From: Oscillospiraceae bacterium
GTDB taxonomy: Bacteria; Bacteroidota; Bacteroidia; Bacteroidales; Bacteroidaceae
DNA: 64,000 nucleotides
Direction of reading: 5' to 3'
Assembly: GCA_963588475.1 (NCBI GenBank)
Contig: CAVAHD010000003.1
Span: 66,704-130,703, forward strand
Part shown: piece by piece, positions 1 through 64,000 of the stretch
How positions within the stretch are numbered: the stretch's first letter is position 1
Layout of the letters: each line of letters opens with the position of its first letter
The notes under the pieces: model-generated
Told to the model about the DNA's origin: nothing
Databases searched by the model: none
What the model saw: only the letters and a program-made list of their open reading frames with translations
Position numbers and translations under genes: made by a program

Positions 1-23
1 GGTTTAGTTCTTCGTATTGTTTG

Positions 24-893
24 TTATCTACCTTGCTTCCCATGCGCTTGTTGTAGTAAGAGATTAATACCCTTTCGGGCTTGTTTGGCTTCCGCTATCT
101 CCCGGATGGTTGCGTCCGTGACCTCTTTAGGCAGCTCGAAGTCAGCAGCCCGAGCTTCCGCCTTCTGTTTGTTAAGCTTGTTCGCTCCCATCGATGCCAG
201 CAGAGCCTCGTAGGCTCGCTTAGAGGACTCCGGTATCGGCACGGCAGTACGCGCCCATTCCTCACGTTCGCGCACCTCACGTTCATTCCTCATCTGCTGG
301 TGTACTTCTATCCGTCTTTGGTATAGCTCATCCAAGAAGTTCGAGAATGATGCCGTGACCACCTGCGGATTGGCGTGCTCGTAACCCATGAAGCGTTGGT
401 ACCGCCCTTGTCTGAACCGCGTGAAGAATACCATCAGTTCCGCCATCGTGACGTGCATGTTCATGTCCACGCACATACTGCGTAGTGTCTGTGCAAGTGC
501 CGTCTTTTGGCCCTCACTCACCTTGTCACGCAGCCCCACAAAGGAGAACACTTCTGTCAGTTGTATCTTAAGCCACACAACAGAAAGAGTCTGCCCATCG
601 TCCGACCAAACCCTATCCACTTCTTGCAATGACGGAGCGTTGGAGCGGATAGCCTTTTCCAAGGTAGGGTACAGGCGCTCCCGATTCCGCGTTGGGAAAT
701 GCTTGCATACATCCGGATAGAACCTGTCCCCGTACCTCTTGATTAGGCAGTCCACGCGTTGGCGGTCAGTCAACGCCAGCGAACAGATTGCGTCCCGACG
801 CTTCAAGATACTTGCGCTCTTGCTCATCTGTCTCAACTGCACGTCCGTTGTTTGTGGTGCAGCCGCTTGTAATTGCTTGTTGTCTTCTATCAT
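24..893 (-). CDS. hypothetical phage protein
   Basis: 289-aa ORF in line with the phage operon. No family recognised by eye. Start uncertain because it overlaps 766..1257 by 128 nt. Confidence 0.55.
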   Translation of the reverse strand: MIEDNKQLQAAAPQTTDVQLRQMSKSASILKRRDAICSLALTDRQRVDCLIKRYGDRFYPDVCKHFPTRNRERLYPTLEKAIRSNAPSLQEVDRVWSDDGQTLSVVWLKIQLTEVFSFVGLRDKVSEGQKTALAQTLRSMCVDMNMHVTMAELMVFFTRFRQGRYQRFMGYEHANPQVVTASFSNFLDELYQRRIEVHQQMRNEREVREREEWARTAVPIPESSKRAYEALLASMGANKLNKQKAEARAADFELPKEVTDATIREIAEAKQARKGINLLLQQAHGKQGR

Positions 894-1257
894 TGCTGTA
901 TATTAATTCATCGTTCCAACTCTGGTTTCGTAGAAAGGTCTCGGGGTTCTTGCGGTACTTCTTGTCGGGTTGCGCCGCCTTGTACTTCGGGATGTACGCA
1001 AGGCATTCCGCCTTGTCGTGTCCGCTCAGCTTCGCCCACAGCTTCATTGCCTTGGGCTTGCCCACCTTCTTGTCGTAGGCATCCCAAAACTCTTCAAACT
1101 GCGGTGGTATCACCTCTGCCGGGCAGTCCGTGACGAATGAGCCTGGCTCTATCCCGGTAAAGCTCGCATAGGCTATCGCACCTTTGCAGAACGCCTCTCT
1201 GAGGTTTGCGTCCTGAATCTCTGAGGCTTGTTGCCGTATCTCTAAGGGTAGCATCAT
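766..1257 (-). CDS. phage protein with conserved FW-x2-Y-x-KK-x-GK motif (function unknown)
   Basis: 163-aa ORF containing FEEFWDAYDKKVGKPKAMKLW...FLRNQSWNDE. I recall this motif from proteins in phage replication regions. Confidence 0.6.
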   Translation of the reverse strand: MMLPLEIRQQASEIQDANLREAFCKGAIAYASFTGIEPGSFVTDCPAEVIPPQFEEFWDAYDKKVGKPKAMKLWAKLSGHDKAECLAYIPKYKAAQPDKKYRKNPETFLRNQSWNDELIYSNDRRQQAITSGCTTNNGRAVETDEQERKYLEASGRNLFAGVD

Positions 1258-1271
1258 ATTACTTATAGGTG

Positions 1272-1466
1272 TTATTGGTTAATCACTCTCGGCTTTAGGT
1301 TTGCCGAATAGTCGGGACAACGGAAGGGTGTCACTGCGACACGCCTTCCGCCATCCTTCTTGCACAGCGAGATAATAGGCTCGTCAGTACGGTACCGCTC
1401 CAAACAAGCGTGCGAACAGTCGTAGCATCTTATCACGCCTTGATTGTCTGGCTTCTTCATCATCAA
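1272..1466 (-). CDS. small Cys-rich phage protein
   Basis: 64-aa ORF with an ATGA overlap onto the upstream gene. Five Cys residues (CYDCSHAC..C..C) suggest a zinc-binding module. Confidence 0.55.
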   Translation of the reverse strand: MMMKKPDNQGVIRCYDCSHACLERYRTDEPIISLCKKDGGRRVAVTPFRCPDYSANLKPRVINQ

Positions 1467-1870
1467 AAGGGCAAGTTTTCACTCTGCGCGGTTGCCGCAA
1501 CAGGTGGTTGCTGAGGGTACACTGGTTGCTGCGGAGTAACCACTGGCGCACTTTGAGGTGCTGCTTGCTGAGGTGGCGCAGCATAGGTCTGCTGAGGCTG
1601 TGCAGCCGTTGCAGGCTCTACTCTGTAAGCCGAGAGGTCGTTGTACCACTTACCATTGTACTCGCGTGACTTCACGTCGAAGCAGACACGCACCCGTGTT
1701 CCCACTGGGATGTTGTCAACCAGTCCAATGTTGCGTCCGTAGAGGTCAAACGCTACGTCCTTGGGATATGCACCGTCCTCATGTACGATAATAAATCTCT
1801 TCTGAGCACCGTTGTTGCCGATGTTCTGCGCAGGAGTAATCTGCGTCAATGTTCCTGTAAATTCCAACAT
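1463..1870 (-). CDS. OB-fold-like protein (resembles DUF3127) with SSB-type C-terminal tip
   Basis: 135-aa ORF with a globular N-terminal domain, a Q/P/A-rich linker and a C-terminus SENLPF. The tip resembles the SSB interaction tail. Confidence 0.7.
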   Translation of the reverse strand: MLEFTGTLTQITPAQNIGNNGAQKRFIIVHEDGAYPKDVAFDLYGRNIGLVDNIPVGTRVRVCFDVKSREYNGKWYNDLSAYRVEPATAAQPQQTYAAPPQQAAPQSAPVVTPQQPVYPQQPPVAATAQSENLPF

Positions 1871-1883
1871 GATTTTGCTTGAT

Positions 1884-2279
1884 TTAGTATTCGGGTCTTA
1901 TTAGTTTGCCTTGCTTCAGCTTGTCGCAGTAAATTTGGGACTTTGCCCACCATCCGTCGTTGTCGAATGGGAAGATGTAACCTCTATTCCGCCATGCACG
2001 CAGTAAGTCCTTATAGTTACCTCTGAGATTGGCGGCTTCATAAGCTCTTTTCATCTCCTCCTCCGAGAAATGGGCAGGAAGCTCCTCCAGTATGGACTTG
2101 CTTCCTCTCTTCCTTAGAGGGTGGGTTGGTTTGCCGTTTCTATCCAGCAGCTTAATCTCTTTCTGCGGCGGCTCATACTCCGCAAGCCGCTTCTCGAGGA
2201 AGGCAATGCGGTTCTTCAGTGCCGTCAGCTCGTCAAGGCTGATAGTAACCTTAATTCTTCTGACTGATGTGGTACTCAT
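1884..2279 (-). CDS. hypothetical phage protein
   Basis: ORF 1884..2360 trimmed to the Met at 2279 (MSTTSVRR...). It overlaps the upstream stop by 29 nt. Confidence 0.5.
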   Translation of the reverse strand: MSTTSVRRIKVTISLDELTALKNRIAFLEKRLAEYEPPQKEIKLLDRNGKPTHPLRKRGSKSILEELPAHFSEEEMKRAYEAANLRGNYKDLLRAWRNRGYIFPFDNDGWWAKSQIYCDKLKQGKLIRPEY

Positions 2280-2721
2280 TTGCGCCCTTCTTCTTAGGTG
2301 CTGTAACTCGAAGACCGATGCCGTCCTTCTCTTCTTTGATTTCCACTCGGATGCCGTCAAGGTCGATGCCTTCTACCTTGCCCAGATAGGCACGGGCAAT
2401 ACGCTTCGCCATACGGTGCAGCTTCCCGGCGTTAATCTTGCGTTCCTCCGCTTTGGCGAGGTCTATCTCTATGCGGATAAACCGATAGAGCGCATCGTCC
2501 AGTCTCTTCCATGCCTCGTCGTACGCAGCTCGGTCTACCTCGTCCGCTGGGCGTTTCGCTGCATTATTGCCCATACGACAAATTTTGTGCAGCTCGTCTA
2601 CCACTGGGAGAACGTCTTCGACAGTGGCGGTGTTGTACTTCTTGGTGAGCAAGTCGGCGATGTCTTTGAAAATCGCGATTGTCGTTTCACTCAGTTCCTT
2701 TGGGTTGTTGTTCTTGTTCAT
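2251..2721 (-). CDS. hypothetical phage protein
   Basis: 156-aa ORF with ordinary composition. No family recognised. Confidence 0.6.
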   Translation of the reverse strand: MNKNNNPKELSETTIAIFKDIADLLTKKYNTATVEDVLPVVDELHKICRMGNNAAKRPADEVDRAAYDEAWKRLDDALYRFIRIEIDLAKAEERKINAGKLHRMAKRIARAYLGKVEGIDLDGIRVEIKEEKDGIGLRVTAPKKKGANEYHISQKN

Positions 2722-2753
2722 TTTGATTTGTTGTTTGTTGATTAATTAATTGA

Positions 2754-3449
2754 TTATTCACCTTCCATGACAATCAGTCCGTGCCGTCTTGCCGTTGCTT
2801 CCCTTTGCTCAGAGCGTCGTGTCCGCGCGTCGTAGCATACCCAGTCGGGATGGCCTGGGTCAGCAAAATAGCCGTTTTGTTTAATCATCACGTGCTTCTG
2901 CGAGGATGCTCTGTGTGACAGAGGGACGAACGGCAGATGCAACTTGGTTTTCTGTTCCATGCCGTACTTTATGCGCAGACGGTCTTTACGGATTGATTCG
3001 TTTCGCTTTTCTGTCCTTTTCATCACACCACGCTTGTATTTGCGTGGGTTGGTTTCCTTTAGACGTGCCCATGGGCGGAATCCCTCCGCAAACCGCTTGC
3101 GTGTAGCTTCGATGGCTGCCTCACTCGGTGCACGCCCTCGCAAGGAGTCGTAGTATCCGTTCTTCTCGCATATCTTCTTTACATCCTTGGCCAGCTGCTT
3201 ACGGATGGCGGTCATGTCCTTCTTCAGCCCCAGCTCGCGCTTGAGGCGTTCGCAGGTGGAATGGGAGAGACCAAACCATTGCATCAGCCGTCGGTTGGAG
3301 TTCTTCGGAAATAGCTTGATAAACTTGTCCTTCAGCTCACCTTCAAGGTAGTATTCCATTTTCCCGTTTTTGGCGTTAAGGCGCATTGGTATCTGCCACT
3401 TCGCCTTGCCAGTAGGCTTGCTCGGTGTCTTAGTGTCGCGAAAACTCAT
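2754..3449 (-). CDS. hypothetical basic phage protein
   Basis: ORF 2754..3680 trimmed to MSFRDTK.... Its ATG (3447-3449) overlaps the upstream stop (3449-3451). The product is Lys/Arg-rich. Confidence 0.6.
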   Translation of the reverse strand: MSFRDTKTPSKPTGKAKWQIPMRLNAKNGKMEYYLEGELKDKFIKLFPKNSNRRLMQWFGLSHSTCERLKRELGLKKDMTAIRKQLAKDVKKICEKNGYYDSLRGRAPSEAAIEATRKRFAEGFRPWARLKETNPRKYKRGVMKRTEKRNESIRKDRLRIKYGMEQKTKLHLPFVPLSHRASSQKHVMIKQNGYFADPGHPDWVCYDARTRRSEQREATARRHGLIVMEGE

Positions 3450-3778
3450 TACTCCTCCTTTGTCTTGTCCGCCAGCATGGTGTGTCGGCACTCCATGAGC
3501 CATGAACGGAGGTTGATAGTACCTTCGGTGTCGCGGTGTTCTATGTTGGCATCGCGCCACTCTGCGTATTGCTCGTACGTCATGCCATTCTCGAGGATGC
3601 GCACCATGTCCTCGGGAACGAGAAAGTCCGTGTCGTTGAAGTCGCAAAGACCGCCTACGTCGTTCCCTACCCAGTACCATCGGCGTGAGCCCTCAAAGAG
3701 ATACTGGTTAATCTCTTCTGCAAGGGCATTGCACGCTGCGTGGTAGGCTTCTACTACTTTTGTTTGTCTCTTATTCAT
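3449..3778 (-). CDS. hypothetical phage protein
   Basis: 109-aa ORF, overlapped at both ends by neighbouring genes as expected for translational coupling. Confidence 0.6.
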   Translation of the reverse strand: MNKRQTKVVEAYHAACNALAEEINQYLFEGSRRWYWVGNDVGGLCDFNDTDFLVPEDMVRILENGMTYEQYAEWRDANIEHRDTEGTINLRSWLMECRHTMLADKTKEE

Positions 3779-4196
3779 GCTCTATAACGTCAATAATCTT
3801 TGTCTCGGTCAGTCCAGCAACGGTGTAGTCCGTCATTCCTCTGCCCAGAGTTTCGGTGATGACGTGCAGCGCCGTGTTGATGTCCTTAGCCTGCACGATG
3901 TACGTGGCGGAAGAAAACTTCTCCTTGCCGCTCTTCTCGTCCAGTGTGATGTACTTCACTTTTGCGCTCCACCACTTGTCGTCGCCCGGATGGAACAGAA
4001 TATCGGATGCGCTGCACTTCTTTGTTGCGCTGACTTCGAGGTCTGTCGCCCCGTAGTCCATCATCGCTTCCGTGACGCGCTCTTCGGCCTCGGTGCATGA
4101 CATTGCGTCTACGAGGTACTGTTCTGTTACTTCCTTCTGTGCGCCATCCTCTGTTATTCGGGAATAACGCACCTTACATTCATAATAAGTTGCCAT
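3771..4196 (-). CDS. DUF4494-like protein
   Basis: 141 aa. YECKVRY...TEQYLVDAMSCTEAEERV...DKWWSAKVKYITLDEKSGKEK matches my memory of the Bacteroidetes DUF4494 pattern. Confidence 0.6.
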   Translation of the reverse strand: MATYYECKVRYSRITEDGAQKEVTEQYLVDAMSCTEAEERVTEAMMDYGATDLEVSATKKCSASDILFHPGDDKWWSAKVKYITLDEKSGKEKFSSATYIVQAKDINTALHVITETLGRGMTDYTVAGLTETKIIDVIEHE

Positions 4197-4216
4197 TGTC
4201 TTTTGTTTTTATTTGG

Positions 4217-4867
4217 TTAGGGTTGTATCTGTTTGCTGAATTCACCCAAGTCTATTGTCCGCGACATCAAGTCCCCTGTTACCAGTGAGTCATCGAACTC
4301 TGCTCCTTCTGCATAGCAACGAAGCACCATGTCGTAAACTGACTTTATCTCGTCGCGGTCGTACTTCTCGTAAGGGACAAAACTTATTGTGCCACTTTGT
4401 ATGTTCTCGGGCTGGGCAACAGTAACTATCTCTATACCGCACGGATGGAACACCATGGCATACTCACCGAAACCCACAACATTGTCACGACAACACACAT
4501 AAGCCTCGGCAATGTCTTTTGCCATCTGGGCTTCCGTTGCCTTGTTGCAGTGTCCATATATTGATGCGAAATAGGGCTTAACAAAAGTAGGCATGAAGCG
4601 ATACTGCGTATAGACCAAGTTCCATCCTCCTGCCTTATCTCTCAGCAACACGTCGCCGAATGTCCCCTTCTCTTTGTCTTCGGGGGTATGCACTGCCATT
4701 ATGTACGCTGAGCCAAGAGGGGTGTTGCACGAGAAAGCTACGTCCACCTCTCTCTCGGTAACTTCTCGCGGTTGCTTCATTCGCTCGAGCTGACTGGTAA
4801 TTCTGCCTAAAGGGTCACCTTCAACGAAGTTGAATACGCCCTTTGCCTTTTTGAGCAATATATTCAT
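4217..4867 (-). CDS. hypothetical phage protein, paralog of 4869..5735
   Basis: 216 aa. Shares EVDVAF...GDVLLRDKAGGW...YRFMPTFVKPYFASIYG...ISFVPYEKYDR..VYDMVLRCYA with the upstream gene. Confidence 0.65.
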   Translation of the reverse strand: MNILLKKAKGVFNFVEGDPLGRITSQLERMKQPREVTEREVDVAFSCNTPLGSAYIMAVHTPEDKEKGTFGDVLLRDKAGGWNLVYTQYRFMPTFVKPYFASIYGHCNKATEAQMAKDIAEAYVCCRDNVVGFGEYAMVFHPCGIEIVTVAQPENIQSGTISFVPYEKYDRDEIKSVYDMVLRCYAEGAEFDDSLVTGDLMSRTIDLGEFSKQIQP

Positions 4868-4868
4868 T

Positions 4869-5735
4869 TTAATTCCTGTTTATATTACGCGATAATCCGT
4901 TATTCTTCGCTATGTTGCAAATCTTGGTGATACTCGTCCCCAGTTCATTAGCAATCTGGCGGTAGGACTTGTTGGGACTCATCCTTAGTTCTTTGATTAT
5001 TTCCGCCTCGAGTTGCGCCCTTTTGCGACTTGTCAGTGTCCCATGTTCCGCAACGTGCCGTTTGAGGCTGGCAATCTGCCGCTTTAGCTCGATTACGTCA
5101 TCTTTTTTACTGGCTTCTTCTACTTCCGACGAAACCAAAGCCAATGCCGATTCCACAAACGATGGCGGAATCTTACCAGTGTCGAAGGCTTCGCCTGTCG
5201 CGTATCTGCGTAGTACCATTGCGTAGACCTCTTTAGCTGTATTGCGGTCAAACTTCTCGTACGGGACGAAAGCCGTAGATTCTCTTTGTATGTTCAATTC
5301 CACACGTGTTATCTCGACTCCGCCAGCAAGAAAATTAATCGCTGACGAACCTAAACCACCAGTCTCCTTGGGCATCCACAGGAGACACGCAAGTTCGTAG
5401 GCTATTTGTAGCCCTGCCGCCAATTCAAAACGTCCGTAAATGGATGCAATGTAGGCTTCGACGAAATGCGGAGAGAAACGATACTTACACCCCGTCATCT
5501 CCCATACGCCAGTCTTATTCCTCACCAATACATCCCCACTCGCATCTATACCCGGAAGGTGCGCTACCACCAGGTATACAGACCCCGAAGCGTTGCGGTA
5601 ACCGAACTCCACGTCCACTTCCGCCTTTGTCGTCTTTCGCTCCAACATTCGGTCAAACTGCTTTATTGCCTTTTGACCTTGGTGTGACATTACGTCAATA
5701 GTCTCCATTAGTTGTCTAGATGATTGGCTTATCAT
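4869..5735 (-). CDS. hypothetical phage protein with C-terminal HTH, paralog of 4217..4867
   Basis: 288 aa. The N-terminal 200 aa align to 4217..4867. It adds a coiled coil and an HTH-like tail (SYRQIANELGTSITKICNIAKNNG). Confidence 0.65.
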   Translation of the reverse strand: MISQSSRQLMETIDVMSHQGQKAIKQFDRMLERKTTKAEVDVEFGYRNASGSVYLVVAHLPGIDASGDVLVRNKTGVWEMTGCKYRFSPHFVEAYIASIYGRFELAAGLQIAYELACLLWMPKETGGLGSSAINFLAGGVEITRVELNIQRESTAFVPYEKFDRNTAKEVYAMVLRRYATGEAFDTGKIPPSFVESALALVSSEVEEASKKDDVIELKRQIASLKRHVAEHGTLTSRKRAQLEAEIIKELRMSPNKSYRQIANELGTSITKICNIAKNNGLSRNINRN

Positions 5736-5741
5736 ACGCGC

Positions 5742-6728
5742 TTATTGGTTATGTTCCACAATCAGACCGTATCTGTTCAGCACTGGCTCCAGTCCTTTAA
5801 GTACTCCGTTACCCAGCAGCGGAACTGCCATCAGAATGCTTCGAGGTATCACCCTCTTGCGCGGCAGTTGCTCCTTTTGCGCCTCCTCGTCGAGGAGTCT
5901 CTTGCACGCTTCGAGCTCCCGGTCGGCAGCATCACGCTCGTCCAGTGCCTTCTTGTACTTGGCGTTAAGGATGTCGTATTCCTTCTGAGCCTCCTCGCTC
6001 TTCGTTCTCAGCTCGGAGATGTAGTTGTTCTGCTTCTGCAAGGTGGCGGTGGTGTTCTCGGCTCGCGCTTCCATGTCCTTAATGCGCTTCGCCTGCTCTT
6101 GTATCTTGGCGCGCAAGGAGTCGGAGTCCGCAGCGGAATAGATGAAGTCTGTCAGCTTTTCCATGTTCTTGGTGAGGTTGGCATACATGGCCTTGGTCGC
6201 GTCCATTAGCTTCATTGCTTCGTCGGCATCCATCAGTACGTCCGGCGTTGGCTGCTCTTTCTCTGCTTCCGGCTTCGCTTCCTCTTGATGCTTGTCCTTG
6301 GCTTGGTCCTCCTCTATCTTCCCGATTGCGGAAGGCATATCTTCGAGCATATCGTAGTAGTTGCTCTCGTGCGCATCCAGTGCCAGTCTTCCCTCGTACA
6401 CGTTCCATAGGCCATTGTCCATGAGGTAATAGATAGCTTGCAGCACCGTGCGCTCGCCATGCACGAGGGAGTAGGCGTTGAGCTTAGTCACCCACCTGTT
6501 ATCTACTACATCCTTCAGCCATTCCTTGTAGACGATAGTCATTAATTGCTTCTTCTTCTCCTCCTCGGCGTAACAGGATGCAATACGCGGGATAACGTAA
6601 AGCGGCTCCGTCTTAGTAAGGAAATTGTCGAAGTTGATGCCCAGCACTTGACGGACAACATTGCTGACGTTCTTGTACTCGTACTTCTTCAGTAGTCCCC
6701 GAAGGATATTCTGTTGTTTATTGTTCAT
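5742..6728 (-). CDS. coiled-coil phage protein
   Basis: ORF 5742..6782 trimmed to MNNKQQ.... That ATG is overlapped by the stop of a coupled 52-codon ORF. The central segment is a long E/K-rich coiled coil. Confidence 0.6.
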   Translation of the reverse strand: MNNKQQNILRGLLKKYEYKNVSNVVRQVLGINFDNFLTKTEPLYVIPRIASCYAEEEKKKQLMTIVYKEWLKDVVDNRWVTKLNAYSLVHGERTVLQAIYYLMDNGLWNVYEGRLALDAHESNYYDMLEDMPSAIGKIEEDQAKDKHQEEAKPEAEKEQPTPDVLMDADEAMKLMDATKAMYANLTKNMEKLTDFIYSAADSDSLRAKIQEQAKRIKDMEARAENTTATLQKQNNYISELRTKSEEAQKEYDILNAKYKKALDERDAADRELEACKRLLDEEAQKEQLPRKRVIPRSILMAVPLLGNGVLKGLEPVLNRYGLIVEHNQ

Positions 6729-6876
6729 AGGTTTTTGGTTTTTGTTTGGTTTTAAGTTTTTCGTGCAGTTTAATCGCTTCATCTATGCGTCTGTCCTTGC
6801 CCAGTTTCTTCAGCCAGTAGGAAGGGAGCTTGTCTAACGGACGGCTTGCTATCTTCTTAGCTAATCTTGCTTTCAT
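6718..6876 (-). CDS. small basic phage protein (52 aa)
   Basis: Below the ORF-track cutoff. Its ATG forms an ATGA overlap with the stop of 6873..7103, and its stop overlaps the start of the next gene. Confidence 0.4.
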   Translation of the reverse strand: MKARLAKKIASRPLDKLPSYWLKKLGKDRRIDEAIKLHEKLKTKQKPKTYEQ

Positions 6877-7103
6877 TGTTTTGTCAGTTCCTGTTTGATT
6901 TCTTCACTTGTAAAATTCGCCTCCAGCTGGGCGAGTGCGGCGCAAGCGTTAATCTCGCAGTCCACCTCGTCACGCACCCGACGGAGCAGCTCCAGCTCGT
7001 AGTTCCGCGCCTTGCGACGGGCGATGCTCTGGATAGCCGCACGCAGTACCTTGACTGCCTGCGCTATCTCTGCGTCTTCTTGCTTACGTTCTTTGGCAGT
7101 CAT
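6873..7103 (-). CDS. hypothetical small phage protein
   Basis: 76-aa helical ORF that overlaps the stop of the upstream gene by 4 nt. Confidence 0.5.
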   Translation of the reverse strand: MTAKERKQEDAEIAQAVKVLRAAIQSIARRKARNYELELLRRVRDEVDCEINACAALAQLEANFTSEEIKQELTKQ

Positions 7104-7465
7104 TGTGCACCTCCTTCTTGCGGAATGAGGTCGTCAATATAGCACCAGCGGCGGATTATCCTTAGTGGGTTGATAGGCTTGTAGCCGTTTTTCTTCCATT
7201 GAAGTCTTTCGGCTGCGTTGCTCGTGCAGAAATGAACTGGAGGATTTCTTACCGCGTTTGGAACGCACACATACAGGATTTCTCTGTCGAGGTCGGGTTC
7301 CTCGCTTGCATCATGCCACAAGTCCTTTAAGAACTCTTTTATTGCCCAGTCGACACCTGCCTCGAAGCCGTCCATACAAGCGAGCTGCTCCCACCTATCC
7401 TGACTCTTCCATGTTGCCTTGGCGTGCGCTACGGATGCCTTGCCTATCTTTTTCTTGTCTATCAT
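7100..7465 (-). CDS. hypothetical phage protein
   Basis: 121-aa ORF in the operon. No family recognised. Confidence 0.6.
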   Translation of the reverse strand: MIDKKKIGKASVAHAKATWKSQDRWEQLACMDGFEAGVDWAIKEFLKDLWHDASEEPDLDREILYVCVPNAVRNPPVHFCTSNAAERLQWKKNGYKPINPLRIIRRWCYIDDLIPQEGGAQ

Positions 7466-7468
7466 AGC

Positions 7469-7660
7469 TCATACCTTCTGTTTGGTTATGCGCCCATTAG
7501 GGTGCAGATAATACACATATCCGTTGCCAGGGTACATAAGTTCCCAAGCACTGCCTTTTTGCAACGCCTCCAAGCACCTACCTATGCCATAGCGTGCATA
7601 AGCTCGCTTAGGACTGCGATTCCATTGGCGCAATATCTTCTTCGCGATACGTCTGTTCAT
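7469..7660 (-). CDS. hypothetical small phage protein
   Basis: 63-aa ORF tightly packed between its neighbours. Confidence 0.5.
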   Translation of the reverse strand: MNRRIAKKILRQWNRSPKRAYARYGIGRCLEALQKGSAWELMYPGNGYVYYLHPNGRITKQKV

Positions 7661-7663
7661 TGC

Positions 7664-8047
7664 TTATTCCTCCTTCACTCCTAATACTGAACCATCGGCA
7701 AAGGTGTAGTACTGTAATAAGTCTTTCATTAGAAAAGGCATCGATGAAATGTTCACATGGTCCACTTCTCCGCCCAAAAACGTAATCATTTCATGCTCCA
7801 TCGTTGACTTGTGCGTAAGCCACCCGAATGGCTGGTGCTTCAGCATCTCCTGCCAACACTCCTCAGCATTGCAGAATGGGCGGTACTTTGGCTCGGGCTT
7901 GACGCGGTAGTCAAAGCTGTCCCAGTTAAACAGAGGCTCTACTGAAGGATTGTAGTCTGTTTCATCCGGGGCCTTGAATTCAATCTCTTTTCCTTCTGCA
8001 TAGGCTAGCATCACTTCTGCCGCCTTGCGTGCTTCATCACGATTCAT
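7664..8047 (-). CDS. hypothetical phage protein
   Basis: ORF 7664..8143 trimmed to MNRDEARKAA.... This start lies 5 nt downstream of the HNH gene stop. Confidence 0.55.
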   Translation of the reverse strand: MNRDEARKAAEVMLAYAEGKEIEFKAPDETDYNPSVEPLFNWDSFDYRVKPEPKYRPFCNAEECWQEMLKHQPFGWLTHKSTMEHEMITFLGGEVDHVNISSMPFLMKDLLQYYTFADGSVLGVKEE

Positions 8048-8051
8048 CTTT

Positions 8052-8639
8052 TTATTTTTCGTCAATTGGTTTATAACTCCATTTATACCCGTAAGCAGTA
8101 TGTCTATACTTCCCGCCTCGGCAACATTTTGATATGTTTGCATACGAAACGTGTTGTTTTCTCGTTACGCTCATTAGTGAAGGCCATACCTTTATCAAAT
8201 TGCCTTCCAAATCATATTGATATACTTCCTTTTCACAACCATGAGAATTATTTTTATTTCGAGTATCTATTTTTGTTCTCATTGAATTGTTATAGGTTGT
8301 ATTATATGAATAAGTACACCACTCCAAATTGCCAACGTTGTTGTTCAATTTGTTTTCATCCTTGTGATTAACAACTGGATATTCATGAGGATTTGCAATA
8401 AATGTTTCAGCCACTAGTCTATGAATCCTTACCAATTTGATAAGTTCCCTGTTGCGCAGACAAACGAAAGCATATCCGTTAGGGTTCACACCTGCCTTTA
8501 ATGTCCTGCCTTTCAAGAAATAGGGGGCACTATTGCATCTCGGAATCATTCTATCAAGCGAGCGAACTTTTCCAAAATTACTTACTTGGTAAACCCCTTC
8601 AAATCCAGTAATATCTTGCCAGATTTCTTCTCTTGTCAT
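8052..8639 (-). CDS. HNH homing endonuclease (NUMOD4 + HNH_3 type)
   Basis: EIWQDITGFEGVYQVSNFGKVRSL (NUMOD4-like) followed by HRLVAETFIANP...VNHKDENKLNNNVGNLEW (HNH). The gene is visibly AT-rich relative to its neighbours. Confidence 0.85.
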   Translation of the reverse strand: MTREEIWQDITGFEGVYQVSNFGKVRSLDRMIPRCNSAPYFLKGRTLKAGVNPNGYAFVCLRNRELIKLVRIHRLVAETFIANPHEYPVVNHKDENKLNNNVGNLEWCTYSYNTTYNNSMRTKIDTRNKNNSHGCEKEVYQYDLEGNLIKVWPSLMSVTRKQHVSYANISKCCRGGKYRHTAYGYKWSYKPIDEK

Positions 8640-8699
8640 AGTCTTCTTGTTTTGTTTGGTTTTTGTTGTTTCTTTGCCCCACCTGTGGTGGGGGATTAG

Positions 8700-8903
8700 T
8701 TAAATCAAACCCATATCTACCAAGCGTTCTTCCAATGCCACAAAGTACGCTTCCATACCATACAATTGCTTATCCATCAACTTGTACTGACGGTATCCTA
8801 CTTTCTCACTGATTTCATCATCATTCAAAACATCGGCCAACTTAGACATACGCTCTTTTAGCTCATTGTACTCATCGAGCAATCTTTTCTGATAATCTTC
8901 CAT
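8700..8903 (-). CDS. hypothetical small helical phage protein
   Basis: 67-aa ORF, predicted to be all-helical. Confidence 0.55.
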   Translation of the reverse strand: MEDYQKRLLDEYNELKERMSKLADVLNDDEISEKVGYRQYKLMDKQLYGMEAYFVALEERLVDMGLI

Positions 8904-8922
8904 ACTATTACTATTTTGTTTG

Positions 8923-9075
8923 TTAATCGGTTACTTCTATTGAGTCCCAATCTGGGCAACCTAAGAGAGTTTTGTCTTCTCCCGTATTCAATTCCAACCA
9001 ACCTTCGAGTTGGTCTTTAACGCACCCCCTATCTTCATCATCAGCCTCAATAAAAACCGTAAATTTATGCTTCAT
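8923..9075 (-). CDS. possible 50-aa acidic ORF
   Basis: Hand translation gives MKHKFTVFIEADDEDRGCVKDQLEGWLELNTGEDKTLLGCPDWDSIEVTD. It fills the gap between two genes. Confidence 0.3.
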   Translation of the reverse strand: MKHKFTVFIEADDEDRGCVKDQLEGWLELNTGEDKTLLGCPDWDSIEVTD

Positions 9076-9093
9076 ACTGTTGCTATTATATAG

Positions 9094-9378
9094 TTATTGT
9101 TGTTTCTCCAGCTTCTTAATGAGCTGCTTTATCTCGTTGTATACTATCTTGTCGTTGACCGCCATTGCGGCAATGTCGCTTAGCTCCTGGATGAGGTCTT
9201 TTGTGGTCATCATGCCGTGCACGCACTGGATAAACCAAGCTATTGTCGACGGCTTTAAATTACCCAATTCGCGAGCTTGTTGCCGCCCATTGTACACTAT
9301 TAGATGGTATCTCTTGTATGTGAGCAACCACCACAAGGCTTGCGCTTTGCCTCTAATGTTTCTTAGTTTCTGTTTCAT
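9094..9378 (-). CDS. hypothetical phage protein
   Basis: ORF 9094..9597 trimmed to MKQKLRNIRG.... The longer version would read through a tRNA-like element. Confidence 0.5.
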   Translation of the reverse strand: MKQKLRNIRGKAQALWWLLTYKRYHLIVYNGRQQARELGNLKPSTIAWFIQCVHGMMTTKDLIQELSDIAAMAVNDKIVYNEIKQLIKKLEKQQ

Positions 9379-9380
9379 TG

Positions 9381-9470
9381 TTAGTTGTTTTTTGCGTCCC
9401 GATACCCGCAGTAAGCCACGACGATGCAGACCACTACGCAGGACATTGTTAGTATTTCTATTCCAGTCAT
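9381..9470 (-). CDS. possible 29-aa hydrophobic peptide
   Basis: Hand translation gives MTGIEILTMSCVVVCIVVAYCGYRDAKNN. Its stop lies 2 nt upstream of the next start codon. Confidence 0.3.
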   Translation of the reverse strand: MTGIEILTMSCVVVCIVVAYCGYRDAKNN

Positions 9471-9490
9471 TTTTGTTTGGGTTTAAATAG

Positions 9491-9595
9491 TGGAGGCGGC
9501 AGGAGTCGAACCTGCTCAACAGAAGTAACACTAAATCTATCTCATAAACAATAATGGCTTGCTGACCTTTCCGAGAGCCAGCGAACTCCGCCTCC
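9491..9595 (-). ncRNA. tRNA-like element E1 (acceptor, D-like and T arms present, no canonical anticodon arm)
   Basis: Perfect 7-bp acceptor helix GGAGGCG/CGCCTCC. Perfect T arm GCAGG-TTCGACT-CCTGC. A 3-bp D stem has a GG-containing loop. It is 105 nt long, with a 6-bp helix TCAGCA/TGTTGA enclosing an AU-rich insert. Confidence 0.4.
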
Positions 9596-9667
9596 ATGTG
9601 ACCGCCCTATCTTCGCAGACCAGACGGCTAAATCATATGAGAAAAAGTAAATTTAAAAGACCCTAGG

Positions 9668-9785
9668 TGGGAATGCCGGGAGTCGAACCCACAGCGAAAT
9701 AGCGATTCACTGTATCATTTCACAATTTGAACTATTATTGCCGCACTTTGTATCCGGGCGTGCAGCGATTAAGCCTCGCATTCCC
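9668..9785 (-). ncRNA. tRNA-like element E2 (acceptor and T arm present, long non-canonical interior)
   Basis: 7-8 bp acceptor helix GGGAATG(C)/(G)CATTCCC. T loop GGGTTCGACTCCC with an imperfect stem. It is 118 nt long and contains an internal hairpin ATCGCTGCAC/GTGCGGCAAT. Confidence 0.3.
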
Positions 9786-9863
9786 AATTGTAAAACCCCA
9801 CTATACTCGCGTACCATGAGGTGCTTACTTTGTCTATGTAACTAAAACAACATTAGTATCTTC

Positions 9864-10151
9864 TTAGTAGCAAGCAGCCCTCGGCCGCCCTGTGTCGTTG
9901 CAGTGCTCGTCTACGTACTTCTTGCGCATCCGCGCCACGAAGTCCTTGGCTTGTTGCAGCGTCAGAACGTCGTTGCTCTGGTCTGCCTTATCCTCGACCG
10001 CGAAGGCTGGAATGCCGTGCAGCCAAACGTAGAGCTTGCCATCTTTGTCGTCTTGAATGTAGCAGAACTGGCGGCTCATCCACTCCGCTTCCTTGATGCG
10101 CTTAGTGCGGTTGTTCTCACTGATGCGCTTGATTATTCTCTTTATTCCCAT
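9864..10151 (-). CDS. hypothetical phage protein
   Basis: ORF 9864..10193 trimmed to MGIKRIIKR.... This start lies just downstream of the upstream stop at 10157. Confidence 0.55.
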   Translation of the reverse strand: MGIKRIIKRISENNRTKRIKEAEWMSRQFCYIQDDKDGKLYVWLHGIPAFAVEDKADQSNDVLTLQQAKDFVARMRKKYVDEHCNDTGRPRAACY

Positions 10152-10156
10152 AGTCG

Positions 10157-10399
10157 TTATGATTTTGCTTTGATTTCTTTGTTGATGTACCATACGGCCT
10201 TGTTGAGGTCTTGTATCTCCTTCTCCTTTGCCGTCAATCCCTCTTCGGTCTTGTGCCCGGCACGGAACAGGTATTTGAGTGCATTGCCGATATTGAAATT
10301 GAAGTGCTCGCAGATGTCGATGGCTTCAATGCCGCACTTCTCCTTTAGCCAAGTATAATGGCTCGGGTGGTTTACTGCATCGCTCTTTGTTTCGTTCAT
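10157..10399 (-). CDS. DUF3310-like phage protein
   Basis: HPSHYTW...IEAIDICEHFNFNIGNALKYLFRAGHK...DLNKAVWYI matches the DUF3310 pattern as I recall it. Trimmed to MNETKSD, next to the dUTPase stop. Confidence 0.65.
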   Translation of the reverse strand: MNETKSDAVNHPSHYTWLKEKCGIEAIDICEHFNFNIGNALKYLFRAGHKTEEGLTAKEKEIQDLNKAVWYINKEIKAKS

Positions 10400-10400
10400 G

Positions 10401-10862
10401 TCACTTGCCGCTTGAACCATAACCGTTGTTTGCCCTCTCGGTTGCCTCGAACTCTTCTGCCTCTTCGAAGTCTATCTCGTAGGTGTGTCCGATGCAGAGT
10501 TGGAATATCCTGTCGCCGACCTCGTATTTCGGCATGTTGGGAAGAACGTGGTAGAAAATGGCGGAAAGCTCGCCAGTGTAGCCTGCGTCTATGGTGCCGA
10601 TGCAGTTGCTCAGAACCATGCCTGTCTTCCATACAGAGGAACGTGGGCGTGCATCGATGCCTAATGTGGCGTTTCGTCTCTTGCTCATATTGCGGTTAAC
10701 GCTCGCAATCTGTAAAGCGATGCCTGTGCCGTATCGGTACACGTTTGGAGCTATCTCTTCGCATGATGTAGCCACTACGTCGTAGCAGAAATCATCGTCG
10801 TGTGCTCTGGTCGGAATTACTGCGTCTTTGCTTAGTAGTTTAATTTTTACCTTCATTGTCAT
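10401..10862 (-). CDS. dut: dUTP diphosphatase
   Basis: Trimeric dUTPase motifs are present: ARPRSS, GTIDAGYTGE and C-terminal GYGSSG. Confidence 0.85.
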   Translation of the reverse strand: MTMKVKIKLLSKDAVIPTRAHDDDFCYDVVATSCEEIAPNVYRYGTGIALQIASVNRNMSKRRNATLGIDARPRSSVWKTGMVLSNCIGTIDAGYTGELSAIFYHVLPNMPKYEVGDRIFQLCIGHTYEIDFEEAEEFEATERANNGYGSSGK

Positions 10863-11151
10863 TGTTTTTTTTGAATCGTCGTTGTTTTAATTCGTTTTCT
10901 ATTTCTGCCTGCGTTTTGCAAATCTCATCGGACTGCACCTTGTCGGACTTCGTGAGTAAGGCTATCTCTATCTTTTCCTTCAATTCGTCGAAGGGAACGC
11001 TGGTGCGGTACTTTCTGCCGTTGTAGAGCTTTATCCAAGTGTGATGGCCGCTCTCTTCTGCGTAATACTCTTTGATGTCCTCGGGACTAATCGCCACAGT
11101 TGCCTTAATCGGGAACTCGGCAAGGTCTGTTTTTACTTTTATCTTTATCAT
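10840..11151 (-). CDS. hypothetical phage protein
   Basis: 103-aa ORF that overlaps the genes on both sides. Confidence 0.5.
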   Translation of the reverse strand: MIKIKVKTDLAEFPIKATVAISPEDIKEYYAEESGHHTWIKLYNGRKYRTSVPFDELKEKIEIALLTKSDKVQSDEICKTQAEIENELKQRRFKKNNDNEGKN

Positions 11152-11467
11152 GCTTTGTAGATTTGGTTTCTTCCTTCTTCGCTTGGCGCATCAATACTGA
11201 CTGTCGCCGTGTCATGGACTTTATAATCGTTGATTGTACCTTCTCCAGTACAAATTCGGCGGTCTCCTCGTCACGGACAAACACCGGGAACGTCCTGTGT
11301 TTCCTGAAGAACTCCACGTCGTCCTCTCCAGCTATCTTGATGTAAACGTTGTACCTTGGAAGGAACACGTCGCTCTTGCCTGGCTGGTGCTTCTTTCGGT
11401 ACACGTAGCCAATGTGCTGCGAACCGAGCCACTTTGCGATATAGTTTAGCTTTTCTCTATTTGTCAT
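11105..11467 (-). CDS. hypothetical phage protein
   Basis: ORF 11105..11491 begins with GTG, so it is trimmed to the first ATG (MTNREKLNY...). It is the first gene downstream of the structured noncoding region. Confidence 0.55.
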   Translation of the reverse strand: MTNREKLNYIAKWLGSQHIGYVYRKKHQPGKSDVFLPRYNVYIKIAGEDDVEFFRKHRTFPVFVRDEETAEFVLEKVQSTIIKSMTRRQSVLMRQAKKEETKSTKHDKDKSKNRPCRVPD

Positions 11468-11499
11468 TTCGTTTAACTTTTGTATGGGCACTTCCCGCC

Positions 11500-11925
11500 C
11501 CTTTGCCGCATATAGAGAGTTTAAGAAATCTCACCTATAAGAGACATGGGTTAGAAGAAAAGAGAGTCTTTATGATACCTACTGGAGAACCAGTCCTTTC
11601 TTTGTCTTCAAGAGCACTAATCATGGAGGTTGCCAACCTTTCTGTGTTCCTTCCTTTTCTCTTACCTTTCGGTATGCTGGCGCCTGTTGACGGGCGGTGG
11701 GTCAGAGCAGGACTTGGGGAAGTACCATTTTCGTACTGGAGCAGTTTTATATATCGGCAGGTAAACCGAAGAGGACTGCACGGATTTAACCTCTATGAGA
11801 AGCCCCCACCTCTGTGTGGTTTCTTTTAGGAACGAGAAATCTACAGGCACAGGTGGGGGCTTAGATATATATTATCATGTCTCTTATACTGCTCTCGATG
11901 TACCTCTAGAATCCTCGTTCCTTTG
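11500..11925 (-). ncRNA. candidate structured RNA or long structured leader (about 400 nt)
   Basis: No credible ORF. A 13-bp long-range pairing joins 11536-11548 to 11876-11888. A 10+3 bp hairpin joins 11802-11816 to 11848-11860. A 9-bp crossing helix joins 11828-11836 to 11914-11922, and several local hairpins are present. A TACCTTTG box lies just upstream on the minus strand. Confidence 0.35.
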
Positions 11926-11931
11926 TGGTTG

Positions 11932-11939
11932 CAAAGGTA
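11932..11939 (-). promoter_or_regulatory. Bacteroidetes -7 promoter box (TACCTTTG)
   Basis: Matches TAnnTTTG on the minus strand. It sits between a terminator at 12101-12133 and the structured region. Confidence 0.45.
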
Positions 11940-12100
11940 GTAAGAAAAACTTACCAAACAAATAAAAAGTTGCCTTTTCTTGCCATTATACTTGTAAATA
12001 CCGTAAAAGGGAACAAAAAAGCGAAATAAAGAACACTAAACAAAGTAATAAAAACTTACTTTAAACTTAACTTTGCGTATCTTGATGGAATCCCAGATAC

Positions 12101-12133
12101 AAAAAAAGGACACGCCATGTTGTCTGCGTGTCC
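12101..12133 (-). terminator. rho-independent terminator
   Basis: On the minus strand, GGACACGC-N10-GCGTGTCC is followed by T7. It lies 40 nt after the stop of 12175..12519. Confidence 0.65.
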
Positions 12134-12174
12134 CTTCGGGAATGCCGGAACGTCCGGCTTTATGGAGAACGGAT

Positions 12175-12519
12175 CTATTCTTTGCTAAGTGCCTCGAGAA
12201 CGCCGCCTATGACGTTTATCTCGTGGTGTGAGGCCTCGATGTGGTCAAGGAGGGAGAATATGCCATTGTTGCCTATTAGCGTGCGTACAACATCTCTTTT
12301 GTCCTTATCTTGGGAATCCATAGCATAGAAGGTCAGAACGCGCCTCAGTGCCGCCTGTGAGGCGTTGAGGCTGACAAGTCGGTTCAGTATGTCGGCGGTG
12401 CTTTGCAGGTGGCTCTCCATCCGGGCGATGTCGCTCATGTTACCCTTGGTGCTCTCGGTTTCAGACTCGGTGAATAATGCTGCCATCTCGGCGATTGTTG
12501 TTGATGATATTTCTTTCAT
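12175..12519 (-). CDS. hypothetical phage protein
   Basis: 114-aa helical ORF lying 1 nt after the Bro-N gene stop. Confidence 0.55.
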   Translation of the reverse strand: MKEISSTTIAEMAALFTESETESTKGNMSDIARMESHLQSTADILNRLVSLNASQAALRRVLTFYAMDSQDKDKRDVVRTLIGNNGIFSLLDHIEASHHEINVIGGVLEALSKE

Positions 12520-12520
12520 G

Positions 12521-13279
12521 TTAATTTGCGTATCCTATTTGGGTTAGTAATGTTGGGAATGTGTTGTCGTACCACTGTACCTGTGTCTGCGATAGGTTCT
12601 GTGGGTTGACTACGTTCTGACCGTAGTCGGAATAGTCGGCGTTGAGCGTTATCCATGTGTGCTCTTTGCCATTCGCCCCCTTGCGGTGCTGACGGGTGCA
12701 GATGCCCTTCTCTACCAGCTTCTTGTTGAACGCCAAGGCAGAGAGGTTAACGCCGTGCTGCTTTAAGAGGAACGTAGCGCAGTGGATAGTAGGCTCGGCT
12801 TTCTCTGCCGGAGCGTAGTCGGGGAGCGGAACGCCTATCGGGCTAAGTATTGCCTGCGCCATCAGCAGCTTGCTCGCTTGCGTGAGGTGCAGGAAGTCTG
12901 CCGCCCACGATGCCGCCTGTAGTTTCTCTTGAATGGCGGACGCTGGTGTGTTGGCGGTGTAACTGCCGCGCTTGCGGATGGAGGGAAGCACCTCTGACGT
13001 TATCCATTTGCGGAACTTCTTGGCTGACGGCTTGCGCGAGTCGAGGATTACGTCGTACAGGCCGTCCTCGTTGATGAAGTTGGCTTGCTGCTCTCTGCCT
13101 AAGGTGTCGAGGATGATGTGTTTTGTAAACACCCCATCTTCCAAACGCCGTGCAACCTGATTGGCTGTAAGGTCTAACGCCCTGCATACGTCTGCGAGGC
13201 AGAAAAGCGGTTCTTCACTTGTACCAGTGGTACGTATCTCCCCAAATACGGGGCTTTGGAATAATTGAATGTCGTTCAT
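12521..13279 (-). CDS. Bro-N domain antirepressor-like protein
   Basis: The N-terminus FGEIRTTG..EPLFCLADVCRALDL...FINEDGLYDVILDSRKPSAKKFRKWITSEVLPSIRKRG is a typical Bro-N/ANT domain. Confidence 0.8.
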   Translation of the reverse strand: MNDIQLFQSPVFGEIRTTGTSEEPLFCLADVCRALDLTANQVARRLEDGVFTKHIILDTLGREQQANFINEDGLYDVILDSRKPSAKKFRKWITSEVLPSIRKRGSYTANTPASAIQEKLQAASWAADFLHLTQASKLLMAQAILSPIGVPLPDYAPAEKAEPTIHCATFLLKQHGVNLSALAFNKKLVEKGICTRQHRKGANGKEHTWITLNADYSDYGQNVVNPQNLSQTQVQWYDNTFPTLLTQIGYAN

Positions 13280-13501
13280 TTTCTTGAATTATCTGAACGT
13301 TGACACTAAGGTACACATAAAGGGCGTACCGTTACCCTTTGCTAATGTCAACCAAGGAGGACACGCATACACCATTACGATGTATGCAAGGGACGGTACG
13401 CCAGTATGTGGCATAGTCAATAAAAAGTCTAAGATGGACAAACGTCCCTCCTTTGTTATGTCTTGGAGAAACGCCGTCTCTCCTTGGTTTTTTTAGCACT
13501 G

Positions 13502-13509
13502 CAAAGTTA
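13502..13509 (-). promoter_or_regulatory. Bacteroidetes -7 promoter box (TAACTTTG)
   Basis: TAnnTTTG on the minus strand, about 220 nt upstream of the Bro-N start codon. Confidence 0.4.
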
Positions 13510-13624
13510 GGAAGAATCCATCAAAAACACCGAATATCGAAGGTAGAAAAATTAAGAAATAAGAAAGATGTACCACTTTTGTGGAAAGATATACCCGTAT
13601 GTCCAGGGGCACACGGGTATATTT

Positions 13625-13774
13625 TTAGTCTGCTTGCGCCATATACCGGATGGTCGCCCGAACGTCCACAAAGCTCGTCCATCCCAGTCGGCAGAACTCT
13701 CTTGCCGCTTCTTCGAGGGTTATCTTGCCAGCCTCGAAGTCCCGGCGGATAGTGTAATTTGCGGTTCTTCTCAT
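13625..13774 (-). CDS. possible 49-aa ORF
   Basis: Hand translation gives MRRTANYTIRRDFEAGKITLEEAAREFCRLGWTSFVDVRATIRYMAQAD. It is followed by a 10-bp hairpin at 13589-13622. Confidence 0.35.
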   Translation of the reverse strand: MRRTANYTIRRDFEAGKITLEEAAREFCRLGWTSFVDVRATIRYMAQAD

Positions 13775-13775
13775 T

Positions 13776-13883
13776 TTACTCGTCCTCCATCTGCTTGTTA
13801 ACCCATCTGCGGTATGCAGGGCAGGCTCTGTAAAGTACGTACGATGTAAGAGCTATCATGCTCCAAGCTATTATTTCGCCCAT
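13776..13883 (-). CDS. possible 35-aa membrane peptide
   Basis: Hand translation gives MGEIIAWSMIALTSYVLYRACPAYRRWVNKQMEDE. Its stop lies 1 nt before the next ATG. Confidence 0.3.
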   Translation of the reverse strand: MGEIIAWSMIALTSYVLYRACPAYRRWVNKQMEDE

Positions 13884-13917
13884 AGTCGTTGATTTTTAGT
13901 TTAGTTGGTTACTTAAG

Positions 13918-14028
13918 TTATCGCCCCAAGTTGTAAAGGGCGTTTTTGGCAAATGCAGGGCAGCGCATACAGTCGCAGCCGCAGTCGGGGTTGTTGGCGC
14001 AAAATGCCTCCAGTTCAAGGTCTCCCAT
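13918..14028 (-). CDS. possible 36-aa Cys-rich peptide
   Basis: Hand translation gives MGDLELEAFCANNPDCGCDCMRCPAFAKNALYNLGR. Confidence 0.3.
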   Translation of the reverse strand: MGDLELEAFCANNPDCGCDCMRCPAFAKNALYNLGR

Positions 14029-14051
14029 TGTCTTGTGTTGTTTTGTGTTAA

Positions 14052-14306
14052 TTACTCAAATATGCGCAGTGTAGGTAGTAAGTAGCCGTCGTGTCTGTCC
14101 ATACCGACGTACGCATTTAAGCCGTAATAGGACACTACTTGCATTACTGCCTCGATATCGTAGATTTTGCCGTCATTCGGCTTGCCGTACACTTCTACGT
14201 CAACTTCTTTGCCGTCGCAGTCATACTGTACCTCTACAAAATTCAAGGCGGTATTGATACGCTTCGTAATTTCATCTTTGATTATTTGGTAGTTAATTTT
14301 CTCCAT
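14052..14306 (-). CDS. hypothetical phage protein
   Basis: 84-aa ORF with no recognised family. Confidence 0.55.
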   Translation of the reverse strand: MEKINYQIIKDEITKRINTALNFVEVQYDCDGKEVDVEVYGKPNDGKIYDIEAVMQVVSYYGLNAYVGMDRHDGYLLPTLRIFE

Positions 14307-14355
14307 TTTGTAGTATTTTGAGGGTTAATATTTAGTTTTTTGCGAAGGGTGGGGG

Positions 14356-14670
14356 TTAACCAGCCCACCCGAACTGCTCCAAGTCTGACACTTCATGGCT
14401 CGCTTCGTACTCGTACTCGCGTATAGTGTCTACACACCAGTCTGAGAGGGCTTCATCGCAGGCTTCTACGTTGCCCCCATTTTCGGGGTAGTAGCAGATG
14501 CGCGCCTCGCCCTTGGCGTACGTGATAGTGAGTCCCTCTTCGTACTCGTCATCATCGTAGTACTCAAACTCGGTGTCCCAGACGTTCTCCCAAGGCTTGC
14601 GGCTTTCTAATTTCGCCTCAAACTCTACCTTAAAGGTCTCTACTGCTGCTTCGATTACATTCTGTGTCAT
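14356..14670 (-). CDS. highly acidic early phage protein
   Basis: ORF 14356..14736 trimmed to MTQNVIEAAV.... About one third of the residues are D or E (EFEYYDDDEYEE). It is the first gene after a TACCTTTG box. Confidence 0.55.
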   Translation of the reverse strand: MTQNVIEAAVETFKVEFEAKLESRKPWENVWDTEFEYYDDDEYEEGLTITYAKGEARICYYPENGGNVEACDEALSDWCVDTIREYEYEASHEVSDLEQFGWAG

Positions 14671-14709
14671 ATCCGTTGAATTTAGTAGGTTTGTTTTTGA
14701 TTTCTGATG

Positions 14710-14717
14710 CAAAGGTA
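14710..14717 (-). promoter_or_regulatory. Bacteroidetes -7 promoter box (TACCTTTG)
   Basis: TAnnTTTG on the minus strand, 40 nt upstream of the 14670 start. It is divergent from the box at 14886. Confidence 0.45.
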
Positions 14718-14885
14718 GTAGATTATAGTCATACACGCAAGACTTTTGAGGTAAAAATGTATGAATTTAACAATACTTTAACAAACAATCCACTTTGTTG
14801 TGGTTTGCGTTAACACTTGTTAAGCCATGTATGCATATAATCATTTTTTTTGCTCACTTTGTTTCGTCGGATGCGCTTTTTTGTT

Positions 14886-14893
14886 TAACTTTG
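14886..14893 (+). promoter_or_regulatory. Bacteroidetes -7 promoter box (TAACTTTG)
   Basis: TAnnTTTG, 29 nt upstream of the ATG at 14922. Confidence 0.45.
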
Positions 14894-14921
14894 CAGCAGT
14901 TTTTAATCATACCTAATTTAT

Positions 14922-15218
14922 ATGGACGTAAAAAAAGTAATTAAAGCTAAAGGCTTCAGAATTGAGGATGTCGCAAACGAGATGGGCATCACTCGCGTAT
15001 CTCTGTCCCAGTGTCTCGCGCGTAACCCGACCGTGGGCACGCTGCAACGCATAGCGGACGTTATAGGGTGCAAGGTGGGTGACTTCTTTAGCGAGGACGT
15101 TACCCACAGCGTTCCGTCGTTCTTTGCTGTTGTCAAGTCCGGCGAAGCTGTGCATTATGCTTCCGACTTACAGGAGCTGGAGAATATCGTCGTCAGCCTA
15201 AAGGACGTGCAGAATTAA
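14922..15218 (+). CDS. XRE/Cro-CI type HTH regulator
   Basis: IEDVANEMGITRVSLSQCLARNPTVGTLQRIADVIGCKVGDFF is an XRE-type HTH. It is a plus-strand gene within a minus-strand operon and is paralogous to 20447..20761. Confidence 0.7.
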   Translation: MDVKKVIKAKGFRIEDVANEMGITRVSLSQCLARNPTVGTLQRIADVIGCKVGDFFSEDVTHSVPSFFAVVKSGEAVHYASDLQELENIVVSLKDVQN

Positions 15219-15230
15219 ATTCGCGCGCCC

Positions 15231-15383
15231 CTATTCATAGCAGACGAATGCAAGATAGTCCTTGGAGACCGAGGAGACGGCATTACTTGCCGTTCCCCCG
15301 ATCTCCAGAAGTTGTGCGTGCTGGGACGTGTACCAGTTTCCTTCAGCCCTGCCTCTGACGGCACAGGTGTTTACTCGTAGCAT
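15231..15383 (-). CDS. small phage protein, module 3 of a ...VCYE family
   Basis: ORF 15231..15431 trimmed to MLRVNTC..., which starts 13 nt inside the preceding ORF. Its C-terminus SKDYLAFVCYE is homologous to that of the preceding ORF. Confidence 0.4.
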   Translation of the reverse strand: MLRVNTCAVRGRAEGNWYTSQHAQLLEIGGTASNAVSSVSKDYLAFVCYE

Positions 15384-15556
15384 ACGCAAAGAAGGTTGTC
15401 TTTGGTTACTGTGCTGATGGTGTTCGTCCACGGCTCACGGCTCATGCGGTGGTGCTTGTCTTGGTAGCGGCACCCCCCTTTGTCGCCGTGCAGTCGGCGG
15501 TAGGCTTTCGCCTCCTCCGTGCGGTAGTGGGTGAGGATGGCTCTGCGCTCACTCAT
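15371..15556 (-). CDS. small phage protein, module 2 of a ...VCYE family
   Basis: 61-aa ORF. Its ATG overlaps the end of the reading frame that carries the methylase C-terminal remnant. It ends TKDNLLCVCYE. Confidence 0.45.
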   Translation of the reverse strand: MSERRAILTHYRTEEAKAYRRLHGDKGGCRYQDKHHRMSREPWTNTISTVTKDNLLCVCYE

Positions 15557-15785
15557 AGGCTACAAGCACCATAGTATGCTGGCCGTGGTTGCAGCCGAAG
15601 AGACCTGCCCATCCGTCGTAGCGTGAGGAGAGTGCCGTGGAATACCCCCCCCAGCGCGTCCGAGAACTCTGATTTCGGATTTTTCAACTTTCAATTTGTA
15701 AGCATCCATGCCCGTAGAAGAGTTTTGAAGCCCCTCAAGAGGACCTTTTTTACCTTGGGAAAGGCATGAAACTTCGGCTACACTT
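15549..15785 (-). pseudogene. disrupted 3' part of the Dam-like methylase gene
   Basis: It is in the same frame as 15786..16475 but is interrupted by four stops between 15680 and 15788. The frame then reopens through a G8 tract to ...GGYSTALSSRYDGWAGLFGCNHGQHTMVLVAYE. Confidence 0.35.
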
Positions 15786-16475
15786 TCAAATTGTAAGTTT
15801 TCGAAATTGTGGTTGGGAGTTCTCGGACAGCCTCCCCCAGTTCTGAAGGTTGGTGTTGAGTCGCTCCATGGCTTCGGCTGACTGCATTCGCATGGTCTGC
15901 CCCCCCCGTAGGTGGCTGAGCCGTTCCGTCCGAGCAAAGTGCTCGACTTGCATCTGCCCCCCCTCGAACGATTGTTGCTGGAAGTGGCCGTACTGCGAGA
16001 AGTATCGCTTCACGGCGAGGTAACGCTGCTGAATGTCCTTGATGGGGTCGATGAATGAGAGGTCGTGGCCCAGTTCGCGGCCCAGCGAATAGTCGGAGAA
16101 GAACATGGCATAGTGTATCGCCTTCTTCAGCGGCTCTATCTCCTGCGAATAGAGATAGTCGCGCAAGTTATTGCCGAACGACCACACTACGACCACGTAG
16201 GGGTCGGTGTCGCGCAGACGGAAAAAGTCCTCACGGCTAATCCATCTGGTCTCGTTGTTGTACTTACCGCTCAGCGCGTCGATGAAGAGGGTAGGGCACA
16301 TCCAGTTGAGGTCGTTGATGTGAATGTGATCATACTTCTTCATCACCATAGCGGCATGGCTCACTGCACACCCGCCGCAGAAAAGGTCTACGAGGTGTGT
16401 GCGCTTGGGCAGAAGGCGCACGATGCGCTCCGCCAGTTTGTTCTTGCTTCCCTTATAGGGTAGTCCGTATTTCAT
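15786..16475 (-). CDS. T4 Dam-like (D12 class) DNA adenine methyltransferase, apparently truncated
   Basis: The N-terminus YKGSKNKLA...LVDLFCGGCAV (motif I) and FRLRDTDPYVVVVWSFGNNLR resemble T4 Dam. No DPPY motif occurs before the stop. The 3' part contains G7 and G8 tracts. Confidence 0.65.
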   Translation of the reverse strand: MKYGLPYKGSKNKLAERIVRLLPKRTHLVDLFCGGCAVSHAAMVMKKYDHIHINDLNWMCPTLFIDALSGKYNNETRWISREDFFRLRDTDPYVVVVWSFGNNLRDYLYSQEIEPLKKAIHYAMFFSDYSLGRELGHDLSFIDPIKDIQQRYLAVKRYFSQYGHFQQQSFEGGQMQVEHFARTERLSHLRGGQTMRMQSAEAMERLNTNLQNWGRLSENSQPQFRKLTI

Positions 16476-16478
16476 TGC

Positions 16479-16895
16479 TTATAACCCTTTGCTTTTCCTT
16501 AGTTTAGCGACGAGGATGCTGTAATAATTTACCATCTCGTCAAGTTCAAACTCTGACCATTTGCGGACGGAATGCGCCTGTACTTCTATCATATTCACCT
16601 CGTTCTCGCCATACATCTTGACCAAGTTCCGTCTGTACGCAAGGAGATTGCCGTGCTGCATGATGTTGCACGCCACGCACTGGGGATGGCAGTTCTTCTC
16701 GCTCCACCTCGTAGCCATGTTGCCGCGCGACTCGTAGTGTCCGCATTGTATCTTCGTCCAGTGATGCACGGCTCCGCAACTGATGCAACGCACATACCCT
16801 GTTCCGGGCTGCGCGTCTTTAAGTCTGATGTACTGCGAAAAGACCGCATCAAGCTTCTCTACAAGTCTCCTCTTGTCCGTTTTCTTTCTCTTCAT
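16479..16895 (-). CDS. NinG/Rap-like recombination endonuclease
   Basis: DAVFSQYIRLKD...CISCG...QCGHYESRGNMATRWSEKNCHPQCVACNIMQHGN matches the lambda NinG family pattern. Confidence 0.8.
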   Translation of the reverse strand: MKRKKTDKRRLVEKLDAVFSQYIRLKDAQPGTGYVRCISCGAVHHWTKIQCGHYESRGNMATRWSEKNCHPQCVACNIMQHGNLLAYRRNLVKMYGENEVNMIEVQAHSVRKWSEFELDEMVNYYSILVAKLRKSKGL

Positions 16896-17325
16896 TTCCG
16901 AATCTGATTATATATGGTTGTGCATTGATACCCCTCAGCAGGAGCAGTTCCTTTGCGCGCTCTATGGTTTCGTCCACCAACATACGAAGGTCAACGTAGT
17001 GCTGGTAGTGGAACAGGAGATTTCTACTGTCGTAGGATATAAGAGACTGCGAGCACTTCGTGAGCGCGCACATCTTCGCCATCACGTCTGGGCGGCAACG
17101 TTCCATCGACAACAGCTTCTTGGGCGAGTAGAAGAATAACACCGCAAAGATGAAAGCCCGGCGTTCCTCCACTGGGTCGGCATACCCGAACTGCGATGCC
17201 TTATATATGTCCTCGATGAAGTCAACGCAATGTAGCAACGGCTCGCAAAACCGCGACACTGCGGAAGCATACTCCACGCGCTTGGCATCCAGTTCGTTTA
17301 TAAGAGCAAAATTCTCGAGCATCAA
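16849..17325 (-). CDS. hypothetical phage protein
   Basis: 158-aa ORF whose 3' end overlaps the NinG start by 47 nt. Confidence 0.5.
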   Translation of the reverse strand: MMLENFALINELDAKRVEYASAVSRFCEPLLHCVDFIEDIYKASQFGYADPVEERRAFIFAVLFFYSPKKLLSMERCRPDVMAKMCALTKCSQSLISYDSRNLLFHYQHYVDLRMLVDETIERAKELLLLRGINAQPYIIRFGNEEKENGQEETCREA

Positions 17326-17561
17326 ATAACTTTGTGTTTTAGAATAAATTTATCTAAGTCGGTGCGCTTGTACCAAATGAGCCTTCCGTCCCTGTAAAAG
17401 TGAACGAGGGCATTGTCGCGCAGCTTCTTCATGTATTTATCGCTCACTCCCATGTATTTCTGAGCCTCAGCGCAGGTAAGGAACGGCTTCCGGAACTCAT
17501 CCTTCTCCCATTTTTCCTGTAGCTCGTATAGGGCTGTGAGTAGTTTTTCCGTTTCGCTCAT
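17322..17561 (-). CDS. helix-turn-helix (excisionase/MerR-like) DNA-binding protein
   Basis: ORF trimmed to MSETEKLL... with an ATGA overlap onto the upstream gene. FLTCAEAQKYMGVSDKYMKKLRDNALVHFYRDGRLIWYKRTDLDKF is a typical Bacteroidetes HTH_17-like pattern. Confidence 0.6.
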   Translation of the reverse strand: MSETEKLLTALYELQEKWEKDEFRKPFLTCAEAQKYMGVSDKYMKKLRDNALVHFYRDGRLIWYKRTDLDKFILKHKVI

Positions 17562-17758
17562 ACAAGCACCTCCTCTGTTGTCAGTAACGCCCCGTGGTCC
17601 AACGCATCGGCTCTCGTCTTGCGCGCCGTTGGCGAATTGTTGACGAACGAGAGGATAGCATAAAGTGTCTGCCTGCTTATTTTGTGCTCGTCCGTCAACC
17701 TCTGCACCTCCTCGGGAATACACCTTATAACTGGTCTCTTGACTGTTTTCTTTGCCAT
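17558..17758 (-). CDS. hypothetical small phage protein
   Basis: 66-aa ORF, coupled to its neighbours on both sides. Confidence 0.5.
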   Translation of the reverse strand: MAKKTVKRPVIRCIPEEVQRLTDEHKISRQTLYAILSFVNNSPTARKTRADALDHGALLTTEEVLV

Positions 17759-17759
17759 C

Positions 17760-18191
17760 TTAATAGTCTACTAAGTTACTCATAAATTCCTCCTCGCTGA
17801 CGTTTGTTAGAACGTGTGAGAACAACACGCGCTTCACGCTTTCGTATAGCTCTCCGAACTCCACCTCGTCCATCTTGTCAAAGGCAATGGAAGAGGGGGT
17901 CTTGATGAAACGCTCCTCGATAAAGTCGAATACTGGCTCGTAGAACCCGGCTGCGACTTGGAGAGTCTTGCGGAATCCCTCTTTGCTGCCGTATAACTTC
18001 TCCTGTCGCTCTGTCAGATAGTCCCACGCAGTGTTTATCAGCGAGAAATACTTGCGGTGGAAAGCCGCATTTCGTGGCTTCTTGAAGGTGATTGTTATCA
18101 CCTCACCCTCATGCACCTTCTTCATGCGGCTCTCCGTGTCTTCGTCATAAGGGTGGAATGCACCCTCATGCTTGATAAAAATACCTCTCAT
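17760..18191 (-). CDS. phage protein (possibly DUF1367 family)
   Basis: 143 aa. KKPRNAAFHRKYFSLINTAWDYL resembles the DUF1367 pattern as I recall it. Confidence 0.55.
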   Translation of the reverse strand: MRGIFIKHEGAFHPYDEDTESRMKKVHEGEVITITFKKPRNAAFHRKYFSLINTAWDYLTERQEKLYGSKEGFRKTLQVAAGFYEPVFDFIEERFIKTPSSIAFDKMDEVEFGELYESVKRVLFSHVLTNVSEEEFMSNLVDY

Positions 18192-18589
18192 CAGAAGGGG
18201 ATGTTTTCGCCGTTTGGAGCCGGAGCTGCCGTGGTGGGCGCAGCGGCAGGCTGATTATCCTTCAGTGGAAAGCCAAGCGGCTCAATCGTATTGGCGTACA
18301 GGCGAAGCGATGCGCGTGCCTGTCCGTCATTGCCGATGAACGCCGTGACCGCCACTTTGCCGTCCACAAGCACAAGGGACTTGGCAACAAGACGGTCTAC
18401 CATCCATCCTTGCGTCTGTATGTTAATGTCCTTTGACACTTCAAACCATGTGGTAGGGCGCTGATTACCCTGCGCATCCTTGCCGTTTGTCACACCAACA
18501 GAAAAGACAATAAAGTCCTTGCCGTTGAAATTCTTTACCTCTGCGGTCTTGCCTACTACACCGCATATTGTTGTTTTTTGATAGCTCAT
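18191..18589 (-). CDS. ssb: single-stranded DNA-binding protein
   Basis: OB-fold N-terminal domain, a P/A-rich linker and the C-terminal tip NGENIPF. Confidence 0.85.
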   Translation of the reverse strand: MSYQKTTICGVVGKTAEVKNFNGKDFIVFSVGVTNGKDAQGNQRPTTWFEVSKDINIQTQGWMVDRLVAKSLVLVDGKVAVTAFIGNDGQARASLRLYANTIEPLGFPLKDNQPAAAPTTAAPAPNGENIPF

Positions 18590-18591
18590 AG

Positions 18592-19512
18592 TTACTCGTT
18601 TTTAAGCGTTATTCTAACTGTGCCAGCAACCTTGGAAGTCTTCTGATACTGCTCATATAGGTCTGCGTGGTCTTTTCTGAACTTGGCTGAGTCGAAGGAT
18701 GTCTTGGATGTCGGAAGCACTCTCGAGACGGAGAAGTCGTCACACTCCCACTTCTTAATGTCGTTTGCCTCCATTATCGTATAGAGCGCATCCATGATGC
18801 TCTTCTTTTTCTTTTCTGTCTCTTTCAACTCGCGGAACACAGACGTAATCGTCTGCTGCATCGCCACAATGTCGGTGGTTATCTTCGTGCCTACGATAGG
18901 GGAATACTTCTCGCCCTTCGCGTCACATTCCAGCAGTTTCTTTACCTCTGCTATCGGCACCTCCGCGACTTTGATTATCTTCGGCTTGCCGTACCTTTCT
19001 TGCGGAAGCCAGATGCCGTACAATCCCTTAACGTCCAAATCGGGATTTTGCAGCTTGAACAAGTACTTGTAGATGGATAGCTGCCACGACAGATACTCGT
19101 CATTGAGTCGGCTTGTAGTCTTAATATCCATGAGAACAATATCGCCATCTTTCTCCGCTACTACGTCAATGTTAGAAGCTACGTACTTCTCGTCTGACAC
19201 CGTGTACTCATGCGCGAAAGCCTGGAAGTTACCCTCTGACATCATCTTGGCGTAATGTACAGCCTCATCACTGGCTTCAACGCCTAACAAGTCGTATGCG
19301 CGGCAGTTTTCATGTATCACCGTACCTCGGGCAGCAGCCTTCACCAGCACGTCGTCGGAAATCGAATAGTACATGTCGGGGAACAGGTGCTCATGCAGGA
19401 TGCCCGTAATACCTTTCAACTCTATGGAGCCACCCTCAACCGGAAGGTGGTAACCGTGGGGATTGTCCGTGAAGACAACCCCCGACTTAACAAGTGAATT
19501 CTCTGTGTACAT
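18592..19512 (-). CDS. PD-(D/E)XK family exonuclease (recombination partner of the SSAP)
   Basis: GTVIHE...IDVVAEKDGDIVLMDIKTTS...QLSIYKYL fits the D..D/E-x-K plus QxxxY nuclease motifs. It is adjacent to the annealing protein and SSB genes. Confidence 0.7.
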   Translation of the reverse strand: MYTENSLVKSGVVFTDNPHGYHLPVEGGSIELKGITGILHEHLFPDMYYSISDDVLVKAAARGTVIHENCRAYDLLGVEASDEAVHYAKMMSEGNFQAFAHEYTVSDEKYVASNIDVVAEKDGDIVLMDIKTTSRLNDEYLSWQLSIYKYLFKLQNPDLDVKGLYGIWLPQERYGKPKIIKVAEVPIAEVKKLLECDAKGEKYSPIVGTKITTDIVAMQQTITSVFRELKETEKKKKSIMDALYTIMEANDIKKWECDDFSVSRVLPTSKTSFDSAKFRKDHADLYEQYQKTSKVAGTVRITLKNE

Positions 19513-19513
19513 T

Positions 19514-20251
19514 TTATGCTGTTATCTGAAGTTCATCCTTGCGTTCTTTGCACCAGTCAACAACCTGTTGGTTTTTCTGTGCCCACTCTGACTTCTTGTA
19601 GATTGCGTTCAAGTCATTTAAATTGGACGTTGTCTTGATTATCGCGTGCAGTTGGTCGAACATCGCGTTTATCACATCTTGATTCTCGGCAAAATTGCCG
19701 CGTTGCGCGTACATATCCACAAGCCCGTCAACGTTCTGCTGCGCGCAGTACTCTATCCACAAGGCAATATTCTTCTTGTCTTGCTCAGCAGCTTGCGCAA
19801 GAGCTTCTTTCTTCGCCTCCTCGGGAAGGTCTTCGCCAGCATAGATGTACAGCCCCAAACCGAACACCGCGAGGTTCTTGACAAGGCAGCGCATGATGGT
19901 CTTGTTGACATCGAACATCGTTGCCGCAGGGACAATCTCGGTGCCATACTTCGCCTTGACCTCGTAAGGAACGAGCTTCATCGCGCGGTTCTGGTAGTCC
20001 ATCACAGGAAGCCACATCTCGCGCGTCATACCATTAATAGTTACGCGCGTGTACACCATTACGCCGAGCTCGCTCGCTACGTAAGGCAGACCGCTCTCTG
20101 TCTTGACAATCTCGTAGGTTGCATCCGGGCAACGCTTCATTACCTCTGCCCATGCCCACGCCCAGCTAAGGTACGTGAGGTTATTCTTCTTCTGCACATG
20201 CTCTTTGAAGTCTACACTGTTGAGAGTTTCAAACATTTTTCCGTTGTCCAT
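19514..20251 (-). CDS. Rad52-like single-strand annealing protein (Sak/DUF1071 type)
   Basis: NLTYLSWAWAWAEVMKRCPDATYEI...LPVMDYQNRAM...MRCLVKNLAVFGLGLYIYAGEDLPEE is the characteristic pattern of this family. Confidence 0.75.
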   Translation of the reverse strand: MDNGKMFETLNSVDFKEHVQKKNNLTYLSWAWAWAEVMKRCPDATYEIVKTESGLPYVASELGVMVYTRVTINGMTREMWLPVMDYQNRAMKLVPYEVKAKYGTEIVPAATMFDVNKTIMRCLVKNLAVFGLGLYIYAGEDLPEEAKKEALAQAAEQDKKNIALWIEYCAQQNVDGLVDMYAQRGNFAENQDVINAMFDQLHAIIKTTSNLNDLNAIYKKSEWAQKNQQVVDWCKERKDELQITA

Positions 20252-20317
20252 AGTCGAATAAAATTAGTTTAACTTGAATTTTTCTTAACTTTTATACCGC
20301 ATTTTAGTTTTTTTTCT

Positions 20318-20325
20318 TACCTTTG
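20318..20325 (+). promoter_or_regulatory. Bacteroidetes -7 promoter box (TACCTTTG)
   Basis: TAnnTTTG pointing rightward toward the HTH genes at 20447-21117. Confidence 0.4.
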
Positions 20326-20360
20326 CATCATGCAAGCAGTAAGTTATCTGTAACTGACTG

Positions 20361-20368
20361 CAAAGTTA
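20361..20368 (-). promoter_or_regulatory. Bacteroidetes -7 promoter box (TAACTTTG)
   Basis: TAnnTTTG on the minus strand, pointing leftward toward the SSAP operon. It faces the plus-strand box 36 nt away. Confidence 0.4.
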
Positions 20369-20446
20369 CTAATAAATTATTACTACCACAAATAAATAGT
20401 TAGCAAAACACCAATTTTAACTCACTTTAACTAACTCTTTACGACT

Positions 20447-20761
20447 ATGACGGGTGCAATTTACAAAGAAAAGGTGTTCAACGCCACAGGGCTACGCTTT
20501 AATGACGTTGCCCGAAAGTTCGGTATCACAACAGGTGCTTTTGATGCTATATGCAAGTCGCCCGACGTAAAGTCCGGGTACATCGAAAAGGCGATAGAAT
20601 TGCTCGGAATGAAAATTACCGACTTCTTTGAGTGTGAAGCCGTTCCTCAGCCGACAGTAGAGCCGTGCGAGAATAACAATGAGCTGGTGCGTTACCTCAT
20701 GGAGCAGAACAGGAGTCTCATGGAAACGAACCTTGCGCTCGCCAAAGGACTCGCAAAATGA
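20447..20761 (+). CDS. HTH regulator, paralog of 14922..15218
   Basis: FNDVARKFGITTGAFDAICKSPDVKSGYIEKAIELLGMKITDFFE aligns with the HTH of 14922..15218. Confidence 0.6.
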   Translation: MTGAIYKEKVFNATGLRFNDVARKFGITTGAFDAICKSPDVKSGYIEKAIELLGMKITDFFECEAVPQPTVEPCENNNELVRYLMEQNRSLMETNLALAKGLAK

Positions 20762-21117
20762 TTATCCCCTGTGTCTACAAGACAATAAAGGGCTACTTCA
20801 AGGAGAATTGTATTACTAATAAGGAATGCGCGCGCGATACGGGTTTCAGTGCCGCGCATATCGGTCGGGTGCTCAACGGCAAAGCTGCAATCGGGACTAC
20901 CCTTGCGCGTTCCCTTTCTGAAAGATACAACTTCTCTTTCGGATGGCTAATGTCGGGGGAAGGCGGCATCTTCATCGATGACCCGGTGTGCGAGATGTCA
21001 CTCGGCGAAGAATGTATAGAGCTGCACCAACGCCTCTTGACACAGGGGAAAAAATATCAAAAATCTAAGTTTTCGTCAAACATAAGTCAAACAACAAGAA
21101 AGCTTTTGTCTAAGTAG
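20758..21117 (+). CDS. HTH repressor-like protein
   Basis: ATGA overlap with the upstream gene. ECARDTGFSAAHIGRVLNGKAAIGTTLARSLSERYNFSFGWLMSGEG resembles Bacteroidetes phage repressor N-termini. Confidence 0.6.
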   Translation: MIIPCVYKTIKGYFKENCITNKECARDTGFSAAHIGRVLNGKAAIGTTLARSLSERYNFSFGWLMSGEGGIFIDDPVCEMSLGEECIELHQRLLTQGKKYQKSKFSSNISQTTRKLLSK

Positions 21118-21148
21118 CTAACAATAAATGCGTTGCAAAATGTGGTTT

Positions 21149-21208
21149 GCGCCTGGAAAGCGTGTATACGTCAAAAGCGTATCGGGGGTTCGAATCCCCC
21201 TCTCTCCG
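21149..21208 (+). tRNA. 3' fragment of tRNA-Ser(GGA) (anticodon arm to 3' end), attR copy
   Basis: Present are the anticodon loop CTGGAAA, a long variable arm TATACG-TCAAAA-GCGTAT, the T arm GGGGG-TTCGAAT-CCCCC and the acceptor 3' strand TCTCTCC. No GGAGAGA 5' strand or D arm occurs upstream. Confidence 0.75.
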
Positions 21209-21220
21209 CTTTACTAGCAA

Positions 21221-21259
21221 GGATTTGGAAGATGTACACACGCTTCCAAATCCTTTTTT
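21221..21259 (+). terminator. rho-independent terminator of the tRNA gene
   Basis: GGATTTGGAAG-N11-CTTCCAAATCC followed by T6. Confidence 0.75.
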
Positions 21260-21304
21260 AGTGTAAAAAAACAACCAAATGGTGATAGCTCCGTTTTGCC
21301 AGAC

Positions 21305-21333
21305 TAAATCGCCCGCCATTGGCGGACGATTTA
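21305..21333. repeat. palindromic repeat copy 1 (TAAATCG-CCGCC..GGCGG-CGATTTA)
   Basis: Shares the core GCCAT(T/C)GGCGGACGATTT with the copies at 21377 and 23007. Confidence 0.7.
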
Positions 21334-21376
21334 CGAGCAAGGGGGAGTTGTAGCGTAAAAACCTCTCATTGGCAGT

Positions 21377-21417
21377 TGTTTGTAAATCGTCAGCCATCGG
21401 CGGACGATTTACAAACA
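21377..21417. repeat. palindromic repeat copy 2 (perfect 15-bp arms, 11-nt spacer)
   Basis: TGTTTGTAAATCGTC-agccatcggcg-GACGATTTACAAACA. Confidence 0.75.
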
Positions 21418-21557
21418 TTAGACCATTGTTCAAAAAAGATGCGCACCATCTTTATATTGGTAACCACAAATCCGCGCAGTCCCGGCAACTCCCTACGCAG
21501 TTGTCCGCTGATAGACTCGATGGCCCCGGTGCCCCACGTTCCTTGGCGTGTGTTTTC
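21391..21557 (-). pseudogene. remnant of a DUF1016 (YhcG-like) gene
   Basis: Translation gives ENTRQGTWGTGAIESISGQLRRELPGLRGFVVTNIKMVRIFFEQW. It resembles the N-terminal region of DUF1016 proteins but has no start and no nuclease domain. Confidence 0.4.
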
Positions 21558-21562
21558 TGAGA

Positions 21563-23023
21563 CTATGTTTCCTTCGGGTTGAGGTCGAAAGGAAGCAGAG
21601 GGGCTTCGTCATCCCCCTTGTTGAAGCGGTCGAAATCGGATATGTATGAGCGGTCTTGTATGAGTTTGTACTTTTCATACTCGCCATACGCCTTTGCCCT
21701 TGCTTCTTCTTGCGATACGGTTCCTGCTGAAGCGTTTGCCTCGTAGTCCATTGCTGCAAGGAATTGGGCAAGTCGCTTGCGCCAGTCTTCCATCGTGGTG
21801 ATGATATGCCGTTGGGCACGGGTCTCGGCAAAGTCGAGGAACGAACTTGTGATGCCGTTGAGTTGGTCAAGTTCTGTATCCGACAGGTAGTTTTTGGCAA
21901 CAATAGTGTCCGACTTCTGGACTCGTCCGTCAGGTGCTTTCTTCCATGTGGTAAGCCCCATGTGTGGCTGCTCTGCATCGGCTCTGCTATAGACAATCTC
22001 GGCAGCCGTATGGTGAGTCACAGCCAAGTGCATCATGTTCTGCACCATCTTGAAGAACAGCTTTGTGCTTTTCGACTTGGCGTCATAGTCGGCACTGCAC
22101 TCTGCGTAGATGTCCGTTATCTTCTGGTAGTATCGGCGTTCGGAGGTCCGTATCTCGCGAATGCGCTCCAGCAAGTCGTCGAAGTAGTCCTTGCCGAAAT
22201 GCTTGCCTTGCTTCAGCCGTTCGTCGTCAAGCACATATCCCTTGATGATGAACTCCTTTAATACTGATGTCGCCCATATACGAAACTGCGTGGCTTGGTA
22301 GCTGTTCACGCGGTAGCCAACGGCAATTATGGCGTCGAGGTTATAGAACAAAGGAGTGCGTTCTACGTCACGCTCGCCCTCAATTTGAACTTGTTGAATT
22401 TTTCTACAAGTTGCCTCTTTTTGTAATTCCTCACTTTCATAAATTTGTGAAAGGTGATATGCAATCGTTGCACGATCCACCCCAAACAATGCAGCCATAC
22501 GCTTTTGCGACATCCAAAAGGTTTCGCTATTGAATATAACCTCAATGCGAGTGTCCCCTTGCGCTGTCTTATATAGCAAGATGTTGGATTCCATAGAGTT
22601 TTGTATGAGCTCTGTTGTCGGTACAGACTGTGAGAAATACTCCCTTGCCAGCTGTACCAACGCTTTCTTCCTATCCGCATTCTCTGCTATAATCATACAA
22701 GCCATACGAGACAGATGAAAGACATTCAACTTTCTATAAGCCCCACTACCGAGCTTGACCATATCAACCGCTTGGTTGAAATGGTCGTCTATTTCCATTC
22801 CCTTTTGGTTGGCTACGGCAATAGCCTTGTCGATGACTCTTTGGAATTTCCAATTTGCAGAATATCCCATGGCACTGCATAGGTCACGCGAACTCCAGTA
22901 CTCCTTGTCGCTCTCGTTCGTCCTGCGTATCTCTTCGAACGTAGGGCGCATATCCTGTATGTTGTCTTTGTCTGTCATATTATGTATCTTCTTAAATGAT
23001 ATTTCAACCAAATCACCAGCCAT
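21563..23023 (-). CDS. DinD-like N-terminal domain fused to a RhuM family domain
   Basis: Residues about 25-140 resemble DNA-damage-inducible protein D (EYWSSRDL..GY..W..F..VIDKA...HF..V..MV..GSG..R....LSR.AC..IAEN). Residues about 150-470 show the RhuM pattern (YNLDAIIAVGYRVNSYQATQFRIWATSVLKEFIIKGYVLDDERLK...SERRYYQKITDIYA). Confidence 0.8.
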   Translation of the reverse strand: MAGDLVEISFKKIHNMTDKDNIQDMRPTFEEIRRTNESDKEYWSSRDLCSAMGYSANWKFQRVIDKAIAVANQKGMEIDDHFNQAVDMVKLGSGAYRKLNVFHLSRMACMIIAENADRKKALVQLAREYFSQSVPTTELIQNSMESNILLYKTAQGDTRIEVIFNSETFWMSQKRMAALFGVDRATIAYHLSQIYESEELQKEATCRKIQQVQIEGERDVERTPLFYNLDAIIAVGYRVNSYQATQFRIWATSVLKEFIIKGYVLDDERLKQGKHFGKDYFDDLLERIREIRTSERRYYQKITDIYAECSADYDAKSKSTKLFFKMVQNMMHLAVTHHTAAEIVYSRADAEQPHMGLTTWKKAPDGRVQKSDTIVAKNYLSDTELDQLNGITSSFLDFAETRAQRHIITTMEDWRKRLAQFLAAMDYEANASAGTVSQEEARAKAYGEYEKYKLIQDRSYISDFDRFNKGDDEAPLLPFDLNPKET

Positions 23024-23039
23024 TAGCTGACGATTTGGT
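23007..23039. repeat. palindromic repeat copy 3, overlapping the DinD-RhuM start codon
   Basis: ACCAAATC-accagccattagctgac-GATTTGGT, with the same GCCAT..G.TGACGATTT core as copies 1 and 2. Confidence 0.65.
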
Positions 23040-23061
23040 GTCTTTTGGCTTTAATTCTTTG

Positions 23062-23069
23062 CAAAGATA
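23062..23069 (-). promoter_or_regulatory. Bacteroidetes -7 promoter box (TATCTTTG)
   Basis: TAnnTTTG on the minus strand, 39 nt upstream of the 23023 start. Confidence 0.4.
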
Positions 23070-23115
23070 CAACAAATATATTGGAAGCACTACTTGCTGA
23101 ATAGAATTTTATTTG

Positions 23116-23123
23116 TAACTTTG
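23116..23123 (+). promoter_or_regulatory. Bacteroidetes -7 promoter box (TAACTTTG)
   Basis: TAnnTTTG, 30 nt upstream of the lepB ATG. Confidence 0.45.
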
Positions 23124-23152
23124 CACGCGGTATTTAAATCACAATAGAATCA

Positions 23153-24595
23153 ATGAGAATTAAAGACAAACGGAATATGAAGCTGCAATGGACTAAGTTC
23201 GTTGTAGTTATTGTGTTGTACCTGCTTTTCCTCCTTTGGCTCAAGAGCTGGCTCGGACTCGTCGTCGTACCTTTTATATATGACGTGTATATCTCACGAA
23301 AGATACGCTGGGACTGGTGGAAGGACTGCGAGAACCCCTGGCGCATGATAATGTCGTGGGTGGATGCCCTCGTCTTCGCCCTCGTGGCCGTTTACTTCAT
23401 CAACCTCTTCTTCTTCCAGAACTACGTCATCCCGTCGTCGTCGCTGGAGAAGTCCCTGCTCACTGGCGACTACCTCTTCGTCTCCAAGGCTACGTATGGT
23501 CCGCGCATACCGCAGACCCCTCTGACGCTGCCCCTCACGCAGCATACCATCCCCGTTATCGGCACCAAGTCGTACATAGAATGGCCCCAGTGGGACTACC
23601 GCCGCGCCCCCGGCTACGGCGAGCTGAAGCTCAACGACATAGTCGTGTTCAACTACCCGGCCGGCGACACCGTGGTTTCCGAACCACGCTACCAAGCTGC
23701 CGACTACTACGCCATGTGCTATTCCTTTGGCGCGCAGATACTCCAGCAGCAGGGCATCCGTGGCAACCTCGACAGCCTCTCTCAGCTGCAACTGCGCAAG
23801 TACTACAGCATGGCCTACCAGGCCGGACGCTCGTATATCATGCAGAATCCCAACGACTTCGGCACGCTCATAGCACGCCCCGTAGACCGCCGAGAGAACT
23901 ACGTGAAGCGCTGCGTCGGTCTGCCCGGCCAGACGCTGCAGATAAAGAACCGCATCATCTACCTCGACGGCAAGGCCAACAAGGAGCCGGACAACGTGCA
24001 GTACACGTACCACGTGAAGCTGAAGCAGCCCATACCAGAGGACATGATTGATGAGTACAACATCTCGCAGGAAGACCTCACGCAGCTCAACCAGTCGGGC
24101 GTGATGCCGCTCACCTCATACGCTGCCAAGGCCCTCGCCGCACGCAAGGACATCGTCAGCTCCATCTCGCTCAACCAGGAGCAGTATGTCGGCGAGACCT
24201 ATCCGCTCAATGCACGCTACGGTTGGACGCGCGACAACTACGGTCCCATCTGGATACCGAAGAAGGGCGAGAGCGTGAAGCTGACGCTGGAGAACCTCCC
24301 CATCTACGAGCGTCCTATCCGCGTCTACGAAGGCAACGACCTGGAGGTTACTGCCGACGGCAAGATACTCATCAACGGCAAGCCCGCCACGTCCTACACG
24401 TTCAAGATGGACTACTACTGGATGATGGGCGACAACCGCCACAACAGTGCCGACTCCCGCTACTGGGGCTTCGTGCCCGAGGACCACATCGTCGGCAAGC
24501 CAATCTTCATCTGGTGGTCTACCAACGCCGACAAGAAGGGCTTCTCAGCCATCCGCTGGAGCCGCCTCTTCCGTTTTGTGGACGACATAAAGTAA
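23153..24595 (+). CDS. lepB: signal peptidase I
   Basis: S26 motifs are present: SSSLEKSLLTGDYLFVSK, VKRCVGLPGQTL and GDNRHNSADSRYWGFVPEDHIVGKP. Confidence 0.9.
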   Translation: MRIKDKRNMKLQWTKFVVVIVLYLLFLLWLKSWLGLVVVPFIYDVYISRKIRWDWWKDCENPWRMIMSWVDALVFALVAVYFINLFFFQNYVIPSSSLEKSLLTGDYLFVSKATYGPRIPQTPLTLPLTQHTIPVIGTKSYIEWPQWDYRRAPGYGELKLNDIVVFNYPAGDTVVSEPRYQAADYYAMCYSFGAQILQQQGIRGNLDSLSQLQLRKYYSMAYQAGRSYIMQNPNDFGTLIARPVDRRENYVKRCVGLPGQTLQIKNRIIYLDGKANKEPDNVQYTYHVKLKQPIPEDMIDEYNISQEDLTQLNQSGVMPLTSYAAKALAARKDIVSSISLNQEQYVGETYPLNARYGWTRDNYGPIWIPKKGESVKLTLENLPIYERPIRVYEGNDLEVTADGKILINGKPATSYTFKMDYYWMMGDNRHNSADSRYWGFVPEDHIVGKPIFIWWSTNADKKGFSAIRWSRLFRFVDDIK

Positions 24596-24606
24596 ATATT
24601 TAGCGT

Positions 24607-24805
24607 GGGCTGAAAGCCCTATACTACATAGCCCAGGGCAACGCCCTGGGTTTTTGTTTGTGTGTAAGAGCGCGCCCTGTAAGGGCAAAAGTCCATAGAA
24701 TAGCGTATGACAGTTTATGTACTTTTGCCCTTACAGGGCGGTGGTTGACTGTCCGTGTATACCCAGGGCGTTGCCCTGGGCTATGTAGTGATGGGCTTTC
24801 AGCCC
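24607..24805. repeat. nested GC-rich palindromic element (about 200 bp)
   Basis: Outer arms 24607-24651 and 24761-24805 contain CCCAGGGC..GCCCTGGG. Inner arms are 24673-24692 and 24721-24740 (CGCCCTGTAAGGGCAAAAGT). The left outer hairpin plus T5 (24632-24655) can terminate lepB. Confidence 0.7.
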
Positions 24806-24871
24806 GGTGGGGCATATGTGTCGTCGGTCCTGCTTTTTGCCCTCAATGATGGGGTGGTAAATAAACGCCGA

Positions 24872-24965
24872 GATGCCCACCTTTTGGGCATCTTGTTCTC
24901 GCGGCTCGGGCATCGTGTTCTCACGGCTTGGGCATCGAGTGCCCGGGCTTTGGGCATACCCCATC
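24872..24965. repeat. hairpin plus 3-4 tandem 22-23-nt units (TGGGCATCNTGTTCTCRCGGC)
   Basis: Read directly from the sequence: tgggcatcttgttctcgcggc / tcgggcatcgtgttctcacggct / tgggcatcgagtgcccgggcttt / gggcatacc. Confidence 0.5.
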
Positions 24966-25163
24966 TTTTTAAGAGTCTACAACGGCGTGGAAATGAGGCG
25001 TTAGCGGCGTTGCCCGCAGTTTGAGGGATTGTAACAACATTTTAATGTACGTTAGAGGAAAAAATGAGTGGCAAAATGGTAAATTTGCTCCCGTTTAACA
25101 TAGTTTAACTGTCACTAAACGTAATTTTATAGGGGGGGGTAGAAATGAATAAAGATTTTTTTG

Positions 25164-25171
25164 TACCTTTG
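25164..25171 (+). promoter_or_regulatory. Bacteroidetes -7 promoter box (TACCTTTG)
   Basis: TAnnTTTG, 41 nt upstream of the kinase ATG. A G8 tract lies at 25132-25139. Confidence 0.45.
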
Positions 25172-25211
25172 CAAGCATCTATTTACGTTTTAGACCTGTC
25201 AACTTAACGTC

Positions 25212-26051
25212 ATGGAACTTCATGTAATTTGTATCGCTGTCATCGTGCTACTAGTTGCAATGACAGTATGGTTATATCTTACTAACAATTCTCTGCGCCG
25301 CGGCATCAACCAGCGTGACGAAGATATCGTCAATTTTAAGGCAAGATGCGACAAGGCAGAAAGAGCCAATAAGATGAAGGATTTTTACGTTCAGAATATG
25401 AGCCACGAAATCCGCACCCCCTTGAACGCAGTAATGGGATTCTCGCAGTTGTTGAGCATCCCTGGGCTACCCGTCTCCGACGAAGACAAGGAGAAGTACG
25501 GCCAACACATCCAGAACAATGGCCGGATGCTGATGATGCTCGTCGACGACATCCTTAACATCTCGGACATAGAGTCCGGCGCGTTCTCATGCACCAAGCA
25601 CGAGGAGCGTGTCAACGAGGTATGCCGTGCCGCCCTGGCTTCCGTGGAGTACCGCGTGCAGCCGGGAGTGGAGCTGAAGATAGAGACCGCTTTCGACGAT
25701 GACTTCACCATCTACTCAGACTCCCGTCGTGTTCAGCAGGTTCTCACCAACTACCTCACCAACGCCTGCAAGCACACGAAGAAGGGCTCTATAACCCTGA
25801 GTGCCGCCAAGGGCAAGCGTGAAGGCTGGATAGAGTTTGCCGTAACGGATACGGGCGTGGGCATCAAGCCCGAGCTGGCCAACAACCTCTTCGAGCGTTT
25901 CGTAAAGCTCAACAACAACGTTGCCGGCACTGGCATCGGCTTGAACATCTGCATGCGTATAGCCCAGGTGATGCACGGCGAGGTAAGCCTCGACACCACC
26001 TACACCAATGGTGCCCGCTTCGTCTTCGCTATGCCTATCGAGAAGGCCTAG
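25212..26051 (+). CDS. sensor histidine kinase
   Basis: One N-terminal transmembrane helix, the H box MSHEIRTPLNAVMGFSQLL, an N box, G1 DTGVGI and G2 GTGIGLNIC. Confidence 0.85.
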   Translation: MELHVICIAVIVLLVAMTVWLYLTNNSLRRGINQRDEDIVNFKARCDKAERANKMKDFYVQNMSHEIRTPLNAVMGFSQLLSIPGLPVSDEDKEKYGQHIQNNGRMLMMLVDDILNISDIESGAFSCTKHEERVNEVCRAALASVEYRVQPGVELKIETAFDDDFTIYSDSRRVQQVLTNYLTNACKHTKKGSITLSAAKGKREGWIEFAVTDTGVGIKPELANNLFERFVKLNNNVAGTGIGLNICMRIAQVMHGEVSLDTTYTNGARFVFAMPIEKA

Positions 26052-26089
26052 CCCCTGCTGCCACGCTAATGACATTTTAGGACTCCAAT

Positions 26090-26310
26090 TGCCGTGGAAT
26101 GCATTTTACGCCAATGAAATCTTTTAACGTTAATTGCCGTTAATTGACCGTTAATTGACCATTAATTTTAAGTTTCTCCCATCCGGATGGAAAAGAAAAA
26201 TATTAATGGATAATTAACGGTCAATTAACGGCAATTAACGTTAAAAATAACAATTAGCGTAAAAATAACAATTGGCGTAAAAATACCCATTGGCGTAAAA
26301 TAAGGATTAG
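26090..26310. repeat. composite AT-rich palindromic element built from TTAATTG units, plus an 18-nt tandem array
   Basis: Arms of about 41 nt at 26126-26166 and 26202-26242 match with one 2-nt mismatch. The loop contains the palindrome TCCATCCGGATGGA. The outer flanks are symmetric (TTTTACGCCAATG / CATTGGCGTAAAA). Four copies of GTAAAAATAACAATTRGC lie at 26240-26310. Confidence 0.7.
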
Positions 26311-27182
26311 CGTCGGAGTATTAGCACCCAGATGGCTACGAGGATGAGTATTCCGCCGATTATCGTGAAGGCGTCGAAGGGCTCGTTGAGGACGAGGATG
26401 CCTATGAGCATGGCGGTTAGCGGCTCGAAGGCTCCTAGGATGGCTACTATGTTGGTGTCTATGGCGCGCAGGGCTATGGTGAGGCAGATGTTGCTGAACG
26501 CCGTGGGGATGAGGCCGAGCAGGATGAGGTTTATCCAGTCGGCCGAGCACGTGCCCATGGCCAGTCCGTCGCCGAGGGTGAAGGCGTAGAGGATGGCTAT
26601 CACCATGGCGTTGAAGAAGACGTAGAAGGTCAGCTTCAAGGCTGGCATCTTGCTTATTCTCATCAAGGGCAGGATGAAGAGGTACAGTCCGTAGGTGATG
26701 CCGGCACCGATGCCGAAGGTGAGTCCCATGAGGCTCACGTCGGCTAGGCTTTTGAAAGCTCCCGAGAGCATTGCCACGCCTACTATTGCCAGTAGCATTG
26801 CCGCCAGCAGTTGCCACGTGGGACGCTGGTGCAGGAATACTATGCCGGCGATGGCGCACCAGATGGGATCGGTGTAGAGCAGCGAGGTGCCCACGCCGGA
26901 GGCTATGTATTTGTAGCTGGCGAAGAGGCACAGCGCGCTGACGATGTACATGGCGGACAGGACGCTGATGCAGAGGAAGTCGCGCAGGGAGATGCGCAGG
27001 CTGACCTGACGGCAGAGCAGCATCGCCAGCATGCCGAGACATCCGAAGAAGAAACGGTAGATGATGATGCTCAGGTAGTCCATGCCGTTGGCAACGACAG
27101 GTATGGTGAACATGGGTATCATGCCGAACGTGGCACCGGCGATTATCGCCATGATGTAACCCTTGGCTAATTCATAATTCAT
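26307..27182 (-). CDS. EamA/DMT family transporter
   Basis: 291 aa with about 10 hydrophobic helices and the typical duplicated EamA architecture. It begins MNYEL. Confidence 0.8.
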   Translation of the reverse strand: MNYELAKGYIMAIIAGATFGMIPMFTIPVVANGMDYLSIIIYRFFFGCLGMLAMLLCRQVSLRISLRDFLCISVLSAMYIVSALCLFASYKYIASGVGTSLLYTDPIWCAIAGIVFLHQRPTWQLLAAMLLAIVGVAMLSGAFKSLADVSLMGLTFGIGAGITYGLYLFILPLMRISKMPALKLTFYVFFNAMVIAILYAFTLGDGLAMGTCSADWINLILLGLIPTAFSNICLTIALRAIDTNIVAILGAFEPLTAMLIGILVLNEPFDAFTIIGGILILVAIWVLILRR

Positions 27183-27232
27183 AATTCTTAATTCTTAATT
27201 GGCAATTCCTAATTCCTAACTCCTAATCTTTT
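27168..27232. repeat. heptamer-periodic AT-rich array (GAATTNN units)
   Basis: Nine consecutive 7-nt units, with TT dinucleotides exactly 7 nt apart, span the UbiA stop to the EamA start codon. Confidence 0.7.
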
Positions 27233-28115
27233 ATGCTAAGTAGATTATGAATAGGAAGGTTATTAGCCATGCGGCTACTACGAGCTGGATGGAGCGGTCG
27301 CGTAGGATGACTTTTGTCGGGTCGCCAGTTTTTTCGTCTACTACGGCGATTTGTATGTAGCGCAGAAGGCCGATGATGACGTAGGCGCTGGTGAGGTAGA
27401 TGTACGGCGTGCCGAAGTTGGCCACTACCTCTGGGGATACCGTGTACATTATATAACATACGAGCATCACGCTGCCGGAGATGGTGATGGCCTGGTTGAT
27501 GAAGGTGAGGTTGTAGCGCGACGTGTTGTGGCGCGGTGCTTCGCCCGTCTTGTTCATGCGGAGCACGTCGTCGCGGCGCTTGGCGAAGGAGAGAAAGAGA
27601 GTCAAGAGGAACGTCATCATCACCAGCCACTGCGAGGGCATTATGTCCGTTGCCATGCCACCGGCCAGTATGCGTAGTACGAAGCCGAAGGATATGATGC
27701 ATACGTCGATGATGGCCAGTCGCTTCAGTCGCCAACAGTAGGAGAGGTTGAGGCACCAGTAACCCACTATGACGGCGGCCGTATACATGAAGTCGTCGCT
27801 GTCTAGCAGTGTGAGTACGCCGATGGCCGCCGCCAGCATCACTACCATCATGGCGTATGCCAGCGTCTCGCTGACGGCACCGGAGGCCACGGGGCGGTGG
27901 CACTTGACGGGGTGTCGGCGGTCGGCCTCCACGTCGATGACGTCGTTGAAGCAGTAGATGCTGGACGCTGCAAAGGAGAAGCCGAAGAAGGCTATGATGC
28001 TGTTCATTAGCTGGTGGACATCGGTGAGGTGCCCTCCGAAGAACAGCGGCAGGAAGACGAAGGTGTTCTTTATCCACTGGTGCGGACGGAGAACCTTTAT
28101 TAATTCATAATTCAT
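27231..28115 (-). CDS. UbiA family prenyltransferase (decaprenyl-phosphate phosphoribosyltransferase-like)
   Basis: LRPHQWIKNTFVFLPLFFGG and NDVIDVEADRRHPVKCHRPVASG are typical of this UbiA subfamily. It begins MNYEL. Confidence 0.85.
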   Translation of the reverse strand: MNYELIKVLRPHQWIKNTFVFLPLFFGGHLTDVHQLMNSIIAFFGFSFAASSIYCFNDVIDVEADRRHPVKCHRPVASGAVSETLAYAMMVVMLAAAIGVLTLLDSDDFMYTAAVIVGYWCLNLSYCWRLKRLAIIDVCIISFGFVLRILAGGMATDIMPSQWLVMMTFLLTLFLSFAKRRDDVLRMNKTGEAPRHNTSRYNLTFINQAITISGSVMLVCYIMYTVSPEVVANFGTPYIYLTSAYVIIGLLRYIQIAVVDEKTGDPTKVILRDRSIQLVVAAWLITFLFIIYLA

Positions 28116-28194
28116 AATGCAGAATTCATAATGGGTAATTCATAATGCAGAATTCATAATGGGTAATTCATAATGCAGAATTCCTAATTCCTAA
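28095..28194. repeat. heptamer-periodic array containing 2.5 copies of a 28-nt unit
   Basis: Fourteen consecutive TTNNNNA heptamers on the coding strand. The 28-mer is CTGCATTATGAATTACCCATTATGAATT. Confidence 0.75.
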
Positions 28195-29244
28195 TTAGTT
28201 CCTTATGCTCTTTATCAGTTTTTGGAAGATTAGGGCCAGTACTATTGTTGTGACTATGTAGAGGACCAGGCCGTCGAGGATAGCGCCGCCACGGCTGATG
28301 GGGATGAATATCTTTCTCGTTATGGGGTGGCAGACGAAGATGGCGGACGAGAGGATGCCGAGCCAGTTGAGCGGGCTGAGCCAACGCTCGGGGATGGTCT
28401 TGATGAGCGCCACGTTGAAGACGACGACGAGGGCTGGGGCCCAAAGCCACAGGTGGAAGTTCTGCGAGAAGAGCACTACGCCGACGGCGGAGAGGACGGT
28501 GAGGACGGGCCAGCGCAAGGGGAGAGTAGTCAGGTTACCTCCGATGATCCTTGTGCTGCGCGCTGCAAGGAGTCCCATACCGAAGGGCAGCATGCCGCCG
28601 ATGCAGTTGTAGCGTATCTGGTTGATAGCATCGCCGTTGGGGTCGCCGTAGCAGAGGGCTTGTATGGCCCAACAGACGAGTATGGCGGTGATGGTCCACA
28701 TCCACGGGCGGCGGTAGAGCACCAGGCGGTATATGATGTACAGCTGCATCATCAGTCCGAAGAACCAGTACGGGCCGGGCCAGATGCTGTGGTCGGGGTC
28801 GGGGAATAAGTTGATTGTCATGGTGAGCTGGGTCACTATGTCCGTCCACGTCCAGTGGTGGCGGCCCGGTGTTATCCAGTCTACCGTAGCGAAGCTGGTG
28901 AAGCCCAGCAACAGCATGGGGAAGAGCTTCATGAAGTGCTTCTTGATGAACTCCCATGCCGACTCGTCGATGGTTAGGTCCTGTTCGTATTTCTGCACCA
29001 GTCCGTAGCCGCTGAGGAAGAGGAAGACGGGCACGCCGTAGTGGCCGAAGAAGGAGAAGAGCTGCAGCAGTATGTCGTCTGAGGGCGAGAGGAGCATCTT
29101 CATCATGCGGTCCAGGCGGTCCTGCCCGAACTGGTACTCGTTCTCCTTTACCATCGGACCGAGCCAATGGAGGAAGTTATGCAGGAAAATGCCCAGTATG
29201 GCGAAGCCGCGCATGGCGGAGCATTGTATCTTTGTGAGTGTCAT
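28195..29244 (-). CDS. acyltransferase family 3 membrane protein
   Basis: 349 aa and polytopic. The N-terminal RGFAILGIFLHNFLHW and overall hydrophobic pattern are typical of the OafA-like acyltransferase_3 family. Confidence 0.75.
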   Translation of the reverse strand: MTLTKIQCSAMRGFAILGIFLHNFLHWLGPMVKENEYQFGQDRLDRMMKMLLSPSDDILLQLFSFFGHYGVPVFLFLSGYGLVQKYEQDLTIDESAWEFIKKHFMKLFPMLLLGFTSFATVDWITPGRHHWTWTDIVTQLTMTINLFPDPDHSIWPGPYWFFGLMMQLYIIYRLVLYRRPWMWTITAILVCWAIQALCYGDPNGDAINQIRYNCIGGMLPFGMGLLAARSTRIIGGNLTTLPLRWPVLTVLSAVGVVLFSQNFHLWLWAPALVVVFNVALIKTIPERWLSPLNWLGILSSAIFVCHPITRKIFIPISRGGAILDGLVLYIVTTIVLALIFQKLIKSIRN

Positions 29245-29247
29245 TTT

Positions 29248-31050
29248 CTAGAATTTGTCGTAGTCTGTGGTGTTCTTTAGTATGCGTGGCCGCTTGGCGT
29301 TGTACTGCGGCGAGAGGAGGTCGTACTCCGGTCGGTAGGCGGGGGTGTGTATGCCGGCCAGTCCGAGCAGCAGGTGCGACAAGGCGTCGGTCATGTACGG
29401 CTTGTTCTTGGCCTGCTTTATGGCGCGTGCGATGTCGGGGTGGGAGCGTCTGTATTTGCGTGTGCAGTATATCCACATCGGTATGCGGAACTCCTCGTCG
29501 GCCAGGCGTTTGCTGATGACGGCGTCGTGCATTCTGCCGCAGAAGTGGCGCACGCCGGGACCGAAGACTTCTTCGCCGTGGTCGGAGAGGTAGACGATGA
29601 TGGCGTCGTCGTTCTTGAAGCGCTCCACTATCTGGTTCACGACGGAGTCGTTGTACCATACGGCATTGTCGTAGTCGGCAAGGGCTTTGCGGCGTTTCTC
29701 CGTGAGGTCCATGTCGTTGGGGTAGTCGTCCTTGCCGAATTTCTTCTTGGAGTTGGGGCAGCGCACGCGGTAGTTGACGTGCTGGCCCATGAGGTGGAAG
29801 ATGGTGAGGTTGGCCCCCTTACGCTGTTCGGCTGGTATGTCGTCGAAGTCAGAGAGCAGTCCCTCGTCGAAGACGTGCAGCTTGTCGTTGCGCAGGTCGA
29901 ACTGTGCCGCGCTCGTCTTGGGGTTGTTGAGGAAGAATCCGCCGCTGAAGTCGTAGACCGCCTCCTTGGCTTGCGGCAGGAACTGGTTGGTGAGGAACGT
30001 GACGCGGTAGCCGGCCTGGCGGAAGAGTTGGCAGAAGAGCGGATAGTCGCACCAGTCGGCGGTGTCGCCCACGCAGTATGTTGTCATCAAGTGCTTGAAT
30101 ACGAAGCTGGTGAGGTTCCACGGCGACACGACGTCCTCCAGTGGCGTGAGCAGTCCCTGGTGCTTCATGCGCACTTGGTTTGGCATGTTTGGCTTGTCGT
30201 AACCGTAGAGTTGCGCGTGGCGTTTGTTGAAGCTCTCGCCGATGATGAGCACGATGTTGGGTGACGTGGTGGAGCAGGAGTCTACGCGCGCCCGATTGAG
30301 TTGGTTGATAAGTCTATCCAACTGGCGTGCTATCAGTTCGTTGCTGCGAATGGAGAATGCCAGTCGCATGGGCGGTTGGTACATCTCCGTATGTGGGCGG
30401 TAGGCGAGCGAATGCTCCACTTCGCCGATGGTCTCGCGGGTCATCGTGTGGACGTAGAGTCGCTTGTTCTCCAGTCCGAGGTAGCCCAGCGTCACTATGG
30501 CTACTAGCATCACGACGTTGTCGGCCCATGTGCCCCAGCGTGGCAGGTGCAGACGGCTGAAGAAACTTAGGGACAGTACTTTGTTCTTATAGCGTTTCCA
30601 GAGAATAGCGGTGATGACGTGGCAAAGCGGAACGAGTGCGATGAGTCCCACTTCGCTCAGCAGAATGTCGGGGGAGAGATAGTTGGAGAAGAACTCGCTG
30701 GCCTCGTTGCTGTTCGTCTCGCCGATGAGTAGGAGCATGGATGGGTTCAGCGTGCTGCCGAACTTTACGAAGCAGAAGGTGTCCACGATGTACAGTGCAT
30801 AAAGAAAGACATACACCACGGCTTTGATGGGGAGGCGTAGCGGTATGGTGCGCTTACGTATGTGCAGCGTCTTGGGAATAAGAAGCAAGATGGCGCTGAG
30901 GACGTAAACGTCAAAAAGAAGTTCCGGGTAGGTGTTGTCGTAGATGTGTGCCGTTTTGTACGGCGGAAGGGTGGCGTATGCGCTGACCAACCCCAGTATG
31001 AAAAGGAAGAGGAAGGCGCGCGAGAAGAGAGGTTTTAACAGTGTTGGCAT
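29248..31050 (-). CDS. phosphoethanolamine transferase / sulfatase-family membrane protein
   Basis: N-terminal transmembrane helices followed by a sulfatase domain (PNIVLIIGESFNKRHAQLYGY, YLSDHGEEVF). Trimmed to MPTLLKP, downstream of a TACTTTTG box at 31113-31120. Confidence 0.8.
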   Translation of the reverse strand: MPTLLKPLFSRAFLFLFILGLVSAYATLPPYKTAHIYDNTYPELLFDVYVLSAILLLIPKTLHIRKRTIPLRLPIKAVVYVFLYALYIVDTFCFVKFGSTLNPSMLLLIGETNSNEASEFFSNYLSPDILLSEVGLIALVPLCHVITAILWKRYKNKVLSLSFFSRLHLPRWGTWADNVVMLVAIVTLGYLGLENKRLYVHTMTRETIGEVEHSLAYRPHTEMYQPPMRLAFSIRSNELIARQLDRLINQLNRARVDSCSTTSPNIVLIIGESFNKRHAQLYGYDKPNMPNQVRMKHQGLLTPLEDVVSPWNLTSFVFKHLMTTYCVGDTADWCDYPLFCQLFRQAGYRVTFLTNQFLPQAKEAVYDFSGGFFLNNPKTSAAQFDLRNDKLHVFDEGLLSDFDDIPAEQRKGANLTIFHLMGQHVNYRVRCPNSKKKFGKDDYPNDMDLTEKRRKALADYDNAVWYNDSVVNQIVERFKNDDAIIVYLSDHGEEVFGPGVRHFCGRMHDAVISKRLADEEFRIPMWIYCTRKYRRSHPDIARAIKQAKNKPYMTDALSHLLLGLAGIHTPAYRPEYDLLSPQYNAKRPRILKNTTDYDKF

Positions 31051-31185
31051 GTTGCTCAGTGTTGTACGAAATATGGCAGTAAGGGCGCGTTTGCCCAATG
31101 TATAAGTGCATGCAAAAGTAATTAAAAGCTGACGAACGAACAAATATAATATGTTAAAACTTTTGGCTCGCCAAATTAGTTTTAG

Positions 31186-31193
31186 TATCTTTG
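31186..31193 (+). promoter_or_regulatory. Bacteroidetes -7 promoter box (TATCTTTG)
   Basis: TAnnTTTG, 25 nt upstream of the xseB ATG. It is divergent from the minus-strand box at 31113-31120. Confidence 0.45.
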
Positions 31194-31217
31194 CACGGAA
31201 AAGTGTAAATTTATCTT

Positions 31218-31418
31218 ATGCAGGAAAAGGAAATAAACTACGGCGCTGCCATGAAGCAGCTCGAAGAGATAGTAAGGAGGATGGAAAGCGACCAGCTCGA
31301 CATCGACTCGCTGGGCAAGGAACTCTTGGCAGCCAAGGGGCTGCTGAATGTATGCCGCGACAAACTCACCAAGACGGAAGCAGAAATACAGAAGATACAA
31401 AACCAAACCCAACAATGA
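31218..31418 (+). CDS. xseB: exodeoxyribonuclease VII small subunit
   Basis: 66 aa. YGAAMKQLEEIVRRMESDQLDIDSLGKELLAAKGLLNVCRDKL is the XseB pattern. Confidence 0.8.
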   Translation: MQEKEINYGAAMKQLEEIVRRMESDQLDIDSLGKELLAAKGLLNVCRDKLTKTEAEIQKIQNQTQQ

Positions 31419-32515
31419 CTTTATATCCAAAACTCATAACCGACGCGCTGGCCACTGTCACGTACGCCGGAACGAAGAAGAACATCATAGAGAGCGAGAT
31501 GCTCGCAGACCAGCCGAAGATAGACGGCATGAAGGTGGAGATAGTGCTCCTCTTCCCGAAGGAGACAGACCCCTTCCTGAAGTCGACGCTGAAGGCCTGC
31601 GAGGCAGCCATACACTACCACGTGTCCAAGGAAGTGGAAGTGACGATAAAGACAGAGTTCAAGTCGGCCCCACGTCCCGAGGACGACAAGCTCCTCCCCG
31701 AGGTGAAGAACATCATCGCCGTCAGCTCCGGCAAGGGCGGTGTGGGCAAGAGCACCGTCAGTGCCAACCTCGCCATCTCGCTCGCCCGTCTGGGTTATAG
31801 CGTAGGTCTGCTCGACACGGATATCTTCGGACCTTCCATGCCGAAGATGTTCCAGTGTGAGGACGCACGCCCGTATGCCGTGGAGAAGGACGGCCGTCAG
31901 CTCATAGAGCCTATCGAGCAGTATGGCGTGAAGATACTCTCCATCGGTTTCTTCGTAAACAAGGACACCGCTACGTTGTGGCGCGGCGGCATGGCATGTA
32001 GCGCACTGAAGCAGCTCATCGCCGACGCCGACTGGGGCGCGCTCGACTACCTCATCCTCGACACCCCGCCGGGAACGTCCGACATTCACCTCTCGCTCCT
32101 ACAGACACTCTCCATCACGGGTGCCGTCATCGTCAGCACGCCGCAGCAGGTGGCACTCGCCGATGCGCGCAAGGGCATAGACATGTACACCAACGACAAG
32201 GTCAACGTGCCCATCCTCGGTCTGGTGGAGAACATGGCATGGTTTACCCCTGCCGAGCTCCCCGAGAACAAGTACTACATCTTCGGCAAGGAGGGATGCA
32301 AGAACCTCGCAGCCGAGATGAACGTCCCCCTGCTCGCCCAGATTCCGCTAGTACAGAGCATCTGCGAGAATGGTGATGCAGGCACGCCAGTAGCCCTCGA
32401 CGTAGCGTCCATGACCGGTCAAGCCTTCATCGCCCTGGCCCAAAGCGTAGTCACCGTAGTGAACCGCCGCAACGCCGAAAGAGCCAAGACCCAGCGCGTG
32501 CAGGTGAAGGACTGA
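31415..32515 (+). CDS. Mrp/ApbC-type iron-sulfur cluster carrier ATPase
   Basis: ATGA overlap with xseB. Motifs IIAVSSGKGGVGKSTVSANLA, LDTDIFGPS and LILDTPPGTSD are present. Confidence 0.9.
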   Translation: MTLYPKLITDALATVTYAGTKKNIIESEMLADQPKIDGMKVEIVLLFPKETDPFLKSTLKACEAAIHYHVSKEVEVTIKTEFKSAPRPEDDKLLPEVKNIIAVSSGKGGVGKSTVSANLAISLARLGYSVGLLDTDIFGPSMPKMFQCEDARPYAVEKDGRQLIEPIEQYGVKILSIGFFVNKDTATLWRGGMACSALKQLIADADWGALDYLILDTPPGTSDIHLSLLQTLSITGAVIVSTPQQVALADARKGIDMYTNDKVNVPILGLVENMAWFTPAELPENKYYIFGKEGCKNLAAEMNVPLLAQIPLVQSICENGDAGTPVALDVASMTGQAFIALAQSVVTVVNRRNAERAKTQRVQVKD

Positions 32516-32573
32516 TAGCTGTGGATAACTATAGTTAGGATATTGATTGCGAGTTAAAAAGAAAGAGAACAGG

Positions 32574-35500
32574 ATGAAGAGATACGCAATGATTGTTGGC
32601 GCAATGGCGATGGCTCTGTCTGTACAGGCGGAGTCGTACAGCTCGTTGTGGAACCAGTATAAGGCGGCTGAGGACAAGGACCAGCCCAAGACCGCCATTG
32701 CCGTGCTGAGGAAGATACAGAAGAAGGCGCAGAAGGACCGGAGCTACGGCAACCTTTTGGCTGCCCTGACACGCGAACTGCGCCAGCACGCTGAGGTGTC
32801 CGCAGACTCCCTCAACGCGCGCCGATCTATGCTGAAGGCACAGAGCAAGGCGTGGCACGCACAGGGCGAAGGCGTACTGGCAACCCTCTGCGACGTGGCG
32901 GCGTGCCAGTTTGGCGAAGGCAAGGAAGTGGCCGACATCGACTCGCTCCTCGCCTCCCGCGATGCCGCCGTATACACCAAGGCGAACGCCACGGCGGCTT
33001 ACGTGCCCTTCCTCGAAGAGGGCAAGAGCAGTCAGTATTGCAACAACGACCTGCTGCACGTCATCGGACTGCATACCGCGCAGTACGATGCCCTCATGCG
33101 CTACTACGGCGCACAGGGCAACGGCAAGGCAGTCTGCTTCATCGCTCCTATGAGCATAGAACTGAGCAACAAGGAGAAGGACATTCAAAAACTCGACTCG
33201 CTAATCTCCCTCTACGGCGACCTGCCCGAATGCGGCGCACTGGCACTGCCAAAGCTCGAACTGATAGAGTTTGATGCCACCAATTCCTACGGATACGATA
33301 AGGAGAGGGCAAAGAAAGCCCTCGAATGGATAGACGAGGCACTGCGCCGCTGGCCCGCGTACAAAGGCATCAACGTGCTGAAAAACAGTAGGGCGGAGCG
33401 GACACTGCCGCAGTTTGCCGTTAGCACCAGTAAGAGTGTGGTGAACACCACCACGCCCGTTGTGTTCCAATTTGAAAATGTGCACAACGTAGACGCGCTG
33501 ACGTTGACGCTGAAGAGCGACAAGGGGGCGGTGCGCACGTTTAAGCATTCCTTCGCAAAGCACGAGGAATACGAAGAGTACTCCGACACGCTGAACATAG
33601 GTCGACTGCCGCTGGGCGAGTGGACTGTAAGAGCCGAGGACGGCAAGGGCAAGATGTGGGAGACGTCAGCGACGCCGCTCTGCGTCACGAACTTGCGCGT
33701 GGTCAGCCAGGCGTTGCCGGGCGACAGTACACGCTACGTGGTGGTCAACGACGCGACGGGTCAGCCTGTGCCGGGTGCGACTCTCCGCTTTACTACCATT
33801 GATAATAAGAAGACCACTACCACCGCCACGACAGATGCAAACGGCGAGTACGTGAGGAAGGTAAGCGCCCCTTACGATGTCTCAGCGACGAAGGGGGACG
33901 ACACGGCAGCTCCGACAGCACGCAACTACAGCTGGCGGATGGGCGTGTACACCCCAAGGGACACCGTAGGGTACGGCAATTCGTACACCGACCGCAGCAT
34001 CTACCGTCCCGGTCAGACCGTGCATGCCGTACTCGTACGCTCGCTGCTCATTAAAGGCACAGAGACAAAGGCAAAGGGCGGCGAGACGTTCAAGGCTGTG
34101 CTGTACAACGCGGACAACGAGCAAGTAGAGCAGAAGTCCGTCATCACAGACGAATACGGCACGGCAGCGGTAGACTTCGTCCTGCCGAAAGAGGGCAAGA
34201 ACGGTCAGTATCGCATAGCATTCATCGGCGCGTCCACCAATGCATACTTCAGCGTGGAGGAGTACAAGCGTCCGGCGTTCGAGGTGAGCATCGATGAACC
34301 GAAGCAAGACTACAAAGACGGCGACACGCTGCACGTGAAGGGCTACGCCACGACCTACAGCGGAGTGGCTGTGGCCAATGCTCGCGTAGCATACAAGATA
34401 TCGCAGGGCTACTCATGGTGGTGGCGCAAGGGCGGCAACGACGTGGTGCTCACCGATACGGTGTACACTCAGTCGGACGGCTCGTTCACGATGACCATGC
34501 CAATGACGCTGCCCAAGCAGGACGAGGACGGCAGTCCGTTACGCTGCTGCTTCTACAACATACAGGCGGAAGCCACCGTCACGGACGTTGCAGGTGAGAG
34601 TCATACCGCAACCCTCTCGCTCCCGCTGAGCAACCGCAACACCTACCTCAGTTGCGACCTGACGGGTACGCTGCTTGCCGACTCCCTCGTCGCCTTCACC
34701 CCAAAGAGAGTGAACGCGCGCGGCACGGCGATAGACGGCACGGTAAAGGTAAGCCTCGATGGCAAACCGTTGGCCTCAGCGCAGGCAAACAAGAAATACA
34801 CGCTGCCAAAAACGGTAGCGTCCGGCAAGCACACAGTACAACTCGTATGTGAGGGAGATACGGTCAACTGCGACTTCGTGGCGTTCCGCAAGAGCGACAC
34901 CGTACCGATGACCTACACCCACGACTGGTTCTACGCCTCCTCGGGGAAGTTCGACGAGAAGACCGGCGAGGCATGGATACAGTACGGTTCGTCGGACAAG
35001 GACGTGCACGTGGTCTATACCATTGTGGCTAACAATAATGTACTGGAGCGCGGCACGACGAGTCTCAGCAACTCCGTCCGTACGCGTACCTTTATATATA
35101 AGGAGGAGTACGGCAACGGCATCTCCATCAGTATGGCGTGGGTGAAAGACGGCAAACTCTATCAGCATACCGCCACCATTACCCGTCCGCTGCCGTCAAA
35201 GAAACTGACGATGGAGTGGAGGACCTTCCGCAACAAGCTACAGCCCGGTCAGAAGGAGGAGTGGACCTTGAAGATAAAGAACCCCGATGGTACGCCGGCC
35301 AAGGCACAGACCATGGCCGTACTGTACGACAAGTCGCTCGATGCCATACGCCCACATTCGTGGATCATCAGCGACCCACGTAGCATCAGCGTCCCCGTGG
35401 CACGCTGGAACTCACGTTCGGCTTACTCGCTTACCTTCGGGGCAAGGGAAGACTATACACGGCTTGACTCTCCGGTGGAGCAGTACACTGTCATTGCCGA

Positions 35501-37718
35501 CGACTGCCGCTGGGGCGACCTGCAGGCACGTGGCCTTTACTCCCTGACACGCAGCAACTTCGCAATGGCAAGACACGCTGCCGTGGGTTCCGTGATGCGG
35601 ATGGAAGCAGAACCAATGGCATTGATGGACGCTGAGGACCGTTCGGAGGGAAAGAAGTATAAGAATGCGACAAACGGGTCTGAGGAGGAGCAAAAGCCCA
35701 ACGAGCAGCCATACCGCGAGAACTTCAACGAGACGGCGTTCTTCATGCCTGCACTCGTCACCGACGCAAAAGGCTGCACGTCACTGCGCTTCACCCTCCC
35801 CGAGAGCGTCACCACGTGGAGCTTCATGGCCGTGGCACACGACAAGGAGATGCGCCAGGCACTGATGACCGACGAGGCTGTGGCCCAGAAGCAACTCATG
35901 ATACAGCCGCGCATGCCACGGTTCCTGCGCCAAGGAGACAAGGCAACGGTAAGTGCCTCAGTGGCAAACCTCTCCGGCAAGCCGATGAGCGTAAAGACCA
36001 CCATGACAATACTCGACCCATGGACCGAGCGCGTCGTAACCAAGCAGGAGAAGACCGTAGCGGTGAAGGCTGGCGAGACGGGAAACGCCACGTTCGACAT
36101 CAACCCGGCGGACACCCTGTCGTCTTACATCTGCCGCTTCTCGGCCGAGGCACCGGGATATACCGATGGCGAGCAGCACCTCTTGCCTGTGCTCTCTGAC
36201 GAAGAGGAAGTGACCGAGACACGCTCATACATCCTCACGCAACCGACAGACACCGTCCTTAACTTGCGCGATATGTCTAACGGAACGGGAGCGACAAAGG
36301 TGAAGGTGCAGTACACGGACAATCCCGCGTGGCTCATGATGGAGACGCTGCCCGCCGTGGCAAAGGGATGCAGCAGCAATGCCATAAGCCTCTCTACGGC
36401 AGTATATGCCAACGTAGCAGCCGCTGCGCTGAAGGACACCGCCGTCGTAGCGGAGAACGAGGCACTGCTGAAGCAACTCGCTGACTTACAGCGTACCGAC
36501 GGATCATTCTCATGGTGGAAGGGCATGGAAGGCAGTGTCTATATGACTACCGCTGTGGCAAAGACTCTCTCGCGACTCAATGCCATAGCCGGGCAGCAGA
36601 GCACGACGAAGCAGATGCTCGACCGTGCCTTCGCCTATCTCAAAATAGAGATGACGAAGCGCGTGGACGAGATGAAGAAGGATGCCAAGAAGAAAGGCTA
36701 CGAACCGTACATCTCGACGACGGCACTCGACTGGCTCTACGCCCTCACCATTGAAGGTAGAAACGGCGGCGAGGCGGCGGACTACCTTCGTAAGCTAATC
36801 GTAAAGGACATGGCCAAGGCGGATATGGAGACCAAGGCAGTGGCCGCCATAGTACTCTACCACAACGGTGAGAAGGCTAAGGCGCGTGAGTTTGCCGAGG
36901 CTATAAAGCAGCACACCGTATACCGCGAGGACGTAGGACGCTACTTCGACTCCTACCGCGCCGAGTACCACTGGTGCGACTACCGCATACCGACACAGAC
37001 CATGGCGATAGAGGCACTGCGCAGTGTGACGCCGGACGACCGGGAGACCATCACGCAGATGCAGCGTTGGCTGCTGAGCTGTAAGCACACCCAGCAGTGG
37101 GACACGCCGTACAACACGGTAAATGCAGTGCATGCCTTCTTCTGCGGAGACAAGTCGGTGTTGGCGACTGCCAAGGGCGACACCGTGCTGGTAGACAAGA
37201 CTGTAGCACCTGTTGAGGCTAAGAACGCGGAAGCCTTCGCCGTGCCAGTCCACAAGACAAGCATTTGCGAGTCGTGGGCTGCGGCGTACGTGACGTACAG
37301 GCAGAAGTCCGTCGACATCAAGAGCAGCAGCAACGGCATCAGCGTGAGCCGCGAGGTGGTTGGCGCAAAGAACGCCAAGGTGGGTGACCGCATCAAGGTG
37401 CGCCTTACCATTACGGCCGACCGCGACTACGACTTCGTCACCGTCACCGACAACCGTGCCGCTTGTCTCGAACCAGTAGACCAAACATCAGGCTACCGTG
37501 GCACGTGGGGCAACGGTTACTATGCCGAGATGCGCGACCAGAAGTCCTGCTTCCACTTCAACCAGCTCAGCAAGGGCGTGCACACCATAGAGACGGAGTA
37601 CTACCTCGACCGCCAAGGCACATACGCCTCGGGCAGCACCACGGCGGTATGCACCTACGCTCCAGAGTATAGGGCAACAATTCCTGGCACGAAGATGAAG
37701 GGCGGAAGCCTAAAGTAA
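32574..37718 (+). CDS. alpha-2-macroglobulin family protein (no thioester motif)
   Basis: 1714 aa with a signal peptide MKRYAMIVGAMAMALSVQA and repeated MG-like beta domains. At the expected GCxEQ position the sequence reads AKGCSSNAIS. Confidence 0.85.
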   Translation: MKRYAMIVGAMAMALSVQAESYSSLWNQYKAAEDKDQPKTAIAVLRKIQKKAQKDRSYGNLLAALTRELRQHAEVSADSLNARRSMLKAQSKAWHAQGEGVLATLCDVAACQFGEGKEVADIDSLLASRDAAVYTKANATAAYVPFLEEGKSSQYCNNDLLHVIGLHTAQYDALMRYYGAQGNGKAVCFIAPMSIELSNKEKDIQKLDSLISLYGDLPECGALALPKLELIEFDATNSYGYDKERAKKALEWIDEALRRWPAYKGINVLKNSRAERTLPQFAVSTSKSVVNTTTPVVFQFENVHNVDALTLTLKSDKGAVRTFKHSFAKHEEYEEYSDTLNIGRLPLGEWTVRAEDGKGKMWETSATPLCVTNLRVVSQALPGDSTRYVVVNDATGQPVPGATLRFTTIDNKKTTTTATTDANGEYVRKVSAPYDVSATKGDDTAAPTARNYSWRMGVYTPRDTVGYGNSYTDRSIYRPGQTVHAVLVRSLLIKGTETKAKGGETFKAVLYNADNEQVEQKSVITDEYGTAAVDFVLPKEGKNGQYRIAFIGASTNAYFSVEEYKRPAFEVSIDEPKQDYKDGDTLHVKGYATTYSGVAVANARVAYKISQGYSWWWRKGGNDVVLTDTVYTQSDGSFTMTMPMTLPKQDEDGSPLRCCFYNIQAEATVTDVAGESHTATLSLPLSNRNTYLSCDLTGTLLADSLVAFTPKRVNARGTAIDGTVKVSLDGKPLASAQANKKYTLPKTVASGKHTVQLVCEGDTVNCDFVAFRKSDTVPMTYTHDWFYASSGKFDEKTGEAWIQYGSSDKDVHVVYTIVANNNVLERGTTSLSNSVRTRTFIYKEEYGNGISISMAWVKDGKLYQHTATITRPLPSKKLTMEWRTFRNKLQPGQKEEWTLKIKNPDGTPAKAQTMAVLYDKSLDAIRPHSWIISDPRSISVPVARWNSRSAYSLTFGAREDYTRLDSPVEQYTVIADDCRWGDLQARGLYSLTRSNFAMARHAAVGSVMRMEAEPMALMDAEDRSEGKKYKNATNGSEEEQKPNEQPYRENFNETAFFMPALVTDAKGCTSLRFTLPESVTTWSFMAVAHDKEMRQALMTDEAVAQKQLMIQPRMPRFLRQGDKATVSASVANLSGKPMSVKTTMTILDPWTERVVTKQEKTVAVKAGETGNATFDINPADTLSSYICRFSAEAPGYTDGEQHLLPVLSDEEEVTETRSYILTQPTDTVLNLRDMSNGTGATKVKVQYTDNPAWLMMETLPAVAKGCSSNAISLSTAVYANVAAAALKDTAVVAENEALLKQLADLQRTDGSFSWWKGMEGSVYMTTAVAKTLSRLNAIAGQQSTTKQMLDRAFAYLKIEMTKRVDEMKKDAKKKGYEPYISTTALDWLYALTIEGRNGGEAADYLRKLIVKDMAKADMETKAVAAIVLYHNGEKAKAREFAEAIKQHTVYREDVGRYFDSYRAEYHWCDYRIPTQTMAIEALRSVTPDDRETITQMQRWLLSCKHTQQWDTPYNTVNAVHAFFCGDKSVLATAKGDTVLVDKTVAPVEAKNAEAFAVPVHKTSICESWAAAYVTYRQKSVDIKSSSNGISVSREVVGAKNAKVGDRIKVRLTITADRDYDFVTVTDNRAACLEPVDQTSGYRGTWGNGYYAEMRDQKSCFHFNQLSKGVHTIETEYYLDRQGTYASGSTTAVCTYAPEYRATIPGTKMKGGSLK

Positions 37719-37743
37719 ACGACAAAACAGTAACATCATTAGA

Positions 37744-38823
37744 ATGAGACTAAAACAACAGATATACACCATAGCACTATTGCTGGCAGCACAGACGGGC
37801 ATGGCGCAGAGTCTGGCTACCGTGTTCAAGGACGTGGAGTGCGGACAGATGCTATTCCGGCAGCCCACAACCGTCACCGTCGACGTGCGCAACACGTCGG
37901 CCGTGCCAGTGCAGATAAAGGACGTGGACACAGGGTGCGGCTGTACCGTGTCGAAATTTGAACGTACAGACATACAGCCGGGACATTTGGGACACATCAG
38001 CTTGACATTCGACTGCAAGCAGTTGGGACACTTCACACGTTTCGTACGTGTGTACGACACGTCGTCTGAGACTCCCGTGGAGTTCAATGTGAGCGGTCAG
38101 GTGGTGGCGAAGATAGAGTCATACTCGGGCGAATACCCATACAAGATGGGATCGCTGCTCGCCGATACCAACAGTGTGGAGTTTGACGATGTGCACCGCG
38201 GACAGCGCTTCTCCAAGGAGATACACATACTCAACCCGACGGGCAAGAATGCTACGCCGGTGCTGCTTCGTCTGCCGTCGTACCTGCAGGCCGACATGCG
38301 CCCGGCTACGCTCGGTCCGAAGCAGAAGGGCGTGATGACGGTGACGCTGAAGTCAAAGGAACTGCGCGACGACGACTACGGTCTGATGCAGTCCACCGTA
38401 TACCTTGGCAGCAACAATGCCGACCGCGTCAATCAGGATAAGGAAATTGCCATCTCGCTAGTGCTGCTGCCGCCGGCAGTGGCCAAGGACGACCCAAGCC
38501 GACAGTATGCACCATGCATGGAGATGTCCAAGAGCTCCATAGACTTGTCTATGTTGCAACAGAAGTCTAAGGCGCATGACGAGATAACGATAACCAACAC
38601 CGGCAAGTCCGTGTTGGAGATACAAAAGCTACAGATGTTCACGACGGGACTGGAGGTGTCCCTCAGCGACTCCAAGATAGAGCCAGGCAAGAGCGCCGCG
38701 CTGCACGTCAGTGCAAAGGCAAAGCAACTGAAGAAGGTGCGACACCGCCCACGTGTCATCATGATTACCAACGACCCCAACCAGCAGAAGGTTGTGCTGC
38801 ACGTAGACGGGGTTAAGAAGTAA
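37744..38823 (+). CDS. DUF1573 domain protein
   Basis: Signal peptide, then VECGQMLFRQPTTVTVDVRNTSAVPVQIKDVDTGCGCTV, which is the DUF1573 signature. Further Ig-like repeats follow. Confidence 0.75.
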   Translation: MRLKQQIYTIALLLAAQTGMAQSLATVFKDVECGQMLFRQPTTVTVDVRNTSAVPVQIKDVDTGCGCTVSKFERTDIQPGHLGHISLTFDCKQLGHFTRFVRVYDTSSETPVEFNVSGQVVAKIESYSGEYPYKMGSLLADTNSVEFDDVHRGQRFSKEIHILNPTGKNATPVLLRLPSYLQADMRPATLGPKQKGVMTVTLKSKELRDDDYGLMQSTVYLGSNNADRVNQDKEIAISLVLLPPAVAKDDPSRQYAPCMEMSKSSIDLSMLQQKSKAHDEITITNTGKSVLEIQKLQMFTTGLEVSLSDSKIEPGKSAALHVSAKAKQLKKVRHRPRVIMITNDPNQQKVVLHVDGVKK

Positions 38824-38870
38824 AAGGAAGTATAAAGGACGGTAATTTATAGAACCATCGGAGGAAGAAT

Positions 38871-39968
38871 ATGGACCATCCAGAGAACAGCGAAGAATAT
38901 AAGGGCTTGACCGTCAACAAAGGTGTGGAGTCGAAGCCTACTGTGAATCCTTACCTCAACCGTAAGAAGTTTGCACGCAGGGAGTTCACCGTCGACGAGA
39001 TGGTGGAGGGTATACTGCGTGGAGATGTCACTATGCTCTCGCGTGCCGTGACACTGGTGGAGAGCACCAATCCTGCGCACCAGGTGAAGGCGCAGCAGGT
39101 GGTGGAGCGCTGTCTGCCCCATAGCGGCAAGTCGATGCGCATAGGCATCAGCGGTGTGCCGGGAGCAGGAAAGTCCACGTCGATAGACCAGTTTGGTCTG
39201 CACGTCCTGGAGCGCAGCGGCGGCAAGCTGGCCGTCCTCGCCATCGACCCCTCTTCGGAGCGTTCAAAGGGAAGCATCCTCGGCGACAAAACACGTATGG
39301 AGAAACTCGCCATACACCCCAACACGTTCATACGCCCTAGTCCGTCGGCAGGCAGTCTGGGCGGCGTGGCACGCAAGACGCGCGAGACAGTGATACTATG
39401 CGAGGCGGCCGGATTCGACAAGATATTCATAGAGACAGTAGGGGTGGGGCAGAGCGAGACGGCGTGCCACTCTATGGTAGACTTCTTCCTCCTCATACAG
39501 GTGGCCGGAACCGGTGACGAGTTGCAGGGCATAAAGCGCGGCATCATGGAGATAAGCGACGGCATCGTCATCAACAAGTGCGACGGCGACAACGTGAAAC
39601 GCTGCCAAATGGCCGCCCAGGGATTCCGCAACGCTCTCCACTTCTTCCCCACGCCGGAGAGCGGATGGCTGCCAAAGGTGATGACGTACTCCGGCTTCTA
39701 CGGCTACGGCATCAAGGAGGTATGGGACATGATATACGAGTACTTCGACTTCGTCAAGGACAACGGATACTTCACCCTACGCCGCCAGCAGCAGAACAAA
39801 TACTGGATGTACGAGACCATCGACAACACCCTGCGCAACCGTTTCTACAACAATCCCGACATAAAGAAGGCATTGGCAGAGATGGAACAGCGTGTGGAGG
39901 CAGGAGAAAAGACCTCCTTCATGGCGGCGTACGACCTGTTGGATTATTACAAGACAATATCAAAATGA
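38871..39968 (+). CDS. meaB: MeaB/ArgK-type G3E GTPase
   Basis: GISGVPGAGKSTSIDQFG, IETVGVGQSE and INKCDGDN. Confidence 0.85.
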   Translation: MDHPENSEEYKGLTVNKGVESKPTVNPYLNRKKFARREFTVDEMVEGILRGDVTMLSRAVTLVESTNPAHQVKAQQVVERCLPHSGKSMRIGISGVPGAGKSTSIDQFGLHVLERSGGKLAVLAIDPSSERSKGSILGDKTRMEKLAIHPNTFIRPSPSAGSLGGVARKTRETVILCEAAGFDKIFIETVGVGQSETACHSMVDFFLLIQVAGTGDELQGIKRGIMEISDGIVINKCDGDNVKRCQMAAQGFRNALHFFPTPESGWLPKVMTYSGFYGYGIKEVWDMIYEYFDFVKDNGYFTLRRQQQNKYWMYETIDNTLRNRFYNNPDIKKALAEMEQRVEAGEKTSFMAAYDLLDYYKTISK

Positions 39969-40831
39969 TAGTAGAAATAGACAGCGGCTCCGGCTTCTGC
40001 TTTGGCGTGACTACCGCCATAGAGAAAGCCGAGGAAACACTGCGCGAGGGAAAACAACTCTATTGCCTCGGCGACATAGTACACAACGGTATGGAGTGCG
40101 AGCGACTGCGCAACGTGGGACTGGAGACCATCGACCACGATGAGTTTGCCCAGTTGCGCAATGTCACCGTACTGCTGCGTGCCCACGGTGAGCCACCGGC
40201 TACGTACGAGAAGGCACAGCAGAACGACATCAATATCATAGATGCCACCTGCCCCGTGGTGCTCGCCCTACAGAAGCGCATCAAAAGACGCTACGAGGAG
40301 ATAAAGAAAAACGCGGACCGCAAGGCGGACATCGTCATCTTCGGAAAGAAAGGACACGCCGAAGTGCTCGGACTGGTAGGACAGACAGAGGGCACGGCAA
40401 TAGTCATAGAGCACGCCGAGGATGCCGAGAGGCTCGACTTCTCCCACGACATATACCTGTACTCCCAGACTACAAAGTCGCTCGAGGAGTTTCACCGGGT
40501 GATAGACTACTGCCAGGCGCACATGAAGGAAGGGGCGACGTTCCAGTCGTTCGATACCATATGCAGACAGGTGGCAAACCGTATGCCCAACATCTGTCAG
40601 TTCGCCACGCGCCACGACCTGGTGCTCTTCGTCTGTGGAAGAAAGAGCAGCAACGGAAAGGTGCTCTACAACGCCTGCAAGGAGCAGAATCCCAACACTT
40701 ACCTCATAGAAGGTCCCGAGGAGATACTGCCCCAGTGGCTGAAGGACATCAACAGCGTAGGCATCTGCGGTGCTACGAGTACCCCAAAGTGGTTGATGGA
40801 ACAATGTAAGACTAAGATATACGAATTATGA
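39965..40831 (+). CDS. ispH: 4-hydroxy-3-methylbut-2-enyl diphosphate reductase
   Basis: ATGA overlap with meaB. Motifs GFCFGV, IVHN, ATCPVV and ICGATSTP are present. Confidence 0.9.
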
Positions 40832-41526
40832 CTAAGAAGATTACAATAGCAATAGACGGCCACTCTTCATGCGGAAAGAGCACCATGGCCAAAGACCTCG
40901 CTAAGGAGGTAGGATATGTATACGTAGACACGGGCGCCATGTACCGTGCGGTTACACTCTACTCGATGCGCAACAACCTTTTTAAGGCAGACGGAGAGGT
41001 GGACCTTGCGGCCCTGGAGCAAAAGATGGGCGACATCGTCGTGTCCTTCAAGTTCAACGCAGAGGCAGGAAAGCCAGACACGTATCTCAACGGCGAGCTC
41101 GTAGAGAAGGAGATACGCTCGCTGGACGTGTCGCAGCGTGTCAGCAAGATAGCCGCCGTGCCTTTCGTGCGTGAAGCCATGGTGGCGCAGCAGCGTGAGA
41201 TGGGCAAGGAGAAGGGCGTTGTCATGGACGGCAGAGACATCGGCACCACCGTATTCCCAGATGCAGAACTGAAGGTGTTCGTCACCGCCAGCGCAGAGGT
41301 GCGCGCCCAGCGTCGCTACGACGAACTGCAGGCAAAGGGAATGCCGGCTGACTACGAGGACATACTGAAGAATGTTCAGGAGCGCGACTATATCGACTCA
41401 CACAGAGAGACATCGCCACTGCGACAGGCAGAGGATGCTCTGCTCCTTGACAATAGCAATATGACTATACCGGAGCAGAAGGAATGGCTGATGGACAAGT
41501 TCCGCAAAGCTTCATCTGAGGCGTAA
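40828..41526 (+). CDS. cmk: cytidylate kinase
   Basis: ATGA overlap with ispH. Motifs [30 protein letters not shown] and [13 protein letters not shown] are present. Confidence 0.9.
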
Positions 41527-41579
41527 CAGAACTTGTAAAGCAGCTGAGGCTATAACTGACAATAGAAAGCCCTTGAGGC

Positions 41580-42179
41580 ATGACTGATATGAAGGATAAC
41601 GACACTATAATATATAATGTAGAGGAAGAGCGTCCGCAACAGACGCTTGCCGAGCGTCACCTCGTGCTGCAGGACTCCGGCGAGGAACTCCTGCCGGAGA
41701 TAAACGAAAAGGGCGACGTGCTGCGTGCCATTACGCGTGCTGAGGCTCAGGACGGCAAGCAGATGCTGCTGCACCCCGTAGTACATTTGCACGTGTACAA
41801 CAGCAAGGGCGAGTTGTACCTACAGCACCGCGCCGCATGGAAAGCCGTGCAGCCGGACAAGTGGGACACCGCTATGGGGGGACACGTGGACTACGGCGAG
41901 ACGGTGCGACAGACGTTGGCGCGCGAGGTCTTCGAGGAGATAGGTATGCGCCCCGAGGACTACGAGCCGAAGTTCCTGAAGAAGTACGTCTACCAAAACG
42001 AGCTATACCGTGAGATGGTTTACGTCTTCTCCACTGTCTACGACGGACCACTGTCGCCCAGCGAGACGGAGACAAGTGGCGGACGCTTCTGGACGCTCGA
42101 CGAGATAAGGCAGAACATAGGCAAGGGAGTGTTCACGCCCATGTTCGACCAGGAGTTCCCTACGCTGCCGCTACCTTGA
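41580..42179 (+). CDS. NUDIX hydrolase
   Basis: Nudix box GGHVDYGETVRQTLAREVFEEIG. Confidence 0.8.
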   Translation: MTDMKDNDTIIYNVEEERPQQTLAERHLVLQDSGEELLPEINEKGDVLRAITRAEAQDGKQMLLHPVVHLHVYNSKGELYLQHRAAWKAVQPDKWDTAMGGHVDYGETVRQTLAREVFEEIGMRPEDYEPKFLKKYVYQNELYREMVYVFSTVYDGPLSPSETETSGGRFWTLDEIRQNIGKGVFTPMFDQEFPTLPLP

Positions 42180-42201
42180 CGGTGTTTATATACTAAAGAT
42201 A

Positions 42202-43605
42202 ATGAAGATGGCAAAGATACTGATTGTAGAGGATGACTTGACCTTCGGAACCATGATAAAGACGTGGTTGGGGAAGAAGGGATTTCAGACGGAGAAGGTG
42301 ACTACTGTGCGCGCCGCACTCAACTTCCTCGTGGAGAACGGCGACACCGACCTCGTGCTGTCTGACCTCAGACTGCCCGACCACGACGGACTGCGCATTT
42401 TGCAGTGGACAAAAGCCCACGGCATGGACGTGCCGTTTATCGTGATGACGAGTTACGCCGAAGTGCAGAACGCAGTGCTTGCCATGAAGTCCGGTGCTTC
42501 CGACTACATCTCCAAGCCTTTTCCGCCTGACATGCTGCTGGATAAAATCAAAGAGGCACTGAAGGGGAAAACTGTTGCCAACGATGGGGGCAGACCTTCC
42601 AAACCACTGCGCACAGGAGAGACGAAGTCTGCTGTACAGAAGCAATCTAAACAAGCTGAAGGTAGGCAGACGGAGGGTGCGGGTACACCAAGGTATCTAG
42701 AAGGTAACAGCGAGACATCGCGCCAACTGTACAGTTACGTATCGCTCGTTGCACCTACACCAATGTCGGTGCTTATTCTCGGTGCAAGCGGCACGGGAAA
42801 AGAGTATGTGGCACGTCGCATACACCAGCAAAGTCCACGTGCAGACAAGCCTTTCTTTGCTTTGGACTGTGGTGCAATACCAAAAGACGTGGCGGCTTCG
42901 GAGTTCTTCGGTTATAAGAAGGGTGCCTTCACCGGGGCCGACCAGGACAAGAAGGGCGCGTTTGAGACGGCAAACGGCGGCACGCTGTTTCTCGATGAAG
43001 TGGGAAACCTAAGTTACGAGGTGCAGGTGCAACTGCTGCGTGCCTTGCAGGAACGCAAGGTAAGGCCGTTGGGCAGCACGGAGGAAATAGCCATCGATAT
43101 AAGGCTCGTCTGTGCTACCAACGAAAACCTTGTGCAGGGTGTCGCTGACGGCAAGTTCCGCGAGGACCTTTACCACCGCATCAATGAGTTCACCGTCTAC
43201 ATGCCCGAACTGAAAGACCGTGGGACAGACCTCTTCCTCTTTGCAGACCTCTTCATACGACAGGCAAACGAGGAACTGGGCAGACAGGTGAGCGGACTCG
43301 ACGACAAGGCATCTGAACGCATCGCCACCTACGACTGGCCCGGCAATCTGCGCGAACTGAACAACGTGATGAAGCGTGCCACGCTGTTGGCAAAAGGCAG
43401 CTATATAACCGTAGAAGAACTGCAGCAGAGCATGAACCAGCTCCGCCCAGCGACTACCACCGTGCCACTGCGCGACGAACAGAGCGAACGACAACGCATA
43501 GAAGCGGCGATACAGGCCGCCGACGGCAACAAGAGCAAGGCAGCACAACTGTTGGGAGTAGACCGAAAGACGCTCTACAACAAGCTAAAGAAGTACGACA
43601 TGTAG
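42202..43605 (+). CDS. sigma-54-dependent response regulator (NtrC family)
   Basis: REC domain (ILIVEDD..SDLRLPD), AAA+ sigma-54 interaction domain (GASGTGKE, GAFTGA, FLDEVG) and a C-terminal Fis-type HTH. Confidence 0.9.
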   Translation: MKMAKILIVEDDLTFGTMIKTWLGKKGFQTEKVTTVRAALNFLVENGDTDLVLSDLRLPDHDGLRILQWTKAHGMDVPFIVMTSYAEVQNAVLAMKSGASDYISKPFPPDMLLDKIKEALKGKTVANDGGRPSKPLRTGETKSAVQKQSKQAEGRQTEGAGTPRYLEGNSETSRQLYSYVSLVAPTPMSVLILGASGTGKEYVARRIHQQSPRADKPFFALDCGAIPKDVAASEFFGYKKGAFTGADQDKKGAFETANGGTLFLDEVGNLSYEVQVQLLRALQERKVRPLGSTEEIAIDIRLVCATNENLVQGVADGKFREDLYHRINEFTVYMPELKDRGTDLFLFADLFIRQANEELGRQVSGLDDKASERIATYDWPGNLRELNNVMKRATLLAKGSYITVEELQQSMNQLRPATTTVPLRDEQSERQRIEAAIQAADGNKSKAAQLLGVDRKTLYNKLKKYDM

Positions 43606-43665
43606 CAACTCAAGAAGTGCGATATCAGCTGTGCCATGCCAAACGGCAATGTCTATAAAGTGGGG

Positions 43666-43703
43666 AATCCCCAAGGCGTTCCACAATGTCTTGGGGATTT
43701 TTT
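43666..43703 (+). terminator. rho-independent terminator
   Basis: AATCCCCAAG-N14-CTTGGGGATT followed by a T run, 60 nt after the regulator stop. Confidence 0.65.
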
Positions 43704-43735
43704 CCACACTTTCCACACATGCCGTAAAGTGTGGA
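43703..43735 (+). promoter_or_regulatory. candidate enhancer (UAS) for the sigma-54 activator
   Basis: TCCACAC occurs twice in direct orientation. It also forms the inverted repeat TCCACAC-N10-GTGTGGA, 50-85 nt upstream of the -24/-12 element. Confidence 0.35.
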
Positions 43736-43785
43736 GTCATAAGCTTTGCTTGATTATCAGTGATATAGCGAACATGTACCATTGT

Positions 43786-43800
43786 TGGCACGCCCGTTGC
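43786..43800 (+). promoter_or_regulatory. sigma-54 (-24/-12) promoter
   Basis: TGGCAC-GCCCG-TTGC matches the TGGCAC-N5-TTGC consensus exactly. It lies 70 nt upstream of the ATG at 43870. Confidence 0.7.
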
Positions 43801-43869
43801 GATTTAATATGGCGAATAACAGCAATAACATTCACAACATTATATCACCAACTAAAAACTTACAGAATT

Positions 43870-44058
43870 ATGAAAAAGTTCGCAATCGTAGCAATCGCAG
43901 CAATCGCAATGGTATCAGCTAACACAGTATTCGCAGCAGACGACGCACAGTGCCCTTCTAAGGCTACAGAGACCGCAGCTCCTGCAGACACAACAGTTGC
44001 AGCTCCAGCAGCTCCAGCAACACCAGCTCCTGCTGACACAGCAGCTGTAGCAAAGTAA
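43870..44058 (+). CDS. small secreted Ala/Pro/Thr-rich protein (62 aa)
   Basis: Signal peptide MKKFAIVAIAAIAMVSANTVFA followed by a low-complexity region AAPADTTVAAPAAPATPAPADTAAVAK. It is bracketed by a sigma-54 promoter and a terminator. Confidence 0.6.
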   Translation: MKKFAIVAIAAIAMVSANTVFAADDAQCPSKATETAAPADTTVAAPAAPATPAPADTAAVAK

Positions 44059-44093
44059 AATACAAACAACGTCAAAGTGTGCAAAAATGATAA

Positions 44094-44127
44094 AGGTATG
44101 CCCCCAGAAAGGAGGCATACCTTTTTT
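44094..44127 (+). terminator. rho-independent terminator
   Basis: AGGTATGCC-N11-GGCATACCT followed by T6. Confidence 0.7.
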
Positions 44128-44210
44128 CTGCCTTATAATGGGCAGTAGTACACGACTTATTTTGTAACTTTGCACAGAAAATTTGAACGTAAGAAAAGCA
44201 GTACCAAAGG

Positions 44211-46559
44211 ATGCAGAAGAACAATGTCACACTGAAAGTAGCGGTAGGATATACCATTGTTGCCCTCGTAATGGCGGTGGCAATGGCACTCGTGTATGTC
44301 AACACCACCTCGTTGTTGGAGGTGAACAGAACTACACAAGAGTACGTCCGCAAGCGTGACGCGGCTGACAGCACCATGTCTGCACTGCTGAAGGAGGAAC
44401 AGACCACCCTCCGACAACTGGCGGAGGCTCTTAAGAAGGGTAACACCAAGAACTATCTGCACGAGAAGGTGCGCGACCTTAACGCCGGGCGCGACTCCGT
44501 CGTGGTACAACGCATGACACCGCAGGTGCGTCAAGCCGAGAACACCACCGTTGAAGTGGTGAAGACAAAGAAGGGCTTCTTCAACAGACTGGCGGATGCC
44601 TTTCGCAAGGAGCACGCCGAGACAATCAGCGTGAAGCGCGACCGCAACGCCGTGGAGGTGGACTCCGTGGCGGCTCCCGTCAACGTGGCGGAGGATGTTG
44701 CTGACATTTTGGAGGAGATAGACCGTCAGGAGAAGTCGGCAGCACGCAGTCGGCGCGATGCCGTCTCCAAAGAAATGCAGGACCTACAGCTGGTCAACGC
44801 CCAACTCGCCATACGCTCCGCCAAGCAACTGGGCGACGTGTACCGCCAGGAGCGCGACTCCATGCAGCAGACCATCGACAAGGCGATGGAGACAAGTCGC
44901 AATCTGCTCTGGCAGATAGCCCTACTTGCAGCCGTTGCCATAGCCACCGCCATCGTCCTTTCCTATTATATATGGAGAGACACGCAGCGCGAACGGATAT
45001 ACCGAGAGGACCTTGAGGAGGCTAACGAGAAGATACAGCGCGCCATGGACCAGCGAGAACGTTTGTTGCTCACCATCACGCACGATATAAAGGCACCGGC
45101 GGCATCCATTTCGGGATACATTGACCTGATGACGGACTATGTGGATAACGAGTACGGACGCTCTTGTCTTCAGAACATTAAGCACTCCGCGACGCACCTC
45201 TCGCAGTTGGTTGCTTCGCTACTTGACTACCAACGCTTGGAGAACGGCATGATGGAGGTGCATCCAGTCACATTCCGCCCTTCTGACCTCGTCCAGGAGT
45301 GTGTTGACGGAATACGTCCGCGCGCTGCACAGAAGTCATTGGAGGTAATTTGCACTGCCGACATTCCAGACGCGATGTATTCTGGGGATGCCTTCCGCAT
45401 ACGTCAGATACTGGACAACCTTTTGGGCAACGCCGTGAAGTATACTGACGAGGGGGTGATAGATGTGTCTGTGTCTGTCAGCGCCGCCAATGTGCTTACC
45501 GTTGCGGTAAAGGATACGGGTAGGGGCATGACGTATGAGGAGACTCAAAAGGCATTCCGAGCCTTCACTCGTCTCGACAGCTCGTATGGCGTAGACGGCA
45601 CGGGGCTGGGACTGTCCATAACGCAGGAACTGGCGAAACTGCTTGGAGGAAGGATTCTGCTGCAGTCGGCTGTGGGCAAAGGTTCTACTTTTACCGTGAC
45701 TATACCGCTGACCAAGACAAGCGTAGCAGCTCAAACTGCTGATGATACAGAAGTAGCCCCAACTGCCGATGCTGTTTCTACAGTATCTGTAATCAGTGAA
45801 GAACAGTCGGAACAGGATGTCTCAGGCAACAAGAAGATTCTCATTCTCGATGATGATGAGCTACAGTTAAAGTTGCTGCAGGAGATGCTCAGTCGCATAG
45901 TGGACGAAGAGTGGACCGTATTCCCGTGCAGCCATGTGAGCGAAGCCCTTACGGTGCTGCACGACGAGCGTCCCTCGTTTATGCTTACCGACATAGAGAT
46001 GCCCGAGATGAACGGTGTGGAGATGATAAAGCACATCAACCATGCCCACATGAAGGTGGTTGCAATGACGGCACACGACGAGAGTGTGCTACCCAGCTTA
46101 AAGGAAGCTGGCTTTGACGATTGCCTTTTCAAACCTTTTACAACTGAAAAACTCGAGGCGATACTCGGCATAAAGGGCTTCAGGGAGGATGGCTTGACTG
46201 CTGGCCAAGCCGTCAACCAAACCGCTGGTCAAGCAGACAGTCCAATAGCCAGTCTGCTTGCTTTTGCCGACGGAGACGCTGAGGCCGAGCGCCAGTTGCT
46301 TGACAACCTAAGGCAGGAAATGAAAAAGCACCTGACGATATGGGAGAACATATCGTCAGGTGCTACACAGAATCGGGATGAGATAGCCCGTGCCGCCCAT
46401 AAACTGTTGCCTACTGCCGCTATGCTGCAGTGGAAGACGGTGGAACAACTTCAGACACTCTCGCCTGAGCATATCGCCACGGTAGGCGACGAGTCGCAAC
46501 TGCGAACGTACGCCGCTGCCGTGGTGGAGGAGATTACTTCAGTGTTGTCAGCCATTTAA
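44211..46559 (+). CDS. hybrid sensor histidine kinase (HisKA-HATPase-REC-HPt)
   Basis: H box ITHDIKAPAASISGYIDLM, G boxes DTGRGM and GTGLGLSI, REC (ILILDDDE...LTDIEMPEMNG) and a C-terminal HPt-like AAHKLLPTAAML. A TAACTTTG box lies at 44165-44172. Confidence 0.9.
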   Translation: MQKNNVTLKVAVGYTIVALVMAVAMALVYVNTTSLLEVNRTTQEYVRKRDAADSTMSALLKEEQTTLRQLAEALKKGNTKNYLHEKVRDLNAGRDSVVVQRMTPQVRQAENTTVEVVKTKKGFFNRLADAFRKEHAETISVKRDRNAVEVDSVAAPVNVAEDVADILEEIDRQEKSAARSRRDAVSKEMQDLQLVNAQLAIRSAKQLGDVYRQERDSMQQTIDKAMETSRNLLWQIALLAAVAIATAIVLSYYIWRDTQRERIYREDLEEANEKIQRAMDQRERLLLTITHDIKAPAASISGYIDLMTDYVDNEYGRSCLQNIKHSATHLSQLVASLLDYQRLENGMMEVHPVTFRPSDLVQECVDGIRPRAAQKSLEVICTADIPDAMYSGDAFRIRQILDNLLGNAVKYTDEGVIDVSVSVSAANVLTVAVKDTGRGMTYEETQKAFRAFTRLDSSYGVDGTGLGLSITQELAKLLGGRILLQSAVGKGSTFTVTIPLTKTSVAAQTADDTEVAPTADAVSTVSVISEEQSEQDVSGNKKILILDDDELQLKLLQEMLSRIVDEEWTVFPCSHVSEALTVLHDERPSFMLTDIEMPEMNGVEMIKHINHAHMKVVAMTAHDESVLPSLKEAGFDDCLFKPFTTEKLEAILGIKGFREDGLTAGQAVNQTAGQADSPIASLLAFADGDAEAERQLLDNLRQEMKKHLTIWENISSGATQNRDEIARAAHKLLPTAAMLQWKTVEQLQTLSPEHIATVGDESQLRTYAAAVVEEITSVLSAI

Positions 46560-48021
46560 AGAAACGTCCAGCGGCAATCACTGCTGCCGCAAAGCCGATG
46601 GCATATCCCCATAAGAGCGGCATACCTAAGGCAATGTGGCTGACGCAGAGGAACGATACGCAGACGAACGTCATGAACATGGCAGGTATCATCGTTATGA
46701 TGTATGCCTTCTTCTTGAGTGCAAGGTATACCGTTATAGACCACAGGGTAAAGATAGCCAGTGCCTGGTTTGCCCAACCGAAGTACTTCCAGATGACGTT
46801 GAAGCTGTCGGGGTTGCCAAGTTGCCATACGAGCAATGCGATGGAAATAACGAACAGAGGAATGGAGACAATCAGACGCTTCATGATAGGACGCTGGTCG
46901 ATGCGTAGGGCATCGGCAACGATGAGGCGTGCTGAGCGGAACGCTGTGTCGCCACTGGTGATAGGTGCTGCGACAACGCCAAGCACTGCCAGAATAGCAC
47001 CGAATGCGCCGAGCCATCCCTGACAAACTTCCATCACCACTTGTGGGGCGGAGAAGAACTGCGTTATGGTCTTCTCGTTTTGGGCAAGGAACTCTGTTGG
47101 GCATATCTCCCGCCATCCCTCGGCATAGAAGAACCAGCTGCTCACGGTACACCAGATGAGGGCTACGACGCCCTCCGTTATCATTGAGCCGTAGAATACT
47201 GGGCGACCGAGGTGCTCGTTCTTGATGCAACGTGCCATGAGCGGACTCTGTGTGGCGTGGAAGCCACTGATTGCGCCGCAGGCTATCGTGATGAACAGTG
47301 CCGGCAGTATCGGATCAGCACCCTTTATGCCAAGACGGGTGGCACCCATATCACCGATGCCGTCCCACAGTTCAGGCAAGGTAGGCCATTTGTAGAGCAG
47401 TACTGCCATGAGTGCTACAGCCATAAACAGCAGAGCCATAGCGAAGAGAGGGTAGATGCGACCGATAATCTTGTCTACCGGCATGAACGTGGCTATGAGG
47501 TAGTAGATGAAGATTACGATTATCCACAGCAGCATATTGTGCAGGGCGCTGTCTGCTGGCATCAGGTCGTTGAGCAGTGTTGCAGGGCTGAGCACGAACA
47601 CAGCGCCGACGAGTATCAGCAGGCACACCGTGAAGACGAGCATTATCTTGCGTATGGTGGAGCCAAGATACTGACCAACGATGTCGGGAAGTCCGATTCC
47701 GCCCTTGCGTACGCTTATCATACCAGACAGATAGTCATGCGTGGCACCGGCGAAGATGCAGCCGAACACTATCCATAGGTATGCCGACGGGCCGTACCAC
47801 ATGCCCATGATGGCACCGAAGATAGGGCCAGTGCCGGCAATGTTAAGAAACTGAATCATGAAGACTTTCCACGTGGGGAGCTTCACGAAGTCCACACCGT
47901 CAGTCTTGCGTATAGAAGGTGCTATACGTTTGTCGTTAGGTTCAAAGACATTCTCAATGAATTTTCCGTAAAGGAAGTAGCCCAGTACAAGAGCCACTAA
48001 GCTAATAATAAAGGTTATCAT
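46534..48021 (-). CDS. cstA: carbon starvation protein A
   Basis: Polytopic protein with FMIQFLNIAGTGPIFGAIMG and ACGAISGFHATQSP. Trimmed to MITFIISL, downstream of a TAACTTTG box at 48084-48091. Confidence 0.9.
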   Translation of the reverse strand: MITFIISLVALVLGYFLYGKFIENVFEPNDKRIAPSIRKTDGVDFVKLPTWKVFMIQFLNIAGTGPIFGAIMGMWYGPSAYLWIVFGCIFAGATHDYLSGMISVRKGGIGLPDIVGQYLGSTIRKIMLVFTVCLLILVGAVFVLSPATLLNDLMPADSALHNMLLWIIVIFIYYLIATFMPVDKIIGRIYPLFAMALLFMAVALMAVLLYKWPTLPELWDGIGDMGATRLGIKGADPILPALFITIACGAISGFHATQSPLMARCIKNEHLGRPVFYGSMITEGVVALIWCTVSSWFFYAEGWREICPTEFLAQNEKTITQFFSAPQVVMEVCQGWLGAFGAILAVLGVVAAPITSGDTAFRSARLIVADALRIDQRPIMKRLIVSIPLFVISIALLVWQLGNPDSFNVIWKYFGWANQALAIFTLWSITVYLALKKKAYIITMIPAMFMTFVCVSFLCVSHIALGMPLLWGYAIGFAAAVIAAGRFFKWLTTLK

Positions 48022-48157
48022 TTGGTTTGTTAGTGATGGTTTAGTCTGCCGTGTTAGGTTGTTGGTAGCTTGCAATTGCTGTGCAAAGTTACGCAAAATC
48101 TTTGTTCTATGAGCAAACTAAGTACAGGTATTTTTCTCTTTTTTTAGTCGATATTAC

Positions 48158-49405
48158 TTATAAGTTGCGAATTTTCCATTCCTGCGGATAGAGGTTGTTG
48201 GCGCGGTTGCCTATGTTCTTTACGAATCCTAATGGAAGACCTTCGTAGCATACGATGACGAAGCCTCTTGGGGTGTCGGCTGGTAGCGTTATTGCCTCGT
48301 GGTGCAGGTAGCGCAGGGCATCGTCCTTAGTGAGTTCTACTTTGGGGTATTTGTCGGCCGGCAGGTTGCAGAGCAGTGCTTCGGCGTGGTCGGGGATGAC
48401 GGTCTTGCCTTTTGTAGTGCCCTCGTAGTGGCCGTTGCTGAGTATGTGCAGGGCTGAGGATTTCTTTGCGTTGCGCTTGTCCTTTTTATTGAAAGGTAGA
48501 GCGTTAGGGTCGCCGTGCTTTCTCATGGCGGCAATGAATAGTCCCTCGCCTGCTGTGGTGCCTGGTATGAAACGGTACACGGGCTTGTCCCAGCCTTCAA
48601 GCAGTGAACCGGTGATGTTCCACTCTGGCTTGACGGCTACGGGCAGAATGTCCGCTCCCATCTCTTCTGCTATCCAACGGACGTTCTCTTCGTCCTCGCG
48701 GAGGTTGAAGGTGCAGGTGCTGTAGACGAGCAGTCCGCCAGGCTTGAGGCAGTCCCAAATATCTTCGATGATGCTGCGTTGCAGTTGCTGACACTTCATG
48801 ACGTTTGCAAGAGTCCATTCGCCTATCGCTCCTTCGTCCTTGCGGAACATTCCCTCGCCGGAGCAGGGCACGTCGGTCAGTATTACGTCAAATAGCAGTG
48901 CCTCCTTGCGGTAGTCGCGTGGGTAGTTGTTGGTGACGATGACGTCGGGATGCCCCTGCTTCTGCATGTTCTCCATAAGGATGTTGGCGCGTCGGCGGTC
49001 AGGCTCGTTGGAGTAGAGTAGTGAGCCTTCGGGCAGTGCCGCTCTCAGTAGAGTAGATTTGCCACCGGGGGCGGCGCAGAGGTCGATGGCCTTTAGCGGT
49101 CGGTCTGTGGGCATGTGCTGGCGCAGCACTTCGTCAAGGAACATGGAGCCAGCCTCCTGTACGTAGTAAGCTCCGGCGTGCAGCAGTGGGTCGTGGGTGA
49201 AGTTGGGACGCTGCTTCAGGTAGTAGCCTCCGCGACACCAGTCTACGGGACGCAGTGTGTCGGGGTGAACGAATTGTGGTGCCTTGAAGGGATTGACGCG
49301 TATGCTGACGGGTGCTTCGCCGTCGAAGGCATCGAGGTAGCGTTGCCAGCGGTCTGCACCGAACAGGTCTTTGGTGTATGAGATGAAGTCCTCGGGTAGG
49401 AGCAT
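48158..49405 (-). CDS. rRNA cytosine-C5 methyltransferase (RsmB/RsmF, NOL1/NOP2/Sun family)
   Basis: DLCAAPGGKST, DVPCSGEGMFRK and LVYSTCTF. Confidence 0.85.
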   Translation of the reverse strand: MLLPEDFISYTKDLFGADRWQRYLDAFDGEAPVSIRVNPFKAPQFVHPDTLRPVDWCRGGYYLKQRPNFTHDPLLHAGAYYVQEAGSMFLDEVLRQHMPTDRPLKAIDLCAAPGGKSTLLRAALPEGSLLYSNEPDRRRANILMENMQKQGHPDVIVTNNYPRDYRKEALLFDVILTDVPCSGEGMFRKDEGAIGEWTLANVMKCQQLQRSIIEDIWDCLKPGGLLVYSTCTFNLREDEENVRWIAEEMGADILPVAVKPEWNITGSLLEGWDKPVYRFIPGTTAGEGLFIAAMRKHGDPNALPFNKKDKRNAKKSSALHILSNGHYEGTTKGKTVIPDHAEALLCNLPADKYPKVELTKDDALRYLHHEAITLPADTPRGFVIVCYEGLPLGFVKNIGNRANNLYPQEWKIRNL

Positions 49406-49419
49406 TGGGGTGATGGGGA

Positions 49420-51477
49420 TTAAAATTCAAAGAATTCGTCACTGCCTTCTGATGGGGGCTGCTTGCGTGGCGTTGGCGGGTTCTTCAGGTTGCCTTGTGC
49501 GTCGAACATATTATATGTAGTGCGCAGCACCTTGAACTCTGTGCGGCGGTTGAGGGCGTTTGCCGTTTCCTGTTCGGCAGGCTTCAGCTTCTTTATGAAG
49601 TCCTCCGTCAGTACGTCGCCTTCCTTCAGCCATGAGTAGTGGGCAGCCACTTTGCGGCGTATCTTCTTGGGGGCGGACTTGCCGTAGCCTACAGCGGTGA
49701 GTCGGTCGGCGGCGATGCCCTTGTATTTGAGATAGCGTACCACCTCCTCGGCGCGGCGTTGCGAGAGTTGCTTGTTGTACTCGTCGCTGCCCTTGTAGTC
49801 GGTGTGTGCTCCCACTTCTATGGTGACGTTGGGGTTCTCGTTAAGCAGCATGACGAGTGAGTCGAGGGCGTGTGCGCTGGATGGCAGCAGCTTTGCCTTG
49901 TCAAACTCGTAGAAGATGTTGTCGATGAGCACGGGGGCACTGATGTTGGCAAGTGGGAACTGTAGGGTGTCCGTGTGCGACTCGTCTAGCTTCGGTATGC
50001 TTATCTCTTCCTTGTGGTTGAGGAATCCCTTGCATGTGGCAAGTATGATGTAGTCTACACCGGGCTGCACTGTCTGTTCGAACGAACCGTCGCCGCGCAC
50101 GCTGAGGCGTAGGTTGGTGCCGTCGCTGCCCACCATGCGCACGTCTGCTGCTTGTAGCTCGTAGCCCTCCATCTCGTAGACCCATCCCTTGATGGTCTGC
50201 ACTACTTCGGGGTTCTCAAAACTGTATATGTGGTCGTAGCCTCGTCCATCATTGCGGCTGGAGGAGAAGAATCCTCGGTTGTGTGCTCCCTCGAAGGTCA
50301 TGCCGAAGTCATCGCCATGCGAGTTGAGCGGGTAGCCTGGGTGCTCCAGGTAGTAGTGGTGGTCTGCCCCTACCTTGGCGATGTATATGTCCAGTCCGCC
50401 CATGCCGGGGTGTCCGTCAGAGGAGAAGTAGAGGTCGCCGTTGGGCCGGAACGTTGGGAACATCTCGTTGCCCGGCGTGTTGATAGGCTCGCCGAGGTTT
50501 TCCACACCCATCAGTCCGTTGGCGGTGATGCGTGAGCGCCAGATGTCCAGTCCGCCCTTGCCGCCTGGCATGTCGCTGACGAAGTACAGCCACTGTCCGT
50601 CGGGCGATATTGCGGGGTGGGCGAATGCCGATAGGGTGTCGCGCGATATCTCCAGTTCCGATGCCTTGCCCCACAGAGCATCAGAGCGTTTGGACACTAC
50701 GATGCGTGCGAAGCGTGGGTATGTCTCATCTGTGGTGCACTGCGTGAGGTACATCTCGCTGCCGTCTGGCGTGAGGCAGCATGCTCCCTCGTCTGCATCG
50801 GTGTTGAGGCCAGTGCCTATGCCTTCAGGCTTGCCCCATTTGCCCTTGTCGTCCTTGGTGGAGAAGAAGATGTCTGCGCTCTTTGCACCCGTCACGCCGT
50901 TCAGCTCGCTGCCCATGGCATCGTTGCGAGTGGACGTGAAGTAGAGGTACTGGTAGTCATCGCCGCCGAGCACGGGGGAGTAGTCGTCGTAGCGCGAATT
51001 GAAGATGTCCATCTTCTTCACCGTATACCGTGAGCCTTCCTTTTTCCACAGTGGCGCTTTCGTGGCAGACTCCAGTCCGCTGATAACGAGCGGGTCGTTG
51101 GGGAGGGAGTCCTTTAGAGCCTCAAACTCCTTGAGGGCCGCCTTGTAGTCGCCGTTCTTGAGTAGCAGTCGGGCGTAGTGCAGTTGGTCTTCGGGGGTGG
51201 TAACCTTATATCGTATGGCGTTGCGGTAGCCACCCAACGCCTTTGCGGTATGGTTGATGCGCTCGTAGCACTGTGCCATTTTTAGTGCCCGTTCGCCTCG
51301 CAGTTTGTGGTTCTTGGCCTCCGTCTTGCTATATGCCTTGCGATAGTTTATTGCCGCCACGTAGTATTCGCCAATGGCCAGCGCCTTGTCGCCTTTCTTG
51401 ACAAACGAAGCCGCATCGCACCCCACAAGTGTGAGTGCGATGATGAGAATGGTGAGTATATCAAGTAAGCGCTTCAA
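49420..51477 (-). CDS. PorE-like lipoprotein (TPR, beta-propeller, CRD-like, OmpA_C)
   Basis: TTG start and a lipobox LTLVGC. It has TPR-like helices, TolB-like repeats (PDGQWLYFVSD, GDLYFSSDG) and a C-terminal OmpA domain (TDYKGSDEYNKQLSQRRAEEV). This domain order matches PorE as I recall it. Confidence 0.7.
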   Translation of the reverse strand: MKRLLDILTILIIALTLVGCDAASFVKKGDKALAIGEYYVAAINYRKAYSKTEAKNHKLRGERALKMAQCYERINHTAKALGGYRNAIRYKVTTPEDQLHYARLLLKNGDYKAALKEFEALKDSLPNDPLVISGLESATKAPLWKKEGSRYTVKKMDIFNSRYDDYSPVLGGDDYQYLYFTSTRNDAMGSELNGVTGAKSADIFFSTKDDKGKWGKPEGIGTGLNTDADEGACCLTPDGSEMYLTQCTTDETYPRFARIVVSKRSDALWGKASELEISRDTLSAFAHPAISPDGQWLYFVSDMPGGKGGLDIWRSRITANGLMGVENLGEPINTPGNEMFPTFRPNGDLYFSSDGHPGMGGLDIYIAKVGADHHYYLEHPGYPLNSHGDDFGMTFEGAHNRGFFSSSRNDGRGYDHIYSFENPEVVQTIKGWVYEMEGYELQAADVRMVGSDGTNLRLSVRGDGSFEQTVQPGVDYIILATCKGFLNHKEEISIPKLDESHTDTLQFPLANISAPVLIDNIFYEFDKAKLLPSSAHALDSLVMLLNENPNVTIEVGAHTDYKGSDEYNKQLSQRRAEEVVRYLKYKGIAADRLTAVGYGKSAPKKIRRKVAAHYSWLKEGDVLTEDFIKKLKPAEQETANALNRRTEFKVLRTTYNMFDAQGNLKNPPTPRKQPPSEGSDEFFEF

Positions 51478-51552
51478 GCTAATTATGGAATAAGGAATTA
51501 GGAATGATGAATTCAGTAAGCCAATTATGAATTATGCATTCTGCATTATGAA
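51478..51552. repeat. heptamer-periodic AT-rich array (third locus)
   Basis: AATTATG/AATTAGG/CATTCTG-type units, mostly 7 nt apart, between the TatD stop and the PorE-like start. Orientation is opposite to the arrays at 27168 and 28095 relative to the genes. Confidence 0.6.
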
Positions 51553-52352
51553 TTAAAGAGAATGCTTTCCGCTGTTTCCGTCGTGATGCGCCCAACTTCC
51601 TCGGCCGTAGTTCCGTAGACTTCTGCGAGCTTGTCTATGACGTGCACGATGTATGCGCTTTCGTTGCGCGAACCTCGGTGGGGAACTGGCGCCATGTAGG
51701 GTGCATCGGTCTCGAGGACGATGCGGTTGAGGGGTACTGCTGTTGCCAGTGTCTCAGGCAGGTTGCTCTTCTTAAATGTCAGCACACCACCGATGCCAAG
51801 GGCGAAGCCGTCGAATGCCAGTAGCTCTTCAGCTTCATGGGCGTTGCCCGTGAAGCAGTGGAAGACGCCTCCTGACAAGCGGCCCTCGTACTTTCTCAGT
51901 ATCTTCACCATCTCGTTCTGCGCCTTGCGGCAGTGAATCATTAGTGGCAGACGGGTCTCTATAGCCCACTGCACCTGCATCTCGAAGGCTGCCAGCTGCT
52001 CAGCTTCGAACTCGCGCGACCAGTAGAAGTCCAGACCTATCTCGCCGATGGCTATCCACGGTCTGCCGTTGCCGGAGTGGTTCGCCTCGTCGGCCTGCAG
52101 CGTACTTTGCATGGCAGCGATGACCTCGGCGTAGTCCGCCCGCACGTCTTCTGGGTGCAAGCCTATCATGCCGTAGCAGTAGTCGGTGAACTGTCTGCAC
52201 ACCGTCTTTATCGTCTCTACGGAAGAGGCGTTGATGCCAGGGACGAAGAGTTTTACTGCTCCGGCATCCTTGGCACGCTGCACTACCTCGGCGAGGTCTT
52301 CTGTGAATTCCTCCCCGTCGATGTGCGTATGAGTATCTATAAACTGTACCAC
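51546..52352 (-). CDS. TatD family hydrolase
   Basis: FIDTHTHID, GEIGLDFYW, HCR and ETDAPYM. Confidence 0.9.
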   Translation of the reverse strand: MVQFIDTHTHIDGEEFTEDLAEVVQRAKDAGAVKLFVPGINASSVETIKTVCRQFTDYCYGMIGLHPEDVRADYAEVIAAMQSTLQADEANHSGNGRPWIAIGEIGLDFYWSREFEAEQLAAFEMQVQWAIETRLPLMIHCRKAQNEMVKILRKYEGRLSGGVFHCFTGNAHEAEELLAFDGFALGIGGVLTFKKSNLPETLATAVPLNRIVLETDAPYMAPVPHRGSRNESAYIVHVIDKLAEVYGTTAEEVGRITTETAESILFNS

Positions 52353-52361
52353 GATAGTGTC

Positions 52362-53330
52362 TTACTTGTTGCGTTTCATCATCTTGGCGGCATACTCACG
52401 GAGGGCAGTCTTGTGCTCCTCCTTCACGTTGACAGCGTCGAGGCAATGTATGGCGGAGGTGTAGTACTCCTCCATCTTTGCTTTTGCCAACTTGTCTATG
52501 CCTACCTTATTATATATAGCAGTGACGGCAGCCACCTTCTCTGCGCGGTCGAACTCCTTAGCGTCAATCCATCGCTGCAGCTCCGCCTTGTCGTCGCCTT
52601 CAGCCTTCAGCAGGGCGTTGATGAGCATATAGGTCTTTTTGTTGTTGCAGATGTCACCGCCGATAGCCTTGCCGAATACTGCCGGGTCACCGTATACGTC
52701 CAGGTAGTCGTCCTGCAGTTGGAACGCCAGTCCCATTGCCTCGCCGAAGCGGTAGAGCAGTTCCACGTCCTTTGCGTCAGCGCCGGCCATGAGTGCGCCT
52801 ATCTTCATTGCGCAGGCGAGCAAGACGCTGGTCTTTAGGCGTATCATCTCAATGTACTCCGCCTCGGTGACGTCGTTGCGGCTTTCGAAGTCCACGTCAT
52901 ACTGCTGACCGTGGTTTATCTCCAGTGCAGTCTGCGTGAACGTGGCGAGCACCTTGGGCATCACCTTCTCCCAACCTTCCACGTCCGACTTCTGCATCCA
53001 CTGGAATGCCAGCACCAGCATGTTGTCGCCGGAGAGGATAGCCGTGTTCTCGTCCCACTTCTTGTGGACGGTGGGCATGCCGCGTCGCACGTCCGCCTTG
53101 TCCATCACGTCGTCGTGGAGGAGTGTGAAGTTGTGGTACGTCTCCAGCGCCACAGCCTGCGGCAGGATGCGCTCTGCGTCGTTGCGCCAGAGGCTGTATG
53201 CCATAGTCATGAGCATGGGGCGTATGCGCTTGCCGCCCAGTGAGAGAACGTAACGGATTGGTTCATAGAGACCGCGCGGCTCAACCTCAAGCGGGAGCTG
53301 TGCAATGTAGGAGTTTATCTTGTCTAACAT
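52362..53330 (-). CDS. polyprenyl diphosphate synthase
   Basis: First and second aspartate-rich motifs are present: LLHDDVMD and QLQDDYLD. Confidence 0.9.
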   Translation of the reverse strand: MLDKINSYIAQLPLEVEPRGLYEPIRYVLSLGGKRIRPMLMTMAYSLWRNDAERILPQAVALETYHNFTLLHDDVMDKADVRRGMPTVHKKWDENTAILSGDNMLVLAFQWMQKSDVEGWEKVMPKVLATFTQTALEINHGQQYDVDFESRNDVTEAEYIEMIRLKTSVLLACAMKIGALMAGADAKDVELLYRFGEAMGLAFQLQDDYLDVYGDPAVFGKAIGGDICNNKKTYMLINALLKAEGDDKAELQRWIDAKEFDRAEKVAAVTAIYNKVGIDKLAKAKMEEYYTSAIHCLDAVNVKEEHKTALREYAAKMMKRNK

Positions 53331-53337
53331 AGTGGAA

Positions 53338-54288
53338 CTATAATGTAAACGATGCGTTGAACATCAGGTTGCTTGTCGTTACGTGTTGTTTGGCGTAGGA
53401 GATGTTTACTGAGAAGCGGTCGAGCAGCAGTCCTGCTCCTACGGTGAATCCGGCTCCGCCCGATGTGGTGCCGTCTTCGCCGTCGCTCACCGTCATAGCC
53501 GAGGCGCGCCGGAAGTTGTAGCCGCCGGCCACGTAGAAGTTCTGCGAGAAGTAGATGTCGGCACCCAGTCGTAGGTGCTGCCAGAAGGAGTAGTCCCAGT
53601 GGGTGAAGTCGTCAATGGTCAGCGATACCCTCACCGGCAGTGACCCCAGTCCCTTTGTTATGCCCACAAGGACGTCTATCGGCATATCCTCAAACTCGTC
53701 GTTGTACGCCGACAGCTGACCGCCGAGGTTCTTTGCTGCGGCAGAGACGGAGAGGTCGTTGTCCTCGTCATAGTAGTTGAGGCCCAAGTCGATGGCGGCT
53801 GCCGTGCTGGAGTAGTTGCCTATCTTTGAATAGACGAACTTCGCGCCGATACCGCCTACCAGTCGCTTTGCCAGCGTGTACGACATGACGGCCTCTATGG
53901 CGAGGTCCGATGGGGAGAAAGTTCCCAGTTCGTTGCCGTATGCATCCATCTCCTTGAGCGTGCCGTAGTTCATGAAGAACATCTGTCCGCCCAGGGTCAT
54001 TTTGTCGTTGATGGCGTGCGTGTATCCAGCGTTGTAGAGGCTTGTTCCGTTGAAGTTGTTCATGTAACCGAGAGAGAGGGTCTTGCTGCTAACGGATGAG
54101 AGCAACGCCGGATTGGACAGCGCCAGCGTGGCGTCGTCCTCTATGATGGAGATGTTCTCGCCGCCCAGTGCCGTGGCGTGTGCGCTGATGGGTATTCTCA
54201 GGAAGTTGAAAACGTTTTGACTTTCCTGGGCCATTGCCGCTATGCACGTTGTGACGGTGAGGAGAAAGGTGAAAATGACTTTATTCAT
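53338..54288 (-). CDS. PorQ-like outer-membrane beta-barrel protein
   Basis: Signal peptide, then FNFLRIPISAHATALGGENISII.DDATLALSNPALL and alternating beta-strand patterns ending in ...MFNASFTL. It resembles the T9SS PorQ family as I recall it. Confidence 0.55.
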   Translation of the reverse strand: MNKVIFTFLLTVTTCIAAMAQESQNVFNFLRIPISAHATALGGENISIIEDDATLALSNPALLSSVSSKTLSLGYMNNFNGTSLYNAGYTHAINDKMTLGGQMFFMNYGTLKEMDAYGNELGTFSPSDLAIEAVMSYTLAKRLVGGIGAKFVYSKIGNYSSTAAAIDLGLNYYDEDNDLSVSAAAKNLGGQLSAYNDEFEDMPIDVLVGITKGLGSLPVRVSLTIDDFTHWDYSFWQHLRLGADIYFSQNFYVAGGYNFRRASAMTVSDGEDGTTSGGAGFTVGAGLLLDRFSVNISYAKQHVTTSNLMFNASFTL

Positions 54289-54417
54289 CGTCGAAATAAC
54301 GTGTACGAAGCGTTTTTATTATCTTGCAACACATCTTTTATCGCGTATAATGGGCGGCAGACGCATTTTTGCCGTTTCAAACTTGTCGTTTTGGGATTAA
54401 AGCACTAACTTTGCAGT

Positions 54418-55122
54418 GTGGAAATCAAGAAGTCATATAAGGCAGACCTTGAGCGCCGTCGTCCGTACGTCTTCGCTGCGTCGCTCGTAGCGGTGACGCT
54501 GTTGTTCGTAGGAGCTCTCTTTGTGCCTTACCGTGACCTTGGCACATGGATACAGGAAATCGTGGAAGACTACGATGCTGACCTCGATATTAAGCCCAAG
54601 CAAAACGACATGATTGCCGCCGACGTGCCGCAGGAGGAAGCCAAGAAGATGCATGAAGGCCAGTCCGAAAAGGTTAACAAGGTGGAAACCGCAACCGACC
54701 TGCTACCGGAGAAGACAGGCGAGGATGCCGAGGAAAAGGCGGGCACCGACGAGGGTACCGACGAGAAGAAGGACGACGATACACCGGCACCGATAAACCT
54801 CAACAACGAGGAGGAGATAAAGATAGCCGAGCAGTTGCCGCAGTATCCAGGCGGCGCGGTGGAGTTCATGAAGTGGCTCACCGCCACGCTGAAATATCCC
54901 GACGAGGCGCTGCAGCGTAAGATAGAAGGCCGCGTCATGGTCAGTTTCATAGTGGAAAAAGACGGTTCGCTCTCCGCGATAAAGGTGGAGAAGGGCATCA
55001 ATAAGCTACTCGACAACGAGGCGTTGCGCGTGATGAGGCTCATGCCGAAATGGACTCCCGGGTCGGAGAAGGGCAAGCCCTGCCGCTCCAAGGTCGCAAT
55101 ACCTATCGTGTTTGAAATATAA
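54418..55122 (+). CDS. energy transducer TonB
   Basis: GTG start, N-terminal transmembrane helix, an acidic E/K/P-rich linker and a C-terminal TonB domain (PQYPGGAVEFMKWL...YPDEALQRKIEGRVMVSFIVEKDGS). Confidence 0.8.
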   Translation: MEIKKSYKADLERRRPYVFAASLVAVTLLFVGALFVPYRDLGTWIQEIVEDYDADLDIKPKQNDMIAADVPQEEAKKMHEGQSEKVNKVETATDLLPEKTGEDAEEKAGTDEGTDEKKDDDTPAPINLNNEEEIKIAEQLPQYPGGAVEFMKWLTATLKYPDEALQRKIEGRVMVSFIVEKDGSLSAIKVEKGINKLLDNEALRVMRLMPKWTPGSEKGKPCRSKVAIPIVFEI

Positions 55123-55146
55123 CTAAACAACTAAAATACAAAAACA

Positions 55147-56163
55147 ATGGAAAACTTAGACTGGGGTAACCTTGGCTTTGGCTACCGTAAAACCAACTAC
55201 AACGTACGTTGCTACTACCGCGACGGTAAATGGGGAGAAATAGAAGTTTCTTCTGACGAACACATCAAGATGCACATGGCTGCTACCTGCCTCCACTACG
55301 GTCAGGAAGCATTTGAAGGCTTGAAGGCTTACCGCTGCCCGGACGGCAAGGTGCGCGTGTTCCGTACAGACGAGAACGCTGCACGTCTGCAGTCAACCTG
55401 CCGCGGCATCCTCATGCCCGAACTGCCTACAGAACTCTTCAATGAGATGGTAGACAAGGTGGTGCGCCTCAATCAGGAGTTCATCCCACCATACGAGAGC
55501 GGCGCTACGCTCTACATCCGTCCGCTGCTGGTAGGCATGTCAGCCCAGGTAGGCGTACACCCTGCCACGGAGTATATGTTCCTCATCTTCGTCACACCGG
55601 TAGGTCCATACTTCAAGGGCGGCTTCTTCGCCAACCCATACGTCATCATCCGCGACCACGATCGTTCCGCTCCGCTCGGCACAGGTATATATAAGGTAGG
55701 CGGCAACTACGCTGCTTCCCTCCTTGCCAACCAGAAGGCACACGAACTGGGCTACGCCTGCGAGTTCTACCTCGACGCCAAGGAGAAGAAGTACATCGAC
55801 GAGGCTGGCGCTGCCAACTTCTTCGGTATCAAGAACAATACGTACATCACTCCTAAGTCTACGTCCATCCTTCCTTCCATCACGAACAAGTCGCTCATGC
55901 AGCTGGCTGAGGACATGGGGCTGAAGGTGGAGCGTCGCCAGATACCGGAAGAGGAGCTGGAGACCTTCGAGGAGGCCGGTGCTTGCGGCACGGCAGCCGT
56001 CATCTCTCCTATCTCTTACATCGACGACGTAGAGACAGGCAAGCGTTATGACTTCGGCGAGAAGCCGGGTCCTATCAGCGAGAAGCTCTTCACTAAGCTG
56101 CGCAACATTCAGTACGGCATCGAAGAGGACGTACACGGCTGGACCCGCGTCGTAGTAGAATAA
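55147..56163 (+). CDS. ilvE: branched-chain amino acid aminotransferase
   Basis: Class IV aminotransferase pattern: HYGQEAFEGLKAYR, LYIRP, KVGGNYAASL and GACGTAAVISPI. Confidence 0.9.
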   Translation: MENLDWGNLGFGYRKTNYNVRCYYRDGKWGEIEVSSDEHIKMHMAATCLHYGQEAFEGLKAYRCPDGKVRVFRTDENAARLQSTCRGILMPELPTELFNEMVDKVVRLNQEFIPPYESGATLYIRPLLVGMSAQVGVHPATEYMFLIFVTPVGPYFKGGFFANPYVIIRDHDRSAPLGTGIYKVGGNYAASLLANQKAHELGYACEFYLDAKEKKYIDEAGAANFFGIKNNTYITPKSTSILPSITNKSLMQLAEDMGLKVERRQIPEEELETFEEAGACGTAAVISPISYIDDVETGKRYDFGEKPGPISEKLFTKLRNIQYGIEEDVHGWTRVVVE

Positions 56164-56199
56164 CTTGTACACACCAATAAATAGATTCAGAATAAAGCT

Positions 56200-56462
56200 C
56201 CGGCTTAACGTGAATAGACATTGAGCCAATGAGCACTTTAACGCTGATTGCACGTTTAACGTTAATTGCCGTTAATTGCCCGTTAATTCATCATTAATTT
56301 TATGTTAGTAAAACATCAACCACTCATTAAAAATTAATGAACAATTAACGGTCAATTAATGGCAATTAATGTTTAAAAATATCTTCACGTCAATTAATGT
56401 TTAAAAGTCTCTTCATGTCAATTACCGTTAAAAGTCTCTTCACGTCAATTACCGTTTATAAA
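56200..56462. repeat. second copy of the TTAATTG composite palindromic element, plus a 28-nt tandem array
   Basis: Arms at 56258-56299 and 56332-56383 begin with the same AACGTTAATTGCCGTTAATTG as the element at 26126. About three tandem units GTTTAAAAGTCTCTTCACGTCAATTAC lie at 56380-56462. Confidence 0.7.
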
Positions 56463-56467
56463 GAAGC

Positions 56468-57238
56468 ATGAGTAAAGGAAAACTGGCGAAATTCGCAGAC
56501 ATGGAACGCTACGAAAACGTGTTCCAGTATCCCTTTAGTGTAGTCGACAATGTGCCCTTCGACATGAAAGGCCATTGGCGCGAACAGTATTTTCATAATG
56601 ACAACCCCATAGTGCTCGAGCTCGGTTGCGGCAAGGGCGAATATACCGTGGAACTGGCGCAGCTCTTCCCCGACGTCAACTTCATCGGTGTCGACATCAA
56701 GGGTGCCCGCATGTGGACCGGTGCTACGCTGGCACTCGAGAAGGGGCTGAAGAACGTGGCCTTCCTGCGCACGGGCATAGAGATAATAGACCGCTTCTTC
56801 TCCGAGGACGAAGTGCAGGAGATATGGCTCACCTTCTCTGACCCGCAGATGAAGAACCCGCGCAAGCGTCTCACGTCCACATACTTCATGGAGCGTTACC
56901 GCAAGTTCCTCGTGGACGGCGGCATAGTGCACCTGAAGACCGACTCCAACTTCCTGTTCACCTACACCTCATACATGGTGGATGTGAACAAGCTGCCGCT
57001 GCTCTTCCGCACCACAGACCTGTACCACCAGGCGGACATCGACGCAGAGACGCAGCGCATCCTCTCCATCCAGACCTACTACGAGAAGATGTGGATAGAG
57101 CGCGGTCTGAACATCAAATACCAGAAGTTCCAGTTGCCCCGCACTGCGCCCCTCGTGGAGCCCGACGTGGAGATAGAACTCGACGACTACCGCTCGTACC
57201 ACCGCGACAAGCGTTCCTCGCTTGACAAAGCAAAATAG
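56468..57238 (+). CDS. trmB: tRNA (guanine-N7)-methyltransferase
   Basis: [34 protein letters not shown] and FSDPQMK. Confidence 0.9.
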
Positions 57239-57308
57239 AATTCAATAGAGTTCATCGCTCGAAAAAACAGTAAAGTTCATCGCTCGACAAAGCCAAATAG
57301 CAGAAGAC

Positions 57309-58142
57309 ATGAATACACCAAAATCGTTACAGGCACTGCCTGTCCACCAGGCTGCCTACCAGGCCCAGCTGGCGCGCCTACCTTATTATAATATGGTGCG
57401 CCCGGTAGTGGAAACCTTCCTGAAGAAGATAATAGACTGCGGAGCGTTCTACCTGCGTGTGCACGTGCAGAACCTCGACGGCATCCTGGAGTCGCGCCGC
57501 CTCAAGAGTGTCATGGAGACAGGACAGGGAGCCACCAACGGCGGCAAGGAGACGCGCCGTGAGGTGACGGAGGCTCTCTTCGGCTGCAAGGTCAACAAGC
57601 TTCTACCGAGCGAGTTCCCCAAATACGGTTTCCTCTCCCAGCCGGATGCCGTGAAGGACCTCTACGTCAACGGCGGCATGTGGTGCCAGTACGGCGACGT
57701 CTCCATACAGTTGAAGAAGGAACGCCTCCTGCACCGCACTACGCTCACCGTGGGCGACTCCGTCAACTTCGGCCGCTGCTACCAGATGATTCCCACCCGT
57801 GTGGACGACGTGAAGGCAACCTGCATCTGCGGTCTCAAGCACCACGGCGAACCGTTCATGCAGATGCCGGACCCCGTGGTGGCATACGCCATCTTCGCCC
57901 AGTGGATACTGGAGCGCAAGCTGACCGTGAACAACTTCCCCCTACTGGAGGAGGTTGCAAGGGACGTGCCGCCCATCTTCGAGTTCTTCGAGCTGCAGTA
58001 CCACGGCGACATCGATATCACGCAGGACGTGGAGCGCATCGACATCTCGCCGTCCTCGCCAGAGGAAAAGGAAAAACTGGAGGAGTACAAGAAGAAGTTC
58101 GAAGCCATAGGCGTGAAGTTCTTCATCAACGAAGGGCTGTAG
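57309..58142 (+). CDS. conserved hypothetical protein (possibly DUF3626)
   Basis: 277-aa ORF with ordinary composition. The family assignment is from memory only. Confidence 0.6.
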   Translation: MNTPKSLQALPVHQAAYQAQLARLPYYNMVRPVVETFLKKIIDCGAFYLRVHVQNLDGILESRRLKSVMETGQGATNGGKETRREVTEALFGCKVNKLLPSEFPKYGFLSQPDAVKDLYVNGGMWCQYGDVSIQLKKERLLHRTTLTVGDSVNFGRCYQMIPTRVDDVKATCICGLKHHGEPFMQMPDPVVAYAIFAQWILERKLTVNNFPLLEEVARDVPPIFEFFELQYHGDIDITQDVERIDISPSSPEEKEKLEEYKKKFEAIGVKFFINEGL

Positions 58143-58199
58143 ACGTGTATGCAAACTAACTAACTAACCTAAGTATAACTACAAACCAAACAAAAATCA

Positions 58200-59336
58200 A
58201 TGAAAATCAGATTTGGAAAGGCAGTGCTGCTGGCCTCTACGCTTTTGTTCTCCGTCGTGGGAATAAGTTGCGGCAGCGACGATAATGACGTAGTAAAACC
58301 AACCATTCCTTCTGAAAAGGAGCCGGATAAGGATACTGATAAGGACTCTGATAAGACCTACGACATGACGGGCTTTGCCAAAGGTGCTGACGTAAGCTGG
58401 TTGACCGAGATGGAGAAGGACGGTGTCAAGTTCTACACAAAGGACGGCAAAGAGCAGGAGTGCATGTCGTTGCTCCGCGACCTCGGCACCAACTCCATCC
58501 GCCTTCGCGTATGGGTGAACCCCGACGGGGGCTGGTGCGGAAAGGACGATGTCGTGGCCAAGGCATTGCGCGCCCAGCAACTAGGATTCCGCATCATGAT
58601 AGACTTCCACTACTCCGACACATGGGCTGACCCCAGTAACCAAACTGTGCCGGCGGATTGGAAGGATTGTGATGCCGACCAGCTGAAGAAGGCCGTGGCC
58701 GACCACACCACGGAGGTGCTCTCCGCCTTAAAGGCCAAGGGCGTGACCAACGTGGAGTGGGTGCAGGTAGGCAACGAGACTCCCGACGGAATGCTTTGGA
58801 ACGATGACAATACTACGGTGACAGGCAAGGCCTCCAAGAATGCCAAGAATTATGCCGCATATGAGTTGGCTGGCTATAATGCCGTAAAGGCTGTCTATCC
58901 AGATGCTAAGGTCGTAGTGCATATCGACCAAGGCAACAAGCTCGACCGATTCACTTGGATTTTCGACCTGCTCAAGAACAATGGCGGCAAGTGGGATGTC
59001 ATCGGCATGTCGCTCTATCCAGAGGATAGCGATTGGCAGACACTTACCGACAACTGCCTGTTGAACATCAAGACCTTGTCCAGCAAGTACAACTGTAATG
59101 TTGTTGTCTCTGAGGTGGGAATGTGGTGGCAGTCTACCAATGCAGCTTCTATGATGAAGAAGATGGTGGATGGCTGCAAGACAATTACCGTTTGCGAGGG
59201 CATATTCTATTGGGAGCCGGAGGTCTACAACAACTGGAAGCCGGCCAACTATACAACCCTTGGCTGGAATGCCTATACCAAGGGAGCCTTCGACAACAGT
59301 GGCAAGCCAACGGCAGTATTTGATGCATACAAGTGA
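58200..59336 (+). CDS. arabinogalactan endo-beta-1,4-galactanase (GH53) lipoprotein
   Basis: Lipobox VVGISC, then GADVSWLTEME, IRLRVWVNP, VQVGNE and VSEVG. Confidence 0.85.
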   Translation: MKIRFGKAVLLASTLLFSVVGISCGSDDNDVVKPTIPSEKEPDKDTDKDSDKTYDMTGFAKGADVSWLTEMEKDGVKFYTKDGKEQECMSLLRDLGTNSIRLRVWVNPDGGWCGKDDVVAKALRAQQLGFRIMIDFHYSDTWADPSNQTVPADWKDCDADQLKKAVADHTTEVLSALKAKGVTNVEWVQVGNETPDGMLWNDDNTTVTGKASKNAKNYAAYELAGYNAVKAVYPDAKVVVHIDQGNKLDRFTWIFDLLKNNGGKWDVIGMSLYPEDSDWQTLTDNCLLNIKTLSSKYNCNVVVSEVGMWWQSTNAASMMKKMVDGCKTITVCEGIFYWEPEVYNNWKPANYTTLGWNAYTKGAFDNSGKPTAVFDAYK

Positions 59337-59380
59337 TGCCACAGTCATTTACTAACTGAAACATACTATACAACCAAGAT

Positions 59381-61849
59381 ATGATACATACAGGGAAAAT
59401 ATTGACAACGGCAACCCTCGCCATGGCACTCTCAGCAATGTGCCAGGCGCAGAGCCGTAAGATAGTTAACTTGCCGTCGTGGGACTTCTCCCGCGACGGC
59501 AAGTCGTGGTCGCAAGTGGCCGTGCCGCACGACTGGGCCATCGCCGGGCCCTTCGACAAGAAATGGGACCTCCAGATGGTAGCCATCGAGCAGAACGGCG
59601 AGAAGGAAAAGACGGAGAAGTCCGGCCGCTCCGGAGCCCTGCCTTGGATAGGCGAGGGCATGTACCGTATGAACTGGACAGCCCCGAAGGGCTACAAGCG
59701 TGCCGTCCTCGTCTTCGACGGTGCCATGAGCCAACCCGTGGTGAGCGTCAACGGCAAGGAAGCTGGCAGATGGGCTTACGGCTACAACGCCTTCCGCATA
59801 GACATCACGCCATACATACAGTTTGGTAAGAGCAACCTCATCGAGGTGCACCTCCAAAACGTGGAGGAGAGCAGCCGATGGTACCCCGGCGGCGGACTGT
59901 ACCGCCCCGTCACCGTAGAGCTTTATGGCAACGAGAACTTCTCCACTTGGGACACCTTCGTGCGCACCCTCTCTGCATCTAAGGCTGAGGCCGAGCTGGA
60001 GGTGAGCGCACGTCTGGAGGGCAAGACGGGGAAGAGCGGCAAGACCGTCATCTCGCTGACCGATGCCCATGGCAATGCCGTGGCACAACAGACCCTTGAC
60101 GGTGCTACACCCGAGATAAAGACAACGCTGAAGGTGCAGAACCCACAACTGTGGTCGCCGGAGTCTCCTTATATATATAAGGTAAAGCTCACCCGTTACG
60201 ATGGCAAGAAGATTGTCGACGAGCAGACCGTGAAGACTGGCATCCGCACCATCGCCGTCTCTAAGCACGGCGGATTTCAGCTCAACGGCGTTACTCGCAA
60301 GATAAAGGGTGTCTGCCTGCATCACGACCTCGGCCCTCTTGGCGCTGCCGAGAACAAGGCCGCCCTCATCCGTCAGATAAAGATGATGAAGGCGATGGGC
60401 TGCGATGCCATACGTACCGCGCACAATATGCCTAGCACCATGCAGATGGAGATATGCGACTCCCTCGGCATGATGGTGATGGCCGAGAGCTTCGACATGT
60501 GGATATACCCCAAGTGCAAGAACGGCTACGCCAAATTCTTCAAGGACTGGAGCGACAAGGACATCACCAACCTCGTCATGCACCACCGCAACCACCCGAG
60601 CATCATAATGTGGAGTATCGGCAACGAGATTCCCGAGCAGTGGAGCAAGGAGGGTCAGCAGATAGCCCAGCACCTGCAGAACCTCTGCCACCAGTTGGAC
60701 CCCTCGCGCCCCGTGACGCAAGGAATGGACAAGGCTGAGGCTGCGCTGAAGAGCGGTTTCGCACAGACTATGGACGTGCCTGGCTTCAACTACCGCGTAC
60801 ACAAGTACACAAAGAGTATCGAGCAGTTGCCGCAGGGCTTCCTTCTAGGTTCGGAGACGGCATCTACGGTCAGCTCGCGCGGTGTGTACAAGTTCCCCGT
60901 GGAGGTACGCTATAAGGACAATGTGCCGTACTCTGACGGTCAGTGCAGCAGCTACGACACGGAGTACTGCTCGTGGAGCAACGTGCCCGACGACGACTGG
61001 CGGATGCAGGACGACTACAGCTGGGTAATCGGCGAGTTCGTCTGGACTGGCTACGACTACCTCGGCGAGCCGTCACCCTACGACACCTATTGGCCGTCGC
61101 GCAGCAGCTACTTCGGCATTTGCGACCTAGCCGGACTGCCCAAGGACCGCTACTACCTCTATCGTGCACGCTGGAACGAGCAAGAGCATACCACCCATCT
61201 GCTGCCGCACTGGAACTGGCAGGGACGCGAAGGACAGGTGACCCCCGTCTACTGCTATACCGACGGCGTGGAGGGTGAGCTCTTCGTCAACGGCAAGAGT
61301 CAGGGACGTGTCCGCAAGGACAAATCCAGCCGTATGGACCGCTACCGCCTACGTTGGAACGACGTAAAGTATGAGCCGGGCGAGATTCGCGTTGTCACCT
61401 ACAACCAGTATGGCGACAAGGTAGGCGAGGACGTGCGCCGCACCGCCGGAGAACCAACCCAGATGCTGCTGACCGCCGAGTGCCCCGACAATGTAGACTC
61501 ACAGATAGCCTGCATGGTGGAAGGATGCGACGAAGTGCATGGCACGAGCCTCAAGGCCGACGGCAACGACTTAGCCTTCATTACGGTAAGCCTCCTCGAC
61601 AAGGATGGCAACGAATGTCCCCTTGCCGACGACGAGCTGACCTTCGAGGTGACCGGAGCCGGCACGTTCAAGGCTGCCTGCAATGGCGATGCCACCTCAC
61701 TCGAACCCTTCACGGAGCCGCGTATGAAGCTCTTCTCCGGCAAGCTCGTAGTAATCATTCAGAGCAAGACGCAGAAGGGCGACATCACTCTGAAGGTGAA
61801 GGATGCCAAGCGAAGCCTCGAAAAGACGCTTACGCTCAAGGCTATATAA
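59381..61849 (+). CDS. glycoside hydrolase family 2 (beta-galactosidase-like)
   Basis: Signal peptide followed by GH2 sugar-binding, Ig-like and TIM-barrel regions (CDAIRTAHN, WSIGNEI, SETAST). Confidence 0.85.
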   Translation: MIHTGKILTTATLAMALSAMCQAQSRKIVNLPSWDFSRDGKSWSQVAVPHDWAIAGPFDKKWDLQMVAIEQNGEKEKTEKSGRSGALPWIGEGMYRMNWTAPKGYKRAVLVFDGAMSQPVVSVNGKEAGRWAYGYNAFRIDITPYIQFGKSNLIEVHLQNVEESSRWYPGGGLYRPVTVELYGNENFSTWDTFVRTLSASKAEAELEVSARLEGKTGKSGKTVISLTDAHGNAVAQQTLDGATPEIKTTLKVQNPQLWSPESPYIYKVKLTRYDGKKIVDEQTVKTGIRTIAVSKHGGFQLNGVTRKIKGVCLHHDLGPLGAAENKAALIRQIKMMKAMGCDAIRTAHNMPSTMQMEICDSLGMMVMAESFDMWIYPKCKNGYAKFFKDWSDKDITNLVMHHRNHPSIIMWSIGNEIPEQWSKEGQQIAQHLQNLCHQLDPSRPVTQGMDKAEAALKSGFAQTMDVPGFNYRVHKYTKSIEQLPQGFLLGSETASTVSSRGVYKFPVEVRYKDNVPYSDGQCSSYDTEYCSWSNVPDDDWRMQDDYSWVIGEFVWTGYDYLGEPSPYDTYWPSRSSYFGICDLAGLPKDRYYLYRARWNEQEHTTHLLPHWNWQGREGQVTPVYCYTDGVEGELFVNGKSQGRVRKDKSSRMDRYRLRWNDVKYEPGEIRVVTYNQYGDKVGEDVRRTAGEPTQMLLTAECPDNVDSQIACMVEGCDEVHGTSLKADGNDLAFITVSLLDKDGNECPLADDELTFEVTGAGTFKAACNGDATSLEPFTEPRMKLFSGKLVVIIQSKTQKGDITLKVKDAKRSLEKTLTLKAI

Positions 61850-61870
61850 TCATAAAATTAGGAAAAAGCT

Positions 61871-61930
61871 AAGCGCTTTCATGCATGCATGGATAATATC
61901 TATCTGATGCACGCGTGAAAGCGCTTTTTT
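61871..61930. terminator. bidirectional rho-independent terminator
   Basis: AAGCGCTTTCA-N34-TGAAAGCGCTT has T runs on both strands. It lies between the convergent GH2 and topB stops. Confidence 0.65.
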
Positions 61931-63805
61931 TTATGTCAACTCCAGCTTGCGGTTGGAGTTGTCGGCTAGCACCTGGTTGACGATGGCGGTTATCTGGGCC
62001 TTCAGCTCGTTGATGAACTGGGCGGCGTCGTACTTGCAGTGCTCTATGTCGCGCAGCTTCTTCTCCCAAATGCCCGTTAGCTCGGGCGACTTGAGGAGTT
62101 CGTCGTTGATGATGTCAATAAGCTCGATGCCCATGTTTGTGGCAACGATGCGCTTGCGTTCGCGACGTATGTAGTTGCGCTTGAAGAGCGTCTCGATGAT
62201 GTTGGCGCGCGAGGACGGACGGCCAATGCCATTCTCCTTCATGGCGGCGCGCAGTTCCTCATTGTCCACGAACTTGCCTGCCGTTTCCATGGCACGCAGC
62301 AGCGTCGCCTCGGTGTAGTAGGCTGGGGGAGTTGTCTGCTTCTCGGTGAGCGTAGGCTTGTGCGGACCGCTCTCGCCCTTGTCGAAGTGGGGGAGAGTCT
62401 TCTCTTCCGCATCGTCCTTTTTCTTTTCGTCCTCCTCTTGCGGCTGAGCATTAGCATCCAAAGGTGTTGCCTCCTTCTTTTCAAACACTACGCGGTAACC
62501 CGGGTCGAGAATCTCCTTGCCCGTTGCCTTGAACGGCACGTCGCCGGCCTTGCCCTCCACCGTCGTTGTGGAGAATTTGCAGTCGGGGTAGAACACGGCG
62601 ATGAAGCGGCGCGCCACTAGGTCGTACACCTTGCGCTCGTTGTCGGTCAGACCGATGGGGACAACGCCCGTGGGGATGATGGCGTGGTGGTCCGTCACTT
62701 TCGAGTTGTCGAACACCTTCTTGCTCTTCACCAGTTTCTTGCCGCCGATGGCGCGAATGAGGTCGGCGTACGGGGCGACGCCGTCGAACTTCGTTTGGAA
62801 GACGCCGTTCAGCGTTTGCGGACACTTCTCGTAGATGTCGTCCGTAAGGTACTGCGTGTCCACACGCGGGTAGGTTGTCACCTTCTTCTCGTATAGACTC
62901 TGTATGGTTGCCAGCGTCTGCTCCGCCGTGAAGCTGAACTTCTTGTTGCACTCCACCTGCAGCGTCGTCAAGTCAAAGAGCTGCGGCGGGCGTTCCGTGC
63001 CGTTCTTCTTTGATACGGAAGTCACCTCGAAGGGCTTGTCCTGTATCTCGCCGAAGGCAGCCTCGCCTTCTTCCTTAGACGTGAATTTGCCCTTGGTAGC
63101 AGTAAACAGCGTGTCGCGGTATACTGTGGATAACACCCAGTAAGGCTCTGGTTTAAAGTTGATAATCTCTTTTTGACGATTTACAATGATGGCCAACGTC
63201 GGCGTCTGCACTCTGCCGATGGAGAGCACGCCGCTGCCGTTCTTGCCGCGCTGTGCATTGTTGCGGTATTTTATGGTGTATAGACGCGTTGCGTTCATGC
63301 CCAGGAGCCAGTCGCCGATGGCGCGAGAGAGACCTGCCATATAGAGCGGTTCGTACTCCTTCTGGTCCTTCAGCATGTTGAAGCCCTCCTTGATGGACTC
63401 TTCCGTCAGCGACGATATCCACAGACGCTTCACAGGGCACTTGGCCCCCGCCTTCTGCATCACCCACCGTTGAATCAGCTCACCCTCCTGGCCGGCATCA
63501 CCGCAGTTTACGATGCTGTCGGCGTTCTGCATGAGACGCTCTATGATGGCGAACTGCTTCGTGATGTGGGTGCTGTCGATGAGCTTGATGCCGAAGCGCT
63601 GCGGTATCATGGGCAATGCGCCGAGGCTCCAACGCTGCCACATCTCCGTGTAGTCGTTGGGCTCCTTCAGCGTACACAGGTGACCGTAGGTCCACGTCAC
63701 CTGGTAGCCGTTGCCTTCTATGTACCCTTCATGCGTCTTCGTGGCACCCAGCACATGGGCGATGTCGCGTGCCACACTCGGTTTCTCTGCGATGCAAACA
63801 ATCAT
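61931..63805 (-). CDS. topB: DNA topoisomerase III
   Basis: Trimmed to MIVCIAEKPSVARDIA (Toprim). WTYGHL, AMETAGK and the overall type IA pattern are present. A TAACTTTG box lies at 63871-63878. Confidence 0.9.
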   Translation of the reverse strand: MIVCIAEKPSVARDIAHVLGATKTHEGYIEGNGYQVTWTYGHLCTLKEPNDYTEMWQRWSLGALPMIPQRFGIKLIDSTHITKQFAIIERLMQNADSIVNCGDAGQEGELIQRWVMQKAGAKCPVKRLWISSLTEESIKEGFNMLKDQKEYEPLYMAGLSRAIGDWLLGMNATRLYTIKYRNNAQRGKNGSGVLSIGRVQTPTLAIIVNRQKEIINFKPEPYWVLSTVYRDTLFTATKGKFTSKEEGEAAFGEIQDKPFEVTSVSKKNGTERPPQLFDLTTLQVECNKKFSFTAEQTLATIQSLYEKKVTTYPRVDTQYLTDDIYEKCPQTLNGVFQTKFDGVAPYADLIRAIGGKKLVKSKKVFDNSKVTDHHAIIPTGVVPIGLTDNERKVYDLVARRFIAVFYPDCKFSTTTVEGKAGDVPFKATGKEILDPGYRVVFEKKEATPLDANAQPQEEDEKKKDDAEEKTLPHFDKGESGPHKPTLTEKQTTPPAYYTEATLLRAMETAGKFVDNEELRAAMKENGIGRPSSRANIIETLFKRNYIRRERKRIVATNMGIELIDIINDELLKSPELTGIWEKKLRDIEHCKYDAAQFINELKAQITAIVNQVLADNSNRKLELT

Positions 63806-63945
63806 AGTCCTTCTGAGGCGGGTTCTGTATAAACCGCGCGTTACATAATTTTTAAACTGGAAAATCCGTGCAAAGTTACTACTATTTTTCGGTTTTTGGG
63901 GTGTTTCTATAGTGTAATGTTGAAAAATAGTAGTATCTTTGCAGT

Positions 63946-64000
63946 ATGAACAAGACTTTCCCATCCCCCAAAGACAACTGTAAGCCCAGCGACATAGAGT
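63946..64000 (+). CDS. partial ORF start (MNKTFPSPKDNCKPSDIE...)
   Basis: The ATG lies 5 nt after a TATCTTTG box at 63934-63941. Only 18 codons fall within the window. Confidence 0.25.
   Translation, partial: MNKTFPSPKDNCKPSDIE

What the first reader, a model, noticed from the sequence alone, without database searches (positions are those of the whole stretch)
9491..9785. Two tandem tRNA-like elements with acceptor and T arms but no anticodon arm
The 390-nt noncoding gap holds two minus-strand elements of 105 and 118 nt. Each is closed by a 7-bp acceptor-type helix directly abutting a T arm with loop TTCGACT. In E1 the T stem is perfect and a D-like arm with GG is present. Where the anticodon arm and variable loop should be, E1 has a 6-bp helix (TCAGCA/TGTTGA) enclosing 38 AU-rich nt. 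E2 has an unrelated hairpin-rich interior. I could not find a canonical 7-nt anticodon loop by hand. They could be disrupted or intron-containing phage tRNAs, tRNA mimics, or recombination targets. I cannot tell which.
Basis: partly seen in the sequence, partly recalled or inferred. Interest (0 to 1): 0.7.

Follow-up and report, generated by a model that had tools for sequence, protein, structure and literature searches.

The report
Anticodon-less tRNA-like RNAs in a prophage
Two small genes in a gut-bacterium prophage encode RNAs that keep the top half of a tRNA but cannot read a codon. They belong to a larger, apparently undescribed family in Bacteroidales phages in which each such RNA follows a conserved hairpin.

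Summary
E1 (window 9491-9595, minus strand) and E2 (9668-9785, minus strand) each have a 7-bp acceptor helix abutting a T arm with loop TTCGACT, and neither has an anticodon arm. ARAGORN finds no tRNA, and Rfam finds nothing at its gathering scores. The best sub-threshold match is the tRNA-like domain of tmRNA.

- **Conservation.** Orthologues in four related prophage contigs keep the acceptor and T helices. Compensatory changes occur in E1's D-like hairpin and in E2's acceptor pair 3:70. Linkers and spacers drift freely.
- **Missed feature.** Each element lies 6-10 nt downstream of a conserved hairpin with a GNRA tetraloop.
- **Family.** The cassette "hairpin plus non-canonical tRNA-like RNA" recurs in dozens of IMG/VR contigs, in a Prevotella isolate prophage, and unannotated in the cultured Bacteroides phage BS-TP2.
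- **Rejected readings.** The intron and recombination-site readings do not hold. The prophage att site is a tRNA-Ser fragment 11.5 kb away.
- **Best reading.** These are stable, non-decoding tRNA/tmRNA-top-half mimics, matured by tRNA enzymes and acting as decoys. That function is inferred, not shown.

Novelty: a new variant of a known kind.

The parts
9796..9821 (-). Leader hairpin H2, upstream of E2: CCTCA-T-GGTAC-[GCGA]-GTATA-G-TGGGG. It has a variable lower stem, a conserved upper stem (G.A, G.U, U-A) and a GNRA tetraloop.
   Evidence: The motif occurs twice in the window against 0.03 expected. Lower and upper stems covary across 23 cassettes. G.U pairs fit only the sense strand.
9786..9795 (-). 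Single-stranded leader TTTTACAATT between H2 and the E2 5' end. This is the presumed RNase P leader; U at -1 is inferred.
   Evidence: Cleavage itself is not shown.
9668..9785 (-). E2, a 118-nt tRNA-like RNA.
- Acceptor 5' strand: 9779-9785.
- D-loop-like CGAGGCTTAATC: 9767-9778.
- Conserved 7-bp hairpin with a 13-nt loop GCCCGGATACAAA: 9740-9766.
- Fast-evolving AU-rich linker: 9693-9739.
- T arm: 9676-9692.
- Acceptor 3' strand: 9669-9675.
- Discriminator A: 9668.
   Evidence: Orthologues are in L083, L160, L157 and L158. L157 has the compensatory change G3:C70 -> A3:U70.
9628..9667 (-). Spacer between E2 and H1, poorly conserved.
   Evidence: Mean pairwise identity among orthologues is 56%.
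9602..9627 (-). Leader hairpin H1, upstream of E1: CCGTC-T-GGTCT-[GCGA]-AGATA-G-GGCGG.
   Evidence: The closing pair changes from U-A to C-G in L158 and L159.
9596..9601 (-). Leader TCACAT between H1 and the E1 5' end.
9491..9595 (-). E1, a 105-nt tRNA-like RNA.
- Acceptor 5' strand: 9589-9595.
- Long D-like hairpin with GG in its loop: 9557-9586.
- AU-rich region including a weak hairpin GAUAGA/UCUGUU: 9516-9556.
- T arm: 9499-9515.
- Acceptor 3' strand: 9492-9498.
- Discriminator A: 9491.
   Evidence: Five orthologues are aligned in A2. All 31 pairs are kept in all sequences, and 3 pairs of the D-like hairpin show compensatory changes. RNAalifold predicts the same helices.

Best explanation
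E1 and E2 are genes for small, structured, non-decoding RNAs derived from tRNA or tmRNA-type scaffolds.

**What each RNA keeps.** Each keeps the part of a tRNA that is recognised independently of the anticodon. That part is the 7-bp acceptor helix stacked on the T arm, plus a GG-containing D-like region that can form the elbow.

**What each RNA has lost.** The anticodon arm has been lost or replaced.

**The cassette.** Each RNA is made as part of a cassette. A GNRA-capped leader hairpin comes first, then a 6-10 nt single-stranded leader, then the tRNA-like body.

**Proposed mechanism (inferred).**
- The elements are transcribed with the prophage early/accessory operon on the minus strand.
- RNase P cuts at the 5' end of the acceptor helix.
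- RNase Z or exonucleases, plus the CCA-adding enzyme, finish the 3' end. The trailer is A-C-N-N, and CCA is mostly not encoded.
- The result is a stable RNA of about 105-120 nt shaped like a tRNA. It cannot pair with a codon.
- It acts as a decoy or titrator of a host factor that reads the tRNA top half or elbow.

**Two concrete candidates for that factor.**
- SmpB and trans-translation. This was proposed for the TLD-only tmRNA-like RNA of mycobacteriophage DS6A.
- A tRNA-directed immune nuclease or modifier.

**Shown versus inferred.** The structure, the conservation, the family and the absence of a decoding arm are shown. Expression, processing and the decoy function are inferred.
For: **Structure is real and selected.**
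- In E1 orthologues all 31 pairs are kept in 5 sequences. There are 3 double changes in the D-like hairpin and 1 in the leader hairpin. RNAalifold predicts the same helices.
- E2 in L157 changes acceptor pair 3:70 from G:C to A:U.
- Segment identities for E1: acceptor 100%, T arm 98%, against 56% for the E2-E1 spacer. For E2: frame 82-93%, against 35-45% for its linker.

**Not a decoder.**
- ARAGORN finds none, and Rfam tRNA is below threshold.
- In related classes the loops in the anticodon position range from 4 to 19 nt, while their stems covary.

**A family, not an accident.**
- A bare sequence pattern (hairpin loop plus GGTTCGA 85-115 nt downstream) hit 55 IMG/VR loci.
- Of these, 40 have a perfect 5-bp lower stem, 44 a perfect T stem and 35 a 7/7 acceptor.
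- 31 have all three features, against 0.00025 per hit expected by chance.
- Across 23 distinct cassettes, 17 of 22 pairs show compensatory change.
- The hairpin precedes only 2 of 25 distinct canonical tRNAs in the same loci.

**tmRNA-TLD likeness.**
- The best Rfam hits of E1, E2 and L009-A are the tmRNA tRNA-like domain.
- E1's 25-nt T arm plus 3' acceptor is identical to that of a 65-nt TLD-only element in L001, which has G3.U70 and scores 42 bits.
- Precedent: phage DS6A carries a 'TLD only' tmRNA, and such molecules inhibit tmRNA, perhaps by titrating SmpB (PMC4131195).

**Context.**
- The region is an accessory part of a temperate Bacteroidales phage.
- Loci with homologues of the downstream gene carry Tad2-like and Apyc1-like anti-defence genes.
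- Phage tRNAs are known counter-defence tools (PMC13096335).
Against: - No expression, end-mapping or binding data exist for any member.
- E1 has A3-U70 and E2 has G3-C70, so neither has the alanine identity pair of tmRNA. Both score far below the tmRNA gathering score (20.9 and 10.9 bits against 47).
- The wider family includes bodies that are clearly tRNA-Leu/Tyr-like rather than tmRNA-like. One common target such as SmpB is therefore not obvious.
- One E2 copy, in L158, has lost its hairpin and one T-loop base, so E2 may be dispensable.
- More distant relatives of the downstream gene have no such elements.
- The leader hairpin has no assigned role, and its presence is not explained by the decoy model.
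- No protein partner is enriched next to the cassettes. The neighbours are Erf, a PD-(D/E)XK nuclease and an integrase.
Confidence: 0.45

Rival explanations
1. RNA-processing punctuation. The tRNA-like bodies are only cleavage signals for RNase P and RNase Z. They cut the polycistronic early transcript, ending the upstream mRNA just after a protective hairpin. They also create a short A-rich 5' leader for the downstream genes, as in mitochondrial tRNA punctuation or MALAT1/mascRNA.
For: - Only the part of a tRNA that RNase P and RNase Z recognise is conserved.
- E1 ends 21 nt before the ATG of the next ORF.
- In other loci the last element ends 3-35 nt before the next start codon. The closest case is L009-B, at 3 nt.
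- After RNase P cleavage the conserved hairpin would sit near the 3' end of the upstream fragment.
- No own promoter motif was found directly upstream of E2 or E1.
Against: - Tandem pairs and arrays of 3-4 cassettes are more than punctuation needs.
- A merely protective hairpin would not need a conserved sequence.
- Class-specific conserved interior arms suggest the body itself matters. An example is the AAUA/AAUA internal loop arm of the TGAGAGA class.
- Several cassettes have Bacteroidetes-type -7 motifs of their own upstream.
Confidence: 0.2
2. Decaying pseudogenes. E1 and E2 are relics of phage tRNA genes (class II, Tyr/Leu/Ser-like) that lost their anticodon arms and are drifting.
For: - They lie in the kind of array that also holds canonical phage tRNAs.
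- The E2 T stem has a G.G mismatch.
- E2 in L158 has a T-loop deletion and no hairpin.
- The interiors evolve fast.
Against: - The acceptor and T arms are 92-100% identical, while adjacent spacers are at 34-56%.
- Compensatory changes keep the helices.
- Non-canonical bodies are the rule behind the hairpin (about 36 distinct), not the exception.
- Within classes, interior helices covary.
Confidence: 0.1
3. The functional unit is hairpin plus body together. The 5' hairpin is not removed. The mature RNA is a bipartite molecule in which the GNRA hairpin is a protein-binding handle or docks on the tRNA-like body. The tRNA-like scaffold displays a variable insert. The function could be regulatory or anti-defence and is unrelated to tRNA enzymes.
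For: - The hairpin is tightly coupled to non-canonical bodies and almost absent before canonical tRNAs (2 of 25).
- The loop is GNGA with all four N seen, and the upper-stem sequence is conserved. Both are typical of a specific RNA-protein or RNA-RNA contact.
- The interiors are hypervariable between close relatives.
Against: - The hairpin also occurs in front of protein-coding genes: L084 at 2138, L096 at 13294 and L140 at 687. It also precedes small non-tRNA hairpins in L003.
- The spacing to the body varies from 5 to 37 nt.
- No candidate binding protein is enriched nearby.
Confidence: 0.15
4. Intron-containing tRNAs or recombination (att) sites.
For: - Related elements L009-B and L008-104 pass the Rfam tRNA threshold with about 40 nt in place of the anticodon loop.
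- Integrases often target the T arm to 3' end of tRNA and tmRNA genes.
Against: - E1 and E2 have no anticodon stem, and ARAGORN with the intron option finds nothing.
- 12-40 nt is far too short for a group I intron.
- Loop sizes of 11-19 nt (L008-80, the 97-nt class) cannot be introns.
- No RNA ligase or splicing endonuclease lies nearby.
- The att junction is elsewhere, at about 21.14 kb.
- Both acceptor strands covary.
Confidence: 0.04

Closest known systems
TLD-only tmRNA-like RNA of mycobacteriophage DS6A (tmRNA Website entry; Hudson, Lau & Williams 2014, PMC4131195)
   Same: Both are phage-encoded and consist of little more than an acceptor helix plus T arm, with no decoding or tag-coding part. 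They are proposed to act by titrating a tRNA-top-half binder (SmpB), whether or not they can be charged. The best Rfam match of E1 and E2 is the tmRNA TLD.
   Different: - E1 and E2 carry 70-80 nt interiors with their own hairpins.
- They lack G3.U70.
- They sit behind a conserved leader hairpin.
- They occur in tandem in Bacteroidales phages.
- I could not retrieve the DS6A sequence for a direct comparison (one search was uninformative).
tmRNA (Rfam RF00023)
   Same: The acceptor and T arm sequences are close to the tmRNA consensus. E1's 3' end is GAGCAGGUUCGACUCCUGCCGCCUCCA. E2 has a D-loop-like GAGGCUU.
   Different: There is no mRNA-like domain, no pseudoknots and no G3.U70. Scores are 20.9 and 10.9 bits against a gathering score of 47.
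Canonical phage tRNAs, including those used to replace or outnumber host tRNAs cut by defence systems (e.g. T6 tRNA-Tyr versus Septu, PMC13096335)
   Same: They share the same kind of gene arrays, the same A-C-N-N trailers, class II-like D arms in many relatives, and a nearby HNH homing endonuclease.
   Different: E1 and E2 have no anticodon arm, so they cannot replace a tRNA in translation. At most they could act as decoys.
Bacterial Y RNA YrlA (Chen et al. 2014, PMC4201824)
   Same: It is a noncoding RNA with a tRNA-like module (acceptor-like, T and D arms). It is also found in phages and works by binding proteins rather than decoding.
   Different: In YrlA the tRNA-like module is internal and the RNA ends form a Ro60-binding helix. 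Here the ends form the acceptor helix. Rfam shows no Y RNA match at E<=10.
T4 species 1 and 2 RNAs (rnaC, rnaD) in the T4 tRNA cluster; jakobid mitochondrial tmRNA lacking the mRNA-like domain (both from my own knowledge, not tested here)
   Same: These are small stable RNAs of about 120-140 nt with tRNA-like ends, encoded among phage tRNA genes. Their function is still unknown. The jakobid case is a TLD-only tmRNA relic.
   Different: No sequence comparison was possible with the tools. Neither has a conserved leader hairpin.
tRNA-like candidate structured RNAs catalogued in IMG/VR (Fremin et al. 2023, PMC10690425)
   Same: That catalogue reports 'tRNA or tRNA-like' candidate RNAs in phage metagenomes, some only partly overlapping ARAGORN calls.
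   Different: It is a catalogue without this cassette description, hairpin, or functional reading. Whether any entry equals this family could not be checked.

Membership tests
Canonical tRNA (Rfam RF00005 / ARAGORN) | 7-bp acceptor helix directly stacked on a 5-bp T stem with a 7-nt T loop (TTCRANN) | tested here: met
   E1 is perfect. E2 has one G.G mismatch at the outer T-stem pair.
Canonical tRNA (Rfam RF00005 / ARAGORN) | Anticodon arm: 5-bp stem with a 7-nt loop, U33 and purine 37 | tested here: not met
   ARAGORN finds 0 genes and none with introns at default thresholds. Models forced at the 70% threshold are mutually inconsistent.
Canonical tRNA (Rfam RF00005 / ARAGORN) | Score at or above the family's gathering threshold (29 bits) | tested here: not met
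   No match at gathering thresholds in the window. Relatives L008 and L009-B do pass, at 39-57 bits.
Canonical tRNA (Rfam RF00005 / ARAGORN) | D arm with G18 G19 able to contact the T loop | tested here: inconclusive
   E1 has a 9-10 bp D-like hairpin with GG in a 10-nt loop, and it covaries. E2 has an unpaired GAGGCUUAAUC segment like a tmRNA D loop. The tertiary contact cannot be tested.
tmRNA (RF00023) | tRNA-like domain: acceptor helix plus T arm, D loop without a stem | tested here: met
   The cmscan alignments cover exactly these parts.
tmRNA (RF00023) | G3.U70 alanine identity pair | tested here: not met
   E1 has A3-U70 and E2 has G3-C70. L157 E2 has A3-U70.
tmRNA (RF00023) | mRNA-like domain with a resume codon, a tag reading frame ending in a degron, and pseudoknots | tested here: not met
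   Only 69-77 nt stand in place of about 325 model positions. ARAGORN makes no tmRNA call at default thresholds; at lowered thresholds it gives a spurious 442-nt call spanning both elements. The short frame GCA AGC CAU UAU UGU UUA UGA in E1 is truncated in L158.
tmRNA (RF00023) | Gathering score of 47 bits | tested here: not met
   Scores are 20.9 and 10.9 bits.
Phage TLD-only tmRNA-like RNA (DS6A type) | Phage-encoded RNA consisting essentially of the TLD, and binding SmpB | not testable with these tools
   The architecture is compatible, but E1 and E2 have large interiors. SmpB binding cannot be computed. The precedent was read in PMC4131195.
Intron-containing tRNA (group I or bulge-helix-bulge) | Intact anticodon stem interrupted by an intron; a group I core of at least 200 nt, or a BHB motif plus a splicing endonuclease and ligase | tested here: not met
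   The interiors are 70-80 nt with no anticodon stem. ARAGORN with the intron option finds none. No ligase or endonuclease is among the recurrent neighbours.
Prophage attachment site (tRNA/tmRNA 3' fragment) | Lies at a prophage-host junction, and only the 3' part of the tRNA is present | tested here: not met
   The junction with a tRNA-Ser(GGA) 3' fragment is at about 21,140-21,215. Host genes follow it. E1 and E2 have both acceptor strands and lie 11.5 kb inside.
Hairpin-led tRNA-like cassette of Bacteroidales phages (family defined here) | GNRA-capped hairpin N5-6/GGUNN-GNGA-NNAUA/N5-6, followed within about 5-37 nt by a body closed by a 7-bp acceptor helix plus T arm, with an A-C trailer | tested here: met
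   Both window elements meet it. So do 31 of 55 IMG/VR pattern hits, phage BS-TP2, and the orthologues in L157 and L160.

The most novel reading that the evidence does not exclude
Temperate Bacteroidales phages carry a previously unrecognised class of small-RNA cassettes. Each consists of a sequence-conserved, GNRA-capped leader hairpin coupled to an anticodon-less tRNA scaffold. The interior of the scaffold is swapped or evolves rapidly.

The scaffolds would be made by the host tRNA-processing machinery. They would serve as a diversifiable set of decoys or inhibitors aimed at host factors that read the tRNA top half. Candidates are SmpB and trans-translation, tRNA-cleaving or tRNA-modifying immune effectors, and T-loop or CCA enzymes.

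The hairpin would be a dedicated expression or processing signal recognised by an as yet unknown factor.
Probability: 0.3. Interest if true: 0.8.

Novelty: new variant of a known kind. Interest (0 to 1): 0.64.

Why it matters
- **Annotation gap.** Phage tRNA genes are usually read as codon-usage helpers or as spare parts against tRNA-cutting defences. Here the decoding half has been discarded and the top half is kept under selection, in many phages of the dominant human-gut order Bacteroidales. No standard annotation tool reports these elements. They are unannotated even in the cultured phage BS-TP2.
- **If they are decoys.** They would be RNA-based counter-measures against trans-translation or tRNA-directed immunity. 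They would also show what the host machinery recognises in a tRNA.
- **If they are processing signals.** They would show tRNA punctuation in a bacteriophage.
- **The hairpin.** It is a second, independent unknown. It is a conserved RNA motif absent from Rfam 15 and marks these cassettes.
- **Testability.** The system can be tested directly in B. salyersiae BG8 with BS-TP2 and in Prevotella sp. oral taxon 376 F0043.

Tried and rejected
- **Nucleotide searches of GenBank phages.** Searching with the region and with 25 kb of the window gave no match. The prophage has no close cultured relative.
- **Exact 3'-end patterns in IMG/VR.** These found only L001, which turned out to be a different thing: a 65-nt TLD-only tmRNA-like element.
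- **Synteny through the dUTPase gene.** This gave 80 viral and 17 genomic loci that share few neighbours with the window. Only L009, L008, L003, L147 and L154 held tRNA-like elements.
- **Intron hypothesis.** Rejected.
- **att-site hypothesis.** Rejected.
- **Mini-tmRNA with a tag.** The only frame, ASHYCL*, has no degron and is cut to ASH* in L158.
- **Hairpin as a double-stranded DNA operator or T7-like promoter.** The outer arms vary freely while staying complementary, and G.U pairs fit only the sense strand. An RNA hairpin is therefore favoured.
- **Hairpin as an intrinsic terminator.** Only about 60% of copies are followed by a T run, and E1's is not.
- **Resemblance to the sarcin-ricin loop or to the Y RNA stem.** It holds for single variants only, and Rfam shows no match.
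- **Enrichment of an RNA-related protein next to the cassettes.** Recurrent neighbours are Erf, a PD-(D/E)XK nuclease, an integrase, DUF3127 and a CI-like repressor.
- **Antisense targets of E1 and E2 within the window.** Three 11-mers were found, about the number chance gives.
- **E1-interior motif search in IMG/VR.** It recovered only L139.
- **BLAST of the L001 TLD against phages, to find DS6A.** It gave only generic T-arm hits.
- **Literature searches.** They found no description of this cassette.
Full report
**1. What is in the sequence**

On the minus strand the 393-nt gap lies between a 109-aa ORF (9864-10193) and a 29-aa ORF that starts at 9470. It holds two elements exactly as described.
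- E1 (9595->9491) is GGAGGCG ... GCAGG-TTCGACT-CCTGC-CGCCTCC-A.
- E2 (9785->9668) is GGGAATG ... GTGGG-TTCGACT-CCCGG-CATTCCC-A.

Detection results:
- ARAGORN finds no tRNA or tmRNA anywhere in the window.
- With the intron option at default stringency it finds nothing in the region. At 70% thresholds it forces mutually inconsistent models, and it makes a spurious 442-nt 'tmRNA' that spans both elements.
- Rfam 15 finds nothing at gathering scores in the whole window.
- In E-value mode the best hits are the tRNA-like domain of tmRNA. E1 scores 20.9 bits (E=1.7e-6 for 600 nt) and E2 scores 10.9 bits (E=0.029). Only the acceptor, the T arm and a few D-loop bases are aligned, with 69-77 nt in place of about 325 model positions.
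- The T-loop word GGTTCGANTCC occurs three times in 64 kb against 0.16 expected.

**2. Where the window comes from**

- Bases 1 to about 21,140 are a temperate phage. It encodes a Sak annealing protein, a PD-(D/E)XK nuclease, a methylase, an Ant/Bro protein, a dUTPase, DUF3310, a crAss001_48-like protein and an HNH endonuclease.
- From about 21.2 kb on the genes are chromosomal. They include signal peptidase, alpha-2-macroglobulin, IspH, a sigma-54 activator, CstA, RsmF, GH2/GH53 and topoisomerase.
- The third T-loop word belongs to the 3' ~70 nt of a tRNA-Ser(GGA) followed by a terminator, at about 21,140-21,215. This is the classical remnant left by integration into a tRNA gene.
- E1 and E2 are therefore 11.5 kb inside the prophage and are not its att site.
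- Relatives of the dUTPase in genomes are mostly Bacteroidales: Bacteroidaceae, Alistipes, Prevotella and Segatella.
- No GenBank phage is similar at the DNA level.

**3. Orthologues**

Proteins flanking the gap led to six short contigs from public read assemblies.
- L083 and L084 came through the 109-aa ORF.
- L157-L160 came through the 94-aa ORF at 9094-9378.

*E1, five sequences (alignment A2).*
- The acceptor strands are invariant and the T arm is 98% identical.
- The D-like hairpin changes from GCTGGC/GTCAGC to GCCAGT/GCTGGC and to GCTGAC/GTCAGC.
- All 31 pairs of the model are kept in all sequences: leader hairpin, acceptor, D-like hairpin and T arm.
- Three pairs of the D-like hairpin and one pair of the leader hairpin have changes on both sides. 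Slid controls drop to 29-59% paired.
- RNAalifold, run blind, returns the same helices plus a weak hairpin GAUAGA/UCUGUU next to the T arm.
It is not kept in L158 or L160, so I reject it.

*E2, four sequences (A3).*
- The first 47 nt and the T arm/acceptor are 82-93% identical. The first 47 nt comprise the acceptor, GAGGCUUAAUC, and a 7-bp hairpin with loop GCCCGGAUACAAA.
- The 46-nt linker is only 35-45% identical.
- L157 has GGAAATG/CATTTCC, a compensatory change at pair 3:70.
- The spacer between E2 and E1 is 56% identical. The frame is thus under purifying selection while the surroundings drift.
- One copy, E2 of L158, has lost a T-loop base and its upstream hairpin. E2 can decay.

**4. 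The feature that was missed**

Six to ten bases upstream of each element lies a 26-nt hairpin.
- Its form is a variable 5-6 bp lower stem, then GGUNN, a GNGA tetraloop, NNAUA, and the other half of the stem.
- In the window the copies are CCTCA-T-GGTAC-GCGA-GTATA-G-TGGGG (9821->9796) and CCGTC-T-GGTCT-GCGA-AGATA-G-GGCGG (9627->9602).
- The loop pattern occurs only at these two places in 64 kb, against 0.03 expected.
- Lower stems differ between copies and loci but stay complementary. The two pairs under the tetraloop covary: UC/GA, CU/AG, AC/GU, AU/AU, CC/GG, GC/GC.
- All four N are seen in GNGA.
- The invariant G.U pair and frequent U.G pairs fit only the sense strand.
- This points to an RNA hairpin in the leader rather than a double-stranded DNA site.

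**5. A family**

*IMG/VR pattern scan.*
- The bare pattern 'hairpin loop, 85-115 nt, GGTTCGA' hit 55 IMG/VR contigs.
- No base-pairing was required in that pattern. Even so, 40 hits have a perfect lower stem, 44 a perfect T stem and 35 a 7/7 acceptor helix.
- 31 have all three features, where chance gives 0.00025 per hit.
- In 23 distinct cassettes, 98.6% of cells are paired and 17 of 22 pairs show changes on both sides. That set was chosen by pairing, so one search is the unbiased test.

*The bodies.*
- They range from 58 to about 185 nt. Most are invisible to ARAGORN.
- Some pass the Rfam tRNA threshold with 13-41 nt where the 7-nt anticodon loop should be. Examples are L008, L009-B, L147 and the common 97-nt class with a tRNA-Leu-type D arm.
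- Some have a tetraloop hairpin in that place (L111-67, L109-75).
- Some score best as tmRNA TLD (L009-A at 32 bits).
- Within the TGAGAGA class (L086, L098, L104) the interior stems covary while the loop lengths change.

*Hairpin association.*
- The hairpin precedes only 2 of 25 distinct canonical tRNAs found in the same loci.
- It occasionally precedes protein genes or small plain hairpins.

*Homologues of the window pair.* In L009 the pair A/B lies downstream of the dUTPase, as E2/E1 do in the window. A shares AGGCUU..UAAUCG with E2. B and L139 share UUUUGAG..UUUA..CUUCU with E1, with different but complementary acceptor stems.

*Cultured and isolate examples.* The cassette is present and unannotated in the cultured Bacteroides phage BS-TP2. 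It is also in a prophage of the isolate Prevotella sp. oral taxon 376 F0043, with a different leader hairpin.

**6. What it most likely is**

*Shown.*
- E1 and E2 are conserved structured elements of the tRNA top-half type.
- They cannot decode.
- They are members of a wider cassette family of Bacteroidales phages.

*Inferred.*
- They are transcribed with the minus-strand operon. No σ70-type promoter match and no exact Bacteroidetes −7 motif (TAnnTTTG) lies directly upstream of either element. The nearest minus-strand −7 motifs are at 10024-10031, inside the 109-aa ORF, and at 11932-11939, in the noncoding gap.
- They are cut by RNase P at the acceptor 5' end; U is usual at -1.
- They are trimmed and CCA-tailed at a conserved A-C-N-N trailer.
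- They accumulate as tRNA-shaped RNAs.

*Function.*
- The proteins that recognise the retained part without an anticodon are RNase P and Z, the CCA-adding enzyme, T-loop modifiers, EF-Tu, some synthetases, SmpB, and some tRNA-directed toxins.
- The nearest precedent is the 'TLD only' tmRNA-like RNA of mycobacteriophage DS6A. The tmRNA Website authors note that such molecules inhibit tmRNA, perhaps by titrating SmpB, whether or not they can be charged (PMC4131195).
- E1's T arm and 3' acceptor strand are identical over 25 nt to a 65-nt TLD-only element with G3.U70 in the viral contig L001.
- I therefore commit to a decoy or titrator role, with SmpB or a tRNA-directed immune effector as the target.
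- My estimates: about 0.8 that these are functional RNAs, about 0.35 that the function is of the decoy type, and less for any single target.
- Context is mildly supportive. The region is an accessory part of the prophage. Homologues of the downstream gene sit near Tad2-like and Apyc1-like genes. An HNH homing endonuclease lies 850 nt downstream, and such enzymes are often linked to phage tRNA loci (PMC13096335).

**7. Rivals**

- *Processing punctuation* is the strongest rival. Only the RNase P/Z determinant is conserved, and the last element of an array ends 3-35 nt before the next start codon. It does not explain tandem arrays, the conserved hairpin sequence or the class-specific interior arms.
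- *Pseudogenes* are contradicted by the conservation contrast and the compensatory changes, although E2 of L158 shows that decay happens.
- *A bipartite RNA that keeps its hairpin* cannot be excluded without end mapping.
- *Introns and att sites* are rejected, for the reasons in section 2 and.

**8. Comparison with known families**

E1 and E2 fail the defining tests for the following.
- tRNA: no anticodon arm, and scores below threshold.
- tmRNA: no G3.U70, no mRNA-like domain, no pseudoknots, and scores below threshold.
- Intron-containing tRNA.

They work most like TLD-only or tRNA-mimic RNAs such as DS6A, YrlA modules, and the T4 species 1/2 RNAs (the last from memory). The leader hairpin has no match in Rfam 15. 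Six literature searches found no description of the cassette. A 2023 catalogue lists unspecified 'tRNA-like' candidates in IMG/VR. I rate it a new variant of a known kind.

**9. Limits**

- There are no expression data.
- The orthologue set is small (4-5 sequences) and closely related.
- The family alignment uses only the helices.
- The host's tmRNA and tRNAs were not available.
- The collection scans returned exact pattern matches only, so the family is certainly larger and more varied than sampled.

Noticed in passing
window 21140-21215 (+): The 3' ~70 nt of a tRNA-Ser(GGA) are present: D loop onward, long variable arm, T arm GGGGG-TTCGAAT-CCCCC and acceptor 3' strand TCTCTCC. The 5' acceptor strand is missing, and a strong terminator hairpin follows. 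This is most likely the prophage-host junction (att remnant). ARAGORN does not call it.
   Followed up: partly
window 11492-12174 (-): A noncoding stretch of about 680 nt lies inside the prophage operon. It has a Bacteroidetes-type -7 promoter motif TACCTTTG (11932-11939) and a long perfect hairpin GCCCCCACCUGUG...CACAGAGGUGGGGGC (about 11801-11861). Rfam gives only meaningless miRNA-like hits. It is possibly the promoter and structured leader of the transcript that also carries E2 and E1.
   Followed up: partly
L001 263-331 (-), IMGVR_UViG_3300047359_001566: A 65-nt element has GGGGGCG...CGCCUCC (G3.U70), a tmRNA-type D loop GGGUGAUCGAC, a 5-bp P2 stub, GAC and a T arm. It is a clean TLD-only mini-tmRNA in a GC-rich viral contig, scoring 42 bits against a gathering score of 47. 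Its last 25 nt are identical to E1.
   Followed up: partly
L171 (Bacteroides phage BS-TP2, PQ571275.1) 2561-2747 and 2985-3113: Two unannotated tRNA-like elements occur in a cultured phage. One is a cassette with the hairpin (GGTGTGC-CGTCCGTGAGGATA-GTGCACC) plus an 83-nt body. The other is a candidate of about 185 nt, closed by TAAAAGG/CTTTTTA with T arm GTAGG-TTCGACT-CCTAC and a large AT-rich interior.
   Followed up: partly
L003 4112-4290: Two copies of the same leader hairpin are followed not by tRNA-like bodies but by short GC-rich hairpins (GGGGTGGA...TCCACCTC and GGGGAGCGGGAG...CTTCTCCCTGAC). The hairpin therefore marks other small RNAs too. In L084 (2138), L096 (13294) and L140 (687) it lies 36-62 nt upstream of protein start codons.
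   Followed up: no
E1 interior, window 9516-9556 (-); L139 about 200-243; L009 6455-6500: A shared AU-rich motif UUUUGAG(AU.G)UUUA(GUGUU)ACUUCU is conserved between E1-like elements that have different acceptor stems. It has no predicted stable structure, and no complementary target was found in the window. Its role is unexplained.
   Followed up: partly
L158 141-260: The E2 orthologue has a one-base deletion in the T loop (GGGTTCACTCCC) and no leader hairpin. It lies behind a different upstream gene, while E1 next to it is intact. This is either decay of E2 in this lineage or an assembly error.
   Followed up: no
window 8052-8639 (-) and 8700-8903 (-): An HNH homing endonuclease lies about 850 nt downstream of E1. 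A 67-aa crAss001_48-family protein (PF21825) also lies downstream. GC content drops to 0.42 in 8-10 kb, against about 0.50 around it, which suggests a mosaic accessory module.
   Followed up: no
L161/L162 2136-2714; L164-L170 1-498: Contigs with more distant homologues (44-48% identity) of the 94-aa ORF downstream of E1 have no tRNA-like elements. They carry Tad2-like (anti-Thoeris) and MBL-fold or faint Apyc1-like genes nearby. This hints that the neighbourhood is an anti-defence region.
   Followed up: no
L086 13941-14023 (+): A c4-2 antisense RNA (Rfam RF02944, 60 bits, above threshold) occurs in one of the cassette-bearing viral contigs.
   Followed up: no

Follow-up and report, generated by a model that had tools for sequence, protein, structure and literature searches.

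A multiply pseudoknotted phage RNA opens an early operon in a Bacteroidota prophage and belongs to a widespread family without a match in Rfam

In the window analysed here, a stretch of 64,000 nucleotides, the feature of interest lies on the minus strand of a Bacteroidota prophage, between a gene for a 114-aa protein (ORF 12175-12519) and a five-gene operon that includes a dUTPase (Table 1). The upstream gene ends at an intrinsic terminator (12133 to 12101 in the direction of transcription, folding energy -18.9 kcal/mol, adjoining a T run) which is identical in the related loci L001-L005 and marks the upstream limit of the RNA unit. This terminator is followed by an AT-rich flank and by a promoter whose -7 box corresponds to TAnnTTTG, the Bacteroidota promoter consensus; the box is invariant in L001, L006, L008 and L009, is also found upstream of other relatives with Bacteroidota-type promoters, and would place the transcription start near 11926-11922. 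At the other end, the first ORF of the operon begins 26 nt past the conserved RNA core described below, and no convincing internal terminator was found in the operon before the one at 9796-9821.

A preliminary description of this region had proposed a promoter-proximal structured RNA with crossing helices, read from the minus strand in a phage context, and our analysis supports this proposal: each feature it had named, from the helices to the TACCTTTG box and the upstream terminator, lies where it had placed it, and "large phage ncRNA or regulatory leader" was the correct general category. The same description called the region ORF-free, which holds only in that no ORF is conserved, as mechanical ORFs of up to 157 aa do exist on the plus strand. 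Overall, sequence comparison indicates that this stretch is a real, strand-specific and heavily knotted RNA of ~430 nt that opens an early operon of the prophage, and that it is a member of a widespread phage RNA family without a match in Rfam 15. The RNA is organised as two parts, a 5' module (11926 to 11798) and a core of ~305 nt (11797 to 11493); this core with its own pseudoknots, and the family behind it, are the two items that the preliminary description did not contain.

Table 1. Features of the RNA and of its surroundings, in the order of minus-strand transcription (positions are those of the window).
Feature	Position	Strand	Remarks
Intrinsic terminator of upstream gene	12101-12133	minus	hairpin GGGACACGC..GCGTGTCC, then T7
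Predicted Bacteroidota-type promoter	11932-11962	minus	TTTG (-33-like) 11959-11962, 19-nt spacer, -7 box TACCTTTG 11932-11939
PK0 5' arm (extreme 5' leader)	11899-11922	minus	pairs with loop of attenuator hairpin
13-nt perfect inverted repeat, 5' arm	11876-11888	minus	partner 11536-11548
Putative attenuator, GC-rich hairpin	11800-11862	minus	arms 11848-11862 and 11800-11814, 33-nt loop
Core 5' end	11741-11797	minus	CAUAG, then H-type pseudoknot PK1
P3	11790-11794 with 11770-11774	minus	PK1; PK1 loop UUAAAUCCGU
P7	11776-11779 with 11741-11744	minus	PK1
P8 hairpin	11765-11769 with 11754-11758	minus	inside PK1
A-rich strand	11745-11753	minus	PK1
Central domain	11613-11737	minus	Ha, Hb, Hg, Hd, Hc, GAAA hairpin
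Ha closing helix	11733-11737 with 11613-11617	minus	
Hb closing helix	11725-11728 with 11623-11626	minus	
PK3 (Hg crossing Hd)	Hg 11718-11722 with 11650-11654; Hd 11676-11681 with 11632-11637	minus	
Signature hairpin Hc	11683-11711	minus	UCCUGCUCUGACCC..GUCAACAGG
GAAA hairpin	11663-11674	minus	
3' domain	11493-11609	minus	He, He2, Hf, AAAG, PK2 3' strand
He long helix	11595-11609 with 11554-11566	minus	bears hairpin He2
He2 hairpin (UUCU)	11581-11594	minus	
Hf hairpin	11535-11548 with 11504-11515	minus	followed by AAAG and PK2 3' strand
PK2 (loop to tail)	11495-11500 with 11692-11697	minus	GGGCGG with Hc loop CCGCCC
Operon headed by the RNA	9796-11467	minus	five ORFs, ending at hairpin and U run 9796-9821
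Operon ORF 1, 120 aa	11105-11467	minus	
Operon ORF 2, 103 aa		minus	
dUTPase	10401-10862	minus	Pfam and PHROGs
ORF of ~80 aa		minus	counterpart in L001/L003 carries Pfam DUF3310
ORF of 109 aa		minus	last operon gene

The comparison with Rfam that the preliminary description had called for yielded no family match in the window or its relatives. None of the 4227 models of Rfam 15 matched the window at gathering level, a permissive scan (E up to 10) returned only chance microRNA and lncRNA matches on the GC hairpin, and in the 19 relatives scanned (18 homologous loci and L078) no model hit the motif. BLAST searches of the GenBank phage collection with the region and with a consensus of the 5' core gave no true match, ARAGORN detected no tRNA or tmRNA in the window, and no description of the RNA was found in the literature. 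Protein homology with contig look-up, and motif scans, gave over 60 distinct relatives, which lie in viral contigs, metagenomes and Bacteroides genome bins; the phage sequences that carry the RNA stem from gut, rumen, soil, freshwater and marine environments. The family appears to be a previously undescribed class of large structured RNAs. Searches of the viral contigs for close relatives with both flanking proteins found no match, and neither did a first motif pattern, CAACAGGNNCCAGCATNCCGAAAGGT, so that the stretch it covers is lineage-specific.

All relatives share a hairpin of the form UCCUGCUCUG-N-CC..G-N'-CAACAGG (Hc), a conservation which is partly built in, as the family census was seeded on this motif. 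Within it, N and N' are complementary in 52 of 53 viral-contig matches, and the inner pair changes from U-A to A-U in 7 of 19 sequences. The Hc sequence is common to phages with Bacteroidota-type promoters and phages with sigma-70-type promoters, which suggests a conserved target.

The core begins at a sharp conservation boundary, (U)CAUAG, and contains an H-type pseudoknot (PK1), a second pair of crossing helices (PK3) and a long-range pairing of the Hc loop with the 3' tail (PK2), all with covariation behind them. Across alignment A7, 94% of the cells in helices are paired (none of 500 shuffles scored as high), and double changes affect 4 of the 5 pairs of P3, a helix left out of the model used for building this alignment, as well as all four pairs of P7 and all five of P8. 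Counted over the 22 pairs in the 5' half of the core, double changes occur in 14, a figure that none of 500 shuffles equalled, and controls with a shifted register collapse. P8 is dispensable in some lineages (L071, L089). The A, B and C lineages all have fully complementary helices Ha, Hb, Hg and Hd at corresponding positions despite differing sequences, and covariation of the central domain is also seen within the A lineage. PK2 complementarity recurs, without shifting position, in at least 10 lineages, as CCGCCC/GGGCGG, CCACCC/GGGUGG, AUCCAUU/AAUGGAU, AACCAC/GUGGUU, CCAGCC/GGCUGG, CAGGCC/GGCCUG, GCGAGC/GCUCGC and others. Among only five sequences, 21 of 78 predicted pairs have compensatory changes, and several U-G pairs are invariant. 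Compensatory substitutions in homologues, on which the preliminary description had staked its proposal, were thus looked for and found, and the tetraloop-type hairpins it mentioned are present as the GAAA and UUCU hairpins. One helix predicted by RNAalifold (CUGCUCC/GGGGCGG) was dropped: it is without support in the B and C lineages, and P7 together with the loop-tail pairing explains the same nucleotides better.

Strand is indicated by the pairs themselves. The change in He2 of L001 gives a G-U pair on the minus strand and would give A-C on the plus strand, and since such pairs are kept, the conserved entity appears to be an RNA of the minus strand rather than a DNA element. Folding-energy z-scores are misleading on this choice, the plus strand scoring better (-3.6, vs. 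-1.5 for the minus strand and +0.8 for the core alone); because the conserved fold is pseudoknotted and lies outside nested energy models, the folding energy of the whole region is uninformative.

These data also bear on a reading as a DNA-level element (a replication origin, or a site for packaging, attachment or inversion) or as a gene for a small conserved protein, which we consider very improbable. The AT-rich flank (11940-12100) does hold an imperfect direct repeat of 36 nt, the arms of a perfect inverted repeat of 13 nt lie 327 nt apart, and in the window an antisense frame is open over the whole core. Against this, G-U pairing preserves the helices on just one strand and the orientation to the promoter is fixed, which, together with the cassette-like occurrence at varying genome positions detailed below, leaves the replication-origin or packaging-site reading of the preliminary description without support. 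In relatives, the AT-rich flank, which that description had singled out, is the least conserved part. Between the window and L001 it shows 18 substitutions over 247 nt and an indel of 15 nt, vs. 4 substitutions across the 305 nt of the core; the corresponding flanks of L047 and L049 are unrelated, and the segment reads as promoter-upstream sequence. As for a conserved small ORF, the longest open frames vary in frame and length among relatives, at most 57 of 105 antisense codons are open in the B-type lineage, and indels between lineages are not multiples of three.

The 13-nt inverted repeat, which was matched in only one of 150 dinucleotide shuffles of 11468-11939, is likewise lineage-specific. 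It had been described as a 13-bp closing helix; the complementarity is there (13/13), and the closing role finds no support, the helix being confined to the lineage of the window and L001. The segment with its 5' arm is missing from L006, L008 and L009, and its 3' arm is the 5' strand of the conserved local hairpin Hf, so that the helix would compete with the family fold, outside of which the comparison places it.

Upstream of the core, the 5' module consists of a leader and a GC-rich hairpin whose 15-nt arms are 93% complementary. The 9-bp crossing helix noted previously (11828-11836 with 11914-11922) is the end of a longer 24-nt pair, 11828-11851 with 11899-11922 (PK0, 83% complementary), the 3' arm of which fills the hairpin loop and overlaps 4 nt of the stem. 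The module alone folds at -40.1 kcal/mol (z = -3.8), and in its minimum-energy fold in the window the leader-loop helix is formed in place of the hairpin. The hairpin was found in ~16 lineages, with loop-leader complementarity of 6-13 nt and a different sequence each time; both the hairpin and the helix crossing it, as previously proposed, are kept by covariation in many lineages. It looks terminator-like: the equivalent hairpins in relatives have other stem sequences and, in most lineages, a strong U run behind them, with the pattern of an intrinsic terminator in L008/L009 (CCCCGUCC..GGACGGGG, then U6). The U tract 3' of the window hairpin is weak (CUUCUC).

The leader/loop pair is, by these comparisons, hypervariable and co-varying between near-identical relatives. 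Of the 12 substitutions that separate the window from L001 between start site and ATG, the two 24-nt arms hold 6 (p = 7e-4) and the core only 4, and the changes in PK0 include a swap of U-A to A-U, a replacement of U-G by C-G and of U-U by G-U, and the loss of one pair. L047 and L049 have nearly identical cores, and their leader/loop pairs are GGGAGA/UCUCCC in one and GGUCGAG/CUCGACC in the other. No second copy of the leader or loop arm was found elsewhere in the window, and both the leader-loop and the loop-tail complementarity fit pairing within one molecule or between molecules alike.

In its genomic contexts the core behaves as a cassette, placed before unrelated early or accessory genes or convergent into a repressor or integrase gene. 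Out of 64 variants, 41 have a co-directional downstream ORF and 11 are convergent, the latter including cases with an S24 repressor and an integrase; the varied downstream genes encode an antirepressor, a DNA methyltransferase, a RecE-like exonuclease, an O-like replication initiator, an HNH-like protein and unknowns. Homology between L047 and L049 runs from the -7 box to ~15 nt past PK2, with unrelated flanks on either side. The promoter of L070 directly adjoins the core, with no attenuator between them, and in L092 the same core comes with one; both loci have a terminator ~35 nt past the core and no co-directional gene. All-against-all comparison of the neighbouring ORFs, in which we looked for a co-occurring protein partner, found only the S24 repressor family common to several lineages, varying in position and orientation. 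Each locus has one copy of the RNA.

Some of these contexts would fit a stand-alone, trans-acting RNA of the "ornate" phage type. Such a core would work apart from the transcript that carries it, either by serving a host or phage protein as decoy or scaffold or by forming an RNA-only oligomer; the loop-tail and leader-loop complementarities would then be intermolecular contacts, and co-transcription with genes downstream would be incidental. We regard this as a rather unlikely alternative, with several points in its favour: L070/L092 amount to promoter, core, terminator and convergent integrase gene, F-type loci run into the 3' end of a repressor gene, the core of L021 is followed by another promoter, and the module is a cassette with unrelated flanks. 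In addition, its complexity is on par with that of other large phage-associated RNAs of unknown function, and its covarying 6-7 nt complementary segments resemble intermolecular kissing contacts; ROOL, GOLLD and OLE are reported to form homo-oligomers (PMC12286853). However, about two thirds of the variants have a co-directional ORF 25-45 nt past the core with no terminator between, the window core is without a 3' terminator, and the RNA is single-copy at each locus.

The leader position, with an ORF 26 nt past PK2, also invites comparison with a large riboswitch-like sensor, in which the core would bind a small molecule or ion reporting the state of the host and tune expression via the loop-tail pseudoknot before the first ORF. 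Conserved unpaired nucleotides around the pseudoknots and varied downstream genes, as for sensing of a global signal, are consistent with such a role, which we nevertheless judge improbable: past the window core there is no recognisable expression platform (in the A lineage, the interval from PK2 to the ATG holds neither a terminator nor a sequestering helix that is conserved), the sole terminator-like element lies upstream of the conserved domain, convergent and terminator-followed contexts occur, and ~305 nt exceeds the single aptamers known to us.

A self-processing ribozyme, cleaving at or near the 5' boundary of the core so as to free a leader-hairpin RNA and stabilise the operon mRNA by the structured 5' end left behind, seems similarly improbable. 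Multi-pseudoknot architectures are typical of ribozymes, conservation stops sharply at (U)CAUAG, two independent assemblies begin exactly at CATAG, and the order of P3, P7 and P8 with an A-rich joining strand recalls the core of group I introns. Then again, the boundary nucleotides vary across lineages, a variable 5' module beside a conserved core would explain the contig breaks equally well, no Rfam ribozyme or intron model matched (E up to 10), and in place of flanking exons there are a terminator and a promoter upstream.

Taking the fold, strand, family, phage association and cassette-like distribution as established by these comparisons, we consider an attenuator-gated RNA effector to be the most likely function. 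The prophage would carry a module, transcribed on the minus strand upstream of a five-gene early or accessory operon, in which a host-type promoter is followed by a short 5' leader bearing an attenuator hairpin and then by a ~305-nt core stapled by three pseudoknots (probability roughly 0.4, for the explanation as a whole). RNA polymerase would start near 11924, and the extreme 5' leader would pair with the loop of the GC hairpin. A long leader-loop helix (24 nt here) would compete with the hairpin and favour read-through, while with a short loop-loop kiss of 6-7 nt helix and hairpin could coexist, and the lineage-specific leader/loop pair would set the share of transcripts passing the terminator-like hairpin. 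Because this pair is hypervariable and co-varying, it may also be a specificity determinant, as in antisense or immunity RNAs. Read-through transcripts would carry the folded core at their 5' end, and this core would be the functional product, a compact RNA binding a conserved component of the host expression machinery, the favoured target being the transcribing RNA polymerase or its elongation factors, as for the put RNAs of phage HK022. The core could then control whatever lies downstream, be it sense genes or, as antisense, a repressor or integrase gene.

Against the attenuator-gated effector, the window hairpin with its weak U tract may not terminate here, and processive antitermination would be unneeded at the window locus, as there is no internal terminator before 9796-9821. 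A processive antiterminator normally lies upstream of the terminators it overrides, and here the attenuator lies upstream of the core, which speaks against a put-like role; the terminator past the core of L070/L092 fits a stand-alone trans-acting RNA at least as well. Circumstantially in favour of a put-like role are the position after early promoters, the independence of gene identity and, in C and F types, what lies downstream: a terminator or a convergent gene.

Large bacterial RNAs knit by several covarying pseudoknots are rare, and those known so far serve as ribozymes, riboswitches or scaffolds of important machines. The RNA sits at control points of temperate phages, beside repressors, integrases and early or accessory genes, and in it a fast-evolving pairing "code" precedes a slowly evolving core. 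It is tempting to speculate that the core represents a new catalytic or polymerase-reprogramming class of RNA in temperate phages of several bacterial phyla, and that the leader/terminator-loop pair is an RNA-encoded specificity code (for immunity or incompatibility, within or between molecules) deciding which lineage switches core and operon on, a combination that we hold to be possible but rather doubtful. If the core were catalytic or acted on transcription, it would provide a new RNA-based mechanism of phage gene control and a tractable handle on the poorly understood regulation of Bacteroidota phages; even if the RNA were a passive leader, hundreds of intergenic regions that are now blank in viral genomes could be annotated with a curated model.

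Several known RNAs were compared with the family. UG27 arrays of Bacteroides prophages consist of repeated ncRNA units beside a reverse transcriptase of 380-450 aa and two accessory genes (bioRxiv 10.64898/2026.09.22.753630). The RNA described here is single-copy, with no tandem array, it neighbours genes for Bro-N and dUTPase and small unknown ORFs, and among the ORFs of the prophage part there is none of reverse-transcriptase size. With the group I core, it shares the strand order P3 5', P7 5', P3 3', P8, A-rich joiner and P7 3', and the sequence words GUUCA.. and ..GAUAUA.. resemble the R and S elements; the P3/P7 pseudoknot enclosing P8 with an A-rich J8/7 is present and covarying, which alone amounts to a generic H-type pseudoknot. 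A group I intron was rejected, with only 10 nt between P3 5' and P7 5', no P4-P6 domain, no exons (the upstream gene has its stop and terminator, then comes a promoter) and no Rfam group I match at E up to 10. An HDV-like ribozyme was rejected too, with only 1-2 nt at the place of P3/L3, a joining strand without the conserved C and no Rfam match, as were an RNase P-like RNA and T-loop or tRNA mimicry (no tRNA or tmRNA by ARAGORN). The PK1 loop, GGUUCAAUCC in most relatives, recalls a T-loop by eye only.

The pRNA of phi29 is also a phage RNA whose short complementary loops co-vary between relatives; it differs in size, fold and genome context, the phages here being temperate, with integrases and repressors, and the Rfam pRNA model gave no match. 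ROOL and GOLLD, whose Rfam models did not match either, are likewise large, covariation-supported, phage-associated RNAs of unknown function with candidate intermolecular kissing contacts, whereas the present RNA is smaller, stands behind its own promoter and attenuator, and is mostly the 5' leader of early genes.

For the 5' module, the nearest parallels are the CI RNA of P4 (seqA/seqB/seqC), the c4 RNA of P1/P7 and the attenuators of pT181 and pIP501, in which short leader complementarities decide premature termination or expression, and the complementary segments co-vary and differ between close relatives, giving specificity. Unlike in these systems, the partner here is the terminator-like hairpin's own loop in the same sense transcript, with no sign of the RNase P processing of P4 CI and P1 c4, no second target copy of the P4 CI/c4 type in the window and no match to the Rfam C4 model; the P4, P1 and plasmid systems lack the large conserved core that the present module has. 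For the core, the comparison that we favour is with the HK022 put RNAs, which act in cis to make RNA polymerase resistant to terminators and are ~70 nt long, with two stem-loops and no pseudoknot. The RNA described here differs from them in its 305-nt core with three pseudoknots and in having the terminator-like hairpin upstream of the core rather than downstream, and resembles them, by description, as a structured phage RNA just past an early promoter, indifferent to the identity of the downstream gene, with a conserved host machine as its expected contact.

The ~700 nt separating two minus-strand ORFs (114 and 120 aa) hold no conserved coding potential and lie among phage early genes, with a Sak-like annealing protein, RecE-like exonuclease, SSB, NinB, NinG, methyltransferases and a Bro-N antirepressor encoded upstream, and a dUTPase, an HNH/NUMOD endonuclease, an SSB and a replication initiator downstream; the host-chromosome part of the window encodes the type IX secretion protein PorE (1087 bits), which makes the host a member of Bacteroidota. 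Encoded in this gap is a member of a strand-specific, multi-pseudoknot RNA family of phages, in which a hypervariable, co-varying leader/loop pair stands ahead of a conserved core and whose distribution is cassette-like. In the window, the RNA heads a five-gene operon.

Features of the RNA locus and its surroundings in the window
Feature	Position	Strand	Remark
Upstream 114-aa ORF	12519->12175	minus	
Intrinsic terminator	12133->12101	minus	first element of the gap in minus-strand order
AT-rich stretch		minus-strand order	after terminator, before promoter
36-nt imperfect direct repeat	11941-11976 and 12027-12062		72% identity, spacing 86 nt, in AT-rich segment upstream of promoter
-33-like TTTG	11962->11959	minus	
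Box TACCTTTG	11939->11932	minus	precedes region flagged in the preliminary description
5' module	11926->11798	minus	putative attenuator and leader/loop pair
Leader/loop pair	11828-11851 with 11899-11922		24 nt, 83% complementary
GC-rich inverted repeat	11800-11814 with 11848-11862		15 nt, 93%
"Closing helix" inverted repeat	11536-11548 with 11876-11888		13/13 nt
Core	11797->11493	minus	
PK1 (core)			H-type pseudoknot; order P3 5', loop UU-N-N-AUC-M-GU, P7 5', P3 3', optional hairpin P8, A-rich strand (AGAUAAAA-like), P7 3'
Loop of PK1 (P3-P7)	11780-11789		
Central domain (core)			closed by Ha and Hb; Hg encloses Hc and crosses Hd (second pseudoknot); GAAA hairpin between
3' domain (core)			long helix He with inner hairpin He2, then hairpin Hf, AAAG, 3' tail pairing with Hc loop (PK2)
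120-aa ORF	11467->11105	minus	directly behind RNA
Operon-end hairpin and U run	9796-9821		
tRNA-like element	9669-9785	minus	~117 nt, just after operon-end terminator
HNH/NUMOD homing-type endonuclease	8052-8639		
Strong hairpin	13590-13625	minus	UAUACCCGUGUG..CAUACGGGUAUA, -18.9 kcal/mol, then UCUUUCC
Further box TAACTTTG	13502-13509	minus	~80 nt downstream of strong hairpin, ahead of Bro-N gene
229-aa ORF	15786-16475		
tRNA-gene-like fragment	~21178-21222	minus	GGGGGATTCGAACCCCC with flanks

Five near-identical loci (L001-L005) were retrieved by exact-protein look-up with the upstream ORF, and L006-L009, L040 and L041 were reached through homologues of the 120-aa protein (66-73% identity), every one of which is preceded by a noncoding gap of 550-670 nt. 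Aligned, these loci share a conserved -7 box, after which comes a leader of 100-130 nt that varies; across a sharp boundary there follows a core whose conservation extends from (U)CAUAGAGG (window 11797) almost up to the start codon. Two independent assemblies start exactly at CATAG, which the junction between variable and conserved sequence would explain. The most conserved element is the signature hairpin Hc, UCCUGCUCUG-N-CCC[loop]G-N'-CAACAGG, and scans for it turned up true relatives among viral contigs, two Bacteroides genome bins and ~30 metagenome contigs of gut, rumen, soil, freshwater and marine origin. A slightly relaxed pattern matched 53 viral contigs, with N and N' complementary in 52, a census that was seeded on Hc and is hence biased towards its conservation. 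Some members are preceded by TTGACA-type instead of Bacteroidota-type promoters, so that the family spans phyla. Each locus, the 64-kb window included, carries one copy only. In many IMG/VR contigs of the B-type locus class (47-100 kb), a mere 540-690 nt separate the RNA from one contig end, and it points inward (contigs with the RNA near one end: L101, L109, L112, L126, L127, L139, L140, L145), reflecting either a module at the provirus or genome edge or assemblies that tend to break just upstream of the RNA.

Within the core, the pseudoknot PK1 was evaluated with a covariance model (R1) comprising P7, P8 and Hc and leaving P3 out, with which 20 matches were aligned and their pairs counted. 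Overall, 94% of cells were paired and both sides had changed in 14 of 22 pairs, values reached in 0 of 500 shuffles, and pairing collapsed to 24-54% when partners were shifted by 1-3 columns. P3, absent from the model, showed double changes in 4 of its 5 pairs. The helices Ha, Hb, Hg and Hd each retain full complementarity, with differing sequences at corresponding sites, in three lineages (window and L006; L063; L070), and PK2 complementarity recurs at an equivalent position in at least 10 lineages, through a sequence particular to each. The core is also the most constrained part of the locus (4 substitutions over 305 nt between the window and L001, compared with 18 over the 247 nt that precede the promoter). 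The PK1 loop has the sequence GGUUAAAUCC in the window and GGUUCAAUCC in most relatives; judged by eye only, it fits the T-loop consensus (UUCRANNC with a closing G-C).

RNAalifold predicted 78 pairs from five sequences, 21 of them with compensatory changes, and several columns of that alignment are invariantly U-G, or alternate between U-G and C-G, where the other strand would give A-C; likewise, a change in He2 of L001 leaves a G-U pair when read on the minus strand and A-C when read on the plus. These one-strand pairs and the conserved promoter jointly assign the RNA to the minus strand. Folding-energy z-scores over 11468-11925 were -3.6 for the plus strand and -1.5 for the minus strand, with +0.8 for the core alone, the better plus-strand score being expected since nested energy models cannot represent a pseudoknotted fold. 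A stop-free plus-strand frame also crosses the whole core in the window, and both it and that score are traps for strand and coding calls. The preliminary description had named a conserved small ORF among the findings that would overturn its reading, and the alignments and open frames of relatives contain no conserved ORF accounting for the conservation; nothing supports its suggestion of an origin or packaging site either. We regard a DNA element or a coding explanation as very improbable.

Ahead of the core, a GC-rich, terminator-like hairpin (the putative attenuator) occurs in ~16 lineages, with a U run behind it in most, and in all of them its loop has a complementary segment further upstream in the leader. 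Some lineages form a 6-7 nt kiss between this loop and that of a small leader hairpin, and others pair 11-13 nt or more of single-stranded 5' leader with a large hairpin loop. The window pair extends over 4 nt of the hairpin stem, and the minimum-energy fold of the 5' module (-40.1 kcal/mol, z = -3.8) contains this pair rather than the hairpin; the U tract behind the window hairpin is weak. All three inverted repeats of the preliminary description are present, and its GC hairpin and 9-bp crossing helix, the latter being the end of the 24-nt pair, are real and conserved. Its 13-bp "closing helix" is statistically unusual (1 of 150 shuffles) but confined to the window/L001 lineage: the 5' arm lies within an insertion missing from L006, L008 and L009, the 3' arm is the 5' strand of the conserved hairpin Hf, and the pairing may be a lineage-specific alternative or a coincidence.

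Substitutions show rapid, coordinated evolution of the leader/loop pair. Of the 12 that separate the window from L001 between start site and ATG, 6 hit one or the other arm (binomial p = 7e-4), including an exchange of U-A for A-U, and L047 and L049 have almost identical cores but leader/loop pairs of GGGAGA/UCUCCC vs. GGUCGAG/CUCGACC. L070 is devoid of the whole 5' module, its promoter lying ~25 nt ahead of the core, whereas L092 has the same core with an attenuator, which argues for the attenuator as an optional regulatory front end and the core as the functional unit.

Homology between L047 and L049 extends from the -7 box to ~15 nt past PK2, limits that show the module to behave as a cassette. 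The first downstream gene varies among lineages, even between near-identical RNAs (Ant antirepressor, HNH/DUF559-like protein, DNA methyltransferase, O-like replication initiator, RecE-like exonuclease, unknowns), and a rough census of 64 variants gave a co-directional downstream ORF in 41, a convergent one in 11 and an unclear arrangement in 12. Relative to an S24 (LexA-like) repressor gene, the module is divergent in D-type loci and convergent into the 3' end in F-type loci; in C-type loci, a bidirectional terminator and a convergently oriented integrase gene lie behind it, and in L021 it and the gene for the large terminase subunit are transcribed divergently. The strongest rival, a stand-alone trans-acting RNA or oligomeric particle, draws support from the C-type, F-type and L021 contexts, and we consider it a serious if rather unlikely alternative. 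The RNA follows early promoters, is indifferent to which gene comes next and keeps Hc across phyla, three observations which suggest that its target belongs to the host's expression machinery and that it affects transcription downstream. It is thus tempting to favor a put-like action on the transcribing polymerase, with a probability of about 0.4 for the whole chain, in which leader/loop pairing would modulate termination at the hairpin and carry lineage specificity, and the core would be an RNA effector.

Several observations concern the neighboring genes. The 120-aa protein has a weak Vsr-like match (E = 0.009, residues 10-48) and the ORF at its position in L049 is a DUF559/HNH-like endonuclease-type protein (phrog_559), so that a small nuclease-fold protein may directly follow the RNA in these two lineages, other lineages being without one. 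The AT-rich segment is poorly conserved in relatives, and its 36-nt repeat may therefore be promoter-upstream or operator sequence, or chance. The strong hairpin and further box near the Bro-N gene form another terminator-then-promoter junction within the early region. In the 229-aa ORF, only the first 57 residues match a D12 adenine methyltransferase profile, and relatives encode at the matching place a 796-aa DNA methylase with Hint/intein and LAGLIDADG matches; with the homing-type endonuclease, selfish insertions seem common in the early region of this prophage. ARAGORN called no tRNA or tmRNA in the window. The tRNA-like element, which has an 8-bp acceptor-like stem (GGGAAUGC/GCAUUCCC, then ACC) and a T-arm-like GGGUUCGACUCCC, scored only 18.4 bits with the tRNA-Sec model (E = 0.43), and may represent a degenerate phage tRNA, one that bears an insert, or a tRNA mimic. 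The fragment at ~21 kb, where no full tRNA was called, resembles the T-arm-bearing 3' portion of a tRNA gene and may be a duplicated tRNA fragment of the prophage attachment site, which would place the prophage boundary near 21.2 kb.

Rfam, proposed as a check in the preliminary description, gave (release 15) no match to the whole window at gathering thresholds and nothing relevant at E up to 10 for the region alone or 19 homologous loci, and BLAST of the RNA region against GenBank phages returned no match. No description was found in the literature searched, whose coverage is incomplete, so that an earlier one may exist elsewhere. Membership tests set the RNA apart from ROOL and GOLLD, from group I introns and HDV-like ribozymes, and from riboswitches and UG27 ncRNA arrays. 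With respect to the P4/P1 immunity RNAs, they gave lineage-specific leader/loop covariation, no second target copy within the window and no match to the Rfam C4 model, and with respect to HK022 put, circumstantial signs such as the position behind early promoters; a ribozyme function appears improbable to us, and a riboswitch equally so. On the evidence available, this is a new RNA class. In its presumed working, the 5' module bears some likeness to the P4 and P1 leader/immunity RNAs and to plasmid antisense attenuators, and the core possibly acts like HK022 put; the RNA as a whole is comparable to ROOL and GOLLD, likewise large phage-associated RNAs with no assigned role.
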